DNA of 64,000 bases from Gemmatimonadota bacterium (GTDB taxonomy: Bacteria; Gemmatimonadota; Gemmatimonadetes; Longimicrobiales; Gaopeijiaceae), in the NCBI GenBank assembly GCA_039589315.1, contig JBDHHQ010000002.1, positions 61,018-125,017 on the forward strand. Direction: 5' to 3'. Position numbers and translations under genes: made by a program. The number at the start of each line of letters is the position of its first letter. Position 1 is the first letter of the stretch. The notes beneath the pieces were generated by a model. That model saw nothing but the letters and a program-made list of their open reading frames with translations. It did not search any database and had not been told where the DNA came from. Positions 1 through 64,000 of this stretch are shown piece after piece.

Positions 1-46
1 TGATGACGAGGACGCGCCTGGGCGCCTCGGGGTCGGTTTCACTCAC
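1..46 (-). CDS. 5' fragment of a probable GT2 glycosyltransferase (polyprenol-phosphate sugar synthase-like) running off the window edge
   Basis: GTG at 46, overlapping the stop region of the upstream gene, reads MSETDPEAPRRVLVI. This resembles the first beta-strand of GT2 enzymes (RVLVIIPTYNE). Only 15 codons are visible. Confidence 0.35.
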   Translation of the reverse strand, partial: MSETDPEAPRRVLVI

Positions 47-1022
47 GGTTCGCTTCAGTCCGGGTCAGAGTGATCGCGGCAACCAGGGCCGCCGGAGCAA
101 CCTCGACGACGGTGCTCCACAACCGCGCGATGATGGACAGCGCACCCGCGCCCCCAGCACCGACCACCGGTAGGAGAAAGGCGATGAGGAAGCCCTCCCT
201 GACGCCGAGGCCCGCGGGTGCGAAAAACACCAGATAGCCGAGAAGGTAGGCGGCCGCGTACGCCGGCCCCAGGGTCACCAGCGAGCCGGGTTGGCCGAAG
301 CTCCGCGCCAGCAGCCAGAAGGCTACGCCCTGGCCGACCCACACGATCAGGTAGAGGCCGATCCAGCGCAACGTGAAGAGGGCGCCGATCCGCACCTCTC
401 CAGGCAGCCCGCGCCCGGCGGTCCGCCGCCAGAGCTCCTCGAGCCGCCGATGCACGGGCGGAACCATGCTGATGAGCACGCCCGCCAGGATCGCGGCCAG
501 CGCGCCGTAGCCCAGGCGCCGCATCTCTTCACTGCCAGCCAACAGCGCACCCGTGCCCACGATGGCCGCGCCAGCGAGTGCGAACACCTGGCAGAGGATC
601 GCCGCACCGGCCGACATGGCCGACTGCACGCCCACCGTCCGTCCCAGGTAGGCCAGTCCCGCCAGCTGCCAGACCTTGCCCGGCACGTACCGGGCGAGGT
701 TCGCCACGAAGAACACTCGAATGGATGCCCACGGCGACAGATGCGGTCCCCCGAGGTCGCCCACCATGGCCCCCCACAGCGAGGCGGCGAAGAGGAAGGT
801 GGCCAGAAGCACGACGGACGCCAGTGCCAGGAGACCCCACCGGGGCTTCCAGGCCTCGGGATCCAGGTCCCGCAGGTCGGCAAAGCCCACCCCGAGGCGG
901 TCCAGGATGAACCACGTGACGGCGACGGTGAGGGCCAGCTTCAGGAGCCCCAGCGCGCCCCGCCGGATCGTGGACCCGGTGGTCGCGCCCTCGGCTCGCT
1001 CGGTTTCGAGGGTTCCGCTCAT
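39..1022 (-). CDS. Lysylphosphatidylglycerol synthase TM-domain / flippase-like membrane protein (UPF0104-like)
   Basis: Polytopic hydrophobic protein with ARYVPGKVW and APAGLGVREG motifs. Start moved to the ATG at 1022 (MSGTLET). Confidence 0.85.
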   Translation of the reverse strand: MSGTLETERAEGATTGSTIRRGALGLLKLALTVAVTWFILDRLGVGFADLRDLDPEAWKPRWGLLALASVVLLATFLFAASLWGAMVGDLGGPHLSPWASIRVFFVANLARYVPGKVWQLAGLAYLGRTVGVQSAMSAGAAILCQVFALAGAAIVGTGALLAGSEEMRRLGYGALAAILAGVLISMVPPVHRRLEELWRRTAGRGLPGEVRIGALFTLRWIGLYLIVWVGQGVAFWLLARSFGQPGSLVTLGPAYAAAYLLGYLVFFAPAGLGVREGFLIAFLLPVVGAGGAGALSIIARLWSTVVEVAPAALVAAITLTRTEANRE

Positions 1023-1355
1023 GGCCTGGCGGTTGGCGCTCGGCTCGGGCATGTCCCGAGCAGGCGCGGCACGGCCCGTCGGCGGCGCGAGAAACCGTCG
1101 ACGTGCCGCTCCTTCTGCGTTGTCCGGGATACGAAAGGCGTCTGAACGCCCGGAAGCTATTGGATCCGACGCACGTGGCCAATGGGACGGACGCGCCCGC
1201 CACCCCCGTCTCCCGCGCTCGCTGCGCATCGCGGAAGAGCCGAAAACTTGAGTGGACACGTATATTGGGCGCAACCGGGCATCGGGAGCTCCGCACCGCG
1301 GCGTGACCAGGCTCGGCGCTCGCTCGCCATGGATTCCTGACGGCTCCGGACCACC

Positions 1356-2624
1356 GTGAACGTCCTTTACATTGCGTCAGCCTACAATCGGCACGACGGG
1401 GACGTCATCACGCCGTGGCTCGTCCGCTCCATCGAGGAGGTCCAGAGCCGAGGCGTCCGGGTGGACGTCCTGGCCCCATCCTACCGGGGCTCCGCGAGCC
1501 ACAGCGTCGGCGGTGTGCGGGTCCACCGCTTTCGCTACGCGCCCGGAAGGCTCGAAGACCTCACGCACGACCAGACCGCCCCGGACCGCATCCGCTCTCG
1601 GCCCTGGTACGCCGCGCTGGTGCCGGGGTACGTGGCGTCGGCGTCCCTGGCGGCAGCCCGCCTGGTCCACCGGGAGGGCTTCGACCTCGTGCACGTGCAC
1701 TGGCCGATCCCCCACGGCGTCATCGGACTCGCGGCTCGATGGGCCACGGGAGTCCCGGTCGTGAGCTCATTCCACGGAGTCGAGCTCACCTGGACCAAGA
1801 ACGACCTGCGGGTGTTGACGCCGGTTCTCCGGTACCTGATCAAGTCTTCGGACGCGGTCACGGCCAACTCCACCTACACGCAGCGCCTGATCCGCGGGCT
1901 TCACGATCGGCCGGTCGAGCTGATCCCCTTCGGGACCACGGTACCGGTCCACGTGGATCCTTCGAGCCTCGGGAAGCCGGCCGACGCCCCGTTCGAGCTG
2001 CTCTGTGTGGGCCGACTGGTGGAGCGAAAGGGGGTTCCCGTGCTGCTGGAGGCCCTCTCCCGATTCGACCCTCAGCGGCAGGTGAGCCTCCATGTCGTCG
2101 GAGACGGACCCCGCCGAGCCCAGTGGGAGGCTCAGGCCGCCGAGCTGGGCCTGTCGGATCGCGTCCACTTCCACGGCTTCGTCTCCGAGGAGCAGCTCGC
2201 CGTCCGGTATGCCTCGTGTGACGCCTTCGTCTTGCCGGCAGTCATCGATTCGAAGGGTGACACGGAAGGTCTCGGTGTGGTTCTCATCGAGGCCGCCAGC
2301 AACGGGAAGCCGCTCATCGGGTCCGCCATCGGCGGCATCGTGGACGTGGTGAGGGACGACGTCTCGGGGATCCGCGTGCCTCCCTCGGACCCGCCCGCCC
2401 TGGCGGCAGCCATCGTTTCCCTGATGGACGACCTGGAGCGCCGACGCGCCCTGGGCGAGGGCGCCCGCCGGCTGTGGGAGGCGGAGTTCTCGTGGGCCAT
2501 CATCGCCGACCGTCTGATCGATCTTTACGAGTCTCTGGTCAACGGCGACAAGCCGGCTCCCGATGCCGTGGAGGACCCCACCGTCGTTGCCCGAGCGGGA
2601 ACGAAGGCGACGATCGGCCCGTGA
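1356..2624 (+). CDS. Glycosyltransferase family 4 (GT-B)
   Basis: Motifs HVHWPIPHG, VGRLVERKG and DTEGLGVVLIEA (EX7E). Confidence 0.92.
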   Translation: MNVLYIASAYNRHDGDVITPWLVRSIEEVQSRGVRVDVLAPSYRGSASHSVGGVRVHRFRYAPGRLEDLTHDQTAPDRIRSRPWYAALVPGYVASASLAAARLVHREGFDLVHVHWPIPHGVIGLAARWATGVPVVSSFHGVELTWTKNDLRVLTPVLRYLIKSSDAVTANSTYTQRLIRGLHDRPVELIPFGTTVPVHVDPSSLGKPADAPFELLCVGRLVERKGVPVLLEALSRFDPQRQVSLHVVGDGPRRAQWEAQAAELGLSDRVHFHGFVSEEQLAVRYASCDAFVLPAVIDSKGDTEGLGVVLIEAASNGKPLIGSAIGGIVDVVRDDVSGIRVPPSDPPALAAAIVSLMDDLERRRALGEGARRLWEAEFSWAIIADRLIDLYESLVNGDKPAPDAVEDPTVVARAGTKATIGP

Positions 2625-5038
2625 CGTCCGAGCCGGCGGACAGCGGTCCCGCAGGCGCCTCCGCCAAGGTGGGTGCCGGAATCTCCGCGATCTACCTGAT
2701 GCTCTCGCTGCTGTTCTTCCTCCCGGCTCTGCTACCGGGCAAGCAGATCTTCGGCACCGACTACCTGTCCACCGCGTACTTCTGGGAGGAGTTCGCCTCG
2801 GCGCGGTTCGCGGCCGGCGAGATCCCGAGCTGGCTGCCCACGGTGTACGGCGGCGTCCCGTTCTTCGCGAACCCGATGGACGTCTACTACCCCGCCAGCG
2901 TCCTCTTCCGGCTCGTGGGCCTCCCGACCCACCTGCACCTGGCCCTGCTCTTCGTCGTGCAGTACTGGATCGCAGGGACAGGGACGTACCTCCTTCTGAG
3001 GGAGCTCGGCGCCCGGACCGCACCGAGCGCCCTGGGTGGCCTGGCGTACATGTTCACCGGCTACCTGATCTCGTACGTCTACGCGGGTCACGACGGGAGG
3101 GCCATCGTCGCCACCTTGGCGCCGCTGTTCCTCTTCGCGCTCCACGGTGGCATGCGCACGGGTCTCCTTCGGTGGTTCGCCCTCGCCGGCGCCGTCCTCG
3201 GTTCCGCCTTCCTGTCCTTCCAGATACAGAGCTCCTACTACCTCATGCTGGCCGGTGGGCTCTGGTGCCTGTACCTCTTGTGGGCCCTGCGCGGCCATCG
3301 TCCGGCGCGTCAGCTGTTGCGCCGGCTCGCGGGCGGAGCGGCTACGCTCGTACTGGCCTTTGCCCTGGCTGCGGTGAACTTCGTGCCCTTCGCCGGCTAC
3401 GTGGAGAGCTCGCCTCGCGCGGGCAGCGGCGGACGCGGGTACGACTACGCGGTCTCGTGGTCCATGCCGCCCGAGGAGATCGCGGGCCTGGCGGTGCCCG
3501 AGCGCAGTGGCACGCTGGAGTACTACCGGGGGGTCAATCCCTTCAAGCTCCACACCGAGTATGCCGGAGCACTGGTGCTCCTCCTATGCTTCATGGGCGG
3601 GTACGTGCTCAAGGGGGTCCGGGGTCCCTGGTTTTTCGTGGCGCTGGGCGCCTTTGCGCTCACGCTGGCGTTCGGCGGGTACACACCGCTGTACCGCCTC
3701 TACTATGCGTTCCTTCCCGGCACGGCCAAGTTCCGGGCTCCCTCCATCGCGTTCTTCCTGGTGAGCCTTTCTCTCGTGGTGTTCGCCGCGTCGGCCCTGG
3801 ACCGTCTGATGGAGCTCAGGGACCGCGTCCTTGCGGCTTCGCCGGAAGATCCCCCTTCCGAAGCGGATGAAGAGCTGGTTCGATCCGCCGCCATCCTGGC
3901 CGTCATGGGAGCCGTGGGGGTCCTCGCCTGGGCCGGTTGGGCCACCTTTCGGGCAGCCACGTCCGGTCCCGGGCCATCCACGGCCGGAGCCGGCTACGCG
4001 CTGGGCATGTGGCGCTTCTCCCTGTTCGCGGTTCTGACGGCGGCCGTGCTGGTCCTCTGGCTCCGGGGTTGGGTCAGAACCCTCGTTGCCGTAGTCGTGC
4101 TCGCGCTGGTGACGCTCGCTGACCTCTGGTTGGTGGACAGGCAATTCTTCCACACGGTGCGCGAGCCCTCGGAGTACTTCGCGCCGGACGAGGTCGCCGG
4201 CTACCTGCGGCAGCAAGAGGGTCCCTTCCGGGTCTACGTCCTCTCCGACCTGCCGCAGAACAACTACTTCACGCTGTTCGGCATCCAGCTCGTGGGCGGG
4301 GATCACGGCAATCAGCTCAGCGCCTACAACGAGTTTCTGGGAGAAGGCGAGACCAGCTACACCGACTTCGGCAACCTCGAGGACCCGCGCTACCTGGCTC
4401 TGGTGAACGCCCGCTACCTGGTCACGACCCTCGACCTCGACCGCGACTACCTCGAACCCGTGTTCCGGGGACGGACCTCGGGTACCCAGGCCACGGTGTA
4501 CGAGAATCGGCGACTGCTGCCCCGAGCGTTCATGGTCCCCACGGCGACGTCGGTGCTGGGCTGGGCGGGCTTGCAGGCCCGTATGCGGCAGGGCTCGTTC
4601 GCACCCGATCGCGAGGTGCTGCTGTACGGGGAATCCCGAGCCACGGAGCTCTCCGACCCGGGCGCCGCAGGTGACGCAGAGATCCTCCAGTATGACCCCG
4701 CCAGGGTCGTGGTCCGTACCCGGTCCCCGAAGGGGGGCCACCTGGTGCTGACGGATAACTTCTACCCGGGGTGGCAGGCAGCCATCGACGGTGAGGAAGC
4801 ATCCATACAGCGGGCGTATCACACCTTCCGGGCCGTGGCCGTGCCGGCGGGCGACCACGAGGTGGTCTTCACGTTCGAACCGGCGCCGCTGCGTGCGGGG
4901 CTCGTGATTTCGTTCACGACCGCGCTTCTGCTCCTGTCGGGGGGCGTGGTCTGGCTGCTCGGCCGCCGCCTACGGCCGGCTCCGGCCGGCACGTTGGAGG
5001 CGACTCCGGACAGGTCCCGGCAGACGAGCGCGCCATGA
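2621..5038 (+). CDS. YfhO-family (GT-C) membrane glycosyltransferase
   Basis: GTG start overlaps the GT4 stop (GTGA). Motifs FGTDYL, YGGVPFFANP, FRAPS and C-terminal DNFYPGWQA...FRAVAVPAGDHEV. Many TM helices. Confidence 0.88.
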   Translation: MTSEPADSGPAGASAKVGAGISAIYLMLSLLFFLPALLPGKQIFGTDYLSTAYFWEEFASARFAAGEIPSWLPTVYGGVPFFANPMDVYYPASVLFRLVGLPTHLHLALLFVVQYWIAGTGTYLLLRELGARTAPSALGGLAYMFTGYLISYVYAGHDGRAIVATLAPLFLFALHGGMRTGLLRWFALAGAVLGSAFLSFQIQSSYYLMLAGGLWCLYLLWALRGHRPARQLLRRLAGGAATLVLAFALAAVNFVPFAGYVESSPRAGSGGRGYDYAVSWSMPPEEIAGLAVPERSGTLEYYRGVNPFKLHTEYAGALVLLLCFMGGYVLKGVRGPWFFVALGAFALTLAFGGYTPLYRLYYAFLPGTAKFRAPSIAFFLVSLSLVVFAASALDRLMELRDRVLAASPEDPPSEADEELVRSAAILAVMGAVGVLAWAGWATFRAATSGPGPSTAGAGYALGMWRFSLFAVLTAAVLVLWLRGWVRTLVAVVVLALVTLADLWLVDRQFFHTVREPSEYFAPDEVAGYLRQQEGPFRVYVLSDLPQNNYFTLFGIQLVGGDHGNQLSAYNEFLGEGETSYTDFGNLEDPRYLALVNARYLVTTLDLDRDYLEPVFRGRTSGTQATVYENRRLLPRAFMVPTATSVLGWAGLQARMRQGSFAPDREVLLYGESRATELSDPGAAGDAEILQYDPARVVVRTRSPKGGHLVLTDNFYPGWQAAIDGEEASIQRAYHTFRAVAVPAGDHEVVFTFEPAPLRAGLVISFTTALLLLSGGVVWLLGRRLRPAPAGTLEATPDRSRQTSAP

Positions 5039-5697
5039 CCACGCTGGAGCGGAGTCGGGGATTCTACCGGGAGCGCTACCGGGCCGCGCCCGGGGCCATG
5101 CGGGACTACCGCCTCTACCTGCCGCTTCTCGGTGGGGTGACCCAGGGGCGCGTCCTCGACGTCGGGTGCGGCGAGGGCCACTTCCTCGAGGCCGCGGCGG
5201 AGGCCGGCCTGGAGCCCACGGGCGTCGAGATCGTGCCGGAGGCCCTCCTGCTCGCCCGCGCCAGCCAGCCGGATGCGGGTTGGGTGCTGGCCGCCGGCGA
5301 GGACCTCCCGTTCCCGGACGAGACCTTCGACGCCGTGACATGCCTCGGCACGCTCGAGCACTTCGTCGATCCGCCGGGAGGCGCCAGCGAGGTGGCCCGC
5401 GTGCTGAAGCCCAGCGGGCGGGCGCTGATCGTGGTGCCCAACCTGCGCTTCCTCTGGTGGACGCTCACGGGTAGCCCAGGGACGGAACAGCAGGATGCGT
5501 CCGAGCTGCTCCTGGACCGCTCAGGCTGGACAGCCCTGCTGGAGAGGGCCGGCCTGGAGGTCCTCTCCGTGGAGGCGGAACCGTGGTACAGCAAGCCGGC
5601 ACCGGCGTGGAAGGCGCTCGTGAGAAAGGCCATCTGGTCCCTGCTACCCCTCCGCTGGACGTATCAGCTCGCCTTCCTCTGCCGCCGATCGCGGTAG
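5035..5697 (+). CDS. Class I SAM-dependent methyltransferase
   Basis: VLDVGCGEG motif I, LPFPDETFDAV and RVLKPSG. ATGA coupling to the upstream gene. Confidence 0.9.
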   Translation: MTTLERSRGFYRERYRAAPGAMRDYRLYLPLLGGVTQGRVLDVGCGEGHFLEAAAEAGLEPTGVEIVPEALLLARASQPDAGWVLAAGEDLPFPDETFDAVTCLGTLEHFVDPPGGASEVARVLKPSGRALIVVPNLRFLWWTLTGSPGTEQQDASELLLDRSGWTALLERAGLEVLSVEAEPWYSKPAPAWKALVRKAIWSLLPLRWTYQLAFLCRRSR

Positions 5698-8208
5698 CTC
5701 GCCGCCCGCATCCGGCACCCTGCCCCCGCCACGGCCCCTCCGGGCAGACACGACGATGAACGTGACCAGGACCGCGGTACACGCCAGGCTCAACAGCAGC
5801 GCCCGCACCAGGCTGCCCGTATCGTAGGCGATCTCCACGCGGTGGCGGCCGGGCTCCAACGGCACCGCCCGCAGCACGTAGTTCGCCCGTAGCAGTGCGG
5901 TAGGCTCGCCATCCACCCGGGCGCGCCACGACGGGAACCAGCTCTCCGAAAGCACCAGCAGCGCGGGCCGGGTCGTCTCCACGTCCAACTCCAGGCCGTT
6001 CGGCTCACGGCGCGTCCACCGTACCGCTCCCTCGGGAGGCTGCCCGTCCAGGGCGATGGGAGCGGGCTCCGCCAGGACCACCTGCCCGGTCGGGTCGAAG
6101 CCCGGCCCCGCGATGAAGCTCACGGCGTCCTCGTCGGGTACGATCACCGCTTCCGAGACCAGTCGGGCTCGCGGTAGACCCGGGAAGGCATAGACGGCCG
6201 AGTAGACCCGCCCGTCCGCGAGCGCGGCCTCGTTCACCCGGCGCAGCCCCTCAAGGTGCGGCACGCCCTGCACAGCCTCCAGGGGACCCAGCTGCGCCAC
6301 CGGCCAGAGCAGGTAGCGCACGTTGAGAATGGGGAGGATGTTGGGCGATTCGAACAGACGCTGGGGAAGCCCGCTTCCAGCCATCCCGATGAGCTCCCGG
6401 TACCGGCCGAGGTCGTTGGGATGATGTCCCCCGGCCAGCTCCAGGCCGAACATGGCCGGGTTCACGTCCTGGCCGTTCCCACCCATCATCGAGAAGACGC
6501 GGAACGGCTCCTCGGCATCGAGGCGCCCCTGGAGGTAGCGGATGTTGGGATCGGGTGCGGACCACGTGCGGAAGTCGAACGTCTCGATGAAGGGATCGTC
6601 CACTCGAACCACGTCCGCGAAGGCAAGGACGCCCACGATGCTTGCCAGGAGCGCGGCTCCGATCCGACGGTCCCGATACAGCCAGATCGCCCCACCGACC
6701 CCTCCAGCCAATGTCGTCGAGATGGCGAAGCCCCTCACGATGAAGGGGGTCGCCTGTTCGAGGGCGGTGGCCTTGGCCGGATCGATGCCGGCGTAGAGCA
6801 CCGATACCCAAACGTCCAACAGGACGCCGGAGGCGGCGAGGCCGGTGAGCACGGCCAACCCTGCGACCCATCCCACCGACACGTTCCGGATGCGCGGCCA
6901 ATCGGCATCCTGCCGGCTCCGGAGCGCCAGCACGCGGTCGAGGCCCAACGCCATCAGCGTGATGGCAGAGAACCCGAAGAGGAAGGCGGCGTTGGAGGGA
7001 GCCCTGAACAGCGAGATCCCCGGCACCAGCTCGTAAAGGATCCGCCACACAGGCGTGTGCCCACCCAACCCGAAGAGGATCGCCAACGTCCCCAGGAACA
7101 GCAGGAACCACCTCACCCCGCTCCTGGCGCCTCCTACGAAGGCCAGGCTGGCCAGAATCAGCACCACGAGTCCGGCGTACTCGTGATTGTGCTTGAAGAC
7201 GTTGCGGCCCCAGTACGTGTTCTCCGCCCAGGCCGCGCCGCCGACGTTGCCGCCGACGAACTCCGGGACCACCAGCGCCGCCACCTCCTCCGGGTGCAGG
7301 CCCCACGAGCTCGAGTACGCCAGAGACTCCTCGCGTGACGCCTGTGTGGTGGTTTGCGTGCGGCGAGAGTGCTCGGTCACGTAGTCCACGGCGGGAAGGA
7401 GCTGAACCGCCGAAACCCCTGCGCCGGCGACGGCGGATCCCAGGAACAGGCCGAAGGCCACCAGCGCTCTGGTAGTCCCCGCCGCTCTCCAGAGCTGGAA
7501 GCACCGGAACGCGTAGTAGAGCCCCAGCGCCCCGAAGAGGAAGTAGGCGGCCTGGAAGTGCGTCGAGATGATCACCACACCGATGCCCAGGGCCAGGGCG
7601 GCGTAGCTGCCTACCCCGCCCCGGGTCAGGGTCCGCTCCGCCAACCAGAACAGGAGGGGAGTCAGCGCCGTGATGAAGATCTTTCCGTCGTGTCCCGGCC
7701 AGACCAGCGACACCAGGAACGGTGCCGAGAGGTACGCGATCCCGGCCACCGAGGCCGCCAGGGGTGTGACGCCCAACCGTCGGACCCACCCGTACATGAA
7801 GAGGCCGCCCGCGAAGACGTGGAGCACCAGCTTCCAGCCGAGGGCGCGGTACGTGTCAAGGAACAGCAGGAGCAACGACGTCGGGTACAGGGAATCGCCG
7901 CCGGCCAGCGACTCGAGGAAGGGGGTGCCTCCGAGGATGAACGGGTTCCAGAGGGGGAACGTGCCGCTCCGCAGCATCTCGGCGTAGAAGGCGCGCGCCA
8001 CGTAGCCGAGGCCCAGGGTGTCCGAGCCGAAGAGCATCTCCCCGGAGATCACGAACTTCCGGAAGAGGATCAGCGTGAGCAGACCGTAAAGGGCTGGAGC
8101 CAACCAGCGCGGTAGCCTCCGTTCCGCCTCCGGCGGCGGCGATCCCACGGCCCGGGCGTCCGCGACTTCGGCCTCGTCGGCTTGGCGTCGCCGCTTCCCC
8201 GAGCTCAT
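5644..8208 (-). CDS. YfhO-family (GT-C) membrane glycosyltransferase, second paralog
   Basis: Start MSSGKRRR at 8208 (ATGA overlap with the GT4 stop). Motifs FGSDTL, PLWNPFILGGTPF, FRAPS and ESWFPSWRA...LRAVPLEPGRH. Confidence 0.88.
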   Translation of the reverse strand: MSSGKRRRQADEAEVADARAVGSPPPEAERRLPRWLAPALYGLLTLILFRKFVISGEMLFGSDTLGLGYVARAFYAEMLRSGTFPLWNPFILGGTPFLESLAGGDSLYPTSLLLLFLDTYRALGWKLVLHVFAGGLFMYGWVRRLGVTPLAASVAGIAYLSAPFLVSLVWPGHDGKIFITALTPLLFWLAERTLTRGGVGSYAALALGIGVVIISTHFQAAYFLFGALGLYYAFRCFQLWRAAGTTRALVAFGLFLGSAVAGAGVSAVQLLPAVDYVTEHSRRTQTTTQASREESLAYSSSWGLHPEEVAALVVPEFVGGNVGGAAWAENTYWGRNVFKHNHEYAGLVVLILASLAFVGGARSGVRWFLLFLGTLAILFGLGGHTPVWRILYELVPGISLFRAPSNAAFLFGFSAITLMALGLDRVLALRSRQDADWPRIRNVSVGWVAGLAVLTGLAASGVLLDVWVSVLYAGIDPAKATALEQATPFIVRGFAISTTLAGGVGGAIWLYRDRRIGAALLASIVGVLAFADVVRVDDPFIETFDFRTWSAPDPNIRYLQGRLDAEEPFRVFSMMGGNGQDVNPAMFGLELAGGHHPNDLGRYRELIGMAGSGLPQRLFESPNILPILNVRYLLWPVAQLGPLEAVQGVPHLEGLRRVNEAALADGRVYSAVYAFPGLPRARLVSEAVIVPDEDAVSFIAGPGFDPTGQVVLAEPAPIALDGQPPEGAVRWTRREPNGLELDVETTRPALLVLSESWFPSWRARVDGEPTALLRANYVLRAVPLEPGRHRVEIAYDTGSLVRALLLSLACTAVLVTFIVVSARRGRGGGRVPDAGGELPRSAAEEGELIRPAEG

Positions 8209-9320
8209 GCGCCGGACCCCCGCGCAGCCACCACCATCTCGTAGACCTCCAGGTGGCGGGTGCCCAGCCGGTCGATGCTCCAGTGCTCCTGGACCCGCGC
8301 GCGCCCATGGGCGCCCAGGTCGTCCAGGTCCGACCGCCGGAGTAGCTCCACCGCCACCCTTGCCAGGTCCTCGGGATCGCCCGGCTCGCAGAGTCCGCCC
8401 ACCTGGTCGTCCACGATCTCGGGCAGCCCCCCGACACGGGTCGCCAGCACCGGTCGCTCGCACGCCATGGCCTCCAGCGCCGCCACCGAGGTCGCCTCCA
8501 TGAGGGACGGGAACACGGCCAGGTCCGCTGAGCCCAGCAGTCCGGGGAGCTCGCTGTTGGGCCGAGCACCGAGAAAGTGGACCCGGTCGGCGACACCGAG
8601 CTCCCCGGCCAGGGCCTCCAAGCGGGGGCGCTCCGGCCCGTCGCCCACGACGAACGCCTCGGCGTCCACGGATTTGGCGATGATGGGAACGGCGCGCACG
8701 AGGTACTCCACGCCGTTCTTCTCGTACAGGCGCCTGGGCGCCACGAGACGCCGACGGGACGACGGAGGTAACGACCCGTCGCGCTTGCGAAAGTCGGCGG
8801 TGTCGACGCCGTTCGTGAACGGCTCCACGTGGACCCCCGGGGCGAGATCCTCGGCAACCCGGGCGATCTCGACGCTGGCGGCCATGGCGTGGTCGGGCCA
8901 ACGCACAGTACGGGCCAGGATCGGTCTCCAGCGCGGCCGCTGGGCCCGGCGCAGGAAGTGGGACGTATGGAAGCTCGCCACGAGGGGCGTGCCGTGCCGC
9001 CATCGCGCCACCACGCCGGGGGGCACCGACGCGAACGCCTGCGCGTGCACCACGTCGGCATCTGCGGCCAGCGCCACCAGGCGTGGGGTCGAAGCCAGGG
9101 AGTGGGCCACCCAGCCGGGCGGGTTGCGCGACGGGAACCACGTCCGCCACACGCGCACGCCCTCCATGTCCTCGTGGGCCGGGACGCCGGGAAGGGAGCG
9201 CGACGTGACGACGTCGACGCGGTGGCCCTGCCGGACGAACCAGCGGGCCAACTGGTAGATGTGGCTCTCGAGCCCCCCCACCTCAGGGGGGAAATAGATG
9301 CAGTGCATCAGGATGTTCAT
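8205..9320 (-). CDS. Glycosyltransferase family 4
   Basis: Motifs YFPPEVGGLE, RRLYEKNG and EATSVAALEAMA. Confidence 0.92.
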   Translation of the reverse strand: MNILMHCIYFPPEVGGLESHIYQLARWFVRQGHRVDVVTSRSLPGVPAHEDMEGVRVWRTWFPSRNPPGWVAHSLASTPRLVALAADADVVHAQAFASVPPGVVARWRHGTPLVASFHTSHFLRRAQRPRWRPILARTVRWPDHAMAASVEIARVAEDLAPGVHVEPFTNGVDTADFRKRDGSLPPSSRRRLVAPRRLYEKNGVEYLVRAVPIIAKSVDAEAFVVGDGPERPRLEALAGELGVADRVHFLGARPNSELPGLLGSADLAVFPSLMEATSVAALEAMACERPVLATRVGGLPEIVDDQVGGLCEPGDPEDLARVAVELLRRSDLDDLGAHGRARVQEHWSIDRLGTRHLEVYEMVVAARGSGA

Positions 9321-10525
9321 GATGCAGAGACGTCCGCGGCGGTGACGGCCCTGGAGGCCCCCGTCCAGTCTTCGAGGGACCTGTCACGCCCGGCGAGAGA
9401 CGCTGAGAGGATATCCGCGATGCGGGCCGAGGCCTGCCCGTCGCCATAGGGGCTCCCGACACGGCTCATCGTCGCCCGGGCGCCGTCATCGGTCAGCAGT
9501 CGCACAGCCTCGCGGACGATGACGGCTCGGTCGGTACCCACCAGGCGCGCGACCCCCGCCCGGACCCCCTCCCCTCGCTCCGTCACCTCGCGCAGCACGA
9601 GCACGGGCGTGCCGAAGGTCGGTGCCTCCTCCTGGATCCCGCCCGAATCGGTCAAGATCAGCTGAGCCGACTTCAGCGCCCACACCAGGTCCAGGTATCC
9701 CAGCGGATCGGTCAGGTGGATGCGCGCGCGCCCCCCGAGGATCTCGGCAGCGGGAGCTCGAACGTTGGGATTCGGGTGCACGGGATAGAGCACCTCGACG
9801 TCGTCCACGGACTCGGTCACCTCCACCACGGCTCGGAAGACGTCTCGCAGCGGCTCGCCGAACGACTCCCGTCGGTGGGCGGTGAGCAGCACAAGGGGGG
9901 CGCCCCTGTCCAGGATGTCCCTCAGGTGTGGATCCGACGGCTCCGGTAGTCGCTGCGCCACGTCCAGGAGGGCGTCCACGACCGTGTTGCCCGTCACGAA
10001 GATGCTGGAGTCGGGCACTCCCTCACGCCGGAGGTTGTCCGCCGCCGGACCCGTGGGCGCGAAGTGGAAGTCGGCGATCACGTCGGTGAGCTTGCGCAGG
10101 ACTTCCTCCGGGAACGGGGAGCGCTTGCGGCCGCTCCGCAACCCCGCCTCCACGTGGCCGACGCCGACGTCTTCGAAGAAGCCAACCAGCGAAGCGTAGA
10201 ACACCGTCGCCGTATCGCCCTGCACCAGCAGCACGTCGGGTCGGAAGTCCCGCACGACCTCCCTCAGGCCGTCGAGACAGCCGTGGGCCACGTCATACAG
10301 GCTCTGACCTTCCCGCATGATGTCGAGATCGTAGTCAGGGCGCAGATCGAACACCTCGAGCACCTGGTCCACCAGCGTCGTGTGCTGCCCCGTGAGCGCG
10401 AGCCGGGTCTCGATATCGTCCAGGTCCCGCAGCGCGGCGAAGACCGGCGCCATCTTGATGGCTTCGGGGCGCGTCCCGATGACGAGCAGCACCCGATGAT
10501 GACGGCCTGCCAGGTCCTCGCTCAA
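9317..10525 (-). CDS. wecB: UDP-N-acetylglucosamine 2-epimerase (non-hydrolysing)
   Basis: Motifs GTRPEAIKMAP, QGDT, HVEAGLRS, TAHRRE and TDSGGIQEEA. Probable TTG start at 10525 with a GGAGAG RBS; the ORF is open to 10615. Confidence 0.95.
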   Translation of the reverse strand: MSEDLAGRHHRVLLVIGTRPEAIKMAPVFAALRDLDDIETRLALTGQHTTLVDQVLEVFDLRPDYDLDIMREGQSLYDVAHGCLDGLREVVRDFRPDVLLVQGDTATVFYASLVGFFEDVGVGHVEAGLRSGRKRSPFPEEVLRKLTDVIADFHFAPTGPAADNLRREGVPDSSIFVTGNTVVDALLDVAQRLPEPSDPHLRDILDRGAPLVLLTAHRRESFGEPLRDVFRAVVEVTESVDDVEVLYPVHPNPNVRAPAAEILGGRARIHLTDPLGYLDLVWALKSAQLILTDSGGIQEEAPTFGTPVLVLREVTERGEGVRAGVARLVGTDRAVIVREAVRLLTDDGARATMSRVGSPYGDGQASARIADILSASLAGRDRSLEDWTGASRAVTAADVSAS

Positions 10526-10682
10526 GAAGCTCTCCGGTCCATTCGAGGTCTCGCGCCGTCCCCCCCATGCGGACGAGGCGCCAAGATGGTAATCGACCCT
10601 GGCGCCCGAGTCCATGCATCCGCCCGATCGCAGACCCTTCCTAGAACTCCTTAATCTCTATTCTACAGAGTTATGGATATGT

Positions 10683-11678
10683 CTACTTGATGCGACTTCT
10701 CAGGTCGTCCAGCTCGTCCCTGACCTGGGCCACCATCTCGGCAAGGAGGCCGAAGCCCAAGAGCAGGAATCCCAGCGTCTCGAGCAACATGACCAGGTAG
10801 AGGAGCGGGCGGAATCCCACGCCCTGCACGAAACGGAAGTAGAGGGCGACCACGCCCACGACGGTCCCGACGGCAATGAGGGCGAACCCGCTGAAGCCGA
10901 AGAGGATGAGGGGCTTGCGGGAGAACAGCAGCAGGAACCACACCGATACGAGATCCAGCAGTCCCACGACGATCCGCCACGAGCCCGTGTACTTCGACGA
11001 TCCGGCCCGGCGGGGATGCAGGTCGATGTCGATCTCCGTGACGCTATAGCCTCGGGCATGGGCCAGTACCACGAAGAACCGGTGCCAATCGTGCCGGAGT
11101 GGGACCTCCTCGAGGATATCTCTTCTGAACGCCTTCATGGAGTTCAGGTCCGAGACGGGCACCTTGAAGATCCGCCGGCTCAGCCGGTTGTAGACCGAGG
11201 AGACGCCCCGCTTGTCATAGGGTCCCACCTTGCGACCCGTGACCATGTCCCAGCCGGACTGAAGCTCGGCGAGGAAACGGGGAATCTCGTCTGGAAGGTG
11301 CTGCAGGTCGGCGTCGAACAGCACCAGATAGCGGCACTCCGTATCCCGGGCGGCCGTCAATATCGCCTCGGTCTTGCCGAGATTGGTCCCGTGGGTCAGG
11401 ACACGCAGACTCGTCCACCCCTGCCCTTCCCGCCGAGCCGTCTCGGCAGTGGCGTCGGTCGACCCATCGTCCACCAACAGAACCTCGCCCGTGAGCCGGT
11501 AGCGGTCGAACGCGGCTCGCAGCTCACGGATGAGCTCGGGCACGACCTCGGCCTCGTTGTAGGCGGGAATCACGACTGCGAAGTCCCGACGGGTCGCATC
11601 CGTGAGGCTCGCCGCCGCGTCCAGGGCGGCAGTCATGGAAGAATCCCTCGGTGCCAGGGCTTCCTGAGACATGTGCAA
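10683..11678 (-). CDS. Glycosyltransferase family 2 (ArnC/GtrB/Dpm1-like, undecaprenyl-phosphate sugar transferase)
   Basis: Motifs VIPAYNE, VDDGSTD and FDADLQH, plus two C-terminal TM helices. Start uncertain by a few codons. Confidence 0.9.
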   Translation of the reverse strand: MHMSQEALAPRDSSMTAALDAAASLTDATRRDFAVVIPAYNEAEVVPELIRELRAAFDRYRLTGEVLLVDDGSTDATAETARREGQGWTSLRVLTHGTNLGKTEAILTAARDTECRYLVLFDADLQHLPDEIPRFLAELQSGWDMVTGRKVGPYDKRGVSSVYNRLSRRIFKVPVSDLNSMKAFRRDILEEVPLRHDWHRFFVVLAHARGYSVTEIDIDLHPRRAGSSKYTGSWRIVVGLLDLVSVWFLLLFSRKPLILFGFSGFALIAVGTVVGVVALYFRFVQGVGFRPLLYLVMLLETLGFLLLGFGLLAEMVAQVRDELDDLRSRIK

Positions 11679-11751
11679 GCTGTCGGAGGGGACGGAGCGT
11701 GTTTCGACCGTTAACCTAACAGGTTGAGCGGGGGGTCGGCCCCCTCGAGAC

Positions 11752-13257
11752 TCAGACGCGCTTCCGCATGCGCGCCGGCAGGATCGCGAGCTGGTCCCTG
11801 TACTTGGCCACGGTCCGTCGTGCGATCTTGACCCCGTCGGTCTTCAGGAGGTTGACGATGGCCTGATCGGTGAGGGGCCTTTGTTCGTCCTCGTCCTCCA
11901 CGAGCTTCTGGATCTTGGCCTTCACACCGCGGGCGCTGATGTTCTCACCGCTGGTAGTGGACAACCCGCTCGAGAAGAAGAACTTCAGCGGGTACACGCC
12001 TCGTGGCGTCTGCACGAACTTCTCGTTCGTGACGCGGGAAACCGTGGACTCGTGCATGTCTATGTGGTCGGCCACCTCCCGCAGCGTCAGGGGCTTCAGG
12101 TATTGGACGCCTCGCTCGAAGAAGTCCCGCTGCCGATCGACGATGAAGTTCATGACCTTGAGCATGGTCTGACGCCGCTGCTCGATGGCCTGAATCATCC
12201 AGTTGGCCGAATTGAGCTTGCTGGCGATGAACTCCTTGTTCGCGCCCTGGAACTTGTTCTTGTCCCGGGCGACCTCGCGATAGGACTGGGAGAGGCGGAG
12301 GCGCGGGAGGTTGGTGTCGTTGGCGAACACCATGTACTCGCCGTCGATCTTGTCCACGATCAGGTCGGGGATGACGTATTGCTCGAGCTCTGCCGAATGC
12401 TTGAGACCCGGCTTGGGGTCGAGCTTGGCGATCTCGTCCGCGGCATCCTGGACCTCCCGCGGGCTGATCTCCATGGCCCGCGCGATGTCCGCCCAGCGGT
12501 GGCTGATCAGGTCCTCGAAGTGGGTCTGGGCGATGGCATAGGCCAACGTGTCGGATAGATCCAGCCGTCGAAGCTGGATCAGGATCGATTCGCGCAGGTC
12601 ACGGGCGGCTACGCCAGGCGGATCGAATTCCTGGATCCGCATGAGCATCTCTTCGGCTTCTTCCAGGCAGTACGGCCGGAACTGCCGCTCGACGGTCTGA
12701 AGGGCCTGCGCCCGCTCCTCCGAGTCCTCGATGGCCCGTGCATCGGAGTGCGCGGCCTCGCGCTCGGCGTCGAGCCACTGGTTGAGGGCAGCCGCCACTT
12801 CCTCCAACGGGTATGACACGGAGCCATCGTCGTCCACGTTACCGATGATCTCCTCGCCCAGAATGTGCTCGCGGGCGGACAGGGACAGAAGCCGAAGCTG
12901 ATCGATCAGAAAGCCCTGAAGATCCCTCCGCTCCACCTGAGTCGGCTGGTAGTACTCGCGCTCTTCGTACTGCTGGCGACGGCCTCCGACGTCGAAGCCG
13001 TCGAGGAGTATCTCCTCCCAATCGATCTCGTTCTCGTCCTCTTCCCCGTCGTTCTCCTCTTCGAGCTCCACGTCGTCCTGGACGTCGGCCTCACTCATCT
13101 CGAGGAAGGGGTTCTGGTTCAGCTCCTGCTTCAGGTGAATCTGCAGATCCAACAGGGGCATGTAGAGCAACTCCATCGCCTGATACAGGCGTGGGTTGAT
13201 CTTCATCTCCTGCCTGAGTTGGGTGCTCTGGAACAGCTTTGCGTTGAATCCGCTCAT
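11752..13257 (-). CDS. rpoN: RNA polymerase sigma-54 factor
   Basis: Q/L-rich region I, HTH HESTVSR and RpoN box ARRTVAKYR. Confidence 0.97.
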
Positions 13258-14453
13258 ACTACTTTCGCCACGGGCCGTTCGTATCGTTGCCGCATGCGTT
13301 GTGTCAGGGTGGGCCCAAGATAGATGTCGGCAACTTCGTCATTCCAGACGAGTTCGGAAACCGTCCCGCTGACCCGGATCCGCCCTTCGTACATGATGTA
13401 AGCCCGGTCCACGATCTCCAGGGTCTGCTCGACGTTGTGGTCCGTGATGATGACGCCGATGCCCCGATGCTTCAACTCGCCGACGATTTGCTGGATGTCG
13501 TTCACCGCGATGGGGTCGATTCCCGCGAACGGCTCGTCCAGCAACATGAACTTCGGTCGCTGCACCAGGGCCCGGGTGATCTCGAGCCTTCTGCGCTCAC
13601 CGCCGGACAGGGAATACGCCTTGTTGTCCCGGAGGTGGGTGAGGGAGAGCTCGGCCAAAAGCCCCTCCAGACGTTGCCGTCGTTCCTGGCGGGGCAGCTT
13701 GATGGTCTCGAGGATGGCGAGGACGTTCTCCTCGACCGTGAGCTTCCGAAACACCGACGGCTCCTGCGCGAGGTACCCGACGCCCATGCGTGCCCTCTTG
13801 AACATGGGCACGTTCGTGATCTCCTTCTCGTCGAGGTGCACGCTGCCGGTGTTGGGTGGAATCAACCCCACGATCATGTAGAAGGTCGTGGTCTTGCCCG
13901 CCCCATTGGGTCCGAGAAGCCCGACGATTTCGCCCTGCTCCACCTCGATGGCGACGTCGTTCACCACCTTGCGCTTGCGGTACACTTTGGTGAGATCGTG
14001 GGCATGAAGGCGGCTTCCCTCACCAGGCGTGATGCCATGCGAGGCTACGTCGGCGTCGTCCCGGCTCGACAGCCGCTGCACGGCAGCGTCGGCCTCCTCC
14101 TGCGCCTGTGGCCGGGCACTGCGTAGCGCGTCCCAGAGGTCGGCGCGAAAGGCCAACCCCTCCCATCCCTCGCCGGGCGGCTGCCGCACCACCATCCGGC
14201 GGGCTTCCAGACGGGCCACCAACTCTTCCAGGTACCGGACCATGCCACGCTCCCCGGGCTGCTCTCTTCCCGGAGCGGCGGATCGGTCGGACAGCTGCTG
14301 GTAGGCCTCCCGCACGGCCGCGACCCACGTCCCCCGATCGGCGCTGCCCAGGTCGTCGGCTGCACGGAGAAGCTCGGCCAGGGCCACCGACACGGAGAGG
14401 TCGTGGCGGGAGAGGCCAGCGACGTAGGCCACGAACTCCTGGAGGGTATTCAC
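13254..14453 (-). CDS. lptB: LPS export ABC transporter ATPase LptB with a ~145-aa N-terminal extension
   Basis: [45 protein letters not shown] and ITDHN. GTG start at 14453 overlaps the upstream stop. Confidence 0.93.
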
Positions 14454-16702
14454 GGCATCTCCTGGTCTCGCGTCCACGCTGGCCCACCCGCGCTCGCGGC
14501 GCCTGGCGTGTCAGGAAGGGGGGAGGGCGTGGGCCCGGAGAGCTCCCCGTCCAGCGCCGTCCCGGAAGAGTCCGAGGGGGTGGCTCCGGATGCTGCGGTG
14601 TCCGCAGCGGGAGGGATCGGCAAGGCCACCGTGTCGGCCACGGCGGAATCCGGGGGAAGCGAATCCGGCAGCGCCGGCACGGCCAGCGGCTCCAGGTGGT
14701 ATCCACGGGTCTGGCCCGACACCTCCATGGATGTGATCTCGCCATCCTGCATTCGGATCGTGATCTCCGCTCCGGTGACGTAGTGGAGGGCCAGGCGCCC
14801 CGCAGCCGGAGCGCCCGTCGTGTCGGAGGGCGTCATGCGGTACAGACTCCGGGCCGAGCCCTGAGCGACGATGCGATCGACCGTGTACTGGCCTCCGGGC
14901 TCGCCCGGCGTGGCAGCCGAGTCGGCAGCCCGTGCGGTGGCAGCCGAAAGCAGCGCGGCAACCGCCGCGGCCGAGTCCAGGGGCGGTGGCGCGGCGGCGG
15001 AGTCCAGGGCCAGCACGGCGGCGGCCGAGTCCACGAGTGGTGAGGCCGGAGCCGAGTCGGGGGTCTCCGCGGTCGCGGTCGAATCCAGAGCCAGCGCGGC
15101 GGCAGCCGAGTCCACGAGCGATGGGACCGGAGCCGAGTCGGGGGTCTCCGCGGCGGCGGCTGAATCCAGAGCCAGTGCGGCGGCAGCCGACACCGGCTTG
15201 AAGTAGGCCACGATCGTGCGTCCCTCCATCCAGTCCCGTCTCGCGACCTCGGGCGTATCCTCGGTATTGAGGGAGTCGCGGCTCAAGGACTCGCCCCGGG
15301 CCGAGCCCACGGCCACGACCTGCTCCAGGATCTCGTTTGGAGCCACGACTTCGAGGGAATCTCCCTCCAACACGAAATCCTCGGCGATCGCCCGAGGACG
15401 AGGTGGCAGCGCGGCCACGTCTTCTCCTTCCTCCTCGGTGCCGGCGGGGCCAGCGGCCGGAGCGGCGGACTCTTCCCTGGGATCCGCAGCGCTCGTGTCG
15501 GGTGGCTCCTTCACCGCGACCATCCGGTGCAGCGTGCCGTCTGCCAGGTAGATGCGGATCTCGTGGGCGCTGACGTCGACCTGCTCGCTCACCAGCAGCG
15601 CCTCTCCGATGGCCCGGACCTCGGTCGTCTGAGCGTCGTCCTCACCGAGCGAGAGAGCTGCGCCGGTGAGCTCGTACGCATCCTCCTCGATCCCCGCATT
15701 CCCCAGCAACATCACGTCACCGATCTGCTGGTCGAATTCGAGGGAGTCACCTACGGCCTCCAGGCTGTCCCTTCGGATCACGACGTCGCCCATGGCTCGA
15801 AAAAAGCGATCGCCTGCGATGGAAAACCGCGTCGCGTCGACCTCGTAGGGACGGTCGCTTCGCGCAGGCGGCGGCGTCTGCGGGCTCACCTCGGTGAGCT
15901 GCGCGTCTTGGGCGCCGCCGACGCTGTCCGAGGCGCTTGCCAGCGCGTCGGGTCCCGGCATCGTGTCGGGGGCCGCATCCGCCTGCCCCTCTGGCGCCAC
16001 CGGCTCCAGAGCGCCGACAGCGGCCCCGGCCGAGTCGGAGACCACCGACGGGTCCACCCGGCCGCGTCGGTCCGCTGGGCTCACCACGGAATCGCTCGGT
16101 GCCCCACCCGCCTCGAGCGAATCGGCGACCGGCCCTTCGGCCACCGCGATCTCGTCAGCCTCGTTCTCTGGAGCGGACGTCTCAGATCGCTCCGGAGGAA
16201 AGAGAATCGCGTGGGGGTCCCCACCGTGCACGTTGAGGATGTCCTCGGCCTGGAACCGGTTGGCGCGAATGTAGATCACAGTGTCCCCGGTGATCACCGA
16301 GTTCCTGATCTTGTCGATGATGCGGCCGTTACCCGTGGCCACGAGGCGCTTTGCGCGGTCGAAGTAGTTGGCCCGGTCAGCGTTCAGCCGCTTCTCCTGG
16401 TCCTCGAACATCACGTTGTCGAAGAGCTGCGTGTAGCCAGAGGCCTCGAAGATCACCGCGCTGTCGGCCTGGATGCGAATTCCCCCGGCACAGCGCACCT
16501 CCATGGGTCCGCTCACGTACGAGTTCGACGTGCCGTCGGAGAGGACGCGGATGTAGACCCACTGATTCCTCACCAACTCACAGTCCTGGGGATCCTGCGC
16601 GAGATCCTGGCCCGGAAACGGGATCTGGGCGCTGGCGCCCTTCACCGGCGCGAGGGCCAGCGCGGTGATGCACACGAAGAGGAACCGAGCCCGCCGCGAC
16701 AT
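14450..16702 (-). CDS. Large secreted OstA/LptA-like beta-jellyroll protein with low-complexity insertions
   Basis: Signal peptide and repeated OstA-type strands ([40 protein letters not shown]). Lies between lptC and lptB. Confidence 0.72.
15001..15190 (-). repeat. 81-bp (27-aa) intragenic tandem repeat, about 2.3 copies, encoding [20 protein letters not shown] units
   Basis: Units start at 15001, 15082 and 15163 (a[g/a]tccag.gccag...gagtccacgag...ggagccgagtcgggggtctccgcgg). Further degenerate DSAAA units continue to about 14920. Confidence 0.9.
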
Positions 16703-17277
16703 CAGGGTCCGCCGTTACCGGACCGACCTCGCGCGCCGAAGATCCTCACGCTGGTGAAGTCCAGGTCGGACTCGAACGCGTCACCCGTCGAGCGCCGGCC
16801 GTCGTGGATCATGACGGTGGCCGTATCGCTCCAGATGCGATCGCGATTGGGATCGTAGTTGAGCTGGGAGCTCTCGATCCGGCGGTTCTGCTCCGGAATG
16901 GTCAGGACCACGTCGCCGCGGGCCTGCATACGCTGCGTATTGGGATCGACCGCACCGCGGTTGGCGGTCACGAAGGCCCGCTCGTTCCCCGTCTCCCCGT
17001 AGAGGGTCAGCTGGAGAGAGCGAACGTCGATCTCGACGGAATCCCGATACGTGTAGGCGGTGTCGGCATAGAGGAGCGCTTCTCTGATGCCCTCCACGGT
17101 GATGTACATGCGCATCCCGAAGACCGCCTGGTCCGCCTCCAGCTCCTGGAGCTCGGAGGCCGCCACTGGTGTCTCCGGCTCCTCGCTGCAGGCGCCCGCG
17201 ACGAGGGCCAGGACGAACAGGCCCACGAGGCACCGTTCCCGCCCGGACTTCGACCGGTTCGCGTCGTCTTCGGCCAT
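16702..17277 (-). CDS. lptC: LPS export periplasmic protein LptC
   Basis: N-terminal hydrophobic or lipobox segment (VAGAC), jellyroll strands (IESSQLNYD, IWSDTATV, TGDAFESD) and synteny. Start could be 17292. Confidence 0.85.
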   Translation of the reverse strand: MAEDDANRSKSGRERCLVGLFVLALVAGACSEEPETPVAASELQELEADQAVFGMRMYITVEGIREALLYADTAYTYRDSVEIDVRSLQLTLYGETGNERAFVTANRGAVDPNTQRMQARGDVVLTIPEQNRRIESSQLNYDPNRDRIWSDTATVMIHDGRRSTGDAFESDLDFTSVRIFGARGRSGNGGP

Positions 17278-17310
17278 CACGACTTCATCCAAGGGCCAAC
17301 GGTCTCCAGC

Positions 17311-19774
<2,464 letters not shown>

Positions 19775-19841
19775 CGACTCCTCCGGAGGTGCTCAGGAGA
19801 GCCGACATCCACCAGTGCGTAGGCAATATCCACGCCGGTAA

Positions 19842-19870
19842 AAGGTAGGCCTCCGACCCCGGTGTGGCAA
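19842..19870 (-). promoter_or_regulatory. Putative sigma-70 promoter of the kdsB-pyrG-lpt-rpoN operon
   Basis: TTGCCA-17 nt-TACCTT on the minus strand, about 70 nt upstream of kdsB. Confidence 0.6.
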
Positions 19871-19911
19871 GGCGGAGGTAGACCCGGACGCACCCTGCCG
19901 CGACGCGGGAT

Positions 19912-22732
<2,821 letters not shown>

Positions 22733-22945
22733 AGCGATTCCCCGGGGAGAGCATGGCGTTCTTCCCGTGCGGACCGGGCACCCGGTCGACGGAACACGGC
22801 GTACTCTCGTCGAACCGCACCGTCTCGTAAAGGTTCCCGCCACCGAAGGCGTAGGTTTCGTGAGCACGAGGCGGCCGTTCCGCAGCACAGGCCCGGTCTT
22901 CACGAGCGGTGCACGACCGGCTCTGCACATCGGAGGACCATAGAA

Positions 22946-23992
22946 TTGTTTACACGGTGTCTGGTCTGCACGGCGCCCTTCCCCGCCAACGAGACGCTCG
23001 AGCATTTCCCCAATGCCGGGCGGGTCGCCTTCGACCCGGTGAAGGGGCGTCTGTGGGCGGTGTGCAAGGAGTGCAGGCGCTGGTCGCTGGCGCCGATCCA
23101 GGACCGGTGGGAGGCCCTGGAGGAGTTGGAGAAGCTGGTCAAGGACCGGGCCCGCCTCCTCCACCAGACGGACAACGTGGCGCTCCTCCGCTATCCGCCT
23201 CTGGAGATCGTCCGCGTCGGCCGGGCCAACCTGACCGAGGAGGCGTGGTGGAGATACGGGCGGGAGCTGCGACAGCGCCGGGAGTCCTACAAGAAGCTCA
23301 CCTTCGCCGGCACGATCGCGGCGGGCGCAGCCGCCTGGGGCGGCCTGGCCAGCGGGGGGCTCGGATGGCTGGGCGCGTGGATCCTGTGGGAGCACGCGCC
23401 CGACAAGCTTACCCAGGGCGCGCGTTGGCTGCGCTTCGGCAGCACCGCTTGGCGGGGAAACCGTCGCTGCGAGAGGTGCGGCCACCGCTTCTCGAGCCTG
23501 GCGTACCGTGACCGGAGCGGGCTGATCCTGCGTCCCGGCGACGCCGAGGACGACCCGGGAGGCGAGTCGGCGCTCGGCATCGTGAAGCGCTGCCCGCGTT
23601 GCGGTGGTCACCTGGGGGCGGGCCTGACGCTGACGGGCCTGGAAGCCGAGCGGACGCTCAGGCGCGTGCTCGCCTACCACCACTTCGCGGGAGCGTCCGA
23701 GCGCCGCGTGGAATCGGCGACCCGCCTCATCCAGGAGGCCGGCTCGGCGGGCGACGCCGCCCGCCTGCTGGTTCGTCAGGGCAAGCACCTCGGAGAGCTC
23801 CGCCGCACCGGGGCCATCGCCCTGGAGATCGCCGCGAACGAGCACGCGGAGCAGCGGCTGCTGGAGCTGGAGCTGGCGGACCTCGAGAACCGCTGGCGAG
23901 AGGAGGAAGAGCTTGCCGCCATCATCGACGGCGAGTTGACGCCGGTTCCCCTCCTCGAGACCCTGCGACGCAAGGCCACGGGCCGGGGATGA
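22946..23992 (+). CDS. Hypothetical protein with four CxxC pairs (two zinc ribbons) and a Gly/Ala-rich TM segment
   Basis: GGAGG RBS before the TTG start. CLVC, CKEC, CERC and CPRC pairs, and a C-terminal coiled coil. Confidence 0.8.
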   Translation: MFTRCLVCTAPFPANETLEHFPNAGRVAFDPVKGRLWAVCKECRRWSLAPIQDRWEALEELEKLVKDRARLLHQTDNVALLRYPPLEIVRVGRANLTEEAWWRYGRELRQRRESYKKLTFAGTIAAGAAAWGGLASGGLGWLGAWILWEHAPDKLTQGARWLRFGSTAWRGNRRCERCGHRFSSLAYRDRSGLILRPGDAEDDPGGESALGIVKRCPRCGGHLGAGLTLTGLEAERTLRRVLAYHHFAGASERRVESATRLIQEAGSAGDAARLLVRQGKHLGELRRTGAIALEIAANEHAEQRLLELELADLENRWREEEELAAIIDGELTPVPLLETLRRKATGRG

Positions 23993-24081
23993 AGATCCCT
24001 CTGGCGCCCCACGAACGTCGCCGCTAGCCTGCGGGCGATCCCCAACCCCAGGTCACGAACCGGAAGCAGACGCCCGACTCC

Positions 24082-25725
24082 ATGACCTCACCGCTGGCCT
24101 TCCTCCTCTCAATGGCCCTCGTGGCTCCCACCCCACTGCAGGACCCCGAGCCCAAGGGTGGGTTCGACGAGCTGGCCGATGGGTTTCTGGCTTTCCATCT
24201 CTACTTCAACCCAGTGCGTGCATCACTCGCTGGCGAGAGAGATTACGACTCACGACTGCCTGACGTGAGCCGGGCAGCCTTGCGAGCGAGAGCCGAGGCG
24301 TACCAGCTATGGCTGGATCGCCTGGGCTCCGTCGATCCCGCACGTTCGGTCGGAGACGCTCGGGAGGACCGGGTCCTTCTGGAGCGCGCCATCCGGGCGG
24401 AACTGCTGGACCTCGTGGAGGTGCGCAGGTGGGAGCGGGATCCGGCGTTCTACCTGGACCTGATCGCTTCGGGTGTGGCCATCCTCGTGGAGGACACGGG
24501 GATTCCCCTGCGGAACAGGATGAACGCCCTCACCTCCCGGCTGCGCCAGGTGTCGACAGTCCTCGCCGAGGCCCGTACCAACCTCCGCGGAGGGGTCCCG
24601 GAGGTCTTCGTCGACCCGTCGCTGCGAGGTGCCACGCGCCTGGAGGCGTTCCTGAGCACCGACGTATCCCGGGCATTCGCGGCGGTGCCGCCCGGTCCGG
24701 GACGGGACGACTTCACCCGCGCCCTCTCCCGGGCGGCTGCCGAGGTGGCCGAGTACAGCAACTTCCTGGCGCGCGAGGTCCCCCGCGGCGGAGACTTCCG
24801 CCTGGGTCCAGATCGCCTGGGCTGGCTGCTCCGATACCGGGAGCACATCGACGAGTCGGCGGCCGAGATCGTCGCTCTCATCGACGCCGAGATCGTCGAG
24901 GAGCGAGCCCGACTGGAGAGCCTGGGCGGCTCGAGCGACGCGGCGGCCGGAACGCTCTCAGGGGAAGCCGGACGCGCGACCGCGGCCGCCCGCGACTTGA
25001 TGACAGCGGCCCGGGGCCTCGTATTCCGTTCTCTTTTCGTGACGATCCCCTCGGACGAGCAACCGCGGGTGGCGACCCGGTCGCCCCTGTTCGCCTGGGA
25101 AGAGCCCGACGTCTGGGGACCGGGCCCCCTCCAGCCCTACGACGGGCCCTCTACCCTGTACCTGATCGAGGACATTGCGTCCGGACCCGCCAACACCGCC
25201 CAGGTGGGCGCCGCGGTGCTCGAGGCGGGGTTCCCGGGGCGATTCGTCGAGCGCCTCTATGCCCGACGGGCACCCACCCGGCTCAGGAAGGTGGTCAGAC
25301 CGGCGACGCTGCGGGCCGGTTGGTCCAGCTACGCGGCAGCGCAGCTGGTCGAGTCCGGTTTTGGATCCGAAGACCTAGCCCTCCTGGCGGCCCACACCCA
25401 GCGCCGCCTGCTCGCTCTGGCCGAGACCCGCGCCGCCATTCGAATGCACACCACCACCCTGGGTGTGGAGGACGCCGCCGCAGAGGTGATGCGCGACGCC
25501 GGAGTGAGCGCGAGCGAAGGCCGGAGCTCGGCCGTGCGTGCCGCACACCGGCCGCTCGAGGACGGGATCCTGGGGAGCCTCCAGATCCGGGCCCTCCGGG
25601 AAGACTTCCTGGCAGCCTCCGAAGACGACGAAGCCCGAGCGCAGCGGCACTTCCATGACGCCCTGTTGGCCTCGGGACTGCCACCGGCCCTGGCCCGGTC
25701 GTTGCTCCTCAGGGAGTTGCCCTGA
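24082..25725 (+). CDS. DUF885-family secreted protein, degenerate metal-site motifs
   Basis: Signal peptide. NPVRASLAGERDYDSRLPD and RRWERDP match the DUF885 N-terminus; C-terminal FHDALLASG. Confidence 0.75.
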   Translation: MTSPLAFLLSMALVAPTPLQDPEPKGGFDELADGFLAFHLYFNPVRASLAGERDYDSRLPDVSRAALRARAEAYQLWLDRLGSVDPARSVGDAREDRVLLERAIRAELLDLVEVRRWERDPAFYLDLIASGVAILVEDTGIPLRNRMNALTSRLRQVSTVLAEARTNLRGGVPEVFVDPSLRGATRLEAFLSTDVSRAFAAVPPGPGRDDFTRALSRAAAEVAEYSNFLAREVPRGGDFRLGPDRLGWLLRYREHIDESAAEIVALIDAEIVEERARLESLGGSSDAAAGTLSGEAGRATAAARDLMTAARGLVFRSLFVTIPSDEQPRVATRSPLFAWEEPDVWGPGPLQPYDGPSTLYLIEDIASGPANTAQVGAAVLEAGFPGRFVERLYARRAPTRLRKVVRPATLRAGWSSYAAAQLVESGFGSEDLALLAAHTQRRLLALAETRAAIRMHTTTLGVEDAAAEVMRDAGVSASEGRSSAVRAAHRPLEDGILGSLQIRALREDFLAASEDDEARAQRHFHDALLASGLPPALARSLLLRELP

Positions 25726-25801
25726 GCCGACCCGCTCCCTCTCCGGCGAGCCGGGGGCCCGCCCCCTTCATCGGCTCCGCACGGGTCGGTGAGAGGCCCG
25801 G

Positions 25802-27592
25802 TCAGTAGTCCACCGGACGCAGGTAGAACTCGCCGATGGCCGAAGAGGTGAGCATGGCCACGGTCGGCAGCTCTCTCTTCCAGTGGGTCGAGTTCAGCCG
25901 GCGCCAAACCAGCCACACCCGCGCCTCGTCGAAGCCATGACCGATGAGCTCGTCGGGACGGTACCCCTCGAGAAACCAGTGTAGCAGCGGATCCGCTCGG
26001 TTGTACGAGATCCCCAGCTCGTCCTCGTCGTGCACGCCGCGCACGAGGTCCGCCGAAGCCGGCTTCTCCACGATGACGTCCGGCACGCCCAGGTGGCGGG
26101 CCAGGCCCCACACCTGGGTCTTGAGCAGGTCCCCTAGAGGGTTGATCGGCGGCGAGTCGTCGGCGTGCCAGGTGAAGTATCCCAGTAGCCGCTCGCTCTT
26201 GTTCCCCGTTCCCAGCGGGAGTGCCCCGAGCTTGGCCGACTGGTCGAAGAGCGTCACGGCCCGGAAGCGGGCCGCCAGGTTCCCGCGGCGCAGTGGCGTG
26301 ATGTCCGGCTCGTACGCCTCCACGTACGCGTCGACAGCGGGCGTGATCTCGATGGTATGGCTCCGCACGCCTGTAGCCTCGATCACCTTCTGAGCGTGGT
26401 CCAGGCTCTCCTGGGACGAGGACGCGTAGGGCAGCCGAAAGGCCACCACGTTTTCCGGGCCCAGCGCCCGCGCGGCGAGATAAAGGGAGACGGACGAGTC
26501 CACGCCGCCGCTGGCCCCCAGGACGAGGCGCTCGAAGCCCCGCCGTCGAATCACCTCTTCACGGATGAACGCCAAGAGGGCCTCTTCGACGGACGTCCAG
26601 TCCAGCTCCAGAAACGACGTGTCTCCGGGTTTCGGCATGCACCCCGGCTGGCGATCGGTTCGGAGGCCCCGCAAGCCGCCACCGGCCTCCACGGGGCGCT
26701 CGTCGGGGGCGAGAGGCCGCCCCCGCCGAGTGCGCTCGAGGGCCTCCTGGAGGTGAGGCAGCATCTGCTCGAGGTCGGCGAGCAACGGGGAGCCGCCCCT
26801 GGCCCGGTCCAATTGGGCGCCCTCGAGCGATGCCGTGGCCACGCCCTCGTCCAGAAACGGGCCCCGCACGAGCTCCTTTCCGTCGGGTCCGAAAACCATG
26901 GAGCAGCCGGGGAAGAGCTTGCCCCCTTCGGATCCCACGAGCTGGCTCACGGCCACGAAGACGCCGTGCTCCTCGGCGACGCTCCGTGCCAGTCCCTCCC
27001 AGCGCACGACGCTACCGGGTCGCCCACCGACCCGGAAGTCCCGCGCCGGAGATGCGCTCACGCAGACGATGAGCTCGGCGCCATCGAGGGCGAGGACCGT
27101 CGGCGGCAGCGAATGCCACATCTCCTCGCAGACCAGCATCCCCACTCTGCCCAGGCGAGTATCGAACGCCTCGAGCGCGGTACCGGCCTCCACGAAGCGG
27201 GCTTCCTGGAAGACGCCGTAGGTAGGCAGGAACATCTTTCGGTGCACGTGCACGGGAACCCAGCCGCCGCCCCGCGGCGCGAGGTAGGCCACGCTGTTGT
27301 AGAGGCGCCGCCGCCATCGCTCGTAGAAGCCGATGACCACATCGGGGCCGTCCGCGCCGCTTGCGCCGAGACCCGCCGCCAGCTCCTCGGCGGAGAGCGC
27401 GACCTCGGCCACGCCCCCTTCCAGGAAGTACCCCGACGCGGCGGTCTCCGGGAAGACCAGAAGATCCTGCTGCCCGGAGTGGCCCTGGACGAGGTCCTGG
27501 ATGCGAGCGAGGTTGGCCCCCACATCGGCCTTCACGGGCTTGAACTGAATGAGCCCGACGGAAAGCGGCGCGTCCTGAATCCGTGGATCCAT
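25802..27592 (-). CDS. nadE: Glutamine-dependent NAD+ synthetase (nitrilase/CN-hydrolase domain fused to NadE)
   Basis: Nitrilase triad FPE / HRKMFLP / VCEEMW, SGGVDS PP-loop, TGNKSE and KPASADL. ATG at 27592. Confidence 0.93.
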   Translation of the reverse strand: MDPRIQDAPLSVGLIQFKPVKADVGANLARIQDLVQGHSGQQDLLVFPETAASGYFLEGGVAEVALSAEELAAGLGASGADGPDVVIGFYERWRRRLYNSVAYLAPRGGGWVPVHVHRKMFLPTYGVFQEARFVEAGTALEAFDTRLGRVGMLVCEEMWHSLPPTVLALDGAELIVCVSASPARDFRVGGRPGSVVRWEGLARSVAEEHGVFVAVSQLVGSEGGKLFPGCSMVFGPDGKELVRGPFLDEGVATASLEGAQLDRARGGSPLLADLEQMLPHLQEALERTRRGRPLAPDERPVEAGGGLRGLRTDRQPGCMPKPGDTSFLELDWTSVEEALLAFIREEVIRRRGFERLVLGASGGVDSSVSLYLAARALGPENVVAFRLPYASSSQESLDHAQKVIEATGVRSHTIEITPAVDAYVEAYEPDITPLRRGNLAARFRAVTLFDQSAKLGALPLGTGNKSERLLGYFTWHADDSPPINPLGDLLKTQVWGLARHLGVPDVIVEKPASADLVRGVHDEDELGISYNRADPLLHWFLEGYRPDELIGHGFDEARVWLVWRRLNSTHWKRELPTVAMLTSSAIGEFYLRPVDY

Positions 27593-27859
27593 GTGTGGTC
27601 CCGTGTGCTGGCGGATGCGCCGCGACGCCGTGGAGACGAACCGCGGCGTTTCCGCGGGCAGTCGTCGCAGCGGGGTGCGATCCCGCCGGGTTCCGGCCGA
27701 TAATCTGAAGAACGGGGAACGCGAAAACCCTTGCAGCGATCCCACAGGGGGGAAAATACTCGAAACGAGGGCCTCGCGCCGGATCTCGCCGATCCTGGAA
27801 CGCCGTCGCCGCCCCCGGGGTTAAACTTCCGACATGTCTGCCGGCCGGAGAGAGTATCG

Positions 27860-29461
27860 ATGACCAGGACGTTGCCAGTCCTCCTCGCGCTCGTCGCGAC
27901 GGCGTTTCCGTTGGGCGCAGCGGGGCAATCCAGCGATGCATCCTCCCCCCGGTGGGAGTCGTCTCGATCCGGTACGGCCGGTACCGCCGAGGAGGAGGTC
28001 TTCCTCGGAGCCTTCGAGACCATCGCGGACTATCACCTCGCGACGTTCTCGGACTCGGCCTTGTGGGACCGGGCGCTCGACGGCCTCCTGAGCGCCATCG
28101 ACGACCCATACGCGACGGTCTTCTCTCCCGAGGAGTACAGCCAGTTCGAGGAGCAGACCACCGGCAACTACGCCGGCATCGGCGTGACGATCACGCAGCT
28201 CAGCGACGCCGTCACCATCACGGGAGTCTTCCGCGGCACCCCCGCGGATCGCGTCGGCCTTCAGGTCGGTGACATCATCGTCGGCGTCGACGGAGACAAC
28301 GCCACCGAGTGGACGGTGAGGGACGCGTCCGAGCGGATCCGCGGCGAGGTGGGGACCACCGTAGAGGTGAGCGTGGCGCGGGAAGGGTATAACGGCCCCA
28401 TCCCCCACTCCATCAAGCGGGACAACGTCCACGTGTCGGCCGTCCGAAGCGGAGTGCTGCCCGGTCAGGTGGGCTACGTCGCCATCGATCGCGTGGCCCG
28501 CAACTCGGCTCGGGAGGTGGGACAGGCCATGCAGGGCATGGCTACGGCGGACGGGGTGATCATCGACCTACGACGCAATCCCGGCGGATACCTGGACGAG
28601 TCACTCTTCATGGCCGATCTGTTCCTCGCCCCCGGCCAGAAGCTCGCCTCGACCCAGAGCCGAGACCCACGGAGCGGCGGGCAGCGCGAGGAGTCGTGGG
28701 ACGCTCGTACCCCGCCCCTGCTCCCTGACGTGCCCATCATCATTCTGGTAGACCGGTATACCGCCTCGGCGGCGGAGATCGTCACGGGTGCGCTGCAGGA
28801 TCACGACCGGGCGCTGGTGCTCGGCGAGCGGACCTTCGGCAAGGGCGTCGTCCAGACGCTGATGCCACTCCCCCGGGGATACCAGATCCGCCTCACCACC
28901 GGATCTTGGCACACACCGCTAGGCCGATCTCTGCACCGGCCCCGCGACGGCTCGGGTCGGCCCGCGGCCGAGGACCTGGACGCGATCCCGGCGGTCACCA
29001 CCGAAGCCGGTCGTGACCTGTTGGCCGGGGGTGGCATCTTTCCCGATCTCGAGATCGAGAACGACACGCTCCGCGTCGTGGAACGGGAGTTGGTGGCAGC
29101 GGCGCAGAACGCCGAGGTCCCACTCGGGCTTCGCATCGAAGAGTTCGCGTTCGCCCGTGCACAGGAAGCGCGGAACGGCGAGGCCGACCCCGAGATCACG
29201 CCAGAGGACTTCCAGACGTTCGTGGACGGCCTGCTGAGCGAAGGCCTCCCCACGGAGGTCCTGGAGGACCCCACAGCCCTCGCCTACTTGAATTGGCAGA
29301 CCCGGATCTCACTGGCGGAGCGCCTGGAGGATTTCGTGCTCGCCACCGAGCACCGGATGGAGCGGGACCGCGTGTTGACCGAGGCGGTCCGCCTGTTGAC
29401 GGTGACGGACACGCAGACGGACCTCTTCCAGGTCGCCTTCCGGGATGGCGAAGGGCCGTAA
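27860..29461 (+). CDS. ctpA: S41A C-terminal processing protease with PDZ domain
   Basis: Signal peptide, YAGIGV PDZ loop, IIDLRRNPGG, TASAAEI and RTFGKG. GGAGAG RBS before ATG 27860. Confidence 0.9.
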   Translation: MTRTLPVLLALVATAFPLGAAGQSSDASSPRWESSRSGTAGTAEEEVFLGAFETIADYHLATFSDSALWDRALDGLLSAIDDPYATVFSPEEYSQFEEQTTGNYAGIGVTITQLSDAVTITGVFRGTPADRVGLQVGDIIVGVDGDNATEWTVRDASERIRGEVGTTVEVSVAREGYNGPIPHSIKRDNVHVSAVRSGVLPGQVGYVAIDRVARNSAREVGQAMQGMATADGVIIDLRRNPGGYLDESLFMADLFLAPGQKLASTQSRDPRSGGQREESWDARTPPLLPDVPIIILVDRYTASAAEIVTGALQDHDRALVLGERTFGKGVVQTLMPLPRGYQIRLTTGSWHTPLGRSLHRPRDGSGRPAAEDLDAIPAVTTEAGRDLLAGGGIFPDLEIENDTLRVVERELVAAAQNAEVPLGLRIEEFAFARAQEARNGEADPEITPEDFQTFVDGLLSEGLPTEVLEDPTALAYLNWQTRISLAERLEDFVLATEHRMERDRVLTEAVRLLTVTDTQTDLFQVAFRDGEGP

Positions 29462-29492
29462 CCCCTGGCTAGAGCGCCACGGCGACACCTCC

Positions 29493-29522
29493 GACGCCCC
29501 GAGGACTTCTCCTCGGGGCGTC
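29493..29522 (+). terminator. GC-rich hairpin downstream of ctpA (probable terminator)
   Basis: gacgccccgagga-cttc-tcctcggggcgtc forms a perfect 13-bp stem; the following T-tract is weak. Confidence 0.65.
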
Positions 29523-29640
29523 TGTCGTCTGGGGCTCCGATTCGGCCCGGATGGGCGCCTCCGCAGGATCTCGGGCCCGGTGGTGGAGGGGGAGCTCTGG
29601 ACCATTCCGGGCTGGCCCCGACCCCATGGCGATCTGGTGC

Positions 29641-29805
29641 TAGCGTGGTGCTGCAGAAGTCTGGTAGCCACCGAGGAGGCCGATGCGCCCGAGCCGGCAA
29701 GGCGCGGAGACGAGTAATAGCAGCGCTATTGCGAGGAACCGCAACGCCGCCGGGCGGGATGCAGCTGATCTCGAATAGCATCACGACTCTTGCAGCACCA
29801 CACTA
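29641..29805. repeat. 165-bp palindromic element with ~21-bp imperfect terminal inverted repeats (MITE-like or structured RNA)
   Basis: TAGCGTGGTGCTGCAGAAGTC at the left end versus TAGTGTGGTGCTGCAAGAGTC on the opposite strand at the right end. Internal nested inverted repeats end in AATAGC-AGC-GCTATT. Confidence 0.65.
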
Positions 29806-30702
29806 CGCCCTCGGGTGGTACTTGCGGTGGACGCTCGTGAGGTACTCCCGGTCGACGTGGGTGTAGATCTGCGTCGTCGATATGTCGGCGTGGCCCAGCA
29901 ACTCCTGGACCGCCGCGAGGTCCGCTCCCCCCTCCAGCAGATGGGTGGCGAAGGTGTGCCGCAGGGTGTGGGGCGACACCTTCTTGCCGATACCAGCCCG
30001 CTCCGCTGCCTGATGTACGACGCTCCACACCGACATGCGGGACAGCGGCCGGCCCCGGCCGCTCAGGAACACCCTTCCCTGGCCCCGCCCCCGGTCGAGG
30101 TGGGGCCGCACCTCCCGGAGATAGGTGCCCACCGCCTCCCGGGCGGCACGTCCCACCGGCACGATCCGCTCCTTCGAGCCCTTTCCGAAGACCACGCACA
30201 CCGCCTCGTCGAGGTCCACGTCGACCACTCCGAGATCCACCAGCTCCGAGACCCGCACCCCCGTCGCGTAGAGAAACTCCAGGATGGCCCGATCGCGCCA
30301 GTAGAGGGCCTTGGCGGCGTCGGGTGCTTCGAGTAACGCCAGGACGTCCTCTACGGACAGGACCTCCGGCAGCCGCCGCCAGGCCCTGGGCGTCTCGAGA
30401 CGGTCCGAGGGGTCCGCGTCGAGCGCTCCTTCCTGGAGCAGGAACCCGAAGTAGCTACGCAACGAAGATTGGGCTCTCCGGATACTGGCCGGTGCCAGGC
30501 CGGAGTCCTTCAGATGATACATGAACTCTCGCAGGTCCTCTGGCGCGAGATCGGTCGGGCCCTGGGCCCCCCGCCCCTGGGCAAACCCGATCAGGCGCTC
30601 CACGTCCCTGCGGTAGGCCCCCAGGGTCCGGTCGGAAAGCCCCCGCTCGAAGACCAGAAAGTCCACGAACTGCTCGATGCGAAACGGGAGAGGTACGCTC
30701 AC
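29803..30702 (-). CDS. xerD: Site-specific tyrosine recombinase XerD
   Basis: YATGVRVSEL, GKGSKER, SPHTLRHTFATHLL, LLGHADISTTQIYT and C-terminal YHPRA. Confidence 0.94.
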   Translation of the reverse strand: MSVPLPFRIEQFVDFLVFERGLSDRTLGAYRRDVERLIGFAQGRGAQGPTDLAPEDLREFMYHLKDSGLAPASIRRAQSSLRSYFGFLLQEGALDADPSDRLETPRAWRRLPEVLSVEDVLALLEAPDAAKALYWRDRAILEFLYATGVRVSELVDLGVVDVDLDEAVCVVFGKGSKERIVPVGRAAREAVGTYLREVRPHLDRGRGQGRVFLSGRGRPLSRMSVWSVVHQAAERAGIGKKVSPHTLRHTFATHLLEGGADLAAVQELLGHADISTTQIYTHVDREYLTSVHRKYHPRA

Positions 30703-31343
30703 GTCTTCCCTCCCCCGCCCTTGCTACGCCGGCGCTCGTCGTGATGGCGCCGGGTCCGGTGCCAGGCCCACGCCACGAGAACCCCGAGGGCCAGGGCGAC
30801 CGCGAGCATTATCCGGTTCACGCCTGAGAGCCACCCTACGATGATGTCGAGGTTCTGCTCGGTCACGGCCCCCAACCAAACGAGGGCGCCGTACCAGATC
30901 CCCGAGGCGATGGCCAACGGCGGCGCGACTTCCAGGAAGCGTCGGTGCGTGACCCCGGCGAAGACAGGCACGACCGCCCGGAACCCGGGAAGGAAGCGCG
31001 TGAAGAAGATGGCCAGCAGGCCCCAGCGGGCGTAGAAGTCGCCGAGCAGCGAGAGTTGGCGACTGTTCAGCAGCCGCTTCCCCCACCCGTGCTCGAAAAA
31101 GGGCCGGCCGTACACGTGACCCAGGCGGTAGACGATCAGGGCGCTCCCCACGTTGGCGGTCCACGTAGCGACGAAGACCCACCGGGGATCCCCGGCCCCT
31201 GCGGAGGCGAGGAAGCCACCCAGAAGGACGAACGTGTCGGCCGGGATCGGTGGGAAGACGTTTTCCAACGCGGCCCCGAGCCCCAGCAGCGCGTAGACCA
31301 ACGCCTGGGGTAGGCCATCGAAGAACTGGATGATCGGATCCAT
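30699..31343 (-). CDS. DedA family membrane protein
   Basis: ENVFPPIPAD and TRFLPGFR motifs. Confidence 0.9.
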   Translation of the reverse strand: MDPIIQFFDGLPQALVYALLGLGAALENVFPPIPADTFVLLGGFLASAGAGDPRWVFVATWTANVGSALIVYRLGHVYGRPFFEHGWGKRLLNSRQLSLLGDFYARWGLLAIFFTRFLPGFRAVVPVFAGVTHRRFLEVAPPLAIASGIWYGALVWLGAVTEQNLDIIVGWLSGVNRIMLAVALALGVLVAWAWHRTRRHHDERRRSKGGGGKT

Positions 31344-31382
31344 GTGCGGCCCGGCGCCAACCCTCGCAGCGCCTCTGGCGAG

Positions 31383-31910
31383 CTACAGCAGGAAGCTCGT
31401 CTCGCGCTGCTCGCCTTCCCGGTGTGTCTCGCCGAGCGACCGGATCAGCGCCACGGCGTGGACGGCCAAGCCCTCTCCGGCCCCCGTCCAACCAAGGCCG
31501 TCATTGCTCTTTCCCTTCACCGATACGTTGGCGGCGCCTACACCCAGGACTCGGCCCAGCTTCTCCCGCATGTGGGGCGCGACAGGCCCGATCCGCGGCG
31601 CCTCGCAGATGACGGTGACGTCCACGTTGACGACCTCGTAGTTCCTGCTCCGGAGGAACCCGACGGCCCGCCGCAGCAACTCGATGGAATTGGCGCCCTT
31701 CCATCGATCTTGGCTCGACGGAAACAGCTCACCGATGCTCCCGGCCGCCGCGGCCCCGAGCAGGGCGTCCAGAATGGCGTGGGAGACCGCATCGCCGTCC
31801 GAATGCCCCTTCAAGCCCGGATGGTCGGGGATCTCGATGCCGCCCAGGATGAGGGGACGACCCTCCTCGAAGCGGTGCGAATCGTATCCGGTCCCGATCC
31901 TCATGCCCAT
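31383..31910 (-). CDS. ispF: 2-C-methyl-D-erythritol 2,4-cyclodiphosphate synthase
   Basis: RIGTGYDSH, GHSDGDAVSHAILDALLGA and NVSVKGK. Confidence 0.95.
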   Translation of the reverse strand: MGMRIGTGYDSHRFEEGRPLILGGIEIPDHPGLKGHSDGDAVSHAILDALLGAAAAGSIGELFPSSQDRWKGANSIELLRRAVGFLRSRNYEVVNVDVTVICEAPRIGPVAPHMREKLGRVLGVGAANVSVKGKSNDGLGWTGAGEGLAVHAVALIRSLGETHREGEQRETSFLL

Positions 31911-31925
31911 GCGCCTCCCGGTGCC

Positions 31926-33194
31926 TCAGGCTTCCCAGCGCCGCACGGCCAGACACACGTTGTGCCCGCCGAATCCGAACGAGTTTGACAGCGCCAGCCG
32001 TACGGGCCGCTCCACCATGCCGTGGTGTGCGTAGTCCAGATCGCAGTCCGGGTCGGCCTCACTGAAGTTGATGGTGGGGGGGATCTTGCCGTCGCGGCAA
32101 GCGAGCGTCGCGACGACCGCCTCCACGGCGCCTGCCGCTCCCAGCAGATGGCCCGTCATGGACTTGGTGGATCCGACCACCAACGTCTCGGCCGAATCTC
32201 CGAACACCGATCTGATGGCGGCCGTCTCCCGGGCATCGTTCTGCGGCGTGGAGGTCCCGTGGGCATTGATGTAGTCCACGTCCTGCGGAGCGGCTCCCGC
32301 GTCGTCCAGTGCCATCCGCATGGCGTGCTGGGCCCCCTTGCCTTCGGGGTGCGGCGACGTGATGTGATAGGCGTCCGCCGATAGGCCGTAGCCGGCGATC
32401 TCGCCGAGGATGGCGGCACCACGGTCCTGCGCGTGCTCCAACGACTCCAGGATCAGAGCGCCGGCACCTTCTCCGATCACGAACCCGTCTCGGCCGGCGT
32501 CGAAAGGCCGGCTCGCGGCCGCCGGGTCGTCGTTGCGGGTCGACATGGCCTTCATCGATGAGAAGCCGGCGATCGTCAGCGGCGTGATCGTGGCCTCGGC
32601 TCCCCCAGCGATCATGCGGTCGGTGTCTCCCCGTTCGATGGTGCGGGCCGCCTCACCGATGGCGTGGGCGCTCGAGGAGCACGCGGAGACCGTGGCGAAG
32701 TTGGCCCCCATGGCCCCGTAGCGGATCGAGATGAGCCCCGCCGCAATGTCGGGAATGAACATGGGCACGAAGAAGGGACTCACCCTACCGGGCCCCCGTT
32801 CGATGAGCGTCCGGCTTTGCTCCTCGAACGTGGCGATCCCTCCGATGCCGCTTCCGAATATCACCCCGAAACGCTCCGGTACGACACCGTCGTCCACATC
32901 GACGAGACCGGCGCTCCTCATGGCCTCCTCGGCCACGACGATCGCGAACTGGGCGAAGCGGTCGTAACGCCTGGCCTCCTTCCGGTCCAGAACGGGAGAG
33001 GGGTCGAAGTCCTTGACTTCACAGGCGATACGCGTGGTAAAAGCCTCGGTCGCCTCGAACCGGGTGATGGTGCTGGCACCGCTGGTGCCTGCAAGGAGCC
33101 GTTCCCAACTCGTTGCCACGTCGTTGCCGACGGGCGTGATCATGCCGAGACCAGTGATCACCACCCGCCTACGGCCGTTCGTGCCGCTACTCAT
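31926..33194 (-). CDS. fabF: 3-oxoacyl-ACP synthase II
   Basis: SACSSS, INAHGTST, TKSMTGHLLGAAG and NSFGFGGHN. Confidence 0.97.
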   Translation of the reverse strand: MSSGTNGRRRVVITGLGMITPVGNDVATSWERLLAGTSGASTITRFEATEAFTTRIACEVKDFDPSPVLDRKEARRYDRFAQFAIVVAEEAMRSAGLVDVDDGVVPERFGVIFGSGIGGIATFEEQSRTLIERGPGRVSPFFVPMFIPDIAAGLISIRYGAMGANFATVSACSSSAHAIGEAARTIERGDTDRMIAGGAEATITPLTIAGFSSMKAMSTRNDDPAAASRPFDAGRDGFVIGEGAGALILESLEHAQDRGAAILGEIAGYGLSADAYHITSPHPEGKGAQHAMRMALDDAGAAPQDVDYINAHGTSTPQNDARETAAIRSVFGDSAETLVVGSTKSMTGHLLGAAGAVEAVVATLACRDGKIPPTINFSEADPDCDLDYAHHGMVERPVRLALSNSFGFGGHNVCLAVRRWEA

Positions 33195-33230
33195 GAAACC
33201 GCGGAGCGAAGGCGACGCGACCCCTTCGGC

Positions 33231-33473
33231 TCAACCCTCGCCGTGGCTCTCGAGGTACTTGACGGCATCGCCGACGGTTCGCATCTGCTCGGCGTCCTCG
33301 TCCGGGATGTCGAGTCCGAACTCCTCCTCGAATGCCATGACGAGCTCGACCGTGTCCAGCGAGTCGGCCCCCAGGTCCTCGACGAACGAGGCCTCGGCCG
33401 TGACCTTTTCGGCCTCGACGCCCAGCTCGTTGATGATGATCTCCTTGACCTTGGCCTCAATGCTGTCCGCCAT
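33231..33473 (-). CDS. acpP: Acyl carrier protein
   Basis: [14 protein letters not shown] motif. Confidence 0.97.
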
Positions 33474-33533
33474 TTTCCCCCCTCTTGGGTGGTGTGTGTG
33501 ATCTATCGTTCGAGGTCTGCTCGACCCGCTGGC

Positions 33534-34295
33534 CTACATGACCATGCCGCCATCCACAGTAACGACCTGGCCGGTAATGTAGTGAGCTTCGGGTCCCGCG
33601 AGAAAGCGCACCAGATGGGCCACATCCTCGGGCTCGCCGAGTCGGCCCAGCGGGATGCGGCCGGCGAGATCCGCCACCGCTTCTTCGGGCAGCCCTGCCG
33701 TCATATCGGTGTTGATGAAGCCCGGCGCAACCGCGTTGCAGCGAACGCCGCGTGAGGCCAGCTCACGCGCCACGCTCTTCGTGAGCCCCAACAGGCCCGC
33801 CTTGGAGGCGGCGTAATTGGACTGACCGGCATTCCCTATGAGGCCCACCACCGAAGTGACGTTGATGATCACGCCCTCTCGTCGCTTCATCATTCCCCGC
33901 GCCACTGCACGAGTCATGTTGAAGGCGCCCTTCAAGTTGACATTGATGACATCATCCCAATCCTCATCTTTGAGGCGCGCCAGGACGTTGTCGCGCGTGA
34001 TGCCGGCGTTGTTCACCAGGATGGCCACCGGCCCCAGATCGCCCTCGACGGAGCCGATCAGGTCCCGAACCCCCTCTGCGTCGGCTACGTCGCACGCGTA
34101 GCCCCGATGCCCATCGCCCGAGAGGCTCCCCGCCACCTCGGCCGCGCGCTCGCCGTTTCGAGCGACGACGGCCACCCTGGCTCCCGCCTGTGCAAGGACC
34201 CGACTCACGGCCAACCCGATCCCGCGTGAGCCGCCGGTCACGACGGCCGTTCGTCCACCCAGCGGCTGCAGCCCACCACCGTGTCGTTCGTTCAC
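33534..34295 (-). CDS. fabG: 3-oxoacyl-ACP reductase
   Basis: TGGSRGIG, NNAGITRD and YAASKAG. GTG start at 34295. Confidence 0.96.
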   Translation of the reverse strand: MNERHGGGLQPLGGRTAVVTGGSRGIGLAVSRVLAQAGARVAVVARNGERAAEVAGSLSGDGHRGYACDVADAEGVRDLIGSVEGDLGPVAILVNNAGITRDNVLARLKDEDWDDVINVNLKGAFNMTRAVARGMMKRREGVIINVTSVVGLIGNAGQSNYAASKAGLLGLTKSVARELASRGVRCNAVAPGFINTDMTAGLPEEAVADLAGRIPLGRLGEPEDVAHLVRFLAGPEAHYITGQVVTVDGGMVM

Positions 34296-34299
34296 GCCT

Positions 34300-35226
34300 T
34301 CACCCTCCCAGGGCCTGGACGTCGTCGGGCGCGCCCACCGACGTGCATGGAATGCCCTTCGCGTTGCGGCGGTTGAGACCGCACAGAACCGAGCCCGGCC
34401 CCAACTCGAGGAAGCGGTCGACGCCCGCATCCACCATGCTGCCGATGGAGGCCGACCATCGGACGGGAGATGTCAGCTGACGGATGAGCAGGGCTCGGGC
34501 GTCCGCGCCGGTGGTCACCGCCGCGGCGGTCACGTTGGACACGATAGGGTGAACGGGATCACGGAAGTCCAGCGCTGCCAGGTATGCCCCCAGACCCTCC
34601 TCCGCCGGAGCCATGAGCGGAGAGTGGAACGCCCCCGACACGTTCAGCGGCACCGCCCTCCTCGCCCCGGACTCCAGTGCCAGTTCCATCCCCCGCTCCA
34701 CGCCGCGGACGTCGCCGCTCAGAACCACCTGGCCACGCGAGTTGAAGTTGGCAGGGACGCAGGTCCCGCCCGAATCCGCGCTCGCCCTCCTGCAGACGTC
34801 CTCCGCGGCCTCGTCCGCCAATCCCAGTATCGCGGCCATCGTGCCCGGCCGCTCCTCGCCCGAGGCGAACATGAGCTCGCCGCGGAGGCGCACCGCGCGA
34901 ACGGCGTCGGAGAACTCCAGTACGCCGGCGGCCACCAGTGCCGAGTACTCCCCCAGGGAGTGCCCGGCGGCGTAGGCGACCGGACCGATTCGGTCCCCCA
35001 CCGTCGCCAGCACCGCGACCGAATGCGTGAGCAACGCGGGCTGGGCATTCTTCGTTTGGGTCAGCGCGGTCTCGTCGCCTTCCCAGGCCAGCGATGAGAG
35101 CGAGAACCCCAGGGCTTCGTCGGACTCGAGGAATACACGGGCAGCCTCCGGGAACGAAGCCGCCAGGGCCCGTCCCATCCCCACGTGCTGGGATCCCTGC
35201 CCCGGAAAGAGAAGTGCCAAAGACAT
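34300..35226 (-). CDS. fabD: Malonyl-CoA:ACP transacylase
   Basis: FPGQGSQ, GHSLGEY and VSGAFHS. Confidence 0.96.
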   Translation of the reverse strand: MSLALLFPGQGSQHVGMGRALAASFPEAARVFLESDEALGFSLSSLAWEGDETALTQTKNAQPALLTHSVAVLATVGDRIGPVAYAAGHSLGEYSALVAAGVLEFSDAVRAVRLRGELMFASGEERPGTMAAILGLADEAAEDVCRRASADSGGTCVPANFNSRGQVVLSGDVRGVERGMELALESGARRAVPLNVSGAFHSPLMAPAEEGLGAYLAALDFRDPVHPIVSNVTAAAVTTGADARALLIRQLTSPVRWSASIGSMVDAGVDRFLELGPGSVLCGLNRRNAKGIPCTSVGAPDDVQALGG

Positions 35227-35250
35227 GGGTGCGAGCTCGTTCCCCTGGGC

Positions 35251-36243
35251 CTACCAACGAATGGCGGTGGAGCCCCACGTCAGGCCGGCGCCGAACGCCG
35301 CCGTGAGGACTGTGGAGCCGGGACGCAGAATGCCTTGCTCCTGTGCCTCGTCAAGCGCCACGGGCACCGTGGCGGAGCTCATGTTGCCGTACTTCTCGAC
35401 GTTCACGAAGACCCGGTCCATGGAGATGCCGGCATACTTGGCTGTCGCTTCGATGATGCGGATGTTGGCCTGATGGGGCACGAGAAGATCGACGTCGGCG
35501 GCGGTCAGCCCCGAGCTGCGGAGCGCCTGGTCACAGGCCTCGGCCATGTTCCGCACGGCGTTCTTGAATACCTCTCGGCCGGCCATCTTCACCAGGTGGT
35601 CGCGAGTGGCGAGCACCCCATCATCGATGGGCTGTGCGGCCCCCCCCGCCGGACGGTGCAGTAGGTGAGCCAGGTTCCCATCGGACCGGAGATGGCTCGA
35701 CAGGATCCCCCGGCCATTGGAAGCCCGACGCACGACCGCCGCTCCGCTGCCGTCGCCGAAGAGGACGCAGGTGGAGCGATCTTCCCAATCGACGATCGAG
35801 CTCATCTTCTCCGCCGCGATCACCAGGGCGATCTCTCCCCGGCCGCTGGCGAGGTACCCTTCGGCCATCGAGATGCCGTACAGCCATCCTGTGCAGGCGG
35901 CGTGCAGATCGAACGCCAGCGCGTTGAGCGCGCCCAGGCGCGCCTGAATGTCACACGCAGTAGAGGGAAGCCACCGATCCGGCGTGGCGGTGGACACGAC
36001 GATGAGGTCCACTTCGCCCGCTTCGATGCCCGCCCGCTGCATGGCGATTCTCGCCGCCTCGGTACCCATGTCGGCCGTGAGCATGCCGTCGCCGGCGATC
36101 CGCCGCTCCCGGATCCCGGTACGTTCTCGGATCCACGCGTCGGAGGTATCCACCATCTCTTCCAGGTCCGCGTTGGTGAGTACCCGATCGGGCAGGAACC
36201 TGCCCGTGGCGGCGATCTCGACCGACGGCTTTGGCGTCTTCAT
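35251..36243 (-). CDS. fabH: 3-oxoacyl-ACP synthase III
   Basis: AACTG, PHQANIRII and YGNMSSA. Confidence 0.96.
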   Translation of the reverse strand: MKTPKPSVEIAATGRFLPDRVLTNADLEEMVDTSDAWIRERTGIRERRIAGDGMLTADMGTEAARIAMQRAGIEAGEVDLIVVSTATPDRWLPSTACDIQARLGALNALAFDLHAACTGWLYGISMAEGYLASGRGEIALVIAAEKMSSIVDWEDRSTCVLFGDGSGAAVVRRASNGRGILSSHLRSDGNLAHLLHRPAGGAAQPIDDGVLATRDHLVKMAGREVFKNAVRNMAEACDQALRSSGLTAADVDLLVPHQANIRIIEATAKYAGISMDRVFVNVEKYGNMSSATVPVALDEAQEQGILRPGSTVLTAAFGAGLTWGSTAIRW

Positions 36244-37233
36244 TCAGGCCTCCAGCGAGGCGACGAGCTGTGAGAGCTCTCTCTCGATGTGGGACACCAT
36301 GTTGGAGCGTATCGCTCTGGCCGCAACCCCCAGGGCGTTGTGAATGGCCTTGGGCGGCGACTCCCCGTGGCAGATGATCGACACCCCGTTGACCCCGAGG
36401 AGAGGCGCCCCGCCGTACTCCGCGTAGTCCAGCACCTGGAAGATCTCGGCGAAGTCCAGCTGTTCGGTGGTATGTGACATCTCCCGCTGCAGCAGCGCGA
36501 CCACGAACTCCGCCATGGACTCGTAGAACTTCAGGAGGGTGTTACCCACGAAGCCGTCGCACACCAGGACGTCCAGGTTGCCCTTGATGATCTCACGCCC
36601 CTCCGCGTTCCCGATGAAGTTCAGCTCGCTTTCCGCCAGGAGGGCGTGCGCGCCGGCAGTCGCCTCGTTCCCCTTGCCCTCCTCCTCCCCGATGTTCAGG
36701 AGACCTACCCTCGGCGTTGCCCGTCCCATCAGATCCTGGGCGTAGATATGGCCGACGTGAGCGAATTGAAGGAGCTGGTGCGGCTTGCAGTCGACGTTGG
36801 CGCCCGCGTCGAGCATGAGGACCGGATCGGTGGCCGTCGGCAGCAGGATCCCGATGGCGGGACGCTGTACGCCAGGCAGTGGCCGCAGGACCAGGAGCGA
36901 CGCAGCCATGACGGCTCCCGTCGAGCCGGCGCTCACGAACCCTTCGGCCTCTCCCTCTCTCTGGAGGCGAAGGCCCACCATGATGGAGGAGTTGGGCTTT
37001 CGCCGGACGCTGGCCGCCGGGGCCTCGCCGGTCAGGACTCGCTCGGGCGCATGCTCTATGGTGAGGCGGGTGGCCGGTGCCTCGGGGTGGAGGGCGAGCT
37101 CGGCGCGCAACGCCGTCTCGTCTCCCACGAGAACGACCCGGAGCTCGGGGTCCGCTTCGAGGGCGGACAGGGCACCGGCCACCTCGGGCGCGGGCGCCCC
37201 GTCCGTGCCCATGGCATCGAGCGCGATTCGCAA
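36244..37233 (-). CDS. plsX: Phosphate acyltransferase
   Basis: IALDAMG, SAGSTGA, NIGEEEGKG and DGFVGN. Confidence 0.96.
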   Translation of the reverse strand: MRIALDAMGTDGAPAPEVAGALSALEADPELRVVLVGDETALRAELALHPEAPATRLTIEHAPERVLTGEAPAASVRRKPNSSIMVGLRLQREGEAEGFVSAGSTGAVMAASLLVLRPLPGVQRPAIGILLPTATDPVLMLDAGANVDCKPHQLLQFAHVGHIYAQDLMGRATPRVGLLNIGEEEGKGNEATAGAHALLAESELNFIGNAEGREIIKGNLDVLVCDGFVGNTLLKFYESMAEFVVALLQREMSHTTEQLDFAEIFQVLDYAEYGGAPLLGVNGVSIICHGESPPKAIHNALGVAARAIRSNMVSHIERELSQLVASLEA

Positions 37234-37344
37234 GGCTAGATCCGTCCGGGCCCCGTCCGGGGCATAACGGACCTGCTTCCCTGGCGGGGGGACATGTGAG
37301 GAATCATCTGGGACCGGCCCTCGTGGACCCGTCGGGAGGTCGGA

Positions 37345-37527
37345 TCAGTCCAACTGCACGTCCAGCACCGACCTGCCGCGGTAGTAGCCGCAGCTCGGAC
37401 AGACCCTGTGCGGCATCTTGGGATCCCCGCATCTCGGGCAATCGTGAACCGTGGCCATCGCGGCCTTGTAGTGCGTGCGGCGCTTACGCTTCCGCTGCTT
37501 GGAAACCCGCCTCTTGGGTACGGCCAT
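37345..37527 (-). CDS. rpmF: 50S ribosomal protein L32 (C+ zinc-ribbon type)
   Basis: MAVPKRRVSKQRKRKRR...CPRC...HRVCPSCGYY, 60 aa. Confidence 0.96.
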   Translation of the reverse strand: MAVPKRRVSKQRKRKRRTHYKAAMATVHDCPRCGDPKMPHRVCPSCGYYRGRSVLDVQLD

Positions 37528-37537
37528 CGTTTCGCTC

Positions 37538-38050
37538 TCAGTCGGTCCTAAGGGCCCGTAGGGCGTCCCACCTGGGATCGCGCTCTTCGGTGGCGCATTC
37601 ACATGTCTCGACATTGAGGTCGACGCCGCAACGGGCGCAAAGTCCCTTGCAGCTCGGAGAGCACACCGCGTAGGGCTCCACCGTGAGGACCAGCTCCTCC
37701 CGGATCGGCTCTCCCAGATCGACCTCACCGGCCTTCGGATCGACGGGCCGGACGTCACCGTCCGCCGGCTCCCCCAGGATATCCGGAGCGCCGAACAGGA
37801 ACGAGACCTCAACGTCTACTGGCACATCCACCGGACACAGGCAGCGCCTGCACTCCTGTCCGATGGTCCCGCGAAGGGCTCCCCGTACCAGGTAGTCACC
37901 GCTCGCCAAGCTGGTAGCACTCAGGTCCACGTCCAGCGCGGAGAGGAACCGGAGCCCGGTCCCGTCCCAGAGAGGATCGTTCTCCGGGACGCCCGCCTGG
38001 ACCCGCAGGGATCCCTCCCTCTCCAAATTGGCCAGATCCAGCTTGAGCAT
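37538..38050 (-). CDS. yceD: YceD/DUF177 family protein
   Basis: ECRRCL, CSPSCKGLCARCG and DPRWDAL. Lies upstream of rpmF. Confidence 0.9.
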   Translation of the reverse strand: MLKLDLANLEREGSLRVQAGVPENDPLWDGTGLRFLSALDVDLSATSLASGDYLVRGALRGTIGQECRRCLCPVDVPVDVEVSFLFGAPDILGEPADGDVRPVDPKAGEVDLGEPIREELVLTVEPYAVCSPSCKGLCARCGVDLNVETCECATEERDPRWDALRALRTD

Positions 38051-38058
38051 AGTCGAAG

Positions 38059-38087
38059 AAGGTAGCCGCGACGCCCAGGCGTGTCAA
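38059..38087 (-). promoter_or_regulatory. Sigma-70 promoter of the yceD-rpmF-plsX-fab operon (near-leaderless transcript)
   Basis: TTGACA-17 nt-TACCTT ending 8 nt before the yceD ATG; no SD sequence. Confidence 0.7.
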
Positions 38088-38180
38088 CTTTCCAGGCCTG
38101 TAACTCCAAGCCATGCGGGCAGTTGACCCGCCTGCCGACGTGAGCGACTCGTGGGGGGCCGCCTCGCGGCAGCAGGAGCG

Positions 38181-38600
38181 CTAGGAGTCCAGAAGATCGG
38201 TCGCGGGAAAGAAGAAGCCGACTTCGATGGCTGCGTTCTCGTCGGAGTCCGACGCGTGTATGGCGTTCCGTTCCTTGGACTCCGCGTAGAGCTCGCGGAC
38301 CGTGCCGGGGGCTGCCTCCGCCGGGTCCGTGGCTCCAATGGTCCCCCGGAGCTTCGGCACGGCGTGGTCTGCCTCGAGGACCATGGGCACGATGGGCCCC
38401 GAGGTCATGAACCGGACCAGAGAGCCGTAGAACGGCCGCTCCTTGTGGACTGCGTAGAAGGCCGCGGCCTGTGCCTCGTTCAGCCGAGTCATGCGAAGAG
38501 CTTTGACGGCGAAGCCAGCGCCCTCGAGGTGCGCGATAATCTTTCCGGCGTTGCCTGAGGAGACAGCGTCAGGCTTGATGATGGCGAGCGTGAGGTTCAT
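38181..38600 (-). CDS. ndk: Nucleoside diphosphate kinase
   Basis: IIKPDAV, HKERPFY, PGTVR and NAIHASDS. Confidence 0.97.
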   Translation of the reverse strand: MNLTLAIIKPDAVSSGNAGKIIAHLEGAGFAVKALRMTRLNEAQAAAFYAVHKERPFYGSLVRFMTSGPIVPMVLEADHAVPKLRGTIGATDPAEAAPGTVRELYAESKERNAIHASDSDENAAIEVGFFFPATDLLDS

Positions 38601-38694
38601 GGATTCTCGTCCGTTTCTTCGGGGTTTTGCTATTTGGTGAGGACCTGCCGGGCCGCTGCGCGCCCCGGATCGGAAATCTCCGGTCGCGGGCTCC

Positions 38695-39564
38695 TCAGCT
38701 CATGAACAGGGCCTTGAGCACCGTGTCTCGATGAAGGAACCCTACGAGGACCCCTTCCCTCACGACGGGAAGGGCATTCACGTCGCGGTTGACCATGAGA
38801 TTGGCCGCGTCCACAAGGCTCTGGTCCTCGGACACGCACATGACGGACCGTTGCATTACCTCCCGGGCCACGGCGTCCGTCGGCGCCGATGGCTTCTCGC
38901 CGCCGCTCCGCCAGCGAGGCAGCAACTCCTGCAGCACGTCGCCAGCCGTGATCACGCCCAGCAGCTCGTGAGCCTCTCCCACCACCGGCACCCGGTCCAA
39001 GCCATGGCGCACGATGAGGTCGATGACCGCCACCAGCGCCGTGTCAGGATAGACCCGGAACCGCACCGGCGTGAGCGCGTCCTCGACGAGGAGCCGGCCA
39101 TGCAACTCGGCGTTGAGGGCGTCGGTGAAAGCCGCCGGGTCCACGGGCGAGCGGCTGGTAAGAAGCTCGCGCGTTCGCTGGCTCTCGCGGAGGATACGCG
39201 TGAGGGTCGGCACTACATGGGCCCGGGCCGCCGAAAGGGGGCCGGGGCTGAGCACGAGCACGACGACCCGGGCGGACCCCTCGGCGCCCGACACGTCCAC
39301 GGCGAACGGCTCCTGGGCGAGTCCGACCTTGACGGCCAGGTCCGAGACCAGATCGGTGGACGCCGCGGCGAGAACCACCTCGTCGGTCACGCGAACGACC
39401 TCGCTCTCATCGCTGTCGGCCAGGGCGGTCCAGAGGGCGGCGCCCGCGTCCTGGTCGGGTCCGGCGTCCAGGCCACCGGCCAGGTTGGAGAGGGCTCCGC
39501 GGAAGTCCGGCGCGCTTACCGGGACGGCGATCCACTCGTCCTGCAGGAGGTCGGAGAGCTTCAT
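38695..39564 (-). CDS. Degenerate PTS EIIA-like domain fused to a CBS pair
   Basis: N-terminus MKLSDLL with an EIIA(Ntr/Fru)-like layout. C-terminal CBS pair (RVPVV...GVITAGD; ALPVV...GFLHRDT). GGAGAGG RBS. Confidence 0.75.
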   Translation of the reverse strand: MKLSDLLQDEWIAVPVSAPDFRGALSNLAGGLDAGPDQDAGAALWTALADSDESEVVRVTDEVVLAAASTDLVSDLAVKVGLAQEPFAVDVSGAEGSARVVVLVLSPGPLSAARAHVVPTLTRILRESQRTRELLTSRSPVDPAAFTDALNAELHGRLLVEDALTPVRFRVYPDTALVAVIDLIVRHGLDRVPVVGEAHELLGVITAGDVLQELLPRWRSGGEKPSAPTDAVAREVMQRSVMCVSEDQSLVDAANLMVNRDVNALPVVREGVLVGFLHRDTVLKALFMS

Positions 39565-39652
39565 CCTCTCCTCCGCCGCTGCGGCTCGAGTCGGCACGGT
39601 CGGTCGCCGTCGGTGCGGCGCAGTGCTGTCTCCGCGGCCATGGCGGGATGTC

Positions 39653-40540
39653 TCAGCCGCCCAGGGCGCTCTGAATGAGGCCCACGATGTCCGCGGGCCG
39701 CTGCGCGACGGCGATCCCGTTCTCCTCGAATGCCTTCATCTTCTCTTCGGCCGTGCCGGCTGAACCGCTGATGATGGCTCCCGCGTGCCCCATGCGGCGG
39801 CCAGGGGGCGCCGTTTGACCGGCGATGAAGCCCACCACGGGTACGTCGACGCTCGCCTTCACGAAGGCCGCCGCTTCCTGCTCGTCGGTACCCCCGATCT
39901 CACCGATCATGACGATGGCTTCCGTGTCGGGGTCCTCACCGAAAGCGGCGAGACAGTCGACGAAGTTCGTGCCGATGAGCGGATCGCCACCGATGCCGAC
40001 GCACGTCGTCTGACCGATCCCCGCGTGGGTCAGTTGGATGACGGCTTCGTACGTGAGGGTGCCGGAGCGGGAGATGACGCCGACGGGCCCCGGCGTCACG
40101 ATCTGGGCAGGGATGATGCCTACCTTGGCCGTTCCCGGGGAGATGATCCCCGGGCAGTTCGGGCCCAGCACGCGCACGCCACGGTCTCGAGCGAAGGCGT
40201 GGGCCCGGGCCATGTCCAGGACCGGGATGCCTTCGGTGATGGCCACGACCAGCTCCACCCCCGAGTCCGCGGCCTCCAGAATCGCGTCAGCCGCGAAGGC
40301 GGGGGGTACATACACCACCGAGGTGTTGGCACCGGTCTCCCGAACGGCAGTGTCCATCGTGTTGAACACCGGTACGGACTCGCCGTCTGGGCCTTCGAAG
40401 GCCTGCCCGCCCTTCCCCGGCGTCACACCGGCCACCACCGCCGTGCCGTACTCGATCATCTGGCGGGTGTGAAAGGACCCGTCCCGGCCGGTGATCCCTT
40501 GGACGACCAGGCGTGTGCTCCCGTCTACGAAGATGGCCAT
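39653..40540 (-). CDS. sucD: Succinyl-CoA synthetase alpha subunit
   Basis: [20 protein letters not shown] and MGHAGA. Confidence 0.97.
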
Positions 40541-40592
40541 TCGCTCTCGCTATTGCGTCCGGTAGTCTCGTGGGCCTCCGTCGCCGCTGACC

Positions 40593-41729
40593 TCACAGCT
40601 CGGCCGCGAGCTTCACGGCGGACTCGACGACCTCGTCCATGGAGTTGGTGGCGGAGAATCCCGCCTCGGCCAGGATCTCGAGGGCCTCTTTCTCGTTGGT
40701 CCCCGTGAGCCGGATCACGATGGGCGGCTTGATGTCGATCCGTCGAGTGGCCTCGACGATGCCCCTGGCCACGTCGTCGCCGCGGGTGATCCCGCCGAAG
40801 ATGTTGAAAAGGATGACTTTCACGTTGGGATCGGCGGTGATGATCTCGAGCGCCGCGACCACCTTTTCGGGGTTGGACGAGCCACCGATATCGAGGAAGT
40901 TGGCCGGCTCGCCTCCGTAGTACTTGACCAGATCCATGGTGGCCATGGCGAGGCCAGCCCCGTTCACGCAGCAACCCACATCGCCGTCCAGCTTGACGAA
41001 GCTCAGCCCGGCCTCGCGGGCCTTGGTCTCGGCCGCGGGCTCCGCGCTCAGGTCGCGGAGATCCTCCAGCGCCGGAACGCGAAACAGTTGGTTGTCGTCG
41101 AGGGTGACCTTCGCGTCGATGGCCTTCACCTCGCCGCCGGGTGTGCTGATGAGAGGGTTGATCTCTGCCATGGACGCCCCATTCCCCGTGAACGCGTCGT
41201 ACAGCTGGCGGATGATCTTGGCCGCCTGTTTGGCCAGCTTGGGGTCGTCGTAGAGGCTATTCGCCAACCAGTAGGCCTGGTGGGGCAAAAGGCCGTACCG
41301 GGGATCCACAGTCAGGCGGCGGATCGCTTCGGGGTTCGTGGCAGCGACCTCCTCGATGTCCACACCCCCCTCCGCCGACACCATGAAGGTGGGCGCCTGG
41401 GTTTTCCGGTCCACCAGAACGCCGACATAGGCCTCCGTGTCGATGTCTTCAGCAGGGGTCACGAGCACCTTTTCGACGGTCAGCCCACGGATCTCCATGC
41501 CCAGGATCGCCTCGGCGTGGGCCCGGGCTTCGTCCGGCGAAGACGCGAGCTTGACGCCGCCGGCCTTCCCCCGTCCTCCGGAGTGCACCTGGGCCTTGAC
41601 CACCACCGTGCCTCCGTATCCGCGGGCGATCGTCTCGGCCTCGGCGCCGGTCTTGGCCACCTCGCCGGGAGGCACCGGGATGCCGGCCGCGCCGAAGAGG
41701 GCCTTGGCCTGGTATTCGTGAAGGTTCAT
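40593..41729 (-). CDS. sucC: Succinyl-CoA synthetase beta subunit
   Basis: MNLHEYQAK, GGRGKAGGV, NGAGLAMAT and ANFLDIGG. Confidence 0.97.
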   Translation of the reverse strand: MNLHEYQAKALFGAAGIPVPPGEVAKTGAEAETIARGYGGTVVVKAQVHSGGRGKAGGVKLASSPDEARAHAEAILGMEIRGLTVEKVLVTPAEDIDTEAYVGVLVDRKTQAPTFMVSAEGGVDIEEVAATNPEAIRRLTVDPRYGLLPHQAYWLANSLYDDPKLAKQAAKIIRQLYDAFTGNGASMAEINPLISTPGGEVKAIDAKVTLDDNQLFRVPALEDLRDLSAEPAAETKAREAGLSFVKLDGDVGCCVNGAGLAMATMDLVKYYGGEPANFLDIGGSSNPEKVVAALEIITADPNVKVILFNIFGGITRGDDVARGIVEATRRIDIKPPIVIRLTGTNEKEALEILAEAGFSATNSMDEVVESAVKLAAEL

Positions 41730-41957
41730 GGCAGTCCGATTCGGTGTCTCGAGGTCACCGCCCGCGCCGGCGGAGGGCGGAACGTTGAAGTGAGCGACGG
41801 ACGCAGTGGTTGTCGCCGCAGCGGAAAAAGCCCGCTCAAGGTACCCAGGGGCGAGGGGTCGATCAACCGGGCAGATTCACATCGTTCGCGACCCGTTCGG
41901 ACGGGCCGAGACGTGGAGCGGGCGCCCTCGTGACGGAGCGAGCCGCCCCCGGAGAGA

Positions 41958-44711
41958 TCAGGCGCCACCTCGGTCTCGAGCGAGCTGCTCCAGCAGGCGG
42001 CGGAGCGCGTCGAGGGACTCTCCGAAGCCCTGGTAGTCGCCCTGCTGGAGCCGCTGTTCGGCCTCGTCCAACCGCTCCAGCGCCTCCTGGGGCCAGCCGT
42101 CGGTCGAATCGCCCGGCACCGTGAGCTGTGGGCCAGCGGACACCTCGTCGAGGGAACCGGCCGCCAGGGTCCGCACCGTCTCTTCCAGACTGGAAGTCAT
42201 GCCCACGCGGCGTCCGTCGCTCACCACGAAGCGACGGAGCTCGGGGATCGCGTCCGCCTCCGCGGCCAGGAAGACGGGCTCCATGTAGAGCATGGTCTTC
42301 CCGACCGGTACCACGTGTAGATGCCCCGACCAGACCTGACTCCCGCCCTGCCGCCAGAGGGAGAACTGCTGGGAAATGTCGGGGTCCTGCTCCACCAGGG
42401 CCTCGACCTGGCGTGGGCCCGGGACCTGGTCCTCGACCGGAACGTCGAACAGGACCAGCTCGCCATATCGGTCGGGGTCGCTGCGCGCGGCCAGGAATGC
42501 GGTCAGGTTCTGCCGGCCGGCCGGTACGAAGACGGTCGACAGGATGAAGGCCGGGTCGTCGTCACCGGGCAGGCGGAAGTGCCCGTATTCGGGCCGATAG
42601 GGCACGGGCCGCGTGCCCTGCGACAGCTCCTGGGGCATGTCCCACACGTCCTGCTGGCCGTGGAAGCGGGGGGCGCCCTCCTGGTGATACTGCCTGAGCA
42701 CTTCGGCCTGCACGGCCAAGAGCGTCCGGGGGTAACGGACGTGCTGCTTCAGGGGCTCGGGCATCTCCTCCAGCGGGTGAAGGAGGTCCGGAAAGGCACC
42801 GGCGATAGCCTGGATGAGCGGATCCTCTTCGTCGACGACGTAGAGCCGGACCTCACCGCTCACGGCGTCGACGGTGATCTTCACGCTGTTCCTGAGGTAG
42901 CTCACGGCCCGACGGGGCTCCAGCAGGTGGGGCGAAGCCAGCGGGAAGTTGCGGGTCGCGGTGAACGCGTCGAGCATCCACACGATGCGGCCGGCGGCGA
43001 CGACCGGGTATGGTCGCTCCGGGTACCGCAGGAAGGGCGCGACCGCCTCGACGCGGCTCTGGACGTCGCGTCGATAGACGAACCGGCTGGACCGACTCAC
43101 CTCGGTGGCGAAGAGCAGGTTCGCGTCCCGGAAGTGCCAGGCGAGCGCCAGGGTTCGGAGCGACGAGCTGAGCGGGATCCCCACCGGGAAATCGACCCCT
43201 GCCTCGCCTTCCACCATCTCGGGACTGGTGAACACGTCGGCGCTGGCGTTGACTACGGCGTACAGCTGCCGACGCGATCCGTAGAAGACCTGTGGCCGCT
43301 CGAGGGCGAGGCCGGGGGGAACGTCCGGGTCGGTGGACAGCAGCGGCGGAATGGCGGAAAGGTGCATCGTCGGGCGCCCTTCCCCACCCTGGAACAGGCT
43401 GCTGGCGACGGCGCCCTGCCCCGCGATGTAGCGCTCGCGCAGGTGGAGGTTCTGCCAGTTCGGGTCTTCGATGCCCTGTGGATCGATCTCCCGAACCGAC
43501 AGCGCCACCGGCTGCACCCCTCCCGGTCCCTCGTACCGGTCGAAGGTCACGTCGGCGAAGTCGTAATAGCGGAAGCGAGCTTCCACCTCGCGGAACGTGG
43601 TGAGCAGCGCGCTCTTGGTCCACACTGGCAGGCCGGTGAACTGGTCGAGGGCCGCCTGCCAATCGACTTCGTACTGAGCGTCGTACTCGTATCGCTCCCG
43701 CTGCAGACGGTCGAGGCCGAAGCCAAGTCGCGTGTACTCGAGGTTGTACTCGATGAAGGGAGTCTCGCGGTCCAGCTCGTTGGGCTCTACGCGGAAGCGC
43801 TGGACCAGGGTCGGATAGAGTTGTCCCAGCAGAAGCCCTCCCCCCACCACCATCACCGCGGCACCGACCACTGGCAGGGTCCGAACGCGCACGGCACCCC
43901 AGGCCACCAGGACCGCGGAGGCCACCGCCAGGATGGTCATGGTCTGGAGGGCCGGAAGCCGCGCGTCGAAATCGGTAAACCCGAAGATCCCCTGGACCTC
44001 ACTGCTCCCGTCCAGCAGGAGCAGGTATCGCGCCAGCCAGAAGCGTACGGCGATGAGCATCAGAAACGCCGCCGCGATACCCGCCAGATGGAGCCGGGGC
44101 ACGTCCGACAGCTCGAGCTTGCCCTCGGCCCACCGGAGCGCCCCGGTCGCCGCATACCCGGCTGCACACACCGCGAGCACCAGGAAGACCAGGACCAGAC
44201 CGAACGTGAGGAGGGCGCCCAGCAGGGGAAGGGCGAAGACGTAGAACGAAACGTCACGGCCGAGAACGGGGTCGGTGATTCCCCACGCCGGCGCGTGCCG
44301 GAGAAGGAGGGCCTGCAGCCCCGCCTCGCCCGGCGCCGCCGCACCGAACCAGAGGCCGAGAAGCGCCGACGTCGCCGCGACGCCCCAGACCACATAGCTC
44401 CGGGGTAGCTGCTCAGAGATCTCCAGGTCGCCGAAGCGGCGTTTGATCTGGATGCCGCCAAGGGTCGAGGCGACGATCCGCAGGTTGACGAGAATCAGCA
44501 CCCCGGACGCCACACCGGCCACGATCCTCGCGCCCCACTCCCAGAGGACGCGACGCCAGAAGATCCCGCTGTACCCGACCTCACGGAACCACAGGATCTC
44601 GACGTAGGCGGCCGACGCCAGCCGCCCCGCGAGAAGAAGCGCCGCCAGCGCCACCGCTCCCAGAACGAGGAAACGCCCGGCTCGACGGGTCGGGAAGCTC
44701 CGATCAGACAT
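41958..44711 (-). CDS. UPF0182 family membrane protein
   Basis: LWFREVGY, DPVLGRDVSFYVF, VEPNE, YLRNSVK and SQQFSLW. Confidence 0.9.
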   Translation of the reverse strand: MSDRSFPTRRAGRFLVLGAVALAALLLAGRLASAAYVEILWFREVGYSGIFWRRVLWEWGARIVAGVASGVLILVNLRIVASTLGGIQIKRRFGDLEISEQLPRSYVVWGVAATSALLGLWFGAAAPGEAGLQALLLRHAPAWGITDPVLGRDVSFYVFALPLLGALLTFGLVLVFLVLAVCAAGYAATGALRWAEGKLELSDVPRLHLAGIAAAFLMLIAVRFWLARYLLLLDGSSEVQGIFGFTDFDARLPALQTMTILAVASAVLVAWGAVRVRTLPVVGAAVMVVGGGLLLGQLYPTLVQRFRVEPNELDRETPFIEYNLEYTRLGFGLDRLQRERYEYDAQYEVDWQAALDQFTGLPVWTKSALLTTFREVEARFRYYDFADVTFDRYEGPGGVQPVALSVREIDPQGIEDPNWQNLHLRERYIAGQGAVASSLFQGGEGRPTMHLSAIPPLLSTDPDVPPGLALERPQVFYGSRRQLYAVVNASADVFTSPEMVEGEAGVDFPVGIPLSSSLRTLALAWHFRDANLLFATEVSRSSRFVYRRDVQSRVEAVAPFLRYPERPYPVVAAGRIVWMLDAFTATRNFPLASPHLLEPRRAVSYLRNSVKITVDAVSGEVRLYVVDEEDPLIQAIAGAFPDLLHPLEEMPEPLKQHVRYPRTLLAVQAEVLRQYHQEGAPRFHGQQDVWDMPQELSQGTRPVPYRPEYGHFRLPGDDDPAFILSTVFVPAGRQNLTAFLAARSDPDRYGELVLFDVPVEDQVPGPRQVEALVEQDPDISQQFSLWRQGGSQVWSGHLHVVPVGKTMLYMEPVFLAAEADAIPELRRFVVSDGRRVGMTSSLEETVRTLAAGSLDEVSAGPQLTVPGDSTDGWPQEALERLDEAEQRLQQGDYQGFGESLDALRRLLEQLARDRGGA

Positions 44712-46074
44712 CGACCCCCTGGTCCCTCAGCCACCCCTCGACCACACCCCGAATCTCGGCGAGCCGCTCGGCCGACCGAGCCTCGAAACGGGCAACGATG
44801 ACAGGCTGCGTGTTCGACGCCCGGAGCAGGCCCCAGCCGTCCCCGAACTGGATCCGGGCACCGTCTACGTCGATAACGTCGTAGAGCTCCTTGAAGTGGG
44901 CCTCGGCCTCTCGCACGATCTGGAACTTGCTCTCTTCGGTAACCTCGATGCGGAGCTCCGGCGTGGAGACGTATCGCGGGAAATCGGCGACCATCTCGGA
45001 GAGGGTTCGATCGCTGCGCGCCAGGAGCTCCACGAGCCGGCAGCCGTCGTAGAGCGCGTCGTCAAAGCCCAGGTACTCGTCGGCGAAACAGATATGCCCC
45101 GACAGCTCTCCACCGATCGGAGCGTCCGTCTCCCGCATCTTCTCCTTCATGAGGGAATGCCCGGTCTTCCACATGATGGGCTGGCCCCCTGCCGCTTCGA
45201 ACATCTCCGGCAGTGCCTGCGAGCACTTGACGTCGAACACCAGCTTCTGGCCGGGCCCTTGCCGGTCCAGCAGATCGAGCCCGAACAGGAGGAGCAGCAG
45301 GTCGCCGCGGACCACGCAGCCGCGCTCGTCCACGACCCCCAGGCGATCGGCGTCACCATCGAAGCCGATGCCCACCTCGGCGTCGGAGCCCCGGACCTCG
45401 GCGATCATGTCGGCAATGTACTCATCCACCGTGGGATCCGGGTGGTGATTCGGGAAGGTCCCGTCGGATTCGCAATACAGAAGCGTGACTCGTGCGCCGA
45501 GGCGCTCGAACAGCCTCTGCGCGACGATAGCCCCCGTGCCATTCCCGCAATCGAGCACCACATCGACCGGTCGCGACAGGTTGAAGCGGCCCGCAACATC
45601 GCCGATGTAGTCCTCGGTAACGTCGTGGGACTCTCGCCGGCCCTGGCCGGTGTCGAAGCGCGTGGACTCGATGGCCTCCCGCAGCGCTCGAATCGCCGCG
45701 CCGTACAGGGAGCGCCCGAGCACGGTCATCTTGATGCCGTTGTACTCGGGAGGGTTATGCGAGCCAGTAATCTGGATGCCCCCGTCGGTCCCCAGCGTCT
45801 TCTCCGTCCAGTAGACGATGGGCGTGGGTACGGTGCCGATGTCCAGCACGTCGACGCCGGAGGCGTTCAAGCCCGACACCAGGCCGTCTCTCAACTCGGG
45901 CGACGAGGGCCGGTTGTCGTGACCCACGACGACGCGCGGCGTCCGCCCCGGAACGACGGACCTCAGGTGAGTCGCGTAAGCCCGACCGACGCTCTGAGCC
46001 ACACCGGCGTCCAGGTCCCGGCCCACGATGCCCCGGATGTCATACTCTCGGAAGATGTGGCTTCGGATGCTCAT
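44704..46074 (-). CDS. Phosphomannomutase/phosphoglucomutase (AlgC-like)
   Basis: FREYDIRG, TGSHNP, FDGDADR, GELSGH and RASNTQP. ATG at 46074. Confidence 0.94.
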   Translation of the reverse strand: MSIRSHIFREYDIRGIVGRDLDAGVAQSVGRAYATHLRSVVPGRTPRVVVGHDNRPSSPELRDGLVSGLNASGVDVLDIGTVPTPIVYWTEKTLGTDGGIQITGSHNPPEYNGIKMTVLGRSLYGAAIRALREAIESTRFDTGQGRRESHDVTEDYIGDVAGRFNLSRPVDVVLDCGNGTGAIVAQRLFERLGARVTLLYCESDGTFPNHHPDPTVDEYIADMIAEVRGSDAEVGIGFDGDADRLGVVDERGCVVRGDLLLLLFGLDLLDRQGPGQKLVFDVKCSQALPEMFEAAGGQPIMWKTGHSLMKEKMRETDAPIGGELSGHICFADEYLGFDDALYDGCRLVELLARSDRTLSEMVADFPRYVSTPELRIEVTEESKFQIVREAEAHFKELYDVIDVDGARIQFGDGWGLLRASNTQPVIVARFEARSAERLAEIRGVVEGWLRDQGVDV

Positions 46075-46312
46075 GATCTCGCAACGGGTCCAGAGATCGG
46101 TCTCGGGGACCCGAATGACGCTTGAGTGGCCCACCCGCCGCCGGGCGGAGGAGAGGACGCAACCTAGGCGGAAGCCCGGGGAAGCGTCAACGAGGAGCCA
46201 CGGCGCTTTGCCCTGCCGCCCAGGGGGGGTACATTGCGTCGCCCGCCCCGCCCGACGTCCTGCACCAGGATGATTCCGGGCGGCGGAAAAGACCCCCTAC
46301 CCTTCCCGCAGC

Positions 46313-46867
46313 ATGGCGATAAAGAGCGACCGCTGGATCCGCAGGATGGCACAGGAACACGGGATGATCGAGCCCTTCGAGGACAGGCAGGTCCGGGATG
46401 GATGCATCTCGTACGGCTTGTCTTCGTACGGCTACGACATCCGCGTGGCGCCGGAGTTCAAGGTCTTCACCAACGTCCACAATGTGGTGGTCGACCCGAA
46501 GAACTTCGACGCCCGTTCCTTCGTCGACGTACACGCCGCCGAGTGCATCATCCCCCCCAACTCCTTTGCCCTGGCCCGCACTCTGGAGTATTTCCGGATC
46601 CCTCGAGACACGCTGGTCATCTGCGTCGGGAAGAGCACGTACGCCCGCTGTGGGATCATCGTGAACGTCACCCCACTGGAGCCCACGTGGGAGGGATACC
46701 TGACGCTCGAGATCTCCAACACGACACCGCTGCCCGCCAAGGTCTATGCAGGTGAGGGGATCTGTCAGCTGCTCTTCTTCCAGGGAGACGAGCTGCCGGA
46801 GGTCGCGTACGCGGACCGGAAGGGCAAGTACCAGAAGCAGGTCGGAGTGACGCTGCCGAAGCTGTGA
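46313..46867 (+). CDS. dcd: dCTP deaminase
   Basis: [27 protein letters not shown] and GKYQ. Confidence 0.96.
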
Positions 46868-46986
46868 GGCCGTAGATCCCCTCACGGTCTGTCGAGGCCC
46901 CCATCGAGAGTCAGGCCCCCGATCCACAGCTCACCCGCCCCGGGAGACGGGCCGTCTCGGGGTGGGTGGCGAGCCCCGGGCTCGCG

Positions 46987-47469
46987 CTACCTCACGTCGA
47001 GCAGCTCGATGGTCATGACCAGAGTGGCATTGGGTGGAATCGCGCCGGAGCCGGCGGCCCCGAAGGCCAGGTGCGGAGGCGCGACCAACTTGCGGCGTCC
47101 TCCCTCGCGCATCCCTTCGATCCCCTCGTTCCAAGCCGGGAGGATCTCGTCGCTGCCGAGGGTGAATCGCGGGTTGTCACCGGAATCCGCCGACCCGCGC
47201 ACGCGGGCGCCGTCATGGAGCCACATCGTGAACTCCACTGTGACCGTTCGGTTCCGCCGAGCCACGGACCCACTCCCCTCGTAGAGGTCCTGCCAATACA
47301 AGCCCGAGGGGCTCTTGGTCATCGAGGTCAGATCGACGGCCAGTTCCGGCGCATAGGTGAGCTCGACGGGATCCTGCGCGGGTGGGATCACAGCTGCGTC
47401 GTCTCGGCCGCATCCCGCGGCCAGGACGATCAGGAGCACCGGTGTCAGCCATCGCGCTGTTTGGTTCAT
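46987..47469 (-). CDS. FKBP-type peptidyl-prolyl isomerase-like lipoprotein
   Basis: Lipobox LAAGC, GMREGGRRKLV and IPPNATLV. Confidence 0.88.
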   Translation of the reverse strand: MNQTARWLTPVLLIVLAAGCGRDDAAVIPPAQDPVELTYAPELAVDLTSMTKSPSGLYWQDLYEGSGSVARRNRTVTVEFTMWLHDGARVRGSADSGDNPRFTLGSDEILPAWNEGIEGMREGGRRKLVAPPHLAFGAAGSGAIPPNATLVMTIELLDVR

Positions 47470-47987
47470 GAGGGCGGCGCCACCGCGTCCTTGAGCTCAA
47501 CGACGTAGACCAGGACGGAATTCCCCGGAATGCACCTGGGTCCTGCCGTGGGGCATCCCGGTCCCTGGTCCAGCGCGCCGAAGCCGGCCGCCGGTGGGAC
47601 AACGAGGCGGCGAATCCCGCCCACACGCATGCCCAGAAGTCCCAGGTCCCATCCCGAGATGACCTCCCCCGTTCCGAGGATGAACGTAAGCGTCACTCCA
47701 TCGGCTACGGTCGTTCCGTCGCTCAGCCAGCCGTCGTAGAGCGTCGTCAGCGTATTGAATCCGACCGCGGCGAGGGTGTCCGCGGGTCCTTCCTGGATGT
47801 CCTGAATGTACACGCCGGACGGCAGGCGGGTCATTTGGCTCAAATCCACCCCGAGCTCCGGCGCGTAGGTCACGTCCTCGGCGTCCAGGAGCTCCGGTTC
47901 CGGCTCGACCGGATCGTCGCCACAGGCGGTCGCGACGACCGCGGTCAGGGCAAAAGCAGCAAGCGTCGAAAAGCGCGCAGCGCGCAT
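47466..47987 (-). CDS. FKBP-type peptidyl-prolyl isomerase-like lipoprotein (paralog)
   Basis: Lipobox ATAC, VISGWDLG, GMRVGGIRRL and IPGNSVLVY. Start 47987 or 47996. Confidence 0.88.
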   Translation of the reverse strand: MRAARFSTLAAFALTAVVATACGDDPVEPEPELLDAEDVTYAPELGVDLSQMTRLPSGVYIQDIQEGPADTLAAVGFNTLTTLYDGWLSDGTTVADGVTLTFILGTGEVISGWDLGLLGMRVGGIRRLVVPPAAGFGALDQGPGCPTAGPRCIPGNSVLVYVVELKDAVAPPS

Positions 47988-48171
47988 GGCGATCATACCT
48001 CGTCTGGTGCGGGAGAAGGGGAGCATCTGCCTCCCCGTGGCACTACTCGGGCGGTCGCCGTGCGTCCCGCCGCCCGTAGATACTGCCAAAGTGCCCCGTA
48101 GGTTTCCCGCTCCTCCTGCGACGCCCGCGGCGCGGGTGTGGCCAACTCCCCGACCCCGGTAGTGCCTCGCG

Positions 48172-49959
48172 TCAGGTGGCAGGCCGTTCGAACACCACCC
48201 GCCCCCCCACGATCGTCATGAGGACCCGGACATCCTTGAGCCGCCCGGGCTCGACGGTCAATGGGTTGGCGTCGAGGACGGCGAGGTCGGCGAGGAAGCC
48301 TTCCTGGATCCTTCCCTTGTAGTCCTCCTCGCCCGCCACCCAGGCGTTGTTGACCGTGTACGCCCGCAACGCGGTCGCCACGTCGATCCTCTCCTCGGGG
48401 AACCAGCCGCCCGCAGGAGTGCCGTCCAACGTCTCCCGTGTCACTGCAGCGTACATGCCATGGAGTGGATTGGAGGTGTACCAGGCGGCGTTGGTCCCCG
48501 GCCAATCGCTCCCGAAGGACAGCAGCACGCCGGCGTCAGTGAGGGTCTTGAAGGCGTACGCCCAGCGGGCCCGGTCGCCGATCCGTTCCTCCATCCACCG
48601 CATGTCGTCGATGGTGTGGTACGGCTGCATCTCGGCGATGACGCCCAACTCAGCCTCACGGGCGGCCGTTTCGGGTCCGCGCAGCACCTGGTTGTGGATG
48701 ATGGCGAACCGGCGTCCCTCCCTGGCCCCGTTGACCTCCTGGACCCGTTCGAAGATGTCCAGGATCCGGTCGATGGCCTCGTCCCCGATGGCGTGCACGC
48801 GGGGGTTGAAGCCAGCGGAGTCGGCCCCGAACACGAGCCCCTCCATGTTCCCCTCGGGGTTGTAGCCGGATCCGTCGTCCGTCACGTAGCCCGTGTTGCT
48901 GGGATCGCGCCACGCCCCACGGACCCCGGTGGTCAGGTAGGGCTCGTAGAAGCGTGCCGAGGAATTGCCCATGATGCCGTCGACGAAGCCCTTCAGACCC
49001 TGATACCGGATCCACTCGTCGCCGAAGCCCTCCACGATGCCCGCGTCGCGCATCTCGTTCCAGGTGTCCAGCACGAGCCGCATGTTCACCCTGGACGTGA
49101 GCTCGCCGGACCTGCGCAGCGCGTGGTAGACCTCGACGTGATCCGGAGGAGTAATGTCGAAGAACGTGGTGACCCCGTGCTCCCGGAGGCGGGCCAGCGC
49201 CACCCGGGCCTCCGCCAGCTTCTGGTCCAGCGTCTTGGGAGGAATGGCCTGACGGACCCGGTTCGCGGCCTCCTGCGTCAATCGACCCGTGGGAGCGCCG
49301 TCCAGGCACTCGACGCCCTCCCACCGGCAATCCGCCTCGGCCGCATCGAGAGCCGCGCCATTGGCGAGGTACTGGGATCGATCCCAGTTCCAGAGCAGCG
49401 CCGGAGTGGTCGGCGAAACCGGGTCGATGTCGGCGCGGCTGGGCCGGAACCGAGCCGTGGGCTCGTCCTGGTCCTGGCCGCGACCGGTGGAGGACAGTGC
49501 CCACTGCTCATAGGCTCCCCACATGCCCCCCACCATCCAGGCACCCTCGGGGAGCCGCGCGGCCGTCTCCTGGATCTGACGTACGAGGCCCTCCCGATCG
49601 GCCACCTCCAGCAGGTTGACGCCGAGGAGCAGCTCGCCGGCCCGGTTGAAGTGGGTGTGGTTGTCGATGAAGCCGGGAGACACGAAACGACCGTCCAGAT
49701 CAACCACACGCGTCGCCTCGCCCTGATGATGGGCCACATCCGCCGCCGACCCCACCGCGACGATCCGGTCCCCCGCGACGGCGACCGCCTCCGCCAGGGC
49801 ATGGCCCTCGGCGCCGGTCCAGATCTGCCCACCCGTGAGGATCAGGTCGGCTTCTGGAACCGTCTGGGCCGCCGGGCGAAGCGCAAGCAGCCCGAGACCG
49901 GTGGCGATGGCCAGCACGGCGCCCAACGCCCCCCATCGCCGAATCCAGGTCTCCTTCAT
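48172..49959 (-). CDS. Amidohydrolase 3 family (YtcJ-like), secreted
   Basis: PGFIDNHTH, KGFVDG, HAIGD, FGSDWP and ADLAVLD, with an N-terminal signal/TM segment. Confidence 0.9.
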   Translation of the reverse strand: MKETWIRRWGALGAVLAIATGLGLLALRPAAQTVPEADLILTGGQIWTGAEGHALAEAVAVAGDRIVAVGSAADVAHHQGEATRVVDLDGRFVSPGFIDNHTHFNRAGELLLGVNLLEVADREGLVRQIQETAARLPEGAWMVGGMWGAYEQWALSSTGRGQDQDEPTARFRPSRADIDPVSPTTPALLWNWDRSQYLANGAALDAAEADCRWEGVECLDGAPTGRLTQEAANRVRQAIPPKTLDQKLAEARVALARLREHGVTTFFDITPPDHVEVYHALRRSGELTSRVNMRLVLDTWNEMRDAGIVEGFGDEWIRYQGLKGFVDGIMGNSSARFYEPYLTTGVRGAWRDPSNTGYVTDDGSGYNPEGNMEGLVFGADSAGFNPRVHAIGDEAIDRILDIFERVQEVNGAREGRRFAIIHNQVLRGPETAAREAELGVIAEMQPYHTIDDMRWMEERIGDRARWAYAFKTLTDAGVLLSFGSDWPGTNAAWYTSNPLHGMYAAVTRETLDGTPAGGWFPEERIDVATALRAYTVNNAWVAGEEDYKGRIQEGFLADLAVLDANPLTVEPGRLKDVRVLMTIVGGRVVFERPAT

Positions 49960-50082
49960 GATGTGCTCCGTCGGTTTTCACGCCTCGGCGGCACCCGACC
50001 CTCTCGGGTGACTCGTCGCCCCTGCGAGACCAGAAGACCGAGACTAGGAGTGTCCGAGCAACGGAGCAAGGCAGCGTGGTCC

Positions 50083-51534
50083 CTACCGAGGGATCCGTTC
50101 CCACACCTCCAGAACGCCCATCTCGTGCCGGATGCTTCGGGCCAACCGGTAGTGCCGGCGCAGGTGGACGTCCACCGGGTTGTCCAAGGTGTGTCCGTAT
50201 CGCTCCATCATCGCGTAGTCGGCGATGACGTAGGGCGTCTGTCGCTCTGCCAGGATCGCCACGTTGCGTTCGAAGTGCTCGGTCGGGTGGCTCCCGGTGT
50301 ACAGGACGGAGTTGTAGAACGGGTTCGGCGTCTCCAGCTCGAGGTAGAAGCTTGGGAGGAGGGTGAAGGCATAGAACTCCTGGCCTCCCAGGACCGACTC
50401 CATCTCCTGGAGCCACTCACGCGCGACGCGGGAGTCGGCGGCGTTGCGCGTCACGATGCGTGCGACTCCCATCAGAAGTGCCACGGAAAACAGGCCCACG
50501 AGGGCACGGCGCCACCCCGGTGCTGGGAAGCGCTCCAGCGATCGGGCCGCGAGTCGGCCCAGGAGCAGCACCAGAGGAAAGGCGTTGATCGAGAGGTGCC
50601 AAGTGTCGGGAAGGTGGAAGGTCGAGCCCCACAGCGCCGCTTGCAGCAGCAACAGGACCGCCGTCGCGCGGTCCCACAGCCCCTCCCGGTAGCACGCCAC
50701 CGCTACCAGCGCAGCCACGGTCACGAACGCGACGAGCGGCCAATAGGACAGGGACAGGTGGTTCATGGCCAGATTGCCCCGGGCCACGGTGAGGAGCGAG
50801 GAGACGGGACCGAATCCCCACCGCCACAGCCCCCACAGCCCCACCACGGCCGCGCCCGCGCCGAAACGGAGCAGGAGCGCCCCGGCTTCACGCCCCCCGG
50901 AGGTCGCGGCGCCAGGTCCCGACCCAAGACCCTCCCGCCCCGACCAGGCTCGCGAGGCCAGGACCAGGACGCCCAGCACCAGAAGCAGCGCGCCCTTGGG
51001 CTGGAGGAAGAAGAACGTGAGGCCGGCCACGGCTCCGGCGGCGAAAGCCGTCCAACTGCCTCGGCGCCCGTCGGTGGAAAGCAGGAGGTACGTGAGGAGC
51101 GTCGCTAGGTAGCTGCCGTAGCTGTTGTGGTTGATGAAAGGCGGCGTCGTCGCCAGGAGGAGCCACACGAGCGATACGGCGAGCCGCACGGAGGCGTTGG
51201 GAATCAACAGACGAGCGGTCTGGTAAAAAGCCCAGATTGAAAGCAGAAGCATGAGCTGCGACGCGACCAGCGCCGCCGCGTACGTGGGCGCGAGGCTCTT
51301 GAAGAACAGGTTGACCCAGGAGAAGGATGCCGGACTGATGAACTCGAAGAAGTCTTCGTAGATCCGACGGCCGTTGTACAGATTCCAGGCGCCGGTGAGC
51401 ACCTGGCCTTCATCCGCGCTGAGCCTGTGGGTGAGCGTCAGTGCCACGCCACCCGCGAAGAGGAGGAGGACGACCCAGCGGTCTCCCCGGTCGGCTTGCT
51501 GGACGGCGTTCTCCGCCGTTGGCGTCCGGTGCAT
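50083..51534 (-). CDS. Polytopic membrane protein, probable GT-C (ArnT/PMT-like) glycosyltransferase
   Basis: First loop ADEG...GRRIYEDFFEFISP is typical of GT-C enzymes; about 11-12 TM helices. Confidence 0.6.
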   Translation of the reverse strand: MHRTPTAENAVQQADRGDRWVVLLLFAGGVALTLTHRLSADEGQVLTGAWNLYNGRRIYEDFFEFISPASFSWVNLFFKSLAPTYAAALVASQLMLLLSIWAFYQTARLLIPNASVRLAVSLVWLLLATTPPFINHNSYGSYLATLLTYLLLSTDGRRGSWTAFAAGAVAGLTFFFLQPKGALLLVLGVLVLASRAWSGREGLGSGPGAATSGGREAGALLLRFGAGAAVVGLWGLWRWGFGPVSSLLTVARGNLAMNHLSLSYWPLVAFVTVAALVAVACYREGLWDRATAVLLLLQAALWGSTFHLPDTWHLSINAFPLVLLLGRLAARSLERFPAPGWRRALVGLFSVALLMGVARIVTRNAADSRVAREWLQEMESVLGGQEFYAFTLLPSFYLELETPNPFYNSVLYTGSHPTEHFERNVAILAERQTPYVIADYAMMERYGHTLDNPVDVHLRRHYRLARSIRHEMGVLEVWERIPR

Positions 51535-51677
51535 ACGTCGCTGGAGGGTGAGGCGGGCACCGAGTCGGCGCCGGGGCATCCAACACTACGCGACCTCCGG
51601 ATACGACAGCAACCCCTCCGCGCGGGCCTCGCTGCGCGAGAGGACGACGTCGAAGGGGGCTAAGGTCCCACGAGCCC

Positions 51678-52661
51678 TCAGGCCGCTCCGACCCGCACCC
51701 TCGAGCGCACGGCACGCAACTCGGCTTCCAGATAGTCCACGAGCCGCTCGAACGGATCGAATCCCACGACCCGGGGTGCGTCGGCTACGAAGTTGGAGAG
51801 AGCGTTCACGTCGTAGAAGTAGATCCGGCCGTCCCGCTCGCTCTCCAGGTACTCCACCCCTCCGATCTCCATCCCGGCCGCCCTCACGATCTGGAGCACG
51901 GTCCGCCGAATGTCGTCGGGGGGCTCGTAGCCTTGAGCCGGGGCGGTCGTCGGGCACGCCGACAGGCCTCCGACCTCCCCAGCTCCGGTCTGGCAGAGGT
52001 CGGCCGGGCAGAGATTGAAGTCGTCGCCGGAGGCGTCCACCCGGATGGCGTAGAGGAACCGTCCGTCCAGCACCTCCACTCGCGTGATCCGGCCACCCTC
52101 CGGTCGATGGTACTCCTGGATCAGGAGCGTGCCGTCGAGGGAGGGCTCGATCCGGTCCTGAGACACGGCCCGGAGTAGCTCGCTGGTGTCGTCGAACCTG
52201 CTGATGCCCGCTCCGCTTCCCCCCACGTTGGGCTTCACCACCACCGGAAAGCGCAGCCCTTCTGTCGCCTGCCGTAGGCGGATCGGGTCGTGCACGACCC
52301 GCGTTCGCGGATGGGGGACGCCCAGGCGCCGGAGCAGCGCGAGTTGGCGGACCTTCGACACCTCGTACTGGAACGCCTCGAGGCCGTTGATCACGCGCAC
52401 GCCGCGCTCCTCGAGGTGCCGGAGATACTCCGGCGTGTGCCGGATCGCCTGCTCCCCGCCGCGCAGGTGGGCAGAGGGGCTCATGCGGTTGAACACCACC
52501 TCGTAGGGCCAGGTCGACCCGACCTCGAGATCCAACACCTCGTCGCCGGGCTGCACCGCCTCATACGGCACGCCACGGCGGTCCAGCGCCCTGAAGAGGG
52601 GCGTGAACCACTCCGGATGCTCGTGGTAGACGGCGATTCCACGGGCGTTCGATCTCATCAT
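51678..52661 (-). CDS. RimK/GshB-like ATP-grasp ligase (YHEHPEW / LCPADxC subfamily)
   Basis: VVKPNVGGSGAGI, LIQEYH, GVEYL and YDVNALSNF. AAAGGTGG RBS before ATG 52661. Confidence 0.85.
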   Translation of the reverse strand: MMRSNARGIAVYHEHPEWFTPLFRALDRRGVPYEAVQPGDEVLDLEVGSTWPYEVVFNRMSPSAHLRGGEQAIRHTPEYLRHLEERGVRVINGLEAFQYEVSKVRQLALLRRLGVPHPRTRVVHDPIRLRQATEGLRFPVVVKPNVGGSGAGISRFDDTSELLRAVSQDRIEPSLDGTLLIQEYHRPEGGRITRVEVLDGRFLYAIRVDASGDDFNLCPADLCQTGAGEVGGLSACPTTAPAQGYEPPDDIRRTVLQIVRAAGMEIGGVEYLESERDGRIYFYDVNALSNFVADAPRVVGFDPFERLVDYLEAELRAVRSRVRVGAA

Positions 52662-52745
52662 GCCCACCTTTCGTGTCTTGGCTACCTCTCGCATCGAGCC
52701 GGCGGCCCCGTCGTCGCCGAAGGCCGAAAACGCCGCCAACGACAG

Positions 52746-52777
52746 CGGCCGCGACCCCGGGATGGGAGTCGCGGCCG
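52746..52777 (-). terminator. GC-rich 13-bp hairpin between the leader ORF and the ATP-grasp gene (candidate attenuator terminator)
   Basis: On the minus strand CGGCCGCGACTCC-CATCCC-GGGGTCGCGGCCG, with one G.U pair, followed by CTGTCGTT (weak U-tract). Confidence 0.65.
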
Positions 52778-52817
52778 TTTCGTCGGTCCGCCGGCGGTGC
52801 TCGCGTGGCTCAGGCCA

Positions 52818-52904
52818 TCATCGGTATCCGCTCGTCTCCCGTCCCTCGCTCGGGTGGGGTCGACAACAGCGACAACAACAGATGGCCAGACCTGAATCGG
52901 TCAC
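52818..52904 (-). CDS. Poly-cysteine leader peptide MTDSGLAICCCRCCRPHPSEGRETSGYR (28 aa)
   Basis: GGAGAG SD 6 nt before the GTG. TGT TGT TGT CGC TGT TGT run, TGA at 52818-52820. Too short for the supplied ORF track. Confidence 0.7.
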   Translation of the reverse strand: MTDSGLAICCCRCCRPHPSEGRETSGYR

Positions 52905-53001
52905 GAGCGACTCTCCAGAGAACACCGATGTGCGCAGGCGACTACCCGTGCGCCTCCAGTGCCGGAACCCCGGAGCACGGCCAGAGGTTCCCATGAGCGC
53001 C

Positions 53002-53751
53002 TCAACCCCCGCCCCGGAACGCCGAGACGAGCAGGTCGCGGTTCAGTTGGGCGATGTAGTCCACGCTGATCCCCTTCGGGCACGCGTTCTGGCAAGCGCC
53101 ATGATTCGTGCAGCTCCCGAAGCCTTCGGCGTCGTGGGTGTTGATCATGCTCCCCACCCGGTCGTAACGCTCCGGCTGCCCTTGGGGCAGCAGTCCCAGG
53201 TGGGTGATCTTGGCGGCCGTGAACAGCATGGCCGAGGCGTTCGGGCACGCCGCGACGCATGCCCCGCAGCCGATGCATGCGGCGGCGTCGAACGCGATCT
53301 CCGCGGCGCCCTTGTTCACTGGGATGGCGTTGGCGTCGGGAGCGCTCCCGGCCCGCACGGAGATGTATCCGCCCGCCTCGATGATCCGGTCGAACCCGTT
53401 CCGGTCCACCACCAGGTCACGGATGATCGGAAACCCGGTCGCCCGCCACGGCTCGATCCACACCTCGTCGCCGTCCTGGAACGCCCGCATGTGGAGTTGG
53501 CAGGTGGTCGTCAGGGACTTGGGTCCGTGGGGTACGCCGTTGATCATCATCCCGCACGCCCCGCAAATGCCCTCCCGGCAATCGTGGTCGAACTCGATGG
53601 GCACGCCGCCACCACCGACGATGCGCTCGTTCACCACGTCCAGCATCTCCAGGAAGGACTGATCGGGGCTGACATCGTCGGCCTTATGCGTCTCGAAACG
53701 GCCCCCTTCTGCCGGTCCGGCCTGCCGCCAGACGTGCAGCGTCAAGCGCAT
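53002..53751 (-). CDS. sdhB: Succinate dehydrogenase/fumarate reductase iron-sulfur subunit
   Basis: [22 protein letters not shown] and [12 protein letters not shown]. Confidence 0.95.
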
Positions 53752-55664
53752 TACTTGTAGCTCCTCTGGGAGAGAGGCACGTGCTCGAACTGGAGCCTTT
53801 CCTTGTGGAGCGCCGGCTTCTCGCCCACGCCCTGGAACTCCCAGACCGATACGAAGGCGAACCGGTCATCGTCGCGGCGCGCTTCGCCCTCCTCCGTCGT
53901 GTGCTCCACCCGGTAGTGGGCTCCGCAGGACTCGTCCCGAGCGAGAGCGTCCTGGCACATGAGCTCGGCGAACTCCATGAAGTCGGCCAGCCGACCGGCC
54001 TTCTCCAGCGACTGGTTGAGTGTGTCGCCGCTGCCCGGCACGCGGACGTCCTTCCAGAACTCCTCCCGGAGCTCGGGAATGCGGGTCAACGCCTCCGTCA
54101 GGCCGTCGCGGCTCCGGGCCATGCCGCAATGCTCCCACATCAGGCGGCCCAGCTCCTGGTGGAACGAATCCACCGTTCTGGCGCCATTCGCGCCCATGAG
54201 GCGGTCGTTGCGCTCCTTCACCTCCCGCTCCACGTCGGCGAACGCCGCGTGGGTATGATCGATGCGGTCGGCGGACAGGCGGGCCAGGTAGTTGCCGATC
54301 GTCAGGGGGATCACGAAGTAGCCGTCGGCCAGACCTTGCATCAGGGCGGACGCACCCAACCGGTTGGCCCCGTGGTCGCTGAAGTTGGCTTCACCGATGA
54401 CGAACAGGCCAGGCAGCGTGCTCATGAGGTCGTAATCCACCCAGAGTCCGCCCATGGTGTAGTGGGGCGCCGGGTAGATGCGCATGGGTGTGCGATACGG
54501 GTCCTCCCCGGTGATCTTCTCGTACATGGCGAAGAGGTTGCCGTAGCGCTCCGAGATCGCCTCCTGGCCCAGGCGACCGATGGCGTCCGCGAAGTCGAGG
54601 TAGACGCCGTTCTTCAGGGGGCCGACCCCGTGTCCGGCATCGACCATCTCCTTGGCCCGCCGGGACGCGATGTCCCGGGGAGAGAGGTTGCCGAAGCTGG
54701 GGTAGAAGCGCTCCAGGTAGTAGTCGCGCTCGCCCTCGGGGATCTGGGTGCCCGGACGGCTGTCGCCGGCTGCGGCCGGCACCCAGATCCGTCCGTCGTT
54801 CCGGAGCGACTCGCTCATCAGGGTGAGCTTCGACTGGAACTCCCCGCTGGGAGGGATGCAGGTTGGGTGGATCTGGGTGAAGGACGGGTTCGCGAAACCG
54901 GCGCCTCGTTTGTGGGCCCGCCACGTCGCCGTGACGTTGCACGCCTTCGCCATCGTCGAGAGGAAGAACACGTTGGCATAGCCGCCGGTGGCCAGCACCA
55001 CCGCATCGCCGGCCCACGACTCGATCTTCCCGGACACGAGATCGCGCGTGACGACCCCCCGGGCGACCCCGTCCACCACGACCACGTCGAGCATCTCATG
55101 GCGCGTGTAGAGCGAAACGGCCCCGGCGCCCACCTGGTGCTCCAGCGCCTGGTACGCGCCCAGAAGCAGCTGCTGTCCAGTCTGTCCCCGCGCGTAGAAC
55201 GTTCGGGACACCTGTGCGCCGCCGAACGACCGGTTCGCCAGAAGGCCGCCGTACTCCCGGGCGAAAGGCACGCCCTGGGCCACGGCCTGATCGATGATGT
55301 TCAGGCTGAGCTCGGCCAGCCGGTACACGTTGGGCTCCCGAGACCGGAAGTCCCCGCCCTTGACGGTGTCGTAGAATAGACGGAATACGCTGTCGCCGTC
55401 GTTCTGGTAGTTCTTGGCGGCGTTGATCCCACCCTGGGCGGCGATGCTGTGGGCCCGGCGGGCGGAGTCGTGGAAGGTGAAGACCTTCACCTGGTAGCCC
55501 AGCTCGGCCATCGTGGCGGCAGCCGACGCTCCGGCCAGCCCCGTGCCCACCACGATCACGTCGAATCTCCGCTTGTTCGCCGGATTCACCAGCTTCATCT
55601 CGAAGCGGCGCTTGCTCCACTTCTCCTGAATCGGACCGCTGGGGATGTGGGCGTTGAGCTCCAT
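53751..55664 (-). CDS. sdhA: Succinate dehydrogenase/fumarate reductase flavoprotein subunit
   Basis: [28 protein letters not shown] and HGANRLG. Confidence 0.95.
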
Positions 55665-55744
55665 CTATCTGCCTGCCTTGTGGGTGCGGCGGCGGATCAT
55701 GCAGTGGCCGCAGGGAGACGCGTCGAATCGCCGGGCGAGACACC

Positions 55745-56419
55745 TCACGAGATGATCCCCAGCTGGATCGAGATCGGCACGGACGCGAAACCCAGGAAGG
55801 TCACCACGGCGATGACGGCGGCGAGGGGTCGGCGCAGGTGATTGTAGTGGGGACTGCTTGCGCCCAGCGTCTGAAACATGCTCCACACGCCGTGGTGCAG
55901 GTGGAACGCCAGAGCGCCCACCGCGACGATGTACGCCCCGGCCACGACCGGGCTGCGGAAGCCCGTCACCAGGTTGTGATACGCCTCACCGTGCTGGAAA
56001 TCCGGGTGCACCTGACCCGTGGTCATGTGCAGCAGATGGTAGATCACGAACGCCAGAATGATGATCCCGCCCCAACGCATGGTCCGGGAGGCGTAGCTGA
56101 AGACCTGCGAATCGATCTTCCGGTAGCCTACGCCTCGAGCCGCCTGGCTCGTGCGCGTCAGGGTCAAGGCAGCCCAGATGTGGATCCCCACCGCTGCGAG
56201 CAGAGCCAATCGGGTCACCCAGAGGATTCCGTTGTGGGGGACGGCGGGGTAGCCCACCTCCCTCAGGAACTCCGCGTAGGCGTCGAACGACTCCGGGCCA
56301 GCGAAGGCCTTGAGGTTCCCGAACATGTGGGCCAGCACGAAGCCTACCAGGAGGATTCCGGTGAAGGCCATGAGGATCTTAGTCCCCACGGTCGATCGCC
56401 AGATCTTCACACCCGGCAT
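55745..56419 (-). CDS. sdhC: Succinate dehydrogenase cytochrome b subunit (single 5-TM di-heme anchor)
   Basis: AHMFGNL, IHIW, YHLLH and FHLHHG...FQTLG. Confidence 0.92.
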   Translation of the reverse strand: MPGVKIWRSTVGTKILMAFTGILLVGFVLAHMFGNLKAFAGPESFDAYAEFLREVGYPAVPHNGILWVTRLALLAAVGIHIWAALTLTRTSQAARGVGYRKIDSQVFSYASRTMRWGGIIILAFVIYHLLHMTTGQVHPDFQHGEAYHNLVTGFRSPVVAGAYIVAVGALAFHLHHGVWSMFQTLGASSPHYNHLRRPLAAVIAVVTFLGFASVPISIQLGIIS

Positions 56420-56462
56420 TCCATTCTCCCGGTCGGAGGTGGTCGGGGATGACGGGTTGGGA

Positions 56463-57404
56463 TCAGGCTTCCACGGTGGCGAGCGCGCCCATGGTGGCCC
56501 GCACGGCGTCCGCGCTCGCGCTCAGCTCCGCGCGCTCCGAGTCGTTCAGGTCCACCTCCACGATTTCCTGGAGCCCGCCCTCGCCCAGCTTGCAGGGCAC
56601 GCCCAGGAAGACCCCCTGCTGACCGTATTCACCCTCGAGCCACGCCGCGCACGGCAGGATCCGGCGCTTGTCCCTCACGATGGCCTCGACCATCTGAGTC
56701 GCCGCCGCGGAGGGAGCGTAGAAGGCACTCCCGGTCTTCAGATGGCCCACGATCTCCGCGCCGCCCTTCCGGGTCCGTTCGATCAGCGCCTCGATCCGAT
56801 CGGACGGCAGGAACTGGGCCAGCGGGATGCCGCTCACACTGGTGTAGCTGACCAGCGGCACCATGGTGTCCCCGTGTCCTCCCAGGACCAGAGCCTGGAT
56901 GTCCTCCACGCTCACGTTCAACTCCATGGCAATGAAGGAACGGTAGCGGGCCGTGTCCAGGACGCCTGCCATGCCGATGATGCGCTCACGGGGAAACCCC
57001 GTGGTCTCCATCGCGACGAAGGCCATCACGTCGAGGGGGTTGGAGACCATGATGATGATCGCGTCCGGCGCGACGCGGGCGATTTCGCTGGACACGGAGC
57101 GGACGATGCCGGCGTTGGTCTTGAGCAGGTCGTCCCGCGACATCCCCGGCTTCCTGGCGATCCCAGCGGTCACGACGAAGATGTCGGACCCCGCAGCCGG
57201 CTCGTAGTCATTGGCGCCGATGACCATCGAGTCGAAACGCTCGATGGGTGCGCTCTCCCATTGATCGAGTCCCTTGCCCTGTGGGATGCCCTCGACGATG
57301 TCGATCAGCACGACATCCCGGGCAAGCTCTCTCTCCGCGATCCGCTGGGCGCAGGTGGCACCCACGTGCCCCGCTCCCACCACGGTGATCTTGCTGGCGC
57401 TCAT
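56463..57404 (-). CDS. mdh: Malate dehydrogenase (LDH-like)
   Basis: [23 protein letters not shown] and LGGHGD. Confidence 0.96.
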
Positions 57405-57449
57405 TTGTCTCGTGGATCAGAAGGAAACCCGGGCCTCTTCGGCGGCCGG

Positions 57450-57478
57450 AACGTACCCGCGGCTCCAAACCGTGTCAA
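57450..57478 (-). promoter_or_regulatory. Sigma-70 promoter of mdh-sdhCAB
   Basis: TTGACA-17 nt-TACGTT on the minus strand, about 45 nt upstream of mdh. Confidence 0.7.
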
Positions 57479-57565
57479 CGCGCAGAATGACCTGCCCGGA
57501 CCCGTGTGGACAGGGTCCGTTCTCCAACCCGCCAGGGAGGGTAAAGTGCCGGTGAGAAAGGCGGT

Positions 57566-58546
57566 TCAGCCGCCGGTTTGGGAGAGGGCCACGAGGCCCG
57601 CCGACCCCGCCGCGCTCCCCTGGACCAGGTCGTGCCGCTCGGGCTTGATGGCCAGGGTCTCCTCGATGAGTGGAGCCAGCGGCTGTCCGGCGCGAAGGGG
57701 GTCCCGCAGGTTGGTCTGGATGGCGCCGAACAGGCAGGGCCGCAGGTGACCATCGGCCGTGAGACGCATGCGGTTGCAGCGGTCGCAGAAGTTGTGGCTC
57801 ATGGGAGTGATGACGCCCACGGTGCCGGGGGCGCCCGGGAACCTGTAGTACGTGGCGGGACCGTTGCCTGTGGGGCCCAGCGCGGGTTCGAGCTCGCCGA
57901 CCTCGCGCACCCGCTGAAGCGCCTCCTCGCACGAGACGAACTGCTCCGCGCTCAATTCCAGATTCGCGGCAGTTGGCATGAGCTCGATGAACCGGACGTG
58001 CCAGGGGCGCTCCCGCGTGATCTCCGCGAAGTCGGCGACCTCGTCGTCGTTCTGACCACCGATCAGGACTACGTTGATCTTGATGGGCCCGAAGCCCACG
58101 GCCTCCGCCGCCGCGAGGCCCTCCATGATCCGGGCGTACGAGCCCGGCCGGCGGGCGATGGCATCCACACGCTCACTTCTGAGCGAATCCAGGGAGACGT
58201 TGACCCGATTGATCCCGGCCCGTCGCAAGTCATCCGCCAGGTCGGCCAGGAGCACCGCGTTGGTAGAGAGCGAGAGGTCCTCGATCCCCTCGACCCGCGC
58301 TACCATCTCCACCAGCCGCGGCAGGTCGCGGCGCACCAGCGGCTCACCCCCCGTGAAACGAACCCTGCGGAGACCCAACGGCGCCATGACACCGACGATG
58401 TGGGCGATCTCCTCGTAGGTGAGCAACTCGTCGCGCTTCAGCCAGGGAAGCCCCTCTACCGGCATGCAGTAGACGCACCGGAGATTGCACTTGTCGGTGA
58501 TCGAGACGCGGAGGTACTCGATGCGGCGCCCGAATTGGTCGATCAA
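57566..58546 (-). CDS. moaA: GTP 3',8-cyclase (radical SAM)
   Basis: YLRVSITDKCNLRCVYC, FTGGEP, FCDRCNRMR...CL and C-terminal GG. Confidence 0.96.
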   Translation of the reverse strand: MIDQFGRRIEYLRVSITDKCNLRCVYCMPVEGLPWLKRDELLTYEEIAHIVGVMAPLGLRRVRFTGGEPLVRRDLPRLVEMVARVEGIEDLSLSTNAVLLADLADDLRRAGINRVNVSLDSLRSERVDAIARRPGSYARIMEGLAAAEAVGFGPIKINVVLIGGQNDDEVADFAEITRERPWHVRFIELMPTAANLELSAEQFVSCEEALQRVREVGELEPALGPTGNGPATYYRFPGAPGTVGVITPMSHNFCDRCNRMRLTADGHLRPCLFGAIQTNLRDPLRAGQPLAPLIEETLAIKPERHDLVQGSAAGSAGLVALSQTGG

Positions 58547-59055
58547 GCCATCCCCCCCTTCCCCCGTTCCGCACCGGCGGACCCGGGACGACCGTCGCTC
58601 GGCGGCTCACTCATGTTCGCCTTCTCCTCGACCGGTCGGGGCGTCTGTCCCCGAACCCAGGAACGTTCGCCGTCCGTGTAGTGCTCTCGCTTCCACACCG
58701 GGAGACGCTTCTTGATCTCCTCGATGGCGTAGCGGGACGCGTCGTACGCCTGCGCACGGTGGGGGCTCGAAACCGCGATCGCAACGCTCACCTCGCCAAC
58801 GGCCAGGCTGCCGATCCGGTGCACCACGGCAACCCGATCGGTGCCGAGCGCCGTCGCGGCCTCCTCCGCGATGGCTCTGAGAACCTCGCTGGCCATCTCT
58901 TCATACGCCTCGTACTCCATGCCGTCGACGGTCCGCCCGTCGTTGTGATTCCGCACCGTGCCCAGGAACAGCAACACCGCGCCGTCGTGGGATCCGCCTA
59001 CGCTCCTGCGGACCGCGTCGGGATCGATCGGGTCGTGCGTGATCTCGATCAGCAT
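58543..59055 (-). CDS. moaE: Molybdopterin synthase catalytic subunit
   Basis: FLGTVR, YEAYEEMA, HRIG, SPHR and PVWKRE. Confidence 0.95.
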   Translation of the reverse strand: MLIEITHDPIDPDAVRRSVGGSHDGAVLLFLGTVRNHNDGRTVDGMEYEAYEEMASEVLRAIAEEAATALGTDRVAVVHRIGSLAVGEVSVAIAVSSPHRAQAYDASRYAIEEIKKRLPVWKREHYTDGERSWVRGQTPRPVEEKANMSEPPSDGRPGSAGAERGKGGMA

Positions 59056-59103
59056 AGCCGGACCGATGATTCAGGAGTCATGACGCCATGCGCCGGCCAG
59101 TTG

Positions 59104-59349
59104 CTACCCTCCGGCCACTGGCGGGATGAAGGCCACTTCGTCGCCGTCGGTCAGGTGAGCCTCCAGACCGCGGTAGGTCCGGTTGACGGCGACCGCGGGC
59201 GCGACAGGCAGGCCGTCGAACGGTCGTCCGCGCCCTCGGAGGCTCGACACCAGATCGCCCACGGTCGCGCCGTCCGGAAGGTCCACCGTCAGCTCGGTGG
59301 AGCCCAGGAGGTCCCGGTAGAAGGCGAAGAATCGGGTCTGTACCCGCAT
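59104..59349 (-). CDS. moaD: Molybdopterin synthase sulfur carrier
   Basis: MRVQTRFFA...AVN...GDEVAFIPPVAGG. ATG at 59349. Confidence 0.93.
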   Translation of the reverse strand: MRVQTRFFAFYRDLLGSTELTVDLPDGATVGDLVSSLRGRGRPFDGLPVAPAVAVNRTYRGLEAHLTDGDEVAFIPPVAGG

Positions 59350-59593
59350 GGGACTGGACTCCGGAAGGGTGGGGATCGGTCCACAGGTCGTGAGCGGGAC
59401 GGTCGACTGATACACCAACCCCACCGAACGGGTCAACGTTCCAGAGCGCCTCGGCGATTCCGGGAGCGTGCCCGTCCCCGGCCCCAGCCCCACCCCAGAG
59501 CCGTCTCGCGCGCAGGGTCGCCGCAATGAGCAGGCCGCTTCCCCCGCCGGTACCGGCGGGGGCGGCCCGTCGGCGCGCCTGCAGCAGGTGGCT

Positions 59594-60136
59594 TCAGGGC
59601 CAGCTCATCGGACCGGGGTTGCCCGCCAGGTCGTTCTCACCGGGGTTGGCGCCCTGCAGCCGTCTGAGACGCTGCGTCAGCGCCTCTCGCCACTGATAGA
59701 GCTTCACAAGCTGAGCGGGGCCCAGAATCGACAGCAAGGCTTCCTGCTCCTCCCGGAAGAGGCGGGCCTCCCGGTCCCGGAGCTCCGCGGCCTGGTCGAG
59801 AAGCGCCCGCGCCTCCTCATCGGTCAGGTCTTCCCGTCGACCCTCCCGACGCAGGCGCACCTGGAGCTGGCGCATCTCGAGGCTCAACTCGAGGCGCTGA
59901 TCCCGGAAGTCTTGCACCAAGGCCATGAAGCGCAGCTGCTCCTCCGACGACAGCCCCATCTCGTCCCGCATCCGCTGATCGAACTGCTGCCGCACGCGTC
60001 GCTCCAGCTGATGCCGCTCCTGCTGCGTAAGGGGAGCCCGCTGGGAGCGGTTGGGCTGCTGGGCAACCCCCGCCGCCGGCACGAGCATGGCTACCGCAGC
60101 TGCCGTGGCGAGCCGGCGCACTCTCCCGTACCTCAT
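59594..60136 (-). CDS. Periplasmic Spy/CpxP/heavy-metal-sensor-like helical protein
   Basis: Signal peptide, MGLSSEEQ and ILGPAQ (LTxxQ-like) motifs. ATGA-coupled to the anti-sigma gene. Confidence 0.7.
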   Translation of the reverse strand: MRYGRVRRLATAAAVAMLVPAAGVAQQPNRSQRAPLTQQERHQLERRVRQQFDQRMRDEMGLSSEEQLRFMALVQDFRDQRLELSLEMRQLQVRLRREGRREDLTDEEARALLDQAAELRDREARLFREEQEALLSILGPAQLVKLYQWREALTQRLRRLQGANPGENDLAGNPGPMSWP

Positions 60137-60660
60137 CCTCCCAGCTCCTCCAGCAGGATCAAGAGCTGCTCGTCCGACAGCTCCTCCAACACCGGAGCTC
60201 CGGCTACGATGCCGGCATCTTCCGTCCAGACTTCGACCATGAGGGGCGTCTCCAGGTCCAGGTCCAGGTCGGTGAGTGATGGCCCACCTCGCACCTGCGG
60301 CCATATGACGGCCGTGCCAAGCGCCAGCACCACTACGGCCGCAGCGGCCAGGCCCGGACGCTGGAGGGGAGCCCACCACGGAGCTGGCCCACCGCCGCCC
60401 CGGGAGTCTCCGGTGGGCGGCCGGGGAGCAGCACCCGACGACCCCGGCGCGTGACGCAGGGTGTCCTGGATACGGACGGCGAGCTCTTCCGGTGGTTCGG
60501 GGCGACCGCGCCGCAGCGCCTGGAGCACCTCCGCCTCCGCCGCGCACTGGTGGCACGTGGCCAGGTGGGCCTCGACTGCCACCGACTGATTCGGGGGCAG
60601 CGTCCCGCTGCCCCGATCCGGCAACAGAGGTCGCACGGTCTCGCAGGTGAGGTGACTCAT
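60133..60660 (-). CDS. zf-HC2 (ZAS) membrane anti-sigma factor
   Basis: HLATCHQC (HxxxCxxC) motif and one TM helix. Confidence 0.85.
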   Translation of the reverse strand: MSHLTCETVRPLLPDRGSGTLPPNQSVAVEAHLATCHQCAAEAEVLQALRRGRPEPPEELAVRIQDTLRHAPGSSGAAPRPPTGDSRGGGGPAPWWAPLQRPGLAAAAVVVLALGTAVIWPQVRGGPSLTDLDLDLETPLMVEVWTEDAGIVAGAPVLEELSDEQLLILLEELGG

Positions 60661-61238
60661 TCCAGCATCTCCCGCAATCGTCGAATCCCGTGATGGTAGT
60701 TCACCCTCGCCGCACCCTCGCTCGAGTCGATGGCCTGGCCCACCTCACGGAAGGACAGGCCCTCGAACACTCTGAGGATGACGGCCAATCTCTGCTTCTC
60801 CGGCAGACGCGCGAGGCAGGCGCGCGCGCGTGCCAATTCGATGCCCCGGGTCGCCCGCTCCGCCGGGTCGGCGTCCGTCGCAACGAGCGGACCCGAATGC
60901 TCCAGGGACTGTTCCTGACGCCGACCCACCCTTCGGAGCATGCCTCTCGCCTCGTTGACGGTGATCGTCAACAGCCAGGTCAGAAACCGGGCGTCCCCAC
61001 GGAACCCGCTCAAGCCCCGCATGGCCTTCAGGAAGGCCTCCTGAGCCGCGTCCTGCGCCCTGTCCTCGTCGCGGAGGATGCCGAGGGCTGTCCGGTACAC
61101 GGCGGCGTGATGCCGTCGCACCAGCTCATCCATCGCCTCGAGGTCGCCTTTGCGAGCGCGAGTGACGAGGTCGGCGTCCGGGCGGGGCGGCCCCATGGCT
61201 GCGTCCGTCACCGAGAGGTAAGATGCGCGAGCCGCCAT
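60657..61238 (-). CDS. ECF RNA polymerase sigma factor
   Basis: AQDAAQEAFL, FRGDARFLTWL and LPEKQR...GLSFREV. Start may lie a few codons downstream. Confidence 0.92.
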   Translation of the reverse strand: MAARASYLSVTDAAMGPPRPDADLVTRARKGDLEAMDELVRRHHAAVYRTALGILRDEDRAQDAAQEAFLKAMRGLSGFRGDARFLTWLLTITVNEARGMLRRVGRRQEQSLEHSGPLVATDADPAERATRGIELARARACLARLPEKQRLAVILRVFEGLSFREVGQAIDSSEGAARVNYHHGIRRLREMLE

Positions 61239-61245
61239 TTCGTTA

Positions 61246-61284
61246 AAAGAGCGACGCCGTGGACTTGGCCACGGGTCGCTCTTT
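61246..61284. terminator. Hairpin downstream of the HU/IHF gene (bidirectional-looking terminator)
   Basis: aaagagcgac-g-ccgtgg-acttgg-ccacgg-gtcgctcttt, with a T-run on both strands. Confidence 0.55.
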
Positions 61285-61384
61285 CATTGGAGAGAGGGCG
61301 TGCGGCTCTCTCCATCGGCTCGCCGGTGTCGGGGTCCGGTGGCTCAGGCGCGCCCGAGCCCCAGTGCAGCCGGCTGCGGCTGCG

Positions 61385-61675
61385 TCAACTCCCCCTCCGG
61401 GCCACCCGGGCCCGGAGATGCTTGGAGGGCTTGAACACCGGCACGGTTCGAGAGGGAACCTCCACGGGCTCCCCGGTCCGCGGATTCCGCGCCATTCGGG
61501 ACTTCCTGCTCCTCACCTTGAAGGTCCCGAATCCCCTGATCTCGATGTTCTCGCCATCGGCCAGAGCGTGCTTGACGGCATTCAGAAAGCCGTCGACCAC
61601 GAGGGCACAATCCTTCTTGGTGATGCCGGGACCAATGGCCTCAGAAACCTGCTCCACCAGGTCCGCTTTCGTCAT
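61385..61675 (-). CDS. HU/IHF family DNA-binding protein
   Basis: MTKADLVE...IEIRGFGTF...ARNPRTGE...FKPSK. GGGAGG RBS. Confidence 0.95.
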   Translation of the reverse strand: MTKADLVEQVSEAIGPGITKKDCALVVDGFLNAVKHALADGENIEIRGFGTFKVRSRKSRMARNPRTGEPVEVPSRTVPVFKPSKHLRARVARRGS

Positions 61676-61938
61676 CCATCCCTCCCAATTCGAAGAGCCC
61701 GAATATCCAACAGCTTCACGCGTTCGTGGTTGAGCACCCCACGCCAGTGCCGGTGAGACGCCCGCATCTGGCTCAGAACCCGGAGCGGAGCGCCCGAGGC
61801 CGTGCGGGGCAAGCACGGTAATCGGTGCGTCCGGGGAACGTCAAGTCGTGTCAGAACCTAGCCGCCCCATCCCGGGTGTCTGGCGGCCCACTCTCACTCG
61901 TGACCGAATCCCTCGGACCCACCGCACACCCCCGGCCC

Positions 61939-63069
61939 TCAGGCCCCCGCTCTCCGCTCCATGAGACCCATGAACTGATCGAACAGGTATCGGCTGTCGT
62001 GGGGGCCCGGCGCAGCCTCGGGGTGGTACTGCACGGAAAAGACGGGCTGCGTCCGGTGGGCCACGCCTTCCACCGTGCCGTCGTACAGGTTCACGTGTGT
62101 GAGCCGCAAGTCCGGGGCGCCAGGGATCTCGTCGGCCTGGCCACCCTCTACCGCGAAGCCATGGTTCTGCGCCGTGATCTCCACCGTGTTCCGATCCAGA
62201 TGCCGCACCGGGTGGTTCCCGCCGTGGTGCCCAAACGCGAGCTTGAAGGTCCGGGCCCCGAACGCTCGGGAGATCAGCTGGTGACCGAGGCAGATCCCGA
62301 AGATCGGGACGTCACGCTCGGAGAGCTCGAGAATGGCCGCCTCCGCGTTGGCGACCGCGGCGGGATCCCCCGGACCGTTGGAGACGAACATCCCGTCCGG
62401 GGATGCGGAGACGATCTCCGCCGCCGGCGTTTCCGCGGGCAAGACGGTGACCCGGCAGCCTCGCTGCGCCAGGAGCATCGGAGAGTGGGCCTTGACGCCG
62501 AAGTCGAACGCGACGACGTGGAAGCGCTCGGCACCGGTCGCCTCGACCACGTACGGACGCTCCGTCGAGACTCCACAGGCCAAGTCCAGACCTTCCATGC
62601 GCGGATGCGCTCGAATCCGCTCCATGACCTCGTCGGGATCCTCACCTCCCGGGGCGATGGCGGCTCGCATCGCCCCCTCGGAGCGTATGTGCCTGGTGAG
62701 CGCCCGCGTGTCCACATCGCTGATCCCCACGATGCCGTGGGTCTCGAGATAGTCCGCGAGTGAGCCGGTGGCCCGCCAGGAGCTGTGGGCTGGCGTCGCC
62801 TCCCGGATCACGAATCCCGACACCTGGGGGTGCGTGGACTCCTCGTCCTCGTCGTTCACGCCGTAGTTGCCCATGAGCGGGAACGTCATGGTCACCAGCT
62901 GGCCGGCGTACGAGGGGTCGGTGAGGATCTCCTGGTACCCCGTCATGGAGGTGTTGAAGACGACCTCGCCCAGGGCCACACCCGGAGCGCCGTATCGGCG
63001 CCCCTCGAAGCGGCGTCCGTCCTCGAGGAGAAGGTAGGCGGGCTTTTCGCCCGAGAATGCTTGGCTCAA
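61939..63069 (-). CDS. carA: Carbamoyl-phosphate synthase small subunit
   Basis: GEVVFNTSMTGYQE, SNGPGDP, GICLGHQ and QYHPEAAPGPHD. TTG start at 63069 or 63099. Confidence 0.96.
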   Translation of the reverse strand: MSQAFSGEKPAYLLLEDGRRFEGRRYGAPGVALGEVVFNTSMTGYQEILTDPSYAGQLVTMTFPLMGNYGVNDEDEESTHPQVSGFVIREATPAHSSWRATGSLADYLETHGIVGISDVDTRALTRHIRSEGAMRAAIAPGGEDPDEVMERIRAHPRMEGLDLACGVSTERPYVVEATGAERFHVVAFDFGVKAHSPMLLAQRGCRVTVLPAETPAAEIVSASPDGMFVSNGPGDPAAVANAEAAILELSERDVPIFGICLGHQLISRAFGARTFKLAFGHHGGNHPVRHLDRNTVEITAQNHGFAVEGGQADEIPGAPDLRLTHVNLYDGTVEGVAHRTQPVFSVQYHPEAAPGPHDSRYLFDQFMGLMERRAGA

Positions 63070-63279
63070 CGGCTGTGTCCGGCCCGGGCACTGGGGCAAG
63101 GCGGGCCCAGCCCGCCGCGATCGCCGGAATGTAGAGCGCGAGGTCCGGCGGTCAACTCCCCGTGCCCGAACCGTCGCCCGGGCGGGCCGATAACCCCCGG
63201 TGGCGGGGCGCGGAGGGCTCCCGACGGGTTAGCGACCACGCTACCTTTCGACCGCCACGCCACTCTCGACCGCGCTCCC

Positions 63280-63867
63280 ATGTCCGAAGATTCCTCCCGA
63301 GCTCCCACGGTCTACATTCACGCGGACGAGTCGTGCCTCGGCAATCAATTCGAGGCGAGAGCGAATCCCGGCGGGGCGGCCGGACTGGTCGAGCACTGGT
63401 CGGACGGGGCGTGGCTGCGCCGGGACATCTGGGTCTCGGACCCTGACACCACGAACAACCGGATGGCGATCCGAAGCGCCATCGAGTCCCTTCGCGCCCT
63501 CAAGAGAGCCTGCAGGGTGATCTTCGTGTCCGACAGTCAGTACCTGGTGAAGGGCATGGGGGAATGGGTCCCCGGCTGGGAGCGGAGGGGCTGGCGACGA
63601 AAGGGCGGCCCGATCAAGAACCTGGAGCTGTGGCAGACGCTGGACCGCGAGGCGAAGCGCCACGTGATCGACTGGCAGTGGGTCCGCGGTCACGCCGGCC
63701 ATCCCAAGAACGAATACGCCAACGTGCTCGCCGTGCGAGCCGCGAAGGAGCTCACTGATTCCCACGGCTTGCAGCCCTCGGGATTCGAGGCTTGGCTGAA
63801 CGAGCAGCGGGAGACGAAGGGGCAGTACCTGGACTACTTCGAATCCGAGTCCCCGCAAAAGGGCTGA
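63280..63867 (+). CDS. rnhA: Ribonuclease HI with a non-canonical active site
   Basis: SCLGN, TTNNRM, SDSQY, KNLELW and WVRGHAGHPKNE. ATG at 63280. Confidence 0.9.
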   Translation: MSEDSSRAPTVYIHADESCLGNQFEARANPGGAAGLVEHWSDGAWLRRDIWVSDPDTTNNRMAIRSAIESLRALKRACRVIFVSDSQYLVKGMGEWVPGWERRGWRRKGGPIKNLELWQTLDREAKRHVIDWQWVRGHAGHPKNEYANVLAVRAAKELTDSHGLQPSGFEAWLNEQRETKGQYLDYFESESPQKG

Positions 63868-63894
63868 GCCGGGGCTCGGCGAGAATAAACGAAC

Positions 63895-63923
63895 CCCCCG
63901 GCATGGCACGCCATTGCCGGGGG
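63895..63923 (+). terminator. Hairpin downstream of rnhA
   Basis: cccccggca-tgg-cacg-cca-t-tgccggggg followed by atccagtttt. Confidence 0.55.
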
Positions 63924-64000
63924 ATCCAGTTTTCGCTGCCGTCGCTCGATCCGCACCTTGGATTCCGTCTACGTGCAGACAGTCGGCGTCGAGCCACTTC

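Follow-up and report, generated by a model that had tools for sequence, protein, structure and literature searches.

What controls the ATP-grasp ligase gene that follows sdhB on the minus strand of this Gemmatimonadota genome? The intergenic gap between the two genes houses a leader ORF and a hairpin, which the initial annotation read as a ribosome-mediated, cysteine-sensing attenuator. We compared this locus, in a 64,000-nucleotide window (the whole stretch of DNA analysed) of the source genome G000, with relatives from genomes and metagenomes. The window copy very probably belongs to a family of transcription attenuators that work through a leader peptide in the manner of trp and respond to charged tRNA-Cys.

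A leader ORF with a run of TGT codons

The window copy carries clustered codons for one amino acid in a short leader ORF. This ORF (52904-52818, minus strand) begins with GTG, spans 28 codons and is translated as VTDSGLAICCCRCCRPHPSEGRETSGYR*. The elements of the locus are as follows.

53002-53751, minus strand: sdhB, which closes the upstream sdhCAB run; genomic context and a possible source of read-through
52911-52916, minus strand: leader Shine-Dalgarno sequence GGAGAG; G001, a genome of the same genus, retains its GGAG core
52818-52904, minus strand: leader ORF, 28 codons, GTG start; start, stop and frame are the same in G001, with no indel and 71/87 nt identical
52863-52880, minus strand: putative sensor run of six codons (CCCRCC), five of them TGT; three Cys here in G001
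52852-52866, minus strand: segment 1, the predicted protector arm, pairing with segment 2 when ribosome-free (1:2 hairpin, -14.4 kcal/mol)
52826-52845, minus strand: segment 2, the predicted antiterminator strand, pairing with the terminator 5' arm and loop
52746-52777, minus strand: core terminator-type hairpin (3:4), 13 bp, -27.8 kcal/mol, 40 nt after the leader stop
52736-52786, minus strand: extended hairpin, -34.5 kcal/mol, with an outer stem of ~7 bp in place of the family U-tract
51678-52661, minus strand: ATP-grasp ligase, 327 aa, RimK/LysX fold, with the invariant motif LCPADxC; the putative regulated gene

Several of these elements had already been described in the initial annotation, and they hold up. 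The leader ORF, its Shine-Dalgarno sequence and its five TGT codons lie where it had placed them, as does the 13-bp hairpin (52777-52746) about 40 nt past the stop. It had also called TGT the disfavored cysteine codon, rightly: TGT makes up 22.8% of Cys codons genome-wide, counted over 2,774 long ORFs picked by a compositional filter. Because of this low share, five TGT codons out of five are improbable by chance (p about 6e-4). The annotation overlooked an extension of the stem, in which 52786-52780 pairs with 52742-52736, and the lack of a U-tract behind the hairpin.

The leader precedes most ATP-grasp relatives

Cysteine leaders are a widespread feature of loci encoding this ligase. We assembled 183 ATP-grasp loci, comprising the best 80 of 403 from GTDB, 23 from 61 related genomes (G000 among them) and the best 80 of 360 from metagenomes; the three sets overlap and hold close kin. 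Our caller looked for a short ORF with a usable start and at least 3 Cys in a stretch of 12 codons, followed by a GC hairpin and a T-rich tail; its thresholds were chosen after the loci had been inspected and were relaxed once. Leader, GC hairpin and U-rich tail were called in 137/170 scorable loci (56/78 from GTDB, 20/22 from related genomes, 61/70 from metagenomes), the other 13 loci having too little upstream DNA to score. Control calls numbered 1/600 in random windows of the source genome and 0/170 on reverse strands. A first, stricter caller gave 68/101 loci against 0/101, 1/409 and 1/600 in controls, and several loci missed by the caller have a leader on visual inspection. Thus the cysteine-rich short ORFs with covarying hairpins that the initial annotation expected upstream of orthologous genes are there, and their occurrence in 137/170 loci supports its candidate attenuator.

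The family spans two main phyla and has a regular layout. Among GTDB loci, calls came from Gemmatimonadota (40/50), Acidobacteriota (15/22) and Eisenbacteria (1/2), with 0/6 elsewhere. A T run of at least 4 follows the hairpin in 119/137 family members; a weak tail like that of the window (at most 2) occurs in 7/137. Where an SsuE-like gene comes first, the leader lies ~700 nt upstream, ahead of that gene, so its position follows the transcription unit instead of the ligase coding start. In 94/125 leaders the 110 nt that precede the first Cys codon contain a -10-like hexamer, mostly 20-39 nt from that codon, compared with 36/549 coding windows. Family leaders also favor TGT, which accounts for 181/304 of their Cys codons and 26/218 of those in their ATP-grasp genes. 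The arrangement behind sdhB is found at four loci.

Methionine codons often accompany the cysteines. A Met codon lies in or near the Cys run in 54/70 leaders, and none does in the window copy. Many leaders, including those at L003, L016, L080 and L086, alternate Cys and Met codons, a pattern that hints that the two sulfur amino acids are sensed together. At L022 a Cys leader with terminator stands ahead of a different gene, ~1.7 kb upstream of the ATP-grasp gene.

Covariation and modelled geometry of the proposed switch

We infer leader translation, ribosome stalling, termination and a cysteine response in the following order. When cysteine is scarce, the ribosome would stall on the TGT run and cover segment 1. 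Segment 2 would then pair with the emerging 5' arm of the hairpin and block the terminator, and RNA polymerase would continue into the ATP-grasp gene. In relatives, read-through would reach an organosulfur-scavenging operon of the form [ssuE]-ATP-grasp-sfnG-like. With ample cysteine, the ribosome would proceed to the stop codon and cover segment 2, the hairpin would form and transcription would end.

The leader and the terminator arm covary across the family. The terminator 5' arm falls into four sequence types, and the leader bears the matching complement, a comparison from which one chance call (L066) was excluded. A MAFFT alignment of 53 leaders shows three blocks that are out of register across terminator types; for this reason we compared duplexes by permutation instead of counting base pairs on the alignment. 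Using 65 non-redundant leaders (dereplicated at 80% similarity), we found a mean leader:arm duplex energy of -20.3 kcal/mol for native pairs and -17.6 kcal/mol for non-native pairs. Permutation, whether global or within type, never did as well as the native pairing in 10,000 trials of each kind, a significance that is overstated because the loci are related. The effect per sequence is modest: the native arm ranks first for 7/65 leaders and in the top tenth for 24/65. The window copy has the duplex too, with the leader stretch 52840-52828 pairing with the terminator 5' arm at -19.0 kcal/mol, a pairing already proposed in the initial annotation.

The spacing of the elements agrees with a stalled-ribosome switch. 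The first Cys codon and the start of segment 2 are separated by a median of 33 nt, and by 18 nt or more in 64/65 leaders; pairing of segments 1 and 2 is predicted in 54/65 non-redundant leaders. The segment 2 motif is spread over all three reading frames (15/20/28), so the constraint falls on the RNA and not on the peptide. The initial annotation had also assigned a partner to CGACCCC (52862-52856), just after the Cys run, namely the 3' arm of the hairpin. That complementarity is present in the window but is lost in G001 and beats shuffled sequences in just 36/123 leaders, and we reject it as a family feature. The segment after the Cys run is instead, as judged from these comparisons, the protector arm of a 1:2 hairpin.

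Folding models place the alternative structures in the order that the mechanism calls for. We modelled the ribosome by masking 12 nt from the A-site codon. Mean pairing probability of the 5' arm fell from 0.74-0.77 for a ribosome at either of the first two Cys codons to 0.35 for one at the stop codon. Pairing was greater at Cys than at the stop in 120/125 leaders, a result that is partly trivial because hiding more sequence lowers pairing. Without a ribosome, arm pairing was predicted in 96/125 leaders. Masked folding, the approach proposed at the outset, thus favors the Cys stall in nearly all leaders, but the contrast is small in the window copy (0.84 at Cys, 0.55 at the stop). In folding models of the full-length window copy, every state favors the terminator hairpin at equilibrium; any switching must therefore be kinetic and co-transcriptional.

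A derived copy in the window

The switch looks selected in the genus of the window. Its core (segments 1-2, spacer and hairpin) is identical to G001 at 112/126 nt (89%), and its flanks are identical at 102/160 nt (64%; difference p 1e-6). Identity within the core is 39/45 nt for segments 1-2, 27/31 nt for the spacer and 46/50 nt for the extended hairpin region. By comparison, codon positions 1, 2 and 3 of the ATP-grasp gene are 89, 92 and 72% identical. Core identity above that of flanks and third positions, together with an ORF free of indels, is the ground on which we consider the switch to be under selection in both genomes.

The window copy departs from the family in its tail. No U-tract follows the hairpin, where the longest T run is 2 and a terminator scan gave 0 sites; the hairpin tail of G001 likewise lacks one. 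A consensus scan of 51400-53300 for promoters and terminators had no matches. A TAnnnT hexamer is absent from the 125 nt that precede the Cys run in G000, and G001 has one -10-like hexamer. In G000 the distance from sdhB to the leader is 97 nt, a stretch in which no consensus terminator occurs. Rfam returned no gathering-score match in the window or in eight related loci. With its U-tract missing, the window copy is better classed as a derived family member than as an intrinsic attenuator of the textbook kind. With the U-tract decayed in both genomes, termination at the hairpin is probably weak or factor-assisted.

Such losses raise the prospect that the copy is a decayed relic. On that account, loss of the monooxygenase partner described below was followed by erosion of the U-tract and promoter, transcripts running on from sdhCAB supply the ligase, and the hairpin now serves as a 3'-end stabilizer or processing site. 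The missing U-tract and -10 hexamer fit this account, as do the partner gene not found in the G000 and G001 assemblies, the two window Cys codons that are Arg in the three-Cys leader of G001, and the lack of any other terminator consensus after sdhB. A 3'-end role would concern the hairpin, whereas segments 1-2 and the spacer are conserved besides it. The start signals of the leader (Shine-Dalgarno sequence and GTG) are also retained in both genomes along with its stop and frame, and all five Cys codons of the window copy are TGT. We regard a relic as possible but rather doubtful, and give a real cysteine response from the window copy, as a derived attenuator, somewhat better than even chances.

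Relation to known leader-peptide systems

The family resembles classical attenuators in its parts and differs from them in its signal and targets. Like trpL, hisL, thrL and leuL (10.1101/834739, PMC1262725), it combines a short leader bearing a run of sensor codons with alternative 1:2, 2:3 and 3:4 helices; most members have an intrinsic terminator, and in the family context the downstream genes are tied to amino-acid supply. It differs in its probable sensing of cysteine, its occurrence in Gemmatimonadota and Acidobacteriota, its putative control of scavenging genes plus an uncharacterized ligase, and the lack of an Rfam match; the window copy also lacks a U-tract.

Closer precedents for the cysteine signal act differently. 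A 2020 preprint (10.1101/834739) calls cysteine uORF attenuation undescribed and then demonstrates a translational form in mycobacteria. Like the family under our proposed mechanism, these Ms5788A polycysteine sORFs (10.1101/834739; PMC13096801) stall ribosomes at a Cys run and occur in several copies per genome before sulfur genes. They are, however, leaderless, mask a Shine-Dalgarno sequence and act on translation, whereas the window leader is itself led by a Shine-Dalgarno sequence and its family is built on a terminator and antiterminator. Cys-run leaders before cys operons have also been predicted in Actinobacteria (PMC1262725). There, no conserved terminator hairpin was found and Rho was suggested; here hairpin and antiterminator are conserved and covary.

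Could the window copy nonetheless work by translational attenuation, with leader RNA masking the downstream ribosome-binding site and a stalled ribosome freeing it, as for Ms5788A? A hairpin without a U-tract makes an output other than termination plausible, and the preprint cited above provides the precedent (10.1101/834739). Yet the ATP-grasp Shine-Dalgarno sequence (about 52672-52665) is unpaired with the leader in minimum-energy folds, and the folds of the window copy contain no pairing of the Cys tract with the downstream Shine-Dalgarno sequence of the mycobacterial kind. That site also lies ~65 nt beyond the hairpin in a poorly conserved stretch (48/75 nt), and the trailing U runs of family hairpins argue for termination. 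We consider translational attenuation very unlikely. The comparative evidence indicates that the family most likely acts through an intrinsic terminator, in trp-like fashion, and not through mycobacterial Shine-Dalgarno masking.

A terminator-based cysteine form in two abundant, mostly uncultured soil phyla would extend leader-peptide control past the model groups. Full-text literature searches, with subscription papers and supplements largely outside their reach, gave no terminator-based cysteine attenuator in these phyla and no function for the ligase; earlier predictions of Cys terminators may exist in attenuation surveys outside that search. What appears new is the ATP-grasp target, present wherever the monooxygenase occurs, and the U-less variant.

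An ATP-grasp ligase linked to sulfur scavenging

The putatively regulated operons pair the ligase with relatives of sulfur-releasing enzymes. A flavin monooxygenase, SfnG/SsuD-like, follows the ligase in 155/173 scorable loci; 67/183 loci have an SsuE-like reductase ahead of the ligase. Among the 61 related genomes, 18 have the monooxygenase, directly behind the ligase in 18/18 cases, and 5/23 loci have the ligase without it, one of them at a contig end. No orthologue was found in the G000 and G001 assemblies (95% and 94% complete). The monooxygenase scores below the cut-offs for both SfnG (237-266 bits against a TIGR04021 cut-off of 383, 4/4 proteins) and SsuD (165-189 against 518 bits). A cysteine synthase gene lies inside loci L008, L013 and L087, in L013 downstream of the monooxygenase; L013 has no visible leader, and L087 retains the terminator with just two Cys codons.

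The ligase belongs to a large family of RimK-like enzymes. At least 7,933 of 8,000 scored candidates were relatives, and an Atlas search returned RimK-type clusters only. The predicted structure (pLDDT 82.9) has the RimK/LysX/ArgX fold, with TM about 0.7 at about 20% identity, and sequence and fold searches of the PDB gave no closer solved relative. Across 19 aligned sequences LCPADxC is invariant. The motif occupies residues 217-223, and a nearly invariant third Cys follows at residue 236, in a low-confidence loop of the model. This Cys is missing in G001, and around it the window ligase is about 15 residues shorter than most homologues. LCPADxC and the third Cys form a possible metal or thiol site, as judged from the model.

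ArgX and LysX, the best fold matches, have structures solved in complex with the carrier LysW; another match is PsnB, a ligase that modifies precursors. These matches favor a role for the leader peptide itself, as a graspetide- or LysW-like precursor or carrier for the ATP-grasp enzyme or as a small metal-binding thiol peptide. The peptides speak against it: only Cys is conserved, the distance from first Cys to stop ranges over 16-36 aa, Glu is the last residue in 3/125 and 103/125 are net basic. The conserved nucleotide motif, as noted, is read in all three frames, and the same leader also precedes genes other than ATP-grasp. We judge a functional peptide extremely unlikely.

As a probable cysteine sensor, the leader links a large ATP-grasp family, labelled "hypothetical" or "alpha-L-glutamate ligase", to sulfur scavenging. 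Known two-component flavin monooxygenases that free sulfur include SsuE/SsuD, SfnG and those of B. subtilis S-alkylcysteine salvage, in which the amino acid is N-acylated (N-acetylated) before oxidation (PMC10863075). In the loci studied here the constant partner is an ATP-grasp ligase and not an acetyltransferase. By analogy, the ligase might acylate a sulfur amino-acid derivative before oxidation. We tentatively suggest, and would not put it higher, that a cysteine regulon in two phyla points to the ligase as the enzyme that commits substrates to an undescribed route of organosulfur salvage, in which the ligase acylates and the monooxygenase cleaves. In the window genus, the ligase alone would remain under a U-less attenuator that switches via the extended hairpin or factor-assisted termination. 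The leader gives a testable order of steps for the ligase and its monooxygenase partner.

Homologues also occur on plasmids. The Spirosoma homologue adjoins amino-acid permeases and a monooxygenase, the Pediococcus homologue adjoins a thioredoxin-domain protein and a dicarboxylate/amino-acid symporter, and the Bacillus homologue stands alone. No Cys leader was evident before these three. In the window, the ligase gene is followed by a 498-aa membrane-protein-like ORF (50083-51579, minus strand), which has no Pfam or NCBIfam match and is syntenic in G001 at 74% identity.

Further probable attenuators in the source genome

The Cys leader offers an easily scanned tag for sulfur-starvation genes. 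Our caller returned 14 matches in G000, among them two further clear attenuators, and the other 11 look like chance calls. The second attenuator (C74:37000-37092, plus strand; L111:3001-3093) has a strong antiterminator (-27.0 kcal/mol) and a good U-tract. It precedes genes for a cysteine synthase, a JAB protein and a ThiS-ThiF-rhodanese fusion (ThiS/MoeZ), a set that we take to resemble the sulfur-carrier route to cysteine.

The tRNA complement of the assembly was surveyed with ARAGORN. It called a tRNA-Cys(ACA) with a poor cloverleaf, probably a false call, and a tRNA-Sec (C18:55313-55400 and C139:9486-9582); tRNA-Cys(GCA), tRNA-His and tRNA-Tyr were not found in the G000 assembly.

The third attenuator (C177:9168-9329, plus strand; L112:3169-3330) has a good U-tract and stands ahead of a DUF1684 gene. 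By eye, no Cys leader with terminator occurs at 13 DUF1684 loci of other genomes (one without upstream DNA) or at the G000 paralogue. Because the link to the leader is not conserved, we do not claim DUF1684 as a sulfur gene. The hairpin at C177 is of a type common before ATP-grasp operons, and this attenuator may be left over from a lost operon.
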